A stretch of DNA of 30,368 nt, from IMG/VR virus record IMGVR_UViG_3300003366_000013, positions 1-30,368 of that record, one strand, 5' to 3'. How positions within the stretch are numbered: position 1 is the first letter of the stretch; each line of letters starts with the position of its first letter. The DNA comes from a virus. Taxonomy: Duplodnaviria; Caudoviricetes. Position numbers and translations under genes: made by a program. The notes beneath the pieces are model-generated. The model saw nothing but the letters and a program-made list of their open reading frames with translations. It made no database searches and had not been told where the DNA came from. This document shows positions 1 through 30,368 of this stretch, piece by piece.

Positions 1-40
1 ACTACTGCATTACTTTTCGTATCCCCGATCCCTGAAAGGC

Positions 41-85
41 TGGTGGGTGCAGTAGGATTTGAACCTACGACCCCTACCGTGTCAA
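41..85 (-). tRNA. 3' half of tRNA-Val(GAC); phage attachment core, not a complete tRNA
   Basis: Minus strand reads TTGACAC GGTAG GGGTC GTAGG TTCAAAT CCTAC TGCACCC A CCA (anticodon loop, T-arm, acceptor 3' strand, CCA). No D-arm or 5' acceptor strand upstream. Lies next to the integrase. Confidence 0.85.
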
Positions 86-147
86 TGACGCTATCGGCCT
101 TTTTACGGCTGTTTATTTAGATTCTTAAAACCTTACAACCTGCGTCA

Positions 148-1434
148 CTACTGGACTTTACGGGCCAGTCTTACCTTTACTGTTTGCCTAAATTTGTATA
201 TATTTTTGCGCGTTGCATTACCTACTGCATTACCAGATGCATTACCATTTTTCCTGGTCAATAGCCCGTCCAGTTTACTGGCGGCGGCCTTCTTTAACTT
301 TACCGACACATGGGCATAGATATTGCCCGTTGTCTTTATGCTGGCATGCCCAAGTAGTTCCTGGACAACCTTTATATCCTCACCCTGCTCCAGGAGTCTT
401 GTGGCATATGTGTGGCGCAAGGCATGAAGGTTTACTTCCTCTGGTATCCCGGCTTTCTTTTTAACGGCGTAAAAGGCCCGTGTGAAGTTCCTGGGGACTA
501 TGGGCTTACCGTGCTTTGTGCAGAATATGAGGTCAGTTGTCTTATCGTATTTATCACCGGCCTTAATCTCTATGGCGGCATGGTAGGCCTTATATTTTTT
601 CATGGCTTCAATCAACGGCTTGGGCATCGGAATAGTGCGCTTTGATTTTTCTGTTTTAGGAGAGTCTATATATAGGCCTTTTGATTTCGTTCTTACCAGT
701 GAATGGACAACCTTTATTGTACCGGCCTCAATGTCCACGTCCTGCCAGCGCAGGGCCAACAATTCTCCCTCCCGAAGGCCTGTCCCAAGTAAACACAGAA
801 AAGCGGTCCCCCACCTATCACTCTCCAGCTGGGCCAGGAAACGATCCATCTCATCCGTAGTCAGGGCCCTAACCTCTTTGCCATCCAGTTTAGGCAATTT
901 AGTAGACTTGGCAGGATTCCAGCTAATTATCCTATTTTCAACGGCCTGTTCAAGGCAGGAAAGGATAATTTGGTGGTTGCGCCGGATGGTGGCCGGGGCC
1001 TTTTTGGCCTTTCTCATCTTATTATATAGCCGCTGAATATCCCCCGGCTTTACGTCTCTCAGGTATATGTGCCCGAGGGCCGGCATGATGTGAGTCCTTA
1101 TGTTTATATAGTAGTTTTCCCATGTGGAAAGACGGAGGTCCATTTTTTTATAATCCTCCATCCACCCGGTGATCCACTCACTAAATAAATAATGAGCCTG
1201 CAGATCAATCCCTTTGCCGTGCTCCTCCATTATATCCCGCATTTTTTCTTTCACTTCGGGCCTGGTCTTACCGTATACGCTTTTCCTTATGGGGTTCCCG
1301 GTGTTCGGATTGGTGCCAATAGTGACCTGGCCGATCCATTTTTTGAAGTGCTTACTGGTAGGGCTCATGCACTGATAGATAGTGCCCTCACCGTTGGCGT
1401 TGCGAGGCTTCTTGACTTTTTTCTTTTCGGTCAT
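148..1434 (-). CDS. int: Tyrosine recombinase / phage integrase
   Basis: N-terminal R.NGEGTIY arm-binding motif; catalytic motifs TGLREGELLAL, HALRHTYAT, LGH...T.NIY. Confidence 0.97.
   Translation of the reverse strand: MTEKKKVKKPRNANGEGTIYQCMSPTSKHFKKWIGQVTIGTNPNTGNPIRKSVYGKTRPEVKEKMRDIMEEHGKGIDLQAHYLFSEWITGWMEDYKKMDLRLSTWENYYINIRTHIMPALGHIYLRDVKPGDIQRLYNKMRKAKKAPATIRRNHQIILSCLEQAVENRIISWNPAKSTKLPKLDGKEVRALTTDEMDRFLAQLESDRWGTAFLCLLGTGLREGELLALRWQDVDIEAGTIKVVHSLVRTKSKGLYIDSPKTEKSKRTIPMPKPLIEAMKKYKAYHAAIEIKAGDKYDKTTDLIFCTKHGKPIVPRNFTRAFYAVKKKAGIPEEVNLHALRHTYATRLLEQGEDIKVVQELLGHASIKTTGNIYAHVSVKLKKAAASKLDGLLTRKNGNASGNAVGNATRKNIYKFRQTVKVRLARKVQ
214..246. repeat. Three TGCATTACC direct repeats at 12-bp period; putative integrase arm-type sites
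   Basis: Copies at 214, 226 and 238; a further CTACTGCATTAC copy at 2-13 on the other side of the att core. Confidence 0.6.
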
Positions 1435-1443
1435 GGTATCACC

Positions 1444-1734
1444 TCAATTGGCATTTCTTCTGAATTTTAGATTAGTCTCATACTTTTTTATTTGTATACC
1501 AGTTAATTGCCAGTTGTTATTAAGCATGTTTGAAAAATCACACTCTTCCTCACGCCCTACTGACAGGGTTTTATATTCCCAATTGGGAACTGGCGTGGTG
1601 TTGGTGCTTTTTGTTTGAGTGTTACCAGTTATAGAGGTGCCTATGATTACTAAGCAGGAAATAAAAATAACAACAATAGAAATGAGAAACACTTTGTCTA
1701 TAAGTCTAATGTCGCTTCCGCTTTGTTGTTTCAC
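1444..1734 (-). CDS. Small membrane-anchored protein (DUF4177-like WEYK motif)
   Basis: N-terminal hydrophobic helix, WEYKTL motif, GGGGGG RBS; typical position between repressor and integrase. Confidence 0.6.
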   Translation of the reverse strand: MKQQSGSDIRLIDKVFLISIVVIFISCLVIIGTSITGNTQTKSTNTTPVPNWEYKTLSVGREEECDFSNMLNNNWQLTGIQIKKYETNLKFRRNAN

Positions 1735-1767
1735 TATATGCCCCCCTTGAAAATCCCTTATCTATAC

Positions 1768-1797
1768 AAAAGAGCCCCGAAATCTCCGGGGCTCTTT
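1768..1797 (-). terminator. Intrinsic terminator, possibly bidirectional
   Basis: AAAGAGCCCCG...CGGGGCTCTTT hairpin with T-tracts. Confidence 0.75.
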
Positions 1798-1879
1798 ATG
1801 TCTCTCACCTTACGTCCAGGAGACCGATCAGACGGGAGGGTTTTATTTAAGTCGGCGGTAGCTCCAAACCGACTCAGCG

Positions 1880-2041
1880 TTATTTTTTACTATTCAGGCA
1901 GTTATCCTGCTTCAAGTCAAGGTGCCTCTTTATTATTTCCAGTATTCTTTGATTAGAAAGGGATGCATTCACAAGCAACACTCCGCCATGATAAAAGTAC
2001 TCCGCTGACATTTCTTTCCTGATACAAACGTACTTTAACAT
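1880..2041 (-). CDS. Small hypothetical protein, 53 aa (MLKYVCIRKEMSAEYFYHGG...), not in ORF track
   Basis: AGGAGGGGG RBS, ATG at 2041, stop at 1880; downstream of the repressor. Confidence 0.55.
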   Translation of the reverse strand: MLKYVCIRKEMSAEYFYHGGVLLVNASLSNQRILEIIKRHLDLKQDNCLNSKK

Positions 2042-2134
2042 TATGTCCCCCTCCTAGAATGATATTCCGTCATTAGACGGTACTACCATTGTAGGAAAAT
2101 TGTTACATAATTAAAAGTCAGAATTTTCCTAAAT

Positions 2135-2482
2135 TCAATCGGGACTTATTTCCTTTTTTACTGAGTGTTTTTCCGCTATTTTAAAGTATCTATTCGTAGC
2201 TTCGTCCATTGCTTTTCTTGCTTCTTCCAGTTCTTTTAACATCTCACGATCTGTAACTTGGTTAAACTCAGGATTGTCAGTGCGACCAAGAAGATAGTCT
2301 GTGGTCGTATCTAGTATGTCAGCTATTTTTTCCAGTATTTCGTATTTGGGCTGCCTTTTGCCAGCCTCGTAAAATGAGATTGTGGACTCACCTAAAAAAA
2401 GCCTGTCCGCTAATTCCTTTTGTGTTAGATTTTTATGTTCCCGTCTTTCCCGTAATCGTTTACCAAAAATCACATTGATCAC
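2135..2482 (-). CDS. CI-like XRE helix-turn-helix repressor (start may be GTG at 2473)
   Basis: FGKRLRE..LTQKELA..ESTISFYEAGKRQP..DYLLGRTD; divergent from the Cro-like gene. Confidence 0.92.
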   Translation of the reverse strand: MINVIFGKRLRERREHKNLTQKELADRLFLGESTISFYEAGKRQPKYEILEKIADILDTTTDYLLGRTDNPEFNQVTDREMLKELEEARKAMDEATNRYFKIAEKHSVKKEISPD

Positions 2483-2492
2483 TCCTAAGGGT

Positions 2493-2520
2493 ATTATATC
2501 TTAGCAAAATGCAAAGTCTA
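2493..2520 (-). promoter_or_regulatory. Leftward (repressor) promoter
   Basis: TAGACT-16-TATAAT on the minus strand. Confidence 0.55.
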
Positions 2521-2842
2521 TCTATTTTATTTAAACATGGCAAAAACGAAATTTTTACAATCTGCTAGTTGACATTATGCCAAGTTAGCGTTAATATATA
2601 CATAGGTTGGCAATACGCCAAGGAGGGAGGCATGATAAATGTACAAATTAAAAGAGGCTAGGGAGGCGGCTGGATTAACGCAGCTGGAAATTGCTAAAAA
2701 ATTAGGCATATCAGATAGCTTTTATTCTCAAATCGAAAACGGGAAACGGCGTTTGTCGTTAAAGATGGCTCTGGATATAGCCGTTATCCTTAAAAAGACA
2801 CCGAATGATCTTTTTTTGCCATCTAACGTGGCAGAGTGCCAA
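2501..2842. promoter_or_regulatory. 15-bp palindromic operators, consensus TTGGCA-N3-TGCCAA
   Basis: 2501 TTAGCAAAATGCAAA, 2569 TTGACATTATGCCAA, 2607 TTGGCAATACGCCAA, 2828 GTGGCAGAGTGCCAA. Confidence 0.65.
2569..2597 (+). promoter_or_regulatory. Rightward early lytic promoter overlapping an operator
   Basis: TTGACA-17-TAATAT. Confidence 0.75.
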
Positions 2843-2863
2843 CCTACCGGCACCGAATCCTAA
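2639..2863 (+). CDS. Cro-like XRE HTH regulator
   Basis: LKEAREAAGLTQLEIAKKLGISDSFYSQIENGKR; strong RBS. Confidence 0.9.
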   Translation: MYKLKEAREAAGLTQLEIAKKLGISDSFYSQIENGKRRLSLKMALDIAVILKKTPNDLFLPSNVAECQPTGTES

Positions 2864-2880
2864 CGAAGGGAAGTGAAACC

Positions 2881-3099
2881 ATGGACGACACCATGACGGC
2901 AGACGACTATCTAACAGTTCAAGACCTTAAAAAGTATCTCAAAATAGGCCACAACAAGGTTTATGAACTGGCCCAGCGCAAGGACTTCCCCAAGGTTAAG
3001 TTCGGCAATAAGTACATCTTCCCCAGAAAGTCAGTTGACGAGTGGATGGAAAAACAGGCCATCAGGGGGACGTTGCCAAGTAAACTCCGGGCCATGTAG
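2881..3099 (+). CDS. Excisionase-like HTH DNA-binding protein
   Basis: YLTVQDLKKYLKIG..KVYEL...DFPKVKFG..Y......EW pattern. Confidence 0.85.
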   Translation: MDDTMTADDYLTVQDLKKYLKIGHNKVYELAQRKDFPKVKFGNKYIFPRKSVDEWMEKQAIRGTLPSKLRAM

Positions 3100-3113
3100 A
3101 AAGGAGCCCCACC

Positions 3114-3491
3114 ATGCTAAAACCATTCCCCACTCCCGAAGCGAGGGAGAAAATACACGACTACATATTGCGCTACACTGATGGAACTATTTCACGCCTC
3201 CAGATGATGGAGAGTATTAACGCAATGCTTTACAGTTACGGCGTGAAGAAGTTGGCGGTCAGAAATTACACGGTACGGCAGTCAATGCCGGTTGAAACAC
3301 CGATAGGAACATTCCCGGTAATTATCATTGAGTCCAAGGACAAAGTTCATAGCAGCTGCCCGACCTGTGGCAACGAAGATGAGTGGGGTTATCTGGCGGG
3401 GGAGGCCCCGGTAATTAAGGTGATGTGTCACAATTGTGGAGCTTTCTATGAAAGGGCGGTGCCAAATGAAAAGACTAATGCGGGCAGCTGA
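3114..3491 (+). CDS. Hypothetical protein with C-terminal zinc ribbon
   Basis: CPTC...CHNC; AAGGAG RBS. Confidence 0.7.
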   Translation: MLKPFPTPEAREKIHDYILRYTDGTISRLQMMESINAMLYSYGVKKLAVRNYTVRQSMPVETPIGTFPVIIIESKDKVHSSCPTCGNEDEWGYLAGEAPVIKVMCHNCGAFYERAVPNEKTNAGS

Positions 3492-3600
3492 AGCCTGGAT
3501 ATGGACTGAAACGCTATTCAAGGTGGCCGGACTGGTGGCGCTGGCGGTGGTTATGGCGGCGGCATGGGCAGTGCTGGGTATGGCCGGGAGGATGATTTAG
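3466..3600 (+). CDS. Small membrane peptide, 44 aa (MKRLMRAAEAW...)
   Basis: Overlaps previous gene end; single hydrophobic helix. Confidence 0.45.
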   Translation: MKRLMRAAEAWIWTETLFKVAGLVALAVVMAAAWAVLGMAGRMI

Positions 3601-3624
3601 GGGTGGTTGATGATGGACGGATAG

Positions 3625-3870
3625 ATGGGAAGGAGGATGGAGATGAAACTGAATTTTACCTATGACGATGAGGATAGGCCAATTAAGCGAGTATTAATGA
3701 GGACTTACTTTGAACATCCAATGACCATGGAAGTATCTAAGGACGGTGTCGTGTGTATAAAAACAATAATTGACAACTTAGAAACCGATACTGCTTTCAG
3801 CAAAGAAGACTTCGCCGACTTCACCGCCCTGGTAAACCGGATCAATAGGCAGATAGGGAACAAATCATGA
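3625..3870 (+). CDS. Hypothetical protein (start probably 3643)
   Basis: AGGAGG RBS, operon context. Confidence 0.65.
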   Translation: MGRRMEMKLNFTYDDEDRPIKRVLMRTYFEHPMTMEVSKDGVVCIKTIIDNLETDTAFSKEDFADFTALVNRINRQIGNKS

Positions 3871-4158
3871 CCCTCCCTCCCGGCCCCTGGACAGCGGACG
3901 TAATCCAGATGATTGTCAAGGCCCGGGTTGCCGAGATACGGCAAAACCTAAACGAAAGGAGTGAGCGAGTACGGACCGGATCGATAGTGTCTACCAGCCG
4001 GACCCCAGCGTCAAGAGGCTGTGGAAGCCGGGAAAGTGCATCCCGCTGACAGCGATAAAGTTTGTGGCCATGGTGGCCCTGCTGGCAGTAGTTGGAGTGC
4101 TGCTGGGCTGCGGAATGTCCCAGCTGGATGATTTGACATGGAAAGGGGGGTGGGGGTT

Positions 4159-4491
4159 TTGAAGCATACGCCGGGGCCGTGGGAAATCAGAAGCGATTTC
4201 CATAGTGTAGACGGATTTGTTGTTTATCGCGGCAGAGGTAATGACAATAAAACCATTGCAAGGTTTCCATATGGGAATGTCATTGGGAAACCTGAAGGAT
4301 GGGAAAAACGAGATAAGCAATATCAGGAGATTAAAGCAAATGTCCACCTTATAGCCGCCGCACCGGAACTGCTGGAGGCGTTGAAACACCTGTATAGGTT
4401 GCACTGTGAAGGTGCGTTTGCCCTGGAAGACAAGGATTACATTGCGATAACCAAAGCAGCGGCCGCAATAGCCAAAGCTGAAGGCAAATAG
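4159..4491 (+). CDS. Phage early protein with TPGPW...AN..LIAAAPELL motif (Ead/Ea22-like)
   Basis: KHTPGPW start and ANVHLIAAAPELLEALK motif common in phage early genes. Confidence 0.75.
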   Translation: MKHTPGPWEIRSDFHSVDGFVVYRGRGNDNKTIARFPYGNVIGKPEGWEKRDKQYQEIKANVHLIAAAPELLEALKHLYRLHCEGAFALEDKDYIAITKAAAAIAKAEGK

Positions 4492-4504
4492 GGGGTGAGA
4501 GGGA

Positions 4505-4822
4505 ATGGCCAAGAAGTTTTTACGCTATCAGATGGAACTTGAAGGAACCCATGAAAACGATCTGACGGATGATCTTGTCAAAAAACTTAACGGTGAATAC
4601 GAAGCGAGAGTGGGCATTTACGCTCATGTTTTCGGTGAAGTCTGCGAAATAAATGCCCACTCTAAGAGAGACACCATTGTACTTTGTGGGTGCATTGTTG
4701 CCAGCACCAAAAAAGAGTGTAATCAACTCTATGGCGCCTTGAAGATTGAAGCGAAAAAGGCTTTCGGGAACTGTAAAAAGACATCAGACATATGTCTTGC
4801 TTATGGCGACAAATTGTTTTAG
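4505..4822 (+). CDS. Hypothetical protein
   Basis: RBS, operon context. Confidence 0.65.
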   Translation: MAKKFLRYQMELEGTHENDLTDDLVKKLNGEYEARVGIYAHVFGEVCEINAHSKRDTIVLCGCIVASTKKECNQLYGALKIEAKKAFGNCKKTSDICLAYGDKLF

Positions 4823-4934
4823 GCGGGGCGGGTAAGCCGGAAGCCCCATGGAGAACCTCCGGCCTGGGGATGTATCGGGTGGCACTTATAGAGTAGCACC
4901 AAATAATGTCAAATGAAAGGAGGGTTAGGTTGAC

Positions 4935-5456
4935 ATGTTGGCACAGTTAGAGACACGCAATTTACTCATACAAGGAATAGTGGACAGTGCAGGTTCGCCC
5001 AAGAAGGGAGCTGATGAACTAGGCATATCGGTAAGCATGTTGAGCAGGATAAAAAATATGGAAAGGACGCTGGCAGACGATTTGAAGAAAAAGGCATCAG
5101 CCATGAGCTTTAAATCAGCGCTGATGATAATCAAGGAGGTCACTGGATACGACAAGCTATTCTCCTTCTTCACTAAAGACCGGCATCCGCAGAACCTTAT
5201 CAGGAGGGCCAAAATAGAGGACGTTGATTCCGACAGGGCCTTCGAGCGCATAGCGGACAGACTGACTGACAAGCCAGCAGACGAGGATTTGACAGTCGAG
5301 GACATAGCTTATATACAGCAGGAAGCCTGTGAGATTGCCGAGGGCATAGAGGCAAAAATAAACGCCCTGGTGGGGCTTGCGGAACGGTACCCGAGGCTGA
5401 AGCTGGAAAAAATGTTCACAGAAAAAGAAAATATCTGCAATAAAAACGGAGGCTAA
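4935..5456 (+). CDS. Phage regulatory protein with N-terminal HTH
   Basis: ADELGISVSMLSRIKN HTH; AGGAGG RBS. Confidence 0.7.
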   Translation: MLAQLETRNLLIQGIVDSAGSPKKGADELGISVSMLSRIKNMERTLADDLKKKASAMSFKSALMIIKEVTGYDKLFSFFTKDRHPQNLIRRAKIEDVDSDRAFERIADRLTDKPADEDLTVEDIAYIQQEACEIAEGIEAKINALVGLAERYPRLKLEKMFTEKENICNKNGG

Positions 5457-5457
5457 T

Positions 5458-6021
5458 ATGAAAAACCAATACAGAATAAGAGGCGATCATGCTGTTATAT
5501 ATGTCAAGACTCGTTCTGGGAAGCTATTGTTCGTATTGGTAGATGCGCAGGACATTGAAAAACTGTCAGCCATTCCATATAAGTGGTACGCCTGCAAATG
5601 TAGTAAGAGCAATAACTATTACATCTACGGTCAAGTCGATGGAAATGTGATAGCCCTTCATAGATACATAACCGATACCTACACCCATGGCATGGGCACA
5701 CACGTTGACCACAAGAACAACAATACCCTTGATAACAGAAAATGCAATCTAAGGGCTTTAAGTCCTTCGGGAAATCATCAAAATCGCAAGGGAGCATCCA
5801 AGAACAGCAAGGCTGGCGTGCGTGGTGTTTATTGGAGCGATGAAAAAATGGGATGGGTTGCATTTGCGAGGTTGAACGGAAAAAGCGTTTGTCAGAGGAA
5901 ATTTGATTCAAAAAAATATGCAACAATTTATGCTGCTGCAGTGAGGGCAAAATATATGCCCCACTCAAAAGATGCCTTAAATAAAAAAATGCTGCAAAAG
6001 CAGCTAAGGGAAATCTTCTAA
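5458..6021 (+). CDS. HNH endonuclease with AP2-like C-terminal domain
   Basis: LHRYI..VDHKNNNTLDNRKCNLR; GVRGVYW...W.A. Confidence 0.88.
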   Translation: MKNQYRIRGDHAVIYVKTRSGKLLFVLVDAQDIEKLSAIPYKWYACKCSKSNNYYIYGQVDGNVIALHRYITDTYTHGMGTHVDHKNNNTLDNRKCNLRALSPSGNHQNRKGASKNSKAGVRGVYWSDEKMGWVAFARLNGKSVCQRKFDSKKYATIYAAAVRAKYMPHSKDALNKKMLQKQLREIF

Positions 6022-6058
6022 ACCTAATAATACCACAGGCCGCGCGGGCGGTCAAGGA

Positions 6059-6373
6059 GTGATAACCATGAGCATTTCCTGCGATTGCAGCGCAGAAGGA
6101 TACGATGGCCCGGATGTTTTTCGCGAAGAACACCCGACCGCCAGAAAGTCTTATAAATGCTGTGAGTGTGGCGGGGAGATAAGGCCTGGGCAAAAATATC
6201 ATAAGGAAACCGGCTTATGGGAAGGTAGATGGGAAACTCATCGCACTTGTGAGCCATGCTCAAGCATTAGAGATAAGTATTGTCCCCGGGGTTGGATTTA
6301 CGGGGAATTACAGGAAGCCATATATAACTGCCTTGGCTTTGACTATACCGAAGTGCCGGAACCGGAAGACTGA
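6059..6373 (+). CDS. Cys-rich phage hypothetical protein
   Basis: ARKSYKCCECGGEI.PGQKY...C..C. Confidence 0.7.
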   Translation: MITMSISCDCSAEGYDGPDVFREEHPTARKSYKCCECGGEIRPGQKYHKETGLWEGRWETHRTCEPCSSIRDKYCPRGWIYGELQEAIYNCLGFDYTEVPEPED

Positions 6374-6539
6374 TTAACGTCACCATTGGGGCGGCAGTGG
6401 ATAATTCTTGCAATAAGGCAAGCCACTCCCGGTAGATACCTGCCCGCCCCATTAATTTTACCTCCTCCCTATAGCCGGAAAAACCGGCAACTTTTTAAAG
6501 AAACCATGCCATTTGATAAATCCGTTAAGGAGACAGTCG

Positions 6540-6998
6540 ATGAAACAAATTATTTCAAAAAGCGGTGTACCAATTTTTATTGATGATGACATGTACCAGT
6601 GCCTTAGTCAATGGAAGTGGTATGTCATAAAAAGCAAGGGAAAACAATATGCGGTGCGCAGCCATAAGGAAAATGGCAAATGGACATTACTTCTTATGCA
6701 TCACCAGATTATCGGCAAAAAAGATGGTCTCTACACGGATCATATAGATGGCAATGGTTTAAATAATCAACGTAAAAATCTCAGGCATGTTACACCAAGA
6801 CAGAATCAGCAGAATAGAAAAGGAAAAAAGGGGTCTAAATACCCTGGTGTTAAATGGAACCTTGGAACAAAAAAGTGGGAGTCCTCAATACGGATTAATG
6901 ATACAAGAAAATATCTAGGGGCATTTACAGATGAATACGAGGCCTTTCTTGCCTACAAAAGCGCAGTCAATATTTATACCGGAGAAGAAGTAATTTAA
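6540..6998 (+). CDS. HNH endonuclease with AP2 domain
   Basis: MHHQI..TDHIDGNGLNNQRKNLR; SKYPGV.W....KW...I......YLG.F..E.EA..AY; AAGGAG RBS. Confidence 0.9.
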   Translation: MKQIISKSGVPIFIDDDMYQCLSQWKWYVIKSKGKQYAVRSHKENGKWTLLLMHHQIIGKKDGLYTDHIDGNGLNNQRKNLRHVTPRQNQQNRKGKKGSKYPGVKWNLGTKKWESSIRINDTRKYLGAFTDEYEAFLAYKSAVNIYTGEEVI

Positions 6999-7020
6999 TT
7001 AATAGAAAGGACTGAGGTCC

Positions 7021-7464
7021 ATGCGGGATATATGGTTTCGTGGTAAGAGACTTGATAACAAAGATTGGGTTTATGGTTATTATTTTTCCTCTGACGAAAT
7101 GCCTAAAAGAGGTGAGATAGGTCATTTCATTAAGTGCGGGTTAAATGCAGAGTTTATAGTTGACCCCTCCACAGTCGGCCAATGCACCGGCCTTACCGAT
7201 AAGAACGGGACTGAGATTTATGAGGGGGACGTTATAAACGTACTGCCAGATATTGATGATTCCTTTAGTTATAGGGTAATAGGAAAACATGTTATTGAGT
7301 GGTGGAGCGGGCAGTTTGTTTTTAAGGCCAATTCAACACGGGAAGACGATTACATCAACTTTGGATGGTGGGTAAGGTCGAATGGAAATAGGCCTCAGTT
7401 AAAGCAGGTTGAGATAATCGGTACAATCCACGACAACCCCAACCTCCTCGAAAGCGAGGGATAA
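7021..7464 (+). CDS. yopX: YopX family protein
   Basis: MRDIWFRGKR...VGQCTGLTDKNG.EIYEGD...EIIGTIHDNP.LL. Confidence 0.9.
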   Translation: MRDIWFRGKRLDNKDWVYGYYFSSDEMPKRGEIGHFIKCGLNAEFIVDPSTVGQCTGLTDKNGTEIYEGDVINVLPDIDDSFSYRVIGKHVIEWWSGQFVFKANSTREDDYINFGWWVRSNGNRPQLKQVEIIGTIHDNPNLLESEG

Positions 7465-7466
7465 CC

Positions 7467-7718
7467 ATGTACGACATATATCAATTCGCCAGACTCGCCG
7501 GCTACTCCAAGGAAACCATAGCGGCGGCGAAAGGCCACTGCACTCAGAACGGCGGCGACAACGACTGCGAAAAGGGGCTGCCGGATGCCTGTTGCTACGA
7601 GGTCTGCCCGGAAAAGCAGTGCGGGGCAAGCTGCATGAAGTCAAAGGACCGGGAAGGAAAGAACTGCCCGGATTATAGGGAGGTGTCAACAAATGCCGAC
7701 AATCGAAAAGTTAGCTGA
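7467..7718 (+). CDS. Cys-rich hypothetical protein
   Basis: RBS, coupled ORF, multiple Cys. Confidence 0.55.
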   Translation: MYDIYQFARLAGYSKETIAAAKGHCTQNGGDNDCEKGLPDACCYEVCPEKQCGASCMKSKDREGKNCPDYREVSTNADNRKVS

Positions 7719-7992
7719 GAACTTCGTCAAGGCGGCGGGGGAGTTGATGGAGGCTGCTGGAGGACTGACCATGTTAGACTTTGCAAAATATTCCGGTGGA
7801 GCAAAGGCCCACATGCACGAAGAGCAGTTTAACAATCTATTTGGAGACGAGGGCGTTGAAATAAGGGTCAGCGAAATAGATGGATATCCCATTGAAAAGT
7901 CCATCATGGTAGGCGGTATTAAATTCTTCTGTCTCACCAAAGATTGGGACACCTGGGCCAAGCTGAAGGGGTATGTAAAGGAGGCGGTCTGA
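7693..7992 (+). CDS. Hypothetical protein
   Basis: GGAGGTG RBS. Confidence 0.65.
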   Translation: MPTIEKLAENFVKAAGELMEAAGGLTMLDFAKYSGGAKAHMHEEQFNNLFGDEGVEIRVSEIDGYPIEKSIMVGGIKFFCLTKDWDTWAKLKGYVKEAV

Positions 7993-8138
7993 TGCCCTGT
8001 GTCTTCAATAAAAGCGGCGGGTGCCTCCTGGGTAAGCCATTTCTTTCTAATGAACTGTCACCCTGCGAAGACGAGGAAGTTTGCGAGGATAGGATTGACA
8101 AGGAAGATAATTTTGAGTTGGAGGATGAGAGCGAATGA
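7992..8138 (+). CDS. Small acidic hypothetical protein (MPCVFNKSGG...)
   Basis: GGAGG RBS; overlaps neighbours at both ends. Confidence 0.5.
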   Translation: MPCVFNKSGGCLLGKPFLSNELSPCEDEEVCEDRIDKEDNFELEDESE

Positions 8139-8959
8139 TGGAAAACGAAAACAACGTACCGATGTCAGTGCCAGCAATAGCAGACGACAACATAGTTGCC
8201 ATAGCAGAGGCGGCAGAGCGCAGGATACAGGCCATAAACAAGATTAAACAGATAGCTTTGAAGGTAACCAACGCAAGCGATTGGACCAACCAGGGAGGTA
8301 AGCCATATCTCCAGGTAAGTGGAGGTGAAAAGGTTGGCCGGACATTTGGGGTAAGTTGGCGGATTGACCCGCCAACATGGGAAGTGGACGAGGACGGCCA
8401 TTACAGTTATACATTCAAGGGGTATTTTTCGCTGGGAATGGCTGAGATTGAAGCCATTGGAACCAGGAGTAGCCGTGACCCATTTTTCTCCACTGGGAAG
8501 GGTGGCGTACAGAAACCGCCCTCCGAAATTGACCGTGGGGATGTTAAAAAGGCAGCATATACCAACTGCTTGGGAAACGGTATTAGTCGCCTCCTGGGCC
8601 TCAGAAACATGACATGGGATGATCTTGCAACTGCGGGCATAACTCCCGATAAAGTTGCTGGTATCGACTACAAAAAACCGGAGATGTCCGACGAGGCCAA
8701 AACCCTGAAAGCCGAAATTCAGCGCATGATCCTTGAAATGGCCAACAACGACCAGGAGGCCGCAAAAGGGGTGCTTGAGAAATTCACAGAGTTTGAGGGC
8801 AGGGACGGTAAAATGGTTGCCGGTAAGCGCTCAACCTCCCAAATTTCCGAAAAGCAAGCACCTGTAACCCACAAAAAAGTAAAGGCTGCATATGACCAGT
8901 GGAAGGGGGCCGGTGGCAATGGTGGCAATGCCAGCGGAGCAGATTCAGCAGCAAGTTGA
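8135..8959 (+). CDS. Putative single-strand annealing / recombination protein
   Basis: KPYLQ.SGGEK and KKAAYTN....I..LLG motifs; directly upstream of an exonuclease. Confidence 0.55.
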   Translation: MMENENNVPMSVPAIADDNIVAIAEAAERRIQAINKIKQIALKVTNASDWTNQGGKPYLQVSGGEKVGRTFGVSWRIDPPTWEVDEDGHYSYTFKGYFSLGMAEIEAIGTRSSRDPFFSTGKGGVQKPPSEIDRGDVKKAAYTNCLGNGISRLLGLRNMTWDDLATAGITPDKVAGIDYKKPEMSDEAKTLKAEIQRMILEMANNDQEAAKGVLEKFTEFEGRDGKMVAGKRSTSQISEKQAPVTHKKVKAAYDQWKGAGGNGGNASGADSAAS

Positions 8960-9899
8960 CGAACTGAGCGCACACATAATCATTAACCAGATCAAAGAGG
9001 GTAAGAAAAAATACATAAAGACTTACCCTCAACATGTTTGCCGCGCTTCTGAAGTGGGCCACCCGTGCGAAAGGTATTTAGTCCTCTCAATCACCAACTG
9101 GGCCGACAAGAAGCCCCATGGCCCCGAAGTGGAGTTTATTTTCGAGGGCGGCAGAGCCGTTGAGGACTTGGCAATAAAAGACCTTGAGGACGCAGGTTTT
9201 AAGGTTTACCGCCCTGAGCCTGACAAAGCCATAATGGAGAGCAAGCCCCGCATAACCGGACATATCGACGTGCGGGTGGACTTCGGCAGCGGCCAAGTAT
9301 TCACTGGCGAGATTAAGGGTCTCAACGTCTTTGACTGGGAAAAACTTAACTCCCTGCAGGATTTCTTTGATTCAAAAAAGCCGTGGATTCAGAAATACCC
9401 CGCGCAATTAATGACCTACCTTTATATTAAGGGCGAAGAACGGGGGTTCTTTTACTTGAAATCGATTCCCCGTTTCCAACCAAAACTAATTTGGGTTAAC
9501 CTTGATTATGCCTACATGGAACATATCCTACAAAAAACTGAGCGCATTGAAAAGCACGTAGCCAACGGGACAATGGCGGAGCAAATCGACGACCCGGAAG
9601 TATGCCAGCATTGCGCCTTTCTCCATATCTGCCTACCGGAAATCAGGCAAAAGGCCCTTGAGATTATCGACGACGACGAACTTCTTGACAAGCTACAGAA
9701 GCGCACAGAGCTTGAGGATGGATACCGGGAATACAACCACCTTGACGACGATGTTAAAAGGGCAATACATGGCAAAGAGAAGCTCCTGATAGGGGATTAT
9801 CTTATAACCGGTAAGTGGATAACGCCAAAGGGTAAAAATCCTTACTGGAAGTCAAAAATAGTGCTTTTGGACCCGGCGAAAATTAATCCAGCAGTATAG
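8919..9899 (+). CDS. PD-(D/E)XK exonuclease, Cas4/AddB-like with Fe-S cysteines
   Basis: RASEVGHPCER; GHID...EIK; QLMTY; CQHCAFLHIC. Confidence 0.8.
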   Translation: MVAMPAEQIQQQVDELSAHIIINQIKEGKKKYIKTYPQHVCRASEVGHPCERYLVLSITNWADKKPHGPEVEFIFEGGRAVEDLAIKDLEDAGFKVYRPEPDKAIMESKPRITGHIDVRVDFGSGQVFTGEIKGLNVFDWEKLNSLQDFFDSKKPWIQKYPAQLMTYLYIKGEERGFFYLKSIPRFQPKLIWVNLDYAYMEHILQKTERIEKHVANGTMAEQIDDPEVCQHCAFLHICLPEIRQKALEIIDDDELLDKLQKRTELEDGYREYNHLDDDVKRAIHGKEKLLIGDYLITGKWITPKGKNPYWKSKIVLLDPAKINPAV

Positions 9900-9958
9900 A
9901 CACCCCAAGACACAACCCACAGCAAGCCGGTGCCTAGCCGGAATACAGGAGGTGCGAA

Positions 9959-10552
9959 ATGGAGAGAGATTACCAGAAAGACTTTGAGGTGTGCGAGAAG
10001 GCAACGGAAGGGCCGTGGGACATAAGAGGACACTGGGGAAGTGTCCACGGGAAAGTAATATATAGCGGAGTAGGTGAAGAAAACAGAACTATCGTTAATT
10101 TCCCTTATGGCAATGTTGTTGGGTTGCCTGAAGGATGGAAAGAAAAAGATAAGGTTTATCAGCAGTTATTGGCTAATGTTGGATTTATCGCTATTGCCCG
10201 TACCGCCCTGCCCTGGTACATAAAGCGGTGTATGGAAATGGAAGACCAACTAACCAGGCAAATCAGTAAAACCATAGAGTCCAATAACAAACTCCAGCAG
10301 GCGGAGGAGAGGGAGGCGGCGCTGCGGGAGGCGTTGGAAGAAATTGCAGAATCATCAATTTGCAAAGCATCACGAAACATAGCACGACAGGCCCTTTCCT
10401 CCCCCTCCCAGCCCTCACGCTACCGGGAAGCATTGGCGGTGGTGGAGGCGGCAAAGAAACATATTGGCTCTGGTGGATACGTGTTGCCGGAATTACTTAA
10501 CGCCCTCACCGCCTACGACAAGTCCGGAGAGGCCAACGGGGGTGAGAGGTGA
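9959..10552 (+). CDS. Ead/Ea22-like protein with coiled coil
   Basis: CEKATEGPW...ANVGFIAIARTALP; shares a domain with 4159-4491. Confidence 0.75.
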   Translation: MERDYQKDFEVCEKATEGPWDIRGHWGSVHGKVIYSGVGEENRTIVNFPYGNVVGLPEGWKEKDKVYQQLLANVGFIAIARTALPWYIKRCMEMEDQLTRQISKTIESNNKLQQAEEREAALREALEEIAESSICKASRNIARQALSSPSQPSRYREALAVVEAAKKHIGSGGYVLPELLNALTAYDKSGEANGGER

Positions 10553-10812
10553 TGTGTGATTGCATAGAACGAATTAAAGAAAAAATAGACACCCAATACG
10601 ATAAGAAAATCTATATAAAGCCTGAAGTGAGAGTCGGTTTTTATGTTAGAACATGGGTGCGCCGAAGGAAAAAGCGTTCTTATCCTGTTGAATATGAAGA
10701 AGGTTGGTCAAAAAGAGGGCATTTACATTCATACAGATTTAACTTCTGCCCTTTTTGTGGCGGACCATGGGCGATAGATAAGGCGAAGGGGGCCCCCGCA
10801 AATGGCAGTTAA
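10549..10812 (+). CDS. Hypothetical zinc-binding protein
   Basis: CDC...FNFCPFCG. Confidence 0.65.
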   Translation: MMCDCIERIKEKIDTQYDKKIYIKPEVRVGFYVRTWVRRRKKRSYPVEYEEGWSKRGHLHSYRFNFCPFCGGPWAIDKAKGAPANGS

Positions 10813-10933
10813 AAAGACCTGCCCCCACTGCGGCAAAGAGTCATTCAGCGCGGCTGAGTCAGGGATATGGATTTGCCCCTATTGCGGTGAGGATATTACG
10901 GAGGTGAAGATTGATGAGATACCCCACAACTAA
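10802..10933 (+). CDS. Small zinc-ribbon protein, 43 aa (MAVKKTCPHCGK...CPYCG)
   Basis: Two CxxC motifs; overlaps previous stop. Confidence 0.65.
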   Translation: MAVKKTCPHCGKESFSAAESGIWICPYCGEDITEVKIDEIPHN

Positions 10934-11001
10934 GCCGAAGCCGTGAGTAAGTAGTTTGGTAAAACTGTGCAGTAAACCTACACAAAGAAAGGGTGGTTTA
11001 A

Positions 11002-11247
11002 ATGCTTGAAAATTTAAAATGTGGCGGTAAGAATAAATTCATCGTTCTGAAAAGGGATGACTGCAACAAGTACCTTGATAAAGAACATGGGAGTATGCTT
11101 TCAGAGGTATTGCAGTGTATTGCGGCAGGTAGACTCCAAGATCAAGATAAAACAAGCATAAGTAATGAGTACCTTGTGATTAATACAGATGAGCCATACG
11201 CACCGGAAATAATTGAAATTATGAAGCGCAACGGCCACTGGGGTTAG
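11002..11247 (+). CDS. Hypothetical protein (cassette 1)
   Basis: KFIVLKR.D...YLVINTDEPYA.EI; RBS; stop codon lies within the right motif. Confidence 0.75.
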   Translation: MLENLKCGGKNKFIVLKRDDCNKYLDKEHGSMLSEVLQCIAAGRLQDQDKTSISNEYLVINTDEPYAPEIIEIMKRNGHWG

Positions 11248-11291
11248 TGCACAACATAAAGATGGAGCCGGTGGTAAAAGTGTTCACTAAG
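11245..11291. repeat. 47-bp cassette junction (right end + 9 bp + left end)
   Basis: TAGTGCACAACATAAAGA-TGGAGCCGG-TGGTAAAAGTGTTCACTAAG; imperfect inverted arms. Confidence 0.8.
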
Positions 11292-11305
11292 AAAGGGTGA
11301 AAACA

Positions 11306-11488
11306 ATGATAAACAAAGAGAGATTTGAGGGAATTGAAATAGTACATGGTTGCGGATACTGGTTTGTATGCGATGACCACGCTTGCCCCTGTAGCCCTGA
11401 TTCTCCGGTTGGACGAGGGTACAGCGAAGAAGTGTATGCAAGTATGCAAAAACAACAGGAAGATGATAGAAAGCTACTGGACCGCTAA
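11306..11488 (+). CDS. Small hypothetical protein (cassette 2)
   Basis: AAAGGGTG RBS; stop within the right motif. Confidence 0.6.
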   Translation: MINKERFEGIEIVHGCGYWFVCDDHACPCSPDSPVGRGYSEEVYASMQKQQEDDRKLLDR

Positions 11489-11525
11489 TATACAACATAA
11501 AGATGTTTTTGAAAGGATTGTTATT

Positions 11526-11858
11526 ATGAAGGTCTTTAAGATGGATGATTATGATTGGGTAGCGGCCAATAGCAAAGAGGAAGCTATTAGTTTTTACACT
11601 AATGAAATGGGCATCTCTGAGGATGAGTTGGACATAAAAGAATGCAACTTAAAAAAGGACGGCATGTTTACAGAAATAAACCTTGACGATGCAATTGCCA
11701 AATTAACTAAATTGGCCAATGGTGAAAAAGTCGATGACCGCAGATCATTAAGATTTTCATATATAGACTCTCTGTTGGCTATATGGGTGCCATTTGAAGA
11801 TGAATTAAAAAAGAATAGTAGTGCGGAACCTTTTGTAATCTGTTCCACAGAGTTTTAA
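11526..11858 (+). CDS. Hypothetical protein (MKVFKMDDYDWVAA...)
   Basis: GAAAGGA RBS before ATG 11526. Confidence 0.7.
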   Translation: MKVFKMDDYDWVAANSKEEAISFYTNEMGISEDELDIKECNLKKDGMFTEINLDDAIAKLTKLANGEKVDDRRSLRFSYIDSLLAIWVPFEDELKKNSSAEPFVICSTEF

Positions 11859-11884
11859 TGATAAAAATCTAAGGAAGTGAGAGT

Positions 11885-12043
11885 GTGAGAAATAAAATAG
11901 CAAGATACGTTTATAAATGGATAGTTAAGTATTGCAAAAGCCACAATGACGACTGCAAAGGCTGTATTTTTAATGATTGCCGACCAAGGTGTGGCTGCAT
12001 AGTAAACATACCGAGTGAATGGTATGAGCCAAAGAAAAGATGA
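11885..12043 (+). CDS. Small Cys-rich protein, 52 aa (MRNKIARYVYKW...)
   Basis: AAGGA RBS, GTG start; TGA stop begins the right motif. Confidence 0.55.
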   Translation: MRNKIARYVYKWIVKYCKSHNDDCKGCIFNDCRPRCGCIVNIPSEWYEPKKR

Positions 12044-12087
12044 TGCAAACTTTAAAGATGCGGCTACTGGTAAAAGTGTGCAATAAG
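12041..12087. repeat. Second 47-bp cassette junction
   Basis: TGATGCAAACTTTAAAGA-TGCGGCTAC-TGGTAAAAGTGTGCAATAAG; same length and register as 11245-11291. Confidence 0.75.
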
Positions 12088-12100
12088 GAGGATATGGTTT

Positions 12101-12469
12101 ATGAACGCCGATATAGCAATGAGATTTATGAAAACAGTTCAAAAGTTTTCTCCAAACTGCTTTATTAATGCAAATTTTGAACTTATTGTAGAGCCAAAAA
12201 ACAATATTTACTTTCGGTTGACAGATGTAGAAACAGATTTGGAATTGAAATGTAAAGTTATTGCATGGCTATCAAGACCAAGTTGTAAAGGGGTTAGTAA
12301 GTATTGGCAAAGCAGAATTAGGGGTATCGTAAATGAGTTTTTAGGAACTGATTTCACCGTTGAAGAAATGACTGAAATATACACTTACCTGGGTAATGAC
12401 TGCAATAGGAATAAGTGCATTAAATTTATTGAAACTAACTATGATTTGTCCTTACTGGAAAGTGCTTAA
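12101..12469 (+). CDS. Hypothetical protein (last cassette of the array)
   Basis: AAGGAGG RBS; FIN.NFELI..PK.N.YF...LKCKVIAWLSR; stop within the right motif. Confidence 0.8.
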   Translation: MNADIAMRFMKTVQKFSPNCFINANFELIVEPKNNIYFRLTDVETDLELKCKVIAWLSRPSCKGVSKYWQSRIRGIVNEFLGTDFTVEEMTEIYTYLGNDCNRNKCIKFIETNYDLSLLESA

Positions 12470-12502
12470 TTCACAACATAAAGAAACCGCGAGGTGATCT
12501 CA

Positions 12503-12658
12503 ATGTCAGATAAACCACCCTGCACCTACCCCTGGCGCGACCTGTACCCTGGCTACCCTCCTGAGTGCTATGTGAGGGTGCCGGGGAAGGATGGACGGCC
12601 GGATTGTGCGTGGTGTTGGTATGGTGGGCAAGGGTGCAAGGGGAGAGTTAGGAAATAG
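12503..12658 (+). CDS. Small Cys/Pro-rich protein, 51 aa
   Basis: GAGGTG RBS. Confidence 0.4.
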   Translation: MSDKPPCTYPWRDLYPGYPPECYVRVPGKDGRPDCAWCWYGGQGCKGRVRK

Positions 12659-12670
12659 GGGGCGGTTACA

Positions 12671-12859
12671 GTGGCAAGGAGAAAATTAGCCTCTATGGTC
12701 ACCTACAGCCAGGGAAGTCTAAAAGTAGATGGTACGTTAAGCAAATCCAAAGAAACCTGCCCAAAATGCGAAAATAAGTCTGTGGTGGCCATTCACTCCT
12801 TGGGGGGGGTAACAAAGTATAACCTATGCCAATATTGCAAGTATATATGGGTAGCTTAG
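12671..12859 (+). CDS. Zinc-ribbon hypothetical protein
   Basis: CPKC...CQYC. Confidence 0.55.
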   Translation: MARRKLASMVTYSQGSLKVDGTLSKSKETCPKCENKSVVAIHSLGGVTKYNLCQYCKYIWVA

Positions 12860-12881
12860 TAGTTAGTTAGGGGGCCCAAGA

Positions 12882-13655
12882 ATGGCAAGGTCAAGGAATA
12901 TTAAGCCGGGGTTTTTTGAAAATGAACTATTAGCTGAAGTTGATATGGCCGGTAGGCTTTTATTCGCCGGTCTTTGGACTATCGCAGACAGAGAGGGAAG
13001 ACTTGAGGACAGACCTAAAAGGATCAAAGCAAAATTATTCCCCTATGACAACGTCAATATTGATAAGCTTCTCCAGGTTCTACATGACAAAAATTTTATA
13101 CTCCGCTATCAGGTCGAAGGAGTACGGTACATTTATATCCATAACTTCCTCAAACATCAGAACCCACATAAGAACGAAGCACCAAGCGATATACCAGAAC
13201 CATTAATGTACGATACAAGTACGATACAAGAACAGTTAAATAATAATACAAATCCTGCTGATTCCCTTAACTCTGATTCCCTTAAACAGAATAACGATTT
13301 TTTAACCGAGTTTGAAAAATGGTGGAAGCGTTACCCGAGAAAATACGGAAAAGCCGATTCTCTTAAAGAGTGGATAAAGCTCCGTAAATCAGGTGTTCCG
13401 GTTGAGCAATTAGAAAAGGCACTGGACAACTATCTTGAGGAAATACGCCTTACCAACAAAGAAACAAAATTTATTTTGCACGGCAGAACATTCTTGGGGC
13501 CTGGCAAGCGGTGGGAGGACTACTTGCAAGCTGCCGAAGATGAAGCGCCGCCACCAAGGGAGCCCACCGACGATGAGATAGCCATACAAAAACTTTACGA
13601 GGAGATGAAGCAGGATGGAGCATTTAACGAGCATGATCCAACCCCAAGATATTGA
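12882..13655 (+). CDS. Phage replication initiator / replisome organiser
   Basis: MARSRNIKPGFF..RLLF.GLWTIADREGR N-domain; FEKWWKRYPRK C-domain; upstream of DnaB. Confidence 0.85.
   Translation: MARSRNIKPGFFENELLAEVDMAGRLLFAGLWTIADREGRLEDRPKRIKAKLFPYDNVNIDKLLQVLHDKNFILRYQVEGVRYIYIHNFLKHQNPHKNEAPSDIPEPLMYDTSTIQEQLNNNTNPADSLNSDSLKQNNDFLTEFEKWWKRYPRKYGKADSLKEWIKLRKSGVPVEQLEKALDNYLEEIRLTNKETKFILHGRTFLGPGKRWEDYLQAAEDEAPPPREPTDDEIAIQKLYEEMKQDGAFNEHDPTPRY
13208..13285. repeat. Putative replication origin repeats inside the initiator gene
   Basis: TACGATACAAG x2 and CTGATTCCCTTAA x2 flanking an AT-rich stretch. Confidence 0.55.
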
Positions 13656-15021
13656 CGCAGAACAACAAATACTTGGGGCTTGTCTTATCGACAAAGAGGC
13701 CGCAGAAACAGCCAGAGAAATACTTTCCCCTGCCGACTTTTACATCTCCGGTCACGGTGAGGTTTTTAATGCCATACTGCACACTTTAAATACTGGGAAA
13801 ACGCCTGACTTGTTGACAATAAAAAACTTTTTACAGGGCCGGGGGAAGCTAGAGCAGGTTGGTGGAGTTGTATTCTTGGCTGGATTAACCGGGAAAGTGG
13901 CTTCAGCGTCCTTTGTCGACCAACACGCCAAAATAGTGAGTGCAAAGGCTGTTGCCCGTAAAATGCTGGCGGCCACTGAGAGAGTGAAGGCCAAGGCTTA
14001 TAACGGGGATTACGATTCACCCACAGAACTACTTGCCTTTGCCGAGGCTGAGCTATCCAGAGTAGAGGTAAGGGAGCAGGGACAGCTTGAGCCAATAAGT
14101 AAACTCCTGCCCGGCGTAATGGTTGAATTGGAGGAAAGATATAGAAAAAAGGCCATAACCGGCATACCCACGGGGTACCCATTACTGACCGTATGGCTTG
14201 CAGGGTATCAGCCGGGAGACCTGATTCTTTTAGCGGCCAGGCCCAGTATGGGAAAAACGACATGGGCCATTCAGGAAGCCAAGGATATGGCTGTAAAGCA
14301 TGGCAAAAAGGTGGCTGTGTTCTCCTTGGAAATGTCTAAACGCCAACTGATTGAAAAGTTAATTATCAACGAGGGCAGGGTTTCAGCTCAAAATGTCAGG
14401 GTTGGACGGTTAGAGTCTGTAGAGTGGGACAGGATAGGTGAGGCAAACAGCCGGTTAATCAACTCAGGAGTATTTATTGACGACTCGGGCAGAATGACGC
14501 CGGCAGATATAGCGCACAGGGCCAGAAGAATGAAAATGAAGCACGGCCTGGACTGTATTATAATCGACTACCTACAACTTCTTAGAGTAGCTAGAAAGGC
14601 CGAAAATAAACGCTTGGAGATAGGAGAAATATCCCGAGAATTAAAGGTACTGGCGAAGGAATTAAATGTCCCGGTGATAGCATTGAGTCAGCTTTCCAGG
14701 GCGGTAGAAGGTAGGGATAATAAAAGGCCGATAATGTCAGACCTTCGAGAGTCAGGAGACTTGGAACAGGATGCAGATGTAATTATGTTTCTGTATCGCG
14801 AGGAGTATTACAAGGCCGACACTGAAAAAAAGGGTATTGCGGAATTACACCTTGCAAAACAGAGAAATGGTCCTACTGGAACCCTTGAAATGGCATGGGT
14901 GAAGGAGCACACGAAGTTTTATAATCTGGAACGCCAGGAGGAAAGAACACTTAAGGTGGTTCCGGACAATGAGCCAGCACCAAAGCGGACTCAGAAACAG
15001 AAACCATTTTGGAGTCAGTAA
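13615..15021 (+). CDS. dnaB: Replicative DNA helicase
   Basis: AARPSMGKT Walker A, IIDYLQL, LSQLSR, DLRESG.LEQDAD, KQRNGPTG. Confidence 0.97.
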   Translation: MEHLTSMIQPQDIDAEQQILGACLIDKEAAETAREILSPADFYISGHGEVFNAILHTLNTGKTPDLLTIKNFLQGRGKLEQVGGVVFLAGLTGKVASASFVDQHAKIVSAKAVARKMLAATERVKAKAYNGDYDSPTELLAFAEAELSRVEVREQGQLEPISKLLPGVMVELEERYRKKAITGIPTGYPLLTVWLAGYQPGDLILLAARPSMGKTTWAIQEAKDMAVKHGKKVAVFSLEMSKRQLIEKLIINEGRVSAQNVRVGRLESVEWDRIGEANSRLINSGVFIDDSGRMTPADIAHRARRMKMKHGLDCIIIDYLQLLRVARKAENKRLEIGEISRELKVLAKELNVPVIALSQLSRAVEGRDNKRPIMSDLRESGDLEQDADVIMFLYREEYYKADTEKKGIAELHLAKQRNGPTGTLEMAWVKEHTKFYNLERQEERTLKVVPDNEPAPKRTQKQKPFWSQ

Positions 15022-15079
15022 GATTCACGCAGGCTGTCCAGGAAATGTTGGGGGCAAACAGGTTTTAGGGGGTGAAGTG

Positions 15080-15496
15080 ATGCCAAGATTCGTCCGCTCA
15101 GAGATAAAATTCACGGCCTACGGAATACCGCAGACAAAAGGCTCTACGAAGGCATTTATCAGGGGCGGGAAGGCCATTATAACCAACGATAACCCCAAGA
15201 CAAAGGACTGGCATAATATCGTAGCTTGGGCGGCACAGACCAATAGACCACAGGGAGGAATATTTCAGGGCGCTGTGTCGGTGAGGCTGGAATTTTTCTT
15301 CTGCCGGCCTAAGTCAGTCAGCGAGAAAAAGAGGCCATGGCACACGGTGAAGCCGGACATTGATAAAATCACGAGGGCCACATTGGATGCGCTGAAAGGA
15401 ACTGTTTACGCCGATGATAGCCAAGTTGTGCAGCTGATAGTCACCAAGGAGTATGGGCTTGAACCAATGGTAAATGTGGAGGTCAAGAGTGCCTAA
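15080..15496 (+). CDS. rusA: RusA family Holliday junction resolvase
   Basis: KPDIDK...LDALKG..YADDSQVV. Confidence 0.9.
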   Translation: MPRFVRSEIKFTAYGIPQTKGSTKAFIRGGKAIITNDNPKTKDWHNIVAWAAQTNRPQGGIFQGAVSVRLEFFFCRPKSVSEKKRPWHTVKPDIDKITRATLDALKGTVYADDSQVVQLIVTKEYGLEPMVNVEVKSA

Positions 15497-15513
15497 TAAA
15501 TAGGGGGTGCGGT

Positions 15514-15669
15514 ATGTTAAAGGCTGATGAACTAAGACACACAAAAACCTGCATAAATGGCAAGTGGGTAATTGCAAAGCCAATACCTCAGAATTTTAGA
15601 AGACGTCTGCGGGATGCTATAACGGTATTGAAGGGCAATGCTGAAGCGGTTACGTTTTATAAACAATAG
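15514..15669 (+). CDS. Small hypothetical protein, 51 aa (MLKADELRHT...)
   Basis: GGGGGTG RBS; flanked by a 13-bp direct repeat. Confidence 0.6.
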   Translation: MLKADELRHTKTCINGKWVIAKPIPQNFRRRLRDAITVLKGNAEAVTFYKQ

Positions 15670-15680
15670 GGGGTGCGCTG

Positions 15681-15908
15681 ATGTTAGCGGCAATGAAAAA
15701 ACTAACTATTTTTACATGTGTAGCAATAATATTTCTAGCTGGGCTTTATAAAATCCATGAAGAAAACACGAAGGAAGATATATTAAGGATAGAGGCCCAA
15801 GTCAACCAACTAACCACCGAACTCCAATCCACAAAGTCAGAAATGATACAACTGGAACTCCGGCAGGCGGTGGCCGAGGACATAAGCGAGAGGGCGGGGT
15901 GGAAATGA
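15681..15908 (+). CDS. Membrane-anchored coiled-coil protein
   Basis: N-terminal TM helix, RBS. Confidence 0.6.
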   Translation: MLAAMKKLTIFTCVAIIFLAGLYKIHEENTKEDILRIEAQVNQLTTELQSTKSEMIQLELRQAVAEDISERAGWK

Positions 15909-16063
15909 AAAACGGAAAACGCCCAACCATAAAACAAAGGCAGCTGATTAAAAAATGCGGACTTAACTGCAATAACTGGCTGGTGACGAAGAATTTGCCG
16001 AAGGAACTGCATATCACGCATAGGTATACGGGGAATGAGCGGGTTATTAGGTTGGTGGGGTAA
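15905..16063 (+). CDS. Small basic phage protein, 52 aa (MKNGKRPT...NWLVTK; DUF6906-like)
   Basis: ATGA overlap with previous gene; motif common in Firmicute phages. Confidence 0.65.
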   Translation: MKNGKRPTIKQRQLIKKCGLNCNNWLVTKNLPKELHITHRYTGNERVIRLVG

Positions 16064-16064
16064 A

Positions 16065-16457
16065 TGGTAAAATTGTGCAGTAAAGAGGAGTGATTATATG
16101 CAAAGAGATTTTGAGTGGTTAAAGGAATTAAAAGTTGGAGATGAAGTCGCAATAGACATAAGTAGCACCTGGCAGAGGAATGTTTTTAAAATTAGCAAGG
16201 TTGAAAAGATTACGCCTACTGGAAGGATAAAACTATCCGATGGCAGCCAATATCAACCAAATGGGAGAAAAATCGGCGAAAGCTATTCCTGTCCTTTAAG
16301 ACAAATAACGCCTGAAATATTAGAAATAATTGAAAGACGAAATTTGATGAGTAAACTTGAATTTGACAAATTTAAAGGTTTGTTGAGCGTTGAAAGATTA
16401 AAGATGTTGCTCCAATGGCAGGAGGAATTAGCAAAGAAGTAGTGCGCAAAATAAAGA
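16065..16457 (+). mobile_element. Solitary repeat-bounded gene cassette
   Basis: TGGTAAAATTGTGCAGTAAA at 16065 and TAGTGCGCAAAATAAAGA at 16440 bracket exactly one gene. Confidence 0.6.
16098..16442 (+). CDS. Hypothetical protein (LKVGDEV...KVEKITPTGRIK; possible SH3-like barrel)
   Basis: GAGGAG RBS; AT-rich. Confidence 0.75.
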   Translation: MQRDFEWLKELKVGDEVAIDISSTWQRNVFKISKVEKITPTGRIKLSDGSQYQPNGRKIGESYSCPLRQITPEILEIIERRNLMSKLEFDKFKGLLSVERLKMLLQWQEELAKK

Positions 16458-16557
16458 CACCTCGAATCAACCTTCCCCCGCCAAAGGAGGACAACACCGG
16501 TCCGGGGGAGATACAGTAGTAATTCTTGAGAAAGGAGAAAAGTCAGTGTATCGCTAT

Positions 16558-16595
16558 GGCCCCCGGTCTAGTGGAGGGCTGGGGGCTAATTTTTA
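16558..16595 (+). terminator. Probable intrinsic terminator
   Basis: GGCCCCCGGTC...GGCTGGGGGCT followed by AATTTTT. Confidence 0.5.
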
Positions 16596-16632
16596 AAATA
16601 ACCGCAGGGGCGGTAAAAATAAGGGGGATGAA

Positions 16633-16977
16633 ATGATGTTAAACGGAGCAAGGGCGCATTCAAGCGGTGGGGCGGCAGGATTTCCAGCGGAATGTGTGAC
16701 ACAAGCGGCACCTCCCAGACAACCAGCACTGGACGAGGCTGTAAATGCAATACATGATGAGGTGATGAGGTATTACAATGGGCTTGACGGTCTTATTTGC
16801 AGACTTGAAGCACCAAGGCCAAGTAATACCGGTTCCGGCGGTGATAAGGCTGTTCCTGCAACAATCGGGGAAGCATTACAGGACATCTATAACATACTTA
16901 GCAATACTAACGAAGCACTACAGTATACGATCAAGCGCATAGACGAGCAAGTTGGCGAACTGAAGCTTTTGCCGTAA
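16633..16977 (+). CDS. Hypothetical protein
   Basis: AAGGGGG RBS; followed by GC hairpin at about 16985-17008. Confidence 0.65.
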   Translation: MMLNGARAHSSGGAAGFPAECVTQAAPPRQPALDEAVNAIHDEVMRYYNGLDGLICRLEAPRPSNTGSGGDKAVPATIGEALQDIYNILSNTNEALQYTIKRIDEQVGELKLLP

Positions 16978-17028
16978 CCAACACGCCCCGGTCTTAACGG
17001 GCCGGGGCAAACAACTGGGGGTGAGGAT

Positions 17029-17421
17029 ATGGTATCGCTGGAGTTAGCTAAAAAACTGAAGGATGCCGGGCTGGAGTGGGAGCCTAAGAAGTTTGATTTA
17101 TATACTGCTGAATTTACAAACGGAAGTAGCGGGATTTTCAGTGTTTTGTATGATGGGCAAAACCTGGAGTCAGTGACCGGAACTGAATTTATTTGGCTCC
17201 CCTCTCTCTCGCAGCTCCTGGCAGAGATTGAGGGGCGGGGGTATTGGTGGGACGTAAGTCACGGACTCGTTGATAATGGGGTTAATAAATACAGATTAAC
17301 GACATCAAAGAAGCATAATACTTCAATCCCTCTAATGATATTTAACTCCGAAACCCCCGAAGATGCCGCCGCCTCTGTCCTACTCTGGATTTTGGAGCGT
17401 GAAAAGGATGAGTCAAAATAA
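17029..17421 (+). CDS. Phage hypothetical protein
   Basis: SLELAKKLKDAGL.W.P...WLPSLSQLL..IE motif. Confidence 0.75.
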   Translation: MVSLELAKKLKDAGLEWEPKKFDLYTAEFTNGSSGIFSVLYDGQNLESVTGTEFIWLPSLSQLLAEIEGRGYWWDVSHGLVDNGVNKYRLTTSKKHNTSIPLMIFNSETPEDAAASVLLWILEREKDESK

Positions 17422-17686
17422 TATCACTCATTCGCTGGCAATATACAACTCTGGGCGTAGAACTGGGGAAAACATTGCTAAAGTAAGCACCATTGATAAA
17501 ATCGACCATCTAATCCACGACACCGAGGACTGCCCACTGTACGAGGACGAGGAAAGGGACTGGCTGATAGGAGCATATTACACGGTTAGGAGGTTGGTTA
17601 ATGACACGGATAAGGATTTTCCCCGGCATCTGGATAAAAATATATCCCCCTGCCAAACCAAGGCCCCGGGAGTTGAGGGCGATTGA
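17408..17686 (+). CDS. Hypothetical protein
   Basis: Overlaps previous stop; operon context. Confidence 0.5.
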   Translation: MSQNNITHSLAIYNSGRRTGENIAKVSTIDKIDHLIHDTEDCPLYEDEERDWLIGAYYTVRRLVNDTDKDFPRHLDKNISPCQTKAPGVEGD

Positions 17687-17730
17687 GGAAGCGGAGAGGC
17701 TACAAGCCAAAATAAAAGGAGGGTTCTATA

Positions 17731-18300
17731 ATGGTACAAACTGTGGTTAAAACTGAATATGTGGGAGAAACTTTAAAATTTGAAAACAGCCTGAGTGAAT
17801 CTATTTACGAATTTGAAGTTCATGGATTGACACCAGAAAGAAGTTACGAAGATCGGGACGTATATTTTAGATTCTCAGAATCAGGGTGGCTTCGTGGTGA
17901 AGATGCCATTGCCCTTGGTCAACTACTTGTCAAGCATGGAACTAATGCGCTTATGGCAAACATGATACAACATCAACACATTCACCATATAAGTAATGTT
18001 ACAAGGTGGCTTAAAGAGGGACGCATTGAAAAGGTTCACATGAAAATGGTTGACGAGAACCCGGTTAATTACGGCAGGGGATTCAGAACCTATCTTGTTA
18101 TTCCCCTCTGGAAAAATGGAATGGCCCCGAAATATCAGGAGGACTTTAGTTTTGAAACAGTGATTTATTGGTCTCCGCTCGAAGAAGATTACAAAAAACA
18201 GCTGGAAAAATGGGGCGGGAATGTTGTTGTTGATGGTTATGACCGGGAAAAGGAATTGGCAGAATTTAAGTCTCAATGTGAGGATATGAAGATTAGATAA
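17731..18300 (+). CDS. Hypothetical protein
   Basis: AAAGGAGG RBS, 189 aa. Confidence 0.75.
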   Translation: MVQTVVKTEYVGETLKFENSLSESIYEFEVHGLTPERSYEDRDVYFRFSESGWLRGEDAIALGQLLVKHGTNALMANMIQHQHIHHISNVTRWLKEGRIEKVHMKMVDENPVNYGRGFRTYLVIPLWKNGMAPKYQEDFSFETVIYWSPLEEDYKKQLEKWGGNVVVDGYDREKELAEFKSQCEDMKIR

Positions 18301-18377
18301 AGAAAACCCCCGGTCACCCAGGGATATGCTCAAAGTTATTATACCACGGGTGGCGAATATGGCAAGGGGGTGGCGGG

Positions 18378-18899
18378 GTGACTCAACAAGAAGTAAAGGA
18401 AGTAAAAAGGTGGCTACACTCAATACCCAGGACTGAACAGGCGATACTTAATTTGGAGTTGGCGATTGAAGACCTGGAAACAAAGCTGGATAATCCACCG
18501 TCTTATATTATTTCAGGGGTGGGCAACTATTCGGGGATGTCATATTCAGGGGGTGAGGAAGGAGGAAGTAAGGGGGCATCTTACGCGGAGTGGGTGCAGA
18601 TGAATGAGGACAGGCTTTCATTTTTGCAGGATACATTGACAAAACACAGGCGCAAGGCTAAACAGTACCGGGACACCATGGAACTCCTTAAAAAGGAGCC
18701 AAAATGGGGCTATGAGGCGGGGGAAATAATCAGGAAGAAGTATTATGACAAGGTGAAGCCGGATAGGGCCATTTACACCCTGTTTATATTTTGCGGGGAA
18801 AGGACGTTTTATCAGAATCATATCAGAGGCCTGCAGTTCTTTTTTGATGTGCTGCCGGATGTGTTTTTAAAGAAATGCAGTTTTAGTGCAGTAAGTTAG
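18378..18899 (+). CDS. ArpU/RinA-like late transcriptional activator
   Basis: Last early gene before the packaging module; helical N-terminus and II.KKYY...ERTFY C-terminal HTH pattern. Confidence 0.7.
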   Translation: MTQQEVKEVKRWLHSIPRTEQAILNLELAIEDLETKLDNPPSYIISGVGNYSGMSYSGGEEGGSKGASYAEWVQMNEDRLSFLQDTLTKHRRKAKQYRDTMELLKKEPKWGYEAGEIIRKKYYDKVKPDRAIYTLFIFCGERTFYQNHIRGLQFFFDVLPDVFLKKCSFSAVS

Positions 18900-18909
18900 G
18901 CGAAAACCA

Positions 18910-18918
18910 TGTTATGCT
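18910..18918 (+). promoter_or_regulatory. Putative late promoter (extended -10 TGTTATGCT)
   Basis: Immediately after the activator gene, whose 3' end carries TGCAGT direct repeats (candidate activator site). Confidence 0.45.
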
Positions 18919-18926
18919 ATTACCGT

Positions 18927-19162
18927 GGGAGAGTTGGACCACACCTCTCCCTCTATGGGGCTACGGCCCCGAGTATAAAATCCCCATCATAGCACTGCTA
19001 CGGTGGGTTTTATTTTAGCCCGGGTAAACCCTCACGGGTTCCCGGGAGCCCTTCGGGGAACATGATAATATTCTTCAGCCACGGCCCGGCCAGGCCGTCA
19101 AAGACAAGCCAGTGGATCGGTGGACACGTCCCTGCCGTGAAGCTGGCTTTTGTCGAGGCTGA
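18927..19162 (+). ncRNA. Candidate structured non-coding RNA / late leader
   Basis: At least six consecutive hairpins, including C(UACG)G and C(UUCG)G tetraloops and a multibranch domain. Confidence 0.5.
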
Positions 19163-19181
19163 GTTATGAGGGCGTGAATAG

Positions 19182-19490
19182 ATGGCAAACATACTCCCAA
19201 TTAACGCCATGTACTTGTCATGGTTTCGTGACCGAGGCAAACAGGACCTATATCCGGCCGACATACTGATTTACATAATGATATTGTCCCGGGCAGACTC
19301 AGACACCCTGACCTGCTTCCCGTCGATTCAGACCATTTGTGATGATTGCGGGGGCCTTGATAGGAGAGCAGTTTGGGGCAGCCTCAAGAGATTGGAGCAG
19401 CTAAAATACATCGAGGTAAAAAAGAGTAGAGGGCGCCCCAATGTTTATTTCATGTCCCATTTTAAGCAATGGAAAAAAGAGCATGGGTAG
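19182..19490 (+). CDS. Winged-HTH protein resembling a replication-initiator N-terminus; short or truncated
   Basis: LIY..ILSRAD....CFPSIQTI..DCG.LDRRAV..SLKRLE..KYIEV....GRPNVY. Confidence 0.75.
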   Translation: MANILPINAMYLSWFRDRGKQDLYPADILIYIMILSRADSDTLTCFPSIQTICDDCGGLDRRAVWGSLKRLEQLKYIEVKKSRGRPNVYFMSHFKQWKKEHG

Positions 19491-19593
19491 GTACAAAAAT
19501 GTACCCCCCAGTAGGTACAAATCTGGACCTACTACCAGGTACAAAATTGTACCTCTAACTGAGACCATTTAACTGAGACCATAACAGAGACCA
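19490..19593. repeat. Iteron-like repeats
   Basis: Palindromes GGTAC-N6-G(T/G)ACC at 19490, 19514, 19538 (24-bp period), then TAAC(T/A)GAGACCA x3. Confidence 0.8.
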
Positions 19594-19637
19594 GTACCTT
19601 ACAGGTATTGTTGATTTTTTGGTTTTTGGGGAAAAAG

Positions 19638-19660
19638 AAAACCTCCTGTTTAGGAGGTTA
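19638..19660 (-). terminator. Terminator for the leftward operon
   Basis: AACCTCCT..AGGAGGTT hairpin followed by a T-tract on the minus strand. Confidence 0.6.
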
Positions 19661-19828
19661 CTCTATATTATAACTGACTATATTTGACTTTTTGACTCGC
19701 TTAATTATGGATGAGCCTTTCTTATCCCATGTCGCAAAAATCACCACGCCTATGTCATTTGAAATTAGTTCGCCACTATATGTTTTGGGTTTTCCTCTTT
19801 CGATGCATGTAAGGGTTACAGTTTTCAT
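19658..19828 (-). CDS. Small hypothetical protein, 56 aa (MKTVTLTCIERG...)
   Basis: AAGGAG RBS; ends at the terminator. Confidence 0.6.
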   Translation of the reverse strand: MKTVTLTCIERGKPKTYSGELISNDIGVVIFATWDKKGSSIIKRVKKSNIVSYNIE

Positions 19829-19859
19829 CCTCATTCTCCTTTCGGGGTGGGGTTAGTGC

Positions 19860-19988
19860 CTATTGTTCTATGTAAAGTTTGCGGCGCTTAAGGCCGTGAT
19901 CGAGGAGATATTTCTGAGCCGCGCGGAACCCTTCGAGGTCAAAACCAAAGTAAATTCGCTGTTTTTTGACAATCATGTAATATCTCAT
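19860..19988 (-). CDS. Small basic protein, 42 aa (MRYYMIVKKQR...)
   Basis: GAGGGG RBS; operon context. Confidence 0.55.
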   Translation of the reverse strand: MRYYMIVKKQRIYFGFDLEGFRAAQKYLLDHGLKRRKLYIEQ

Positions 19989-20025
19989 TCTCTTAATCCC
20001 CTCTCTGCCGGTGTCCGGCGGTGTG

Positions 20026-20172
20026 TTAGTTTTTGGATAAGTACTGTTCGATTGCCCTTCGGCAGATTTCAGAGATTGACACTTGCTTACCTGTTTCTAA
20101 GGTTTCCTTGGTGGCAATCTCCCGGAGTTGTTTGTGCATATCTTCCGGGAGTTGGATGATGGTGCGGATCAT
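20026..20172 (-). CDS. Ribbon-helix-helix (CopG-like) protein, 48 aa
   Basis: MIRTIIQLPEDMHKQLREIA...SISEICRRAIEQYL; AAGGGG RBS. Confidence 0.75.
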   Translation of the reverse strand: MIRTIIQLPEDMHKQLREIATKETLETGKQVSISEICRRAIEQYLSKN

Positions 20173-20223
20173 TTTTATCCCCTTCCTGCCTGTATTGGCC
20201 CCGGCTGGCCCTTGTGTTATTTT

Positions 20224-20628
20224 TCAGTGTGTACTGATTTGATACATCAATTCTGAGACATCCTTTATTGTAGCACTATTTAGGTCGTTTGTGGTTAACA
20301 CGCTCACTATGTACTGTCTGTCATCATCTGTGTAACGCTCTGCAAGACCTCTAAGTTTACATTGCATTCCGTATGTGTCAAAGTCTGTTCCGTGCTTCAT
20401 AAGTGAGGGTATTTCGCAGATTACAATGGAGCGATTTCCGTTATATGAGCCATAATAAATGCTGTGATTGTCCGGGTCATCTGCCTCATTGACAATAATG
20501 TGTAAGGTATGTAAGCAGTGCCAGCGAGCAGATGCGCCGTTTTTATCAAATTCAACTTCCATTTTGTCTCTGATGATTTGAGCTAACCAACTTGTATCTT
20601 CTAGTTTTCTTGCGGTTTGTTTTTTCAT
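20224..20628 (-). CDS. Hypothetical protein, 134 aa (MKKQTARK...)
   Basis: AAGGGG RBS and its own consensus promoter. Confidence 0.7.
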   Translation of the reverse strand: MKKQTARKLEDTSWLAQIIRDKMEVEFDKNGASARWHCLHTLHIIVNEADDPDNHSIYYGSYNGNRSIVICEIPSLMKHGTDFDTYGMQCKLRGLAERYTDDDRQYIVSVLTTNDLNSATIKDVSELMYQISTH

Positions 20629-20663
20629 TTCCAAAACCCCTTTCGTTTGGTTATCTTGATGAT

Positions 20664-20692
20664 ATAATAACACGGTATAAACACGGTGTCAA
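20664..20692 (-). promoter_or_regulatory. Sigma-A promoter with ACCGTGT direct repeats
   Basis: TTGACA-ccgtgtttataccgtgt-TATTAT. Confidence 0.7.
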
Positions 20693-20726
20693 TACCATAA
20701 TTAAAAAATATATGGGGTTTCCCCCA

Positions 20727-20912
20727 TTAATTTATTTGGCCTGTTTTTTTAAGGCTTTGAAGGTATTCTTCCAGGGCCTTAACTCCTATGTCATTCATTT
20801 TAACTTTGCCAATCTGGGTTTTATTGAGTTGGTCGGCAGCGAGCTTTAACTGCTCTTTTAACTCCTTGGGGACGTAAAAGGTCACACTTGTTGTACCGGG
20901 GCCGATGGCCAT
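20727..20912 (-). CDS. Ribbon-helix-helix DNA-binding protein
   Basis: SVTFYVPKELKEQLKLAA...MNDIGVKALEEYL; GAGGTG RBS. Confidence 0.75.
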   Translation of the reverse strand: MAIGPGTTSVTFYVPKELKEQLKLAADQLNKTQIGKVKMNDIGVKALEEYLQSLKKTGQIN

Positions 20913-20931
20913 ATTAAATCACCTCAATATA

Positions 20932-20960
20932 ATATTAGCATGGTGTTAATACTGTGTCAA
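20932..20960 (-). promoter_or_regulatory. Sigma-A promoter for the RHH gene
   Basis: TTGACA-cagtattaacaccatgc-TAATAT. Confidence 0.65.
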
Positions 20961-21003
20961 GGTTGTAAAGTTTTTGAAATTATTTTTAAAGGAGCTGGGC
21001 GGG

Positions 21004-21426
21004 ATGGCAGGTAGACCAAGTAAATACAAAACTGAATACGCCGAACAGGCTTATAAACTGTGTTTGCTTGGTGCTACCGATGCTGAGATAGCTGACTTTT
21101 TTGAGGTAGACGAAGCAACTGTTAACAGGTGGAAAAATGACTACCCCGAATTTTGCGAGTCCATAAAAAGGGGTAAGACACCAGCAGACGCAGAGGTAGC
21201 CGCAAGCCTGTATAAGAGAGCTACGGGGTACAAGGTAAACACCGTTAAGGTTTTCCAGTTCCAGGGCGAACCGGTCATTGTTCCGGTGGTGGAGGAAATT
21301 GCCCCAGATACCGGCGCAGCCATGGCATGGCTAAAGAACAGGCGTAAGCAGAATTGGAGAGATAAGCAGGATGTTGACTTAAATATTAAAGAAATGCCCG
21401 AGATAATCATTAAGAGGTCGGAATAA
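21004..21426 (+). CDS. terS: Terminase small subunit
   Basis: GRPSKY...LLGATD.EIADFF.V...W...YPEF; AWLKNR....WRDK; coupled to TerL. Confidence 0.9.
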   Translation: MAGRPSKYKTEYAEQAYKLCLLGATDAEIADFFEVDEATVNRWKNDYPEFCESIKRGKTPADAEVAASLYKRATGYKVNTVKVFQFQGEPVIVPVVEEIAPDTGAAMAWLKNRRKQNWRDKQDVDLNIKEMPEIIIKRSE

Positions 21427-22886
21427 TGTCCATGGTTGAAGTTGAAGTATTACCGATTTACTTTGACTATGTTCTTGGCAAGAAATACCCGGTTGTAATA
21501 ATGGTCGGCGGTCGTAATTCTGGTAAATCGTTCTTCATGGAACAACTAGCGGTTATGAATCTTAATAATAAAAAGAATTATAAGCTGCTTATCGTGGAAG
21601 ATGTTGAAACCAACATAGGTGAGGGCGTAAAGAATGGCATCGAGCAGAGGGCCGAAGAGTTTGGATTAGAAAAATTCTTTAGCAGTACAAAAGTCCCCCC
21701 CGAGATAACGCATAAGATCACAGATAATAAAGTTATTTTTAAAGGGTATCATTCAGACGCGCAGCAGAAACAGGTAAAGTCTTTAAACGAAGTAACCGCT
21801 TGCTGGTATGAAGAGGGAGAAAATATAACCTATAAGCAGTTTAAAGCATTGAGGATGCAATTAAGAGGCGGCAAAGAGGTTGACCGTCAGTTATTTATTA
21901 CAATGAACCCGATCATATCAGATGGGTATATAAACCAAGAATTTTTTACGAAGCCGCCCGACAAGGTTTATGAATGGTTTAAGGATGGAAGGCCAAGAGT
22001 ATTCGAGTGCAACATTGTTGTTGAAACGGAGAACGACAACGGAGAAACAGAAATAATCACTCTTGTTTGTTTGGTTGTCGTATCTACCTACAAAGACAAT
22101 AAGTATCTCACGCCAGAACAAAGGGCAGATATAGAAGAGTTAAAACAGACTGACCCTGAGCTTTACGAAATGCTTGGAGAAGGTAAATTTGTTAAGCCAG
22201 CGGGAACATACTTCAAGGAGTTTTCATTGGGGATACACACAATAGAACCCTTTGTTATTCCCCAGGATTGGCGGCGGTATATCGCCATAGACTACGGCCT
22301 TGACATGCTGGCGGCATACTGGATAGCGGTAGACAATCACCAAAAGGCCTATGTTTACAAAGAGGTGTACAAATCTGATCTAATCATTTCCGATGCAGCG
22401 AAGGAGATTAAACGAGTCAACGGGGATGATAAGATATATCAGCGGCTGGCACCGCCTGACCTCTGGAACCGGAGGCAGGAAACCGGCAAGAGCGCAGCTG
22501 ATTTGTTCCGCGAAAATGGCGTAAGTTTGGTTAAGGCCAATAATAATAGGGTGCAAGGATGGTACAACCTTAAAGAGTGGTTAAAACCCTACGATGATGA
22601 GCAGTGGATTAAAACCGCAAGCCTGGTTATATTAAAAGGTCATTGTCCCAACCTAGTTCGAACACTGCCGCAACTCCAACGAGATGAGAAAGACCCGAAC
22701 GACGTAGCGACTGAACCGCACGAATTAACCCATGCTCCTGACGCTATACGTTATTTTATTGCGGGTAGGCCGCGACCTCAGATGCAACAACAGCCACAGC
22801 CGCATTATAACTTCCCATCAGAGCGGCCAAAGCCTAGCGCAATGGGTGGGACAGTGACAGAGAGCTTTTTTAAGGGAGGGTATTAA
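21426..22886 (+). CDS. terL: Terminase large subunit (PBSX-like)
   Basis: GGRNSGKS Walker A, WYEE Walker B, TMNP, AIDYG and HAPDAIRY nuclease motifs. Confidence 0.93.
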   Translation: MSMVEVEVLPIYFDYVLGKKYPVVIMVGGRNSGKSFFMEQLAVMNLNNKKNYKLLIVEDVETNIGEGVKNGIEQRAEEFGLEKFFSSTKVPPEITHKITDNKVIFKGYHSDAQQKQVKSLNEVTACWYEEGENITYKQFKALRMQLRGGKEVDRQLFITMNPIISDGYINQEFFTKPPDKVYEWFKDGRPRVFECNIVVETENDNGETEIITLVCLVVVSTYKDNKYLTPEQRADIEELKQTDPELYEMLGEGKFVKPAGTYFKEFSLGIHTIEPFVIPQDWRRYIAIDYGLDMLAAYWIAVDNHQKAYVYKEVYKSDLIISDAAKEIKRVNGDDKIYQRLAPPDLWNRRQETGKSAADLFRENGVSLVKANNNRVQGWYNLKEWLKPYDDEQWIKTASLVILKGHCPNLVRTLPQLQRDEKDPNDVATEPHELTHAPDAIRYFIAGRPRPQMQQQPQPHYNFPSERPKPSAMGGTVTESFFKGGY

Positions 22887-23135
22887 ATGCAAACAGTCAT
22901 AATCAGCACAGGACTAGCAATAGTCCTTTTTTTATGCCTTTACCTTGGCTTCCGTACCGGCCTCCGCCTGGGTATGCAGACGGCAAAGGGCAATGTACCG
23001 CCGAAATTGGCCCCGGTCAAGGCCGTCAAAGAGGCCGTTATACCTCCCAAGCCTGACCCGGCCACAGCTGAGCTAATAAAGGGCCATACCAACATGATGG
23101 CCTATGATGGATTCTTGCCGGAAGAAAGAAGGTGA
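22887..23135 (+). CDS. Small membrane protein
   Basis: TM helix; GGAGG RBS. Confidence 0.65.
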   Translation: MQTVIISTGLAIVLFLCLYLGFRTGLRLGMQTAKGNVPPKLAPVKAVKEAVIPPKPDPATAELIKGHTNMMAYDGFLPEERR

Positions 23136-23139
23136 CACG

Positions 23140-24960
23140 TTGGACGAGCAGACCCAAACAAAAGACTGGCAGCTATACAAGGACGGGATTGATTATAAAT
23201 CCAGCCTTAACCTATTCGCCACCACCAACCGAAATGAACGGTTTTATGCCGGTCACCACTGGGACGGGGTTGACACCGGGGGACTGCCGCAGGTTAGGCT
23301 GAACGCCGTCAAGCGTATTGTCAACTGGAAGGTCAGTCAGATCATATCCGACATGCTCACGATGCAGTTTTCAGCGGAGAACTCTGCCAATTACGACCCC
23401 AACGACCCGGATAAGATTGCCATGCTGCAGGAAGTGGCAAGGCTGCTGTCGGACTACTCAAAAACGGTGGACGAAAACTTAAAACAGTCCACTTTTGATG
23501 AGCAGGCCATATTAGATGCTGCCCTCTCAGGTGACGGCATACTCTACTACCCTTGGGATGAGACAATAGATGCCGGGGTTAACGAGTTTGGCGCACAAAT
23601 AATGGGGGATATATCCGTTGAGGTAATCGACAATGTAAACTATTTCCCCGGCAACACATCAGACCCCCGGCCAAACGACAAAAAAGGGCCAGTACAGCCG
23701 TACATAATCCTATCCTTTCGCAAGTTGGTCAAAGAGGTGCAAGCGGAGGCCAAGCGCAATAAAGTCCCGCAAGAGGAAATCAACAAAATCACCGGCGATT
23801 CTGACACCCAATACAGGGCTGGCGACATGGCTAAAAAGGAGCCCAACAAAGATACCGCTGGTGGATTCTGCACGGTCCTCTTAAAGATGTGGACCAAGAC
23901 AAAGGAGATACCCAAAACCGACCCCGCAGGGTTTCCGATGATGGACCAGGCGGGCAAGCAGCTTATGGATAGAGTGACAACCATATGGGCCAGGAAATCC
24001 ACTGAGAGAGCCATTATCCGCAAGGATTGGGACACCGGCCTGCACCGCTACCCTGTAGCCTCCATGCAATGGATACCCCGGAAGAATAGCTGCCACGGTG
24101 AGGCCGAGGCGACCGAGTTAATCCCGAACAATATAGCCATAAATAAGCTTATGGCGACCATGATACTGTGGACGATGCTTAATGCCTATCCCAAGCCTGT
24201 ATATGATTCCAGCCGGATTCCGGCATGGTCAAACGATATCACAAAGGCTATCCCCGTTGATGGCGACATAACAGGGGCAGCGCAATATCTCCAGCCTGCC
24301 GGACTGCCTGCCAGTGTGCAAGCCTTGTTCGAGTTGCTGGTGCAGACCACAAAGGATATGGCCGGGGCAAATGAGACAGCCCTTGGAGATAACTCTATTA
24401 CCAAGACCGCAGCCGGGATTATTGCCCTTACGAAAAACTCACAAATGCCATTGGGCATGAACAGGCGTAGGTACGCGCAGTTTAAAGAGGATCAGGGTCT
24501 TATCTGGCTGGATTATTGGTTAACCAAATTTAGCGTCCCCAGGATGCTGACGGTTGAGCGCACCAACCCGGAGACAAGGCAGGAAGAGGTCGTACAGATA
24601 CCCTTTGATGGGAGCCAGTACAATCAGACAACTTTCAGCCTGAAGATTGACGTGGGGGCCTCCACTCAATGGTCGGAGATCGCCAGTATTCAGACCCTGG
24701 ATGCCCTGTTAGATAAGCAATTAATTACCTTCAGGCAGTACCTGGAGCGCATTTACAACGGCCTAATCCCCGACAAAGAGGGACTTATAGACGAGGTTGA
24801 GCAGCAGGAGCAGGGAGCGCGGGAGCAAGAAATGATGGAGGCTTTTGAGCAGTTTGTCGGTCAGTTGTCTCCCGAGTTACAGGAGGCGATTGCAAGGGAA
24901 TCTCAAATGATGGTGGGAGGTGGTATGGGTGGCGGAGGACAACCAGCCGTTGGTATGTAG
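23140..24960 (+). CDS. Portal protein (P22-like type)
   Basis: About 600 aa after TerL; FY.G.HW and N.VKRIVN motifs; Q/E-rich tail; probable TTG start. Confidence 0.85.
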   Translation: MDEQTQTKDWQLYKDGIDYKSSLNLFATTNRNERFYAGHHWDGVDTGGLPQVRLNAVKRIVNWKVSQIISDMLTMQFSAENSANYDPNDPDKIAMLQEVARLLSDYSKTVDENLKQSTFDEQAILDAALSGDGILYYPWDETIDAGVNEFGAQIMGDISVEVIDNVNYFPGNTSDPRPNDKKGPVQPYIILSFRKLVKEVQAEAKRNKVPQEEINKITGDSDTQYRAGDMAKKEPNKDTAGGFCTVLLKMWTKTKEIPKTDPAGFPMMDQAGKQLMDRVTTIWARKSTERAIIRKDWDTGLHRYPVASMQWIPRKNSCHGEAEATELIPNNIAINKLMATMILWTMLNAYPKPVYDSSRIPAWSNDITKAIPVDGDITGAAQYLQPAGLPASVQALFELLVQTTKDMAGANETALGDNSITKTAAGIIALTKNSQMPLGMNRRRYAQFKEDQGLIWLDYWLTKFSVPRMLTVERTNPETRQEEVVQIPFDGSQYNQTTFSLKIDVGASTQWSEIASIQTLDALLDKQLITFRQYLERIYNGLIPDKEGLIDEVEQQEQGAREQEMMEAFEQFVGQLSPELQEAIARESQMMVGGGMGGGGQPAVGM

Positions 24961-25123
24961 TTGCGGTAATGATCTAAAGCCCACTAATTTACGGTTTAAG
25001 TCTGATATAGGCAGCGAAGAGGTGTATATTCTTCAAGATATGTTTTGCAATAATCCAAAATGTGGCAACTACTGCGGCGATCCAATATCAAAAATAGTTT
25101 ATACGCGCAGAACAACGCCTTAA
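24920..25123 (+). CDS. Small zinc-ribbon protein
   Basis: CSCG...CNNPKC. Confidence 0.55.
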   Translation: MVWVAEDNQPLVCSCGNDLKPTNLRFKSDIGSEEVYILQDMFCNNPKCGNYCGDPISKIVYTRRTTP

Positions 25124-25133
25124 AGGAGGCCCT

Positions 25134-25742
25134 ATGAAAGTCTTAATCTGCATCCCATACACCGGTTATGTCGCACCCCAGGCCGCTTATTCCCTTATCC
25201 CTATGGCTTGCCATGCACGGAACAAGGGGGTAAGCGTTGATATGCTACCCATTGGGTTAAGCCTGGTCTACACCGCCCGAGAGGAAGCGGCAAAAGCGTT
25301 TCTTCAGGGAGGATATGATGCCCTGTTATTCGTTGACAGTGATATGGTTGTGCCGGTTGACCTGTTGACCAGGCTTATAGATGCCGACAAGGACATAGTT
25401 TCCGCACTGGCCTTTAAGCGTACGCCGGGATATGAGCCCTGCATATTCAAGACATGCAATGAGCAGGATGCAAAGTTCTATCTTGACTACCCCAAAGGCT
25501 TGACCGAGATCGAGGGCGTTGGCATGGCCTGCACATTGATAAAGCGCAAGGTATTTGAGACAGTACCGAAACCCTGGTTTTTCCCGCACAAGATACTTGG
25601 AGAGGATTTATCATTCTGTGTCCGGGCCCGGGGAGCAGGGTTTAAAATATTCTGCGATACAACCTTGATATGTGGCCATTGCAATGTGGAGACGATAGGG
25701 GAGGCGCATTATGTTAATTGGCGCAATGCTGGTCAGAAATGA
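25134..25742 (+). CDS. GT-A fold glycosyltransferase
   Basis: LLFVDSD DxD motif, G.GMACTLIKR.VF, GEDLSFC.RA..AGFKI. Confidence 0.85.
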   Translation: MKVLICIPYTGYVAPQAAYSLIPMACHARNKGVSVDMLPIGLSLVYTAREEAAKAFLQGGYDALLFVDSDMVVPVDLLTRLIDADKDIVSALAFKRTPGYEPCIFKTCNEQDAKFYLDYPKGLTEIEGVGMACTLIKRKVFETVPKPWFFPHKILGEDLSFCVRARGAGFKIFCDTTLICGHCNVETIGEAHYVNWRNAGQK

Positions 25743-26394
25743 GGCTGGAAGATGGCTTGAAACTGTACTTCAACAGATGACTATGGTATGTGACATAATC
25801 ATCATTGTAGACGATTGCAGTACAGACGAAACACCAGAGATATGTAAAAAGTACGGTGAAGTCTTTTACTCTGACCGCAGCTACTGGGGCACAAACGAAC
25901 TGAGGCAGAGGAAATTCCTGTGGCATTTAGCTGTAGGCGAAGCAAAAGAGGGCGACTGGATTCTCTGCCTGGATGCAGATGAAACATTTGACCGTCCCGA
26001 CCTGATCCGAGATTACATACAGAAGGCAGAAGCCGTCAAGTGTAACAGTTTAGCCTTTCCACTCTACGATATGTGGGACGAAACCCATTACCGGGACGAT
26101 CACTATTGGCAGGCTCACAATGGAGTCTGGCCTTTCTGTGTGAAGCATGAGGACATTGACTACTTCTGGAAGGAAACGCCCCTGCATTGCGGACGCTTCC
26201 CGATGAATGCCGGAGTAAGAATTGCATCATGCCCGGTCAGAATCCAACATTGGGGATGGGCAAGGCCGGAGGACCGGCAGGAGAAATATGAGCGGTATAT
26301 GAGGGCAGACCCGGAAGGGAAAAGCGGGTGTCTGAATCAGTATCAGAGCATACTCGACCCAAGTCCTGTGCTCAGGAGGTTTACTGATGTATGA
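25711..26394 (+). CDS. GT2-like glycosyltransferase
   Basis: VRNE, VDDCSTDET, WILCLDADE, IQHWGW...K..RY. Confidence 0.88.
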   Translation: MLIGAMLVRNEAGRWLETVLQQMTMVCDIIIIVDDCSTDETPEICKKYGEVFYSDRSYWGTNELRQRKFLWHLAVGEAKEGDWILCLDADETFDRPDLIRDYIQKAEAVKCNSLAFPLYDMWDETHYRDDHYWQAHNGVWPFCVKHEDIDYFWKETPLHCGRFPMNAGVRIASCPVRIQHWGWARPEDRQEKYERYMRADPEGKSGCLNQYQSILDPSPVLRRFTDV

Positions 26395-27022
26395 CGTGAG
26401 CGTGACCTGTAATCCATATGCCAATATATCTGGACACATGGGGAATGACAGGTTCTTCCCGCCCATGCCCGAGGAAGAATACAACCGGTGCGGCGAATTT
26501 AACGCCCGGCAGGTGATAGAGGGATTTAGAAAGAGATCCCAAAAACCGACAGACATAATCGTTGACTGGGGTTGCGGTAATCTGAGGATAGGTAGGGTCT
26601 TGTCAAAGGAATGTAAGCAGTATACCGGAGTTGATATTTCGCCCATTGTCTTAGATGCGGCCAAAGCCAAGGCCAGCGAGTACAGCCTGGTCAATGTCAG
26701 CTTTATACTGGCAAGCGAATTTGACAAGGAAAACTACTGCGATTTGGCTATCTGCTTCCAGGTGGTGCAACACAACCCGTACAATGAGCAGATAAACATT
26801 ATACAAAAAATTAAAAAGGCGCTAAAACCCGGCGGGTGGGCGTGTATCCACTTGCCAAAACTGGAAAATAAGCCAGACTACAAAAACTATGAGACCTGTA
26901 TGTGTTTTACCCGGTCCCAGGCGTTGGAGTTGGGCGGCTATTTCTCAAAATGCGAACTTGACGAGAATCTCCTACTGGAAGGCTGGCTTGATTATTACAT
27001 GTGGGTGCAAAAGGAGGATTGA
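26387..27022 (+). CDS. Class I SAM-dependent methyltransferase
   Basis: VDWGCG..R, GVDIS, V.QH, LKPGG. Confidence 0.85.
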   Translation: MYDVSVTCNPYANISGHMGNDRFFPPMPEEEYNRCGEFNARQVIEGFRKRSQKPTDIIVDWGCGNLRIGRVLSKECKQYTGVDISPIVLDAAKAKASEYSLVNVSFILASEFDKENYCDLAICFQVVQHNPYNEQINIIQKIKKALKPGGWACIHLPKLENKPDYKNYETCMCFTRSQALELGGYFSKCELDENLLLEGWLDYYMWVQKED

Positions 27023-27024
27023 CC

Positions 27025-27618
27025 TTGGACAACGCCTATTTCACCACCAACGACGAAAAAAGCAATAAAATATATGATTTTACCATCCCCGAAGTGTGGT
27101 GGAGCCGACTATATGAATACATATGGGCCAAGCGCCTTATAAAGCCGGGAGAAACCGTCCTTGATGCCGGGAGCGGACCGAATTATCCGTTTCAGTACGA
27201 GCTTGCAGAGAACGGCTGTAAAGTTTATAGCATAGACATTAACCCCGACCTACTCAAGAGCAAGCCGCACCCGAATATCAGCCATATCGTTGCCAGCATC
27301 GACAACATTCCGCTGTGCAACTGTAAGGTAGACACAATCTACTGCATTAGCGTGTTGGAACACCTGCCATATGACACGGTTAAAAGGGTATTCGGGGAGT
27401 TTTACCGGGTGCTGAAGCCGGACGGCCGCCTTGTGCTGACCCTGGACACAACCATGGACGGGCGGTATTCATGCATCAGGAGGCCGGAAGAGTTGTTTGG
27501 CATAGCGGAGGGATTCAAGTATGGAGAATATCAGAGAGACCCGCCCCCGGATGCCATACGAAATGATGAGTGCGGGTTATACTGCTACCATGCTGTTATG
27601 GTAAAGGAGGGCATATGA
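27025..27618 (+). CDS. Class I SAM-dependent methyltransferase
   Basis: VLDAGSG, IDIN, CISVLEHL, EFYRVLKPDG.L. Confidence 0.9.
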   Translation: MDNAYFTTNDEKSNKIYDFTIPEVWWSRLYEYIWAKRLIKPGETVLDAGSGPNYPFQYELAENGCKVYSIDINPDLLKSKPHPNISHIVASIDNIPLCNCKVDTIYCISVLEHLPYDTVKRVFGEFYRVLKPDGRLVLTLDTTMDGRYSCIRRPEELFGIAEGFKYGEYQRDPPPDAIRNDECGLYCYHAVMVKEGI

Positions 27619-28364
27619 AAGTTCTAATCGCGGCGCCCGTCCGACAAAGCCCGGAGATATTCCGGGAATATCTGAAGTCACTGCAAAACCTTGAAAAGCC
27701 TTGTCAATGCGACAGGCTTTTTATTTTACACAACAGCCCGGAGTTGATACCGCTGATTAAGGCACACCCGGAGCCGTGCATGTTTTCGGAATACAAGACA
27801 AGCGATGAGTACAAGAGCGACGGCAACCGGCACCTGTGGACTTCGCAGCTAGTCGCGAACATTATCAAGATGAAAAACGGGATCGCCAAATTCGCGTTGG
27901 ATAACGGGTATGATTATATCTTTTTTGTAGATACCGACTTGATACTGCACCCAAAAACTTTGGTCCAGCTCCTGGAAACCAAGAAGGATATTGTTGCCGA
28001 AATCTTTTGGACACGTTGGGACAAGGACGGCCAGCCGTTACCTAACTGCTGGATGTTCGACAGCTATTCCGGCGTTGATTATGCTCACATAGCGGAATGG
28101 TTAAGGCCGGGAACTTATGAGGTGGGGCAGACCGGGGCCTGTATTCTCCTACACAGGAGCGTATTTGAGCGTGGCGTATGCTACGACGATATTTACAACC
28201 TGGGGTTTGACGGAGAGGACAGGTTCTTTTGCGTTCGGGCGGCTTGTGCCGGCTACAAGATATGGATTGACACGCATTACCCAGCGGTGCACCTATACCG
28301 GCCGGAACTGTACCAGAAATACATGAAAAAGGGAGGGTATGAGGCCGCTTTTGAAGCGGGGTGA
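27615..28364 (+). CDS. GT-A fold glycosyltransferase
   Basis: YIFFVDTD, GACILL.R, GEDRFFCVRA..AGYKIWIDT.YP..H. Confidence 0.88.
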   Translation: MKVLIAAPVRQSPEIFREYLKSLQNLEKPCQCDRLFILHNSPELIPLIKAHPEPCMFSEYKTSDEYKSDGNRHLWTSQLVANIIKMKNGIAKFALDNGYDYIFFVDTDLILHPKTLVQLLETKKDIVAEIFWTRWDKDGQPLPNCWMFDSYSGVDYAHIAEWLRPGTYEVGQTGACILLHRSVFERGVCYDDIYNLGFDGEDRFFCVRAACAGYKIWIDTHYPAVHLYRPELYQKYMKKGGYEAAFEAG

Positions 28365-28383
28365 CGATAAGAAAACCTACCAC

Positions 28384-28403
28384 AAGCCCTTCGGGGCTTT
28401 TTT
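28384..28403 (+). terminator. Intrinsic terminator after the GT/MTase cluster
   Basis: AAGCCC-TTCG-GGGCTT followed by TTTT. Confidence 0.75.
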
Positions 28404-28470
28404 GATGCCCTGAACATGGCATAAAACTGTTTAAATTAACGCCCAACCATAGGCGAAAGGATGATTATTA

Positions 28471-29367
28471 ATGCTATTTGACATGTTCATGCAACCATAC
28501 ATGGACGCAGACGACGGAGTGAATTTAGGCGGCGGGGGAGAGTTTTCCCTGGCCCCGGAACCAAACCCAACGCCGGACCCGACACCCGAACCACAGGGGG
28601 GGAATGACCCGGCACCAGAACCGACCCCGGAACCGCAAAAGATTAAGGTAAAATACAACCACCAAGAACTGGAACTACCTTACGAAGAAGCGGTTCAGCA
28701 TATCCAAAAGGGTATGAATTACGACAAAGCCATTGAAAGAACCAAGCAAGAGGCCGCCCAGCAAGCCCGTGACGCTTACATTGCCGAACAGGGCTATACC
28801 TGGAATGGCAAACCGATTACTACCGAAGCCGAGTACAAAGAGGCATTGCGGGAAAAAGAAATTTACGACCGCTACCAGGCTCAAGGCTTGCCGGAAGATG
28901 TTATTCAAAAACTCGCCAAGATAGACAAAATCGAAAGTGAGTGGGAGAACAGCAAGCGGACACGTGAAGAAGCAGACCGCAAGGCCCAAGGGGAAAAAGA
29001 CTTCACTGATAGGCGCAATTCCATGTATGAGGAATTCCTGACCGAGTTCTCGGACTACACCACAGAGGAAAAAATGGCCACCATCCCCAAAGAGGTATGG
29101 GCTGACGCTCAAAAGTGGCTGCAATCCGGGGGCAGAGAAGGGCGCAGGCTGGCCGACGCACTGACCAAGTACAACTGGAAGCAGAGCATGGCCCAGCAAC
29201 AGGCAAATGATGCCAACCAGGCCAACGCTGACACCTCAACAGGGAGCGCCAAGGGCCAGGGCAAGTCAGGGACATTCTTCACCCGGGACCAAGTGGCTCA
29301 AATGAGCCGCGAGGAAATCAGATCCAATTATGCGGCAATCAAAGAGTCGGAGAAGCGCTGGAAATAA
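28471..29367 (+). CDS. Capsid scaffolding protein
   Basis: Acidic Pro-rich N-terminus, coiled coil, FT.DQV.QMS.EE...NY..I C-terminus; precedes the MCP. Confidence 0.75.
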   Translation: MLFDMFMQPYMDADDGVNLGGGGEFSLAPEPNPTPDPTPEPQGGNDPAPEPTPEPQKIKVKYNHQELELPYEEAVQHIQKGMNYDKAIERTKQEAAQQARDAYIAEQGYTWNGKPITTEAEYKEALREKEIYDRYQAQGLPEDVIQKLAKIDKIESEWENSKRTREEADRKAQGEKDFTDRRNSMYEEFLTEFSDYTTEEKMATIPKEVWADAQKWLQSGGREGRRLADALTKYNWKQSMAQQQANDANQANADTSTGSAKGQGKSGTFFTRDQVAQMSREEIRSNYAAIKESEKRWK

Positions 29368-29403
29368 ACCAGTGTTTTATTTTTGAAAGGAGCGTGACCA
29401 TAA

Positions 29404-30237
29404 GTGGGCGCAAAAAATTTCATCCCCATGCTATGGGCTGAGGACGTGCTCAAAGAGCGCGACAAGGTGCTTATAGGTGTCAAGCACTGCAACACGGATT
29501 ATGAGGGCGAAATTAAACAGAAAGGTGATCAGGTAAAAATACTAACCGTTGGCCCGGTGTATACCAAAGACTACACCCGCAATACTGATATTGATGATCC
29601 TGATCTCGGGACTTCGGCGGCTCAATATTTAGTTATCGACCAGGCCAAGTATGCGCACATCTATTTTGATGACCTGGACGCCGCCCAGACTCGTAAAGGA
29701 TTCTGGGAAGAGCAGAAGCGGCAGATGGGCATTGCCATGGCCGGCGATCTGGACACCTTTGTGTTTGCCAAATACACCGATGCCGGTAAGCAGATTACCC
29801 AGGCTTCGCTGACCACGGCCAACATATTCAGCACCATTGCTTTGGCAGCGGAGTATTTCAAGACCGTGAACGTGCCCGAGGGCACCACCAAGTACCTTGA
29901 GGTATCTCCAGCCATTGCGACCAAGATTATCCTGGCCAAGATCATCCGCGGTACCGACAATGACAAGCGGATTGAGAACGGCTACCTTGGCAACCTGCTT
30001 GGATTCGACCTGTACGAGTCCAACAACGTTGTTGTGAACGGTTCCGCTTACGAGTGTTTGGCCCGTACCAAGGCCGCTGTATCATTCGCTGAGCAGATAA
30101 CGGAAACCAAGGCCTACGAACCCCAAAAGAGGTTTGGCGATGCTGTCAAGTCTCTGCAGGTGTGGGGCGGCAAGGTTGTCCGGCCGAAGGAACTCGTCAG
30201 GCTGACTTTGACACCAGCTGCCGAATCCACTATATAA
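29404..30237 (+). CDS. Major capsid protein (P22 coat-like family)
   Basis: NFIP.LW...L; YEGEI...GD.VKI; IDQAKY; G.L.GFD.YESNN; RFGDAVK.L.VWGGKVVRP. Confidence 0.9.
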   Translation: MGAKNFIPMLWAEDVLKERDKVLIGVKHCNTDYEGEIKQKGDQVKILTVGPVYTKDYTRNTDIDDPDLGTSAAQYLVIDQAKYAHIYFDDLDAAQTRKGFWEEQKRQMGIAMAGDLDTFVFAKYTDAGKQITQASLTTANIFSTIALAAEYFKTVNVPEGTTKYLEVSPAIATKIILAKIIRGTDNDKRIENGYLGNLLGFDLYESNNVVVNGSAYECLARTKAAVSFAEQITETKAYEPQKRFGDAVKSLQVWGGKVVRPKELVRLTLTPAAESTI

Positions 30238-30250
30238 GGAGGTGTAAATA

Positions 30251-30368
30251 ATGAGTGATTATACTGCATCTGTGGCGGCTTTCAATGACGACGTAGCCCT
30301 GACCCTTACGGCAATGGATTCGTCCGTTACCGTTGATGTCAGTGATGTTGGAGACGAGAGGGTTTTGC
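30251..30368 (+). CDS. Partial virion structural protein, truncated by the window edge
   Basis: AAGGAGGTG RBS after the MCP; frame open to the end. Confidence 0.6.
   Translation, partial: MSDYTASVAAFNDDVALTLTAMDSSVTVDVSDVGDERVL

Follow-up and report, generated by a model that had tools for sequence, protein, structure and literature searches.

Short arm-core-arm sites bound exchangeable small gene units in the early region of a temperate phage and recur in Clostridiaceae chromosomes

Integrons use attC sites, hairpins of single-stranded DNA that contain R and L boxes; pdif sites occur in alternating orientation, and in Tn916-type elements the conserved ends are separated by a coupling sequence that varies. 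Phages, too, have been described to carry gene cassettes of integrons and CALINs (available portion of PMC9892861), and dif sites, whose sequences are given in the accessible part of PMC3025954, have an 11-6-11 layout of arm, core and arm. Shuffling mediated by PeSLs provides a precedent for linker-driven module exchange (PMC2839356, available portion), and the stoperators of mycobacteriophages are a precedent for regulator sites (PMC9283540, available portion). How temperate phages precisely gain or swap single early genes is an old open question. Here, we analyze a stretch of 30,368 nucleotides (the window), a 30-kb fragment of a temperate phage that is 70% complete. In addition to an integrase, it encodes two HTH proteins, a replication initiator (12882), DnaB, RusA, a Cas4-like exonuclease, terminase and portal proteins, and it carries an array of small genes in its early region, immediately upstream of the replication genes (Table 1). 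Its relatives and gene content point to a host in the Firmicutes, probably in the Clostridia. Elsewhere in the window, a glycosyltransferase gene and two methyltransferase genes lie between the portal and capsid genes (25134-28364), and a late-regulator-like gene is followed by a short HTH gene and then by a 31-bp inverted repeat (19182-19554).

Table 1. Positions of the sites, cargo genes and reference features in the window.
Feature	Position	Strand	Remarks
Phage integrase	148..1434	-	Only tyrosine recombinase of the contig (PF00589 search); 9.5 kb from the array
Intergenic stretches nearly identical in relative G001	3866-3898, 4474-4498, 6034-6059, 6460-6499, 8103-8129, 9933-9958, 16596-16633		
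Backbone linker, left edge of slot	10924..10945	+	Common to both relatives; three-way alignment
Left end L1	10957..10976	+	Lone; core TGGTAA 10957-10962 plus arm
Cargo g1	11002..11247	+	81 aa; phrog_5992, function unassigned; no Pfam or PADLOC match
Right end R1	11245..11262	+	Stop, arm 11246-11256, core TAAAGA 11257-11262
Junction 1	11263..11271	+	9 bp separating two cores
Left end L2	11272..11291	+	
Cargo g2	11306..11488	+	60 aa; no family match
Right end R2	11486..11503	+	No left end following
Cargo g3	11526..11858	+	110 aa; phrog_5459
Possible eroded left end	11859..11875	+	Judged by eye; not a matrix match
Cargo g4	11885..12043	+	52 aa; weak phrog_1087 match
Right end R3	12041..12058	+	
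Junction 2	12059..12067	+	9 bp separating two cores
Left end L3	12068..12087	+	
Cargo g5	12101..12469	+	122 aa; phrog_7711, widespread in Firmicutes phages
Right end R4	12467..12484	+	Closing end of the array; similarity with the backbone of the relatives restarts directly 3' of the core
Backbone gene, right edge of slot	12503..12658	+	Common to both relatives
Left end L4	16065..16084	+	Separate single-gene unit
Cargo g6	16098..16442	+	114 aa; phrog_9662; GC 0.36
Right end R5	16440..16457	+	Begins at the g6 stop codon

An earlier note made from the window's letters had described seven motifs around the genes of the array, and all seven are present. When matrices built from these sites were scored by leave-one-out over ~60,700 positions, six of the seven sites ranked 3-4 and the site at 12041 ranked 13; in 30 Markov shuffles used as background, the best scores were 18.8 for the left and 17.8 for the right motif. 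The list had missed a separate unit at 16065-16457, in which a new left/right pair encloses a sixth AT-rich gene in the same layout as in the array. Its left site, which had not been used for training, scores 25.6 and thus exceeds the best left shuffle, whereas the likewise untrained right site scores 17.7, within the shuffle maximum, so that this call rests on its placement at the stop codon. Altogether, the nine sites of the window are of two types and occur around six low-GC genes only.

Each unit follows the order core, 11-bp arm, ribosome site, gene, stop codon, 11-bp arm and core. All five right ends keep the register of stop codon, 11-bp arm and core TAAAGA, so the reported start of the right motif at the stop codon extends to the newly found site at 16440. 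In the four left ends, the core TGGTAA is followed by the 11-bp arm and the ribosome site; the left motif had been said to lie just before the latter, but the one at 10957 lies ~30 bp upstream rather than adjoining it. Each motif is half of a site consisting of an 11-bp arm, a 6-bp core and an 11-bp arm. The arms are imperfect mirror images, with 11 and 12 of 18 positions matched at the two junctions, and the junctions are 75% alike over 44 bp. Their spacers do have the 9-bp length originally given, but they are not fully variable, as both share TGnnGC. The 47-bp junction had been taken as the site of the unit, which is probably incorrect: a compact arm-core-arm form of ~28 bp is the commoner joined form in relatives (see below), and the 9-bp stretch therefore lies between two cores. 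The right end at 11486 had been listed as lacking a left end; two genes lie between it and 12041, and a possible eroded left end at 11859 matches the left motif in seven of its first eight bases, with most of the arm gone.

The cargo genes are unrelated, co-oriented and promoterless, as the earlier note had stated, and each finishes at a site, with g3 as the exception; its homologue in Bacillus phage 11143 terminates at an analogous motif. They are also more AT-rich than their surroundings (GC content 0.33-0.45; the median of the 32 other early genes is 0.47, p=1.4e-4), and no target-site duplication is visible in the flanks of the units, again in line with that note. No Pfam or PADLOC match was obtained for g1-g6, and no Atlas match for g5. 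Inside the motifs, we found neither a sigma-70 promoter nor a terminator (0 of the 8 promoter-like and 11 terminator-like matches in the window) nor an Rfam match, and the junctions do not fold consistently better than shuffles (z = 0.53, 0.09, -1.81, -1.55).

Comparison with related phages revealed that the array occupies a slot with changing content. A search with the replication protein returned 80 loci, one of them close (L057 in the phage record G001, 94%), and a metagenome scan with the gene 3' of the array returned five, namely an identical copy of the window, G001, the locus L209 and two weak matches. The slot thus exists in three versions, which have in common the linker, ending 11 bp short of L1, and the gene that follows R4. 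We consider it exchangeable because its content differs among them. In G001, it holds one 254-aa gene of the PAPS-reductase family with a right end that scores 18.7 on the matrix and a left-like end that is recognized by eye only (11 of 17 positions, no matrix match). In L209, it is occupied by a 132-aa gene, which is accompanied by the initial portion of the left motif but lacks a right end. Likeness between the window and these relatives restarts directly after the right core, and an empty site is found in neither of the two. The window and G001 further share many single-copy intergenic stretches of 25-60 bp that are unrelated to the motifs, are spread across the early region and lie among otherwise unrelated genes; these stretches match a prediction of linker recombination. 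Searches with the window's own sequences yielded little else. The exact junction pattern had no match in viral contigs, and the 61-bp junction found nothing better than E about 5 among named phages. A looser junction pattern gave 30 genome matches and the left motif alone two viral matches, all of which were judged chance, and the linker pattern gave three matches, one known relative and two by chance.

The right-end pattern led to a wider family of sites. It matched ~300 viral stretches, of which 120 loci were listed and reduced to 98 distinct contexts; 89 of these lie within long reading frames and were judged chance, and four end a gene. Among the matches listed, all four gene-ending contexts are followed by a left-arm-like sequence, which was not part of the search pattern. 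The low-GC records that contain them carry clusters of right ends at stop codons and left ends before ribosome sites, and in Clostridium-type phage records these clusters are confined to the accessory early region. The ends join in two forms, either long, with 12-13 bp between the cores as compared to 9 in the window, or compact, as arm, core and arm. We compared 12 Clostridium-type records and loci for shared blocks of at least 100 bp and at least 85% identity and found 10. In two blocks from the accessory region, three of the four ends fall within 6 bp of a core, whereas no site lies near any of the remaining 16 ends. One of the two is a unit of 571 bp, 100% identical between two related phages in which its neighbours differ, with both ends 6 bp from a core; the second starts 2 bp from a core. 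The slot content differs in both relatives, and breakpoints in Clostridium-type phages coincide with sites of the family, which supports the view that the motifs delimit gene units that can be exchanged.

A matrix built from the Clostridium records ranks the right ends of the window 1, 3, 6, 7 and 9 of 60,702 positions, a result with some circularity, since a right-end pattern had been used to find these records. It ranks the left ends 21, 102, 517 and 1751 of 60,702, so that membership in the family is good for the right ends and weak for the left ends. The two groups of phages differ in base composition (46% GC in the window phage versus 28-34% in the Clostridium-type phages), and a Clostridium-type array that was searched has no match among named phages. 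In Bacillus cereus-group phages (L026, L224-L231), an analogous motif, CAAAA-N5-ATTT, ends accessory early genes, and several homology block ends lie within ~15 bp of it. A loose version of this pattern shows no strand enrichment there; the motif may or may not be kin to the sites of the window.

Sites of the same family are also found in host chromosomes. Across 201 Clostridiaceae genomes, the right-end pattern has 38 matches versus 13 in the control, and the compact pattern has 94 matches, in 38 genomes and with up to 16 copies per genome, versus 2 for the reversed control. Outside this group, the right-end pattern occurs in 3 of 151 genomes of another order and 1 of 23 of another family, where no array was found. 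We examined the loci of 20 of the 94 compact matches, taken from six genomes with a bias toward copy-rich ones. Sixteen edge stretches that contain no gene; most of these are nested palindromes, 60-570 bp long, which carry the site at one end or at both. The other four separate small co-oriented genes of prophages or chromosomal arrays. At three of the latter four loci, and in further arrays of the same genomes, the unit consists of a site, a 16S-leader-like motif, a promoter-like sequence, a gene, a hairpin with a T-run and another site. The accessory 5' motif, which we take to be boxA, recurs 113 bp before a 16S rRNA gene. One genome has 12 copies of it, all on one strand and beside GNAT, HD and hydrolase genes, and it is absent from the units of the window. 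In one chromosome, an end of a 1.6-kb duplicated block falls inside a site, and one shared left shell begins at a right arm; other shared blocks begin or end in accessory repeats, not in cores.

Some of these chromosomal loci have features of their own. Self-contained gene units in Clostridium prophages and chromosomes (L443 in G192:C14, L439-L441, L475, L477 and L478; also L004, L022 and L249) carry the rRNA-leader-like 5' motif and, after it, a sequence with complementarity to the 5' arm of their own terminator-like hairpin. Judging from this complementarity, transcripts from upstream could read through, and those initiated internally could stop. The intergenic, multi-copy nested palindromes of 60-570 bp that end in a compact site (L374-L388 and L392, in G174, G189, G125 and G074) appear to be REPIN- or MITE-like, and no transposase was found for them in a search of the Y1 family. 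In one genome, two cassette arrays start just 3' of a DUF2922 gene, which in one case is accompanied by DUF1659 (L439, 12669-13147; L440, 7767-7985).

Homologues of the cargo genes mostly lack the ends seen in the window, contrary to the expectation that the same genes would carry them elsewhere. Among 23 loci with g1 or g5 homologues, one has a matrix match at the stop codon (score 11.2), and inspection by eye found the window's ends at none of 47 g6 loci, chosen from 64 by leaving out 17 that are mostly near-duplicates. As judged by eye, the two g1 homologues and approximately 5 of the 21 g5 homologues instead end in other stop-anchored motifs that are repeated in their own locus, and a close left end precedes an unrelated gene in L001. 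Further lineage-specific stop-anchored motifs lie between small early genes of Firmicutes phages (L003, L011, L023; L002, L010).

We found no recombinase that tracks the sites, either in phages or in Clostridium chromosomes. As previously remarked, none lies beside the array, the single PF00589 gene of the window being the phage integrase. G001 (93% complete) and a second record, G379 (100%), have no tyrosine recombinase at all. Among the 10 site-carrying phage records including the window, only G378 encodes a short tyrosine recombinase (PF00589), either in addition to an integrase or in its place, a 221-aa protein ~4 kb downstream of the array, and Bacillus phage BtCS33 has a likewise placed gene; we rejected this candidate because it is absent from most records. 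Large serine recombinases (490-542 aa) were rejected as well, as they are likely the prophage integrases. Y1 transposases were discarded, with no site beside six loci and no such gene in two of five site-rich genomes, as was an integron integrase, for which TIGR02249 stays below its cut-off in all five site-rich Clostridium genomes. Around 30 chromosomal recombinase loci, there are no intergenic sites, only three weak matches inside genes. A conserved 186-aa chromosomal recombinase occurs as a single copy in 14 of 194 genomes scored (7 were left out), and only 4 of these are among the 38 site-positive genomes. The gene for this protein, a tyrosine recombinase reduced to the catalytic domain, occupies the same position on the chromosome of two Clostridium genomes (L432, 4563-5123; L434, 4959-5519). 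A near-perfect palindromic dif-like 28-mer (L473; G125:C34:35885-35912) lies ~4 kb from the gene for a 335-aa tyrosine recombinase, and G189 has a like dif-type match near a similar gene.

We put at about 0.5 the probability that the motifs are recombinase half-sites, that the units move as circles with a compact-site junction and that the core sets their direction. The recombinase would likely be of the tyrosine type, supplied in trans by the host or another element and acting on the ~28-bp site. A unit would excise as a circle joined by the compact arm-core-arm site, and the circle would insert at a similar site or a degenerate look-alike, so that a run would begin with a lone left end and finish with a lone right end. 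Owing to the asymmetry of the core, the genes would stay co-oriented and hence be read from the early transcript of the phage. Small deletions may then erode the ends, ordinary recombination between repeats may add to the shuffling, and the 47-bp junction may consist of a right end and, immediately after it, what is left of a second, worn site. The strongest argument for a DNA-moving protein is that one palindromic site is outermost in bare phage genes, self-contained genes and gene-free elements alike. Since the chromosomal site lies outside promoter and terminator and also bounds elements with no gene, a mere linker between stop codon and ribosome site is insufficient. The chief obstacle is the difference between left and right cores, which would not be expected under simple homology-dependent excision, together with the fact that neither an enzyme nor a circle nor an empty site was found. 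We also count against a recombinase that several breakpoints lie in accessory repeats rather than cores and that L209 has a partial left motif and no right end. Thus, of the original proposal that mobile cassettes are moved by a site-specific recombinase, the boundaries of exchangeable units are borne out; the recombinase itself and empty sites did not turn up, and the ends mostly do not accompany cargo homologues.

Alternatively, the motifs could be conserved linkers, with genes swapped by ordinary or phage homologous recombination at look-alike borders and no site-specific enzyme now at work. This is a serious though unlikely alternative, and much of the above agrees with it: the many short, near-identical intergenic stretches common to the early regions of the window and G001, the replacement seen in the slot with no empty site, the breakpoints within accessory repeats, the lack of a recombinase that tracks the sites, the Cas4-like exonuclease encoded by the window, and the precedent of PeSL shuffling (PMC2839356, available portion). 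It leaves unexplained why phages of 46% and 28-34% GC alike retain mirror-image arms with a spaced core, and why the same site ends gene-free chromosomal elements and stands outside promoter and terminator in arrays. Moreover, the copies in the window are short and diverged, as the 75% likeness of the junctions illustrates, and would be poor substrates for homology.

The chromosomal loci could instead suggest that the motifs are the ends of non-autonomous palindromic host elements, MITE- or REPIN-like, whose transposase captured genes, the phage copies being worn relics. The imperfect inverted repeats and the gene-free, mostly palindromic stretches beside 16 of the 20 examined sites, at up to 16 copies per genome, speak for this origin. 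We nevertheless regard it as improbable, as target-site duplications are absent from the window, the Y1-transposase loci and site-rich genomes described above show no association, and the phage cores are unidirectional with the stop codon built into the arm. Least probable of all is that the motifs are stoperator-like regulator sites for transcription or translation at gene borders. Their orientation, their overlap with stop codons and their place before ribosome sites would suit such a role, for which mycobacteriophage stoperators are a precedent (PMC9283540, available portion), but the window copies are confined to the surroundings of six low-GC genes, contain no promoter, terminator or Rfam match and coincide with breakpoints, and similar sites are common to unrelated phages and chromosomes.

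Returning to a recombinase acting in trans, a broader and tentative reading, possible but held at less than even odds, is that Clostridia possess an equivalent of the integron with attC-free, double-stranded arm-core-arm sites, with lineage versions reaching Bacillus phages. Single genes would then move among prophage early regions and chromosomal arrays, and the same recombinase would spread gene-free palindromic parasites with identical ends. If an enzyme acts, this would be a gene-capture route of Clostridia that is invisible to attC-based screens and links phages to chromosomal arrays of small adaptive genes, and it could provide a new recombinase tool. If homology alone is responsible, the locus would be a well-mapped case of linker shuffling, of modest interest. 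In either case, a defined 28-bp site with known breakpoints, present in about one-fifth of the sampled Clostridiaceae genomes, makes the question of exchange directly testable. In the literature searched, with subscription journals largely outside reach, we found no published description of this site family.

Among known systems, the units resemble integron cassettes and CALINs in being tandem, co-oriented, unrelated and promoterless small genes that stop at a site and that an integrase need not adjoin (PMC9892861, available portion), and the chromosomal arrays carry GNAT, HD and hydrolase genes, as integrons do. They differ in that the ends of the window split mid-site and do not fold like attC (z 0.53 to -1.81); no GTTRRRY is seen by eye in its left ends, and its only PF00589 gene is the phage integrase rather than IntI. 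The family shares the 11-6-11 layout of Xer/dif sites, and its best match to the E. coli XerC arm, the arm at 16441-16451, agrees at 9 of 11 positions (PMC3025954, accessible part), as does one Clostridium-phage right arm with a candidate Clostridium dif. However, the arms of the window match that candidate at 4-7 of 11 positions and lack the inner ATAA/TTAT, and unlike dif or pdif, the copies are many, direct and phage-borne. The earlier assertion that the sites are neither attC nor dif thus stands, given the inconsistent folding and the low arm identity. With Tn916 ends, the window has in common imperfect inverted ends, the lack of target duplication and unequal junction sequences, but its cores are fixed per end type and the unit contains no integrase, excisionase or arm sites. 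The stretch between cores is 9 bp and varies around a shared TGnnGC in the window, is 12-13 bp or absent in relatives, and is flanked by conserved cores; it is probably not the Tn916-type coupling sequence that had been suggested, since it lies between two cores. Like PeSLs, the repeats lie on either side of accessory genes where the early region is plastic, insertions and replacements coincide with them, and genome differences map to them in a few cases; unlike PeSLs, as described in the available portion of PMC2839356, the motifs of the window have neither a sigma-70 promoter nor a stem-loop terminator, and the family consists of two distinct halves and recurs in host chromosomes. Its chromosomal members are intergenic, multi-copy and palindromic with inverted ends, similar to REPINs, but no Y1 transposase lies beside the sites, and the units of the window carry genes, unlike the REPIN/RAYT system (available portions of PMC5581495 and PMC6006769). 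Finally, nine sites of two types around six low-GC genes contrast with the many genome-wide copies of the asymmetric 13-bp stoperator. The family therefore falls outside integrons, dif sites, PeSLs and stoperators, and would represent a separate form of gene cassettes bounded by short sites.
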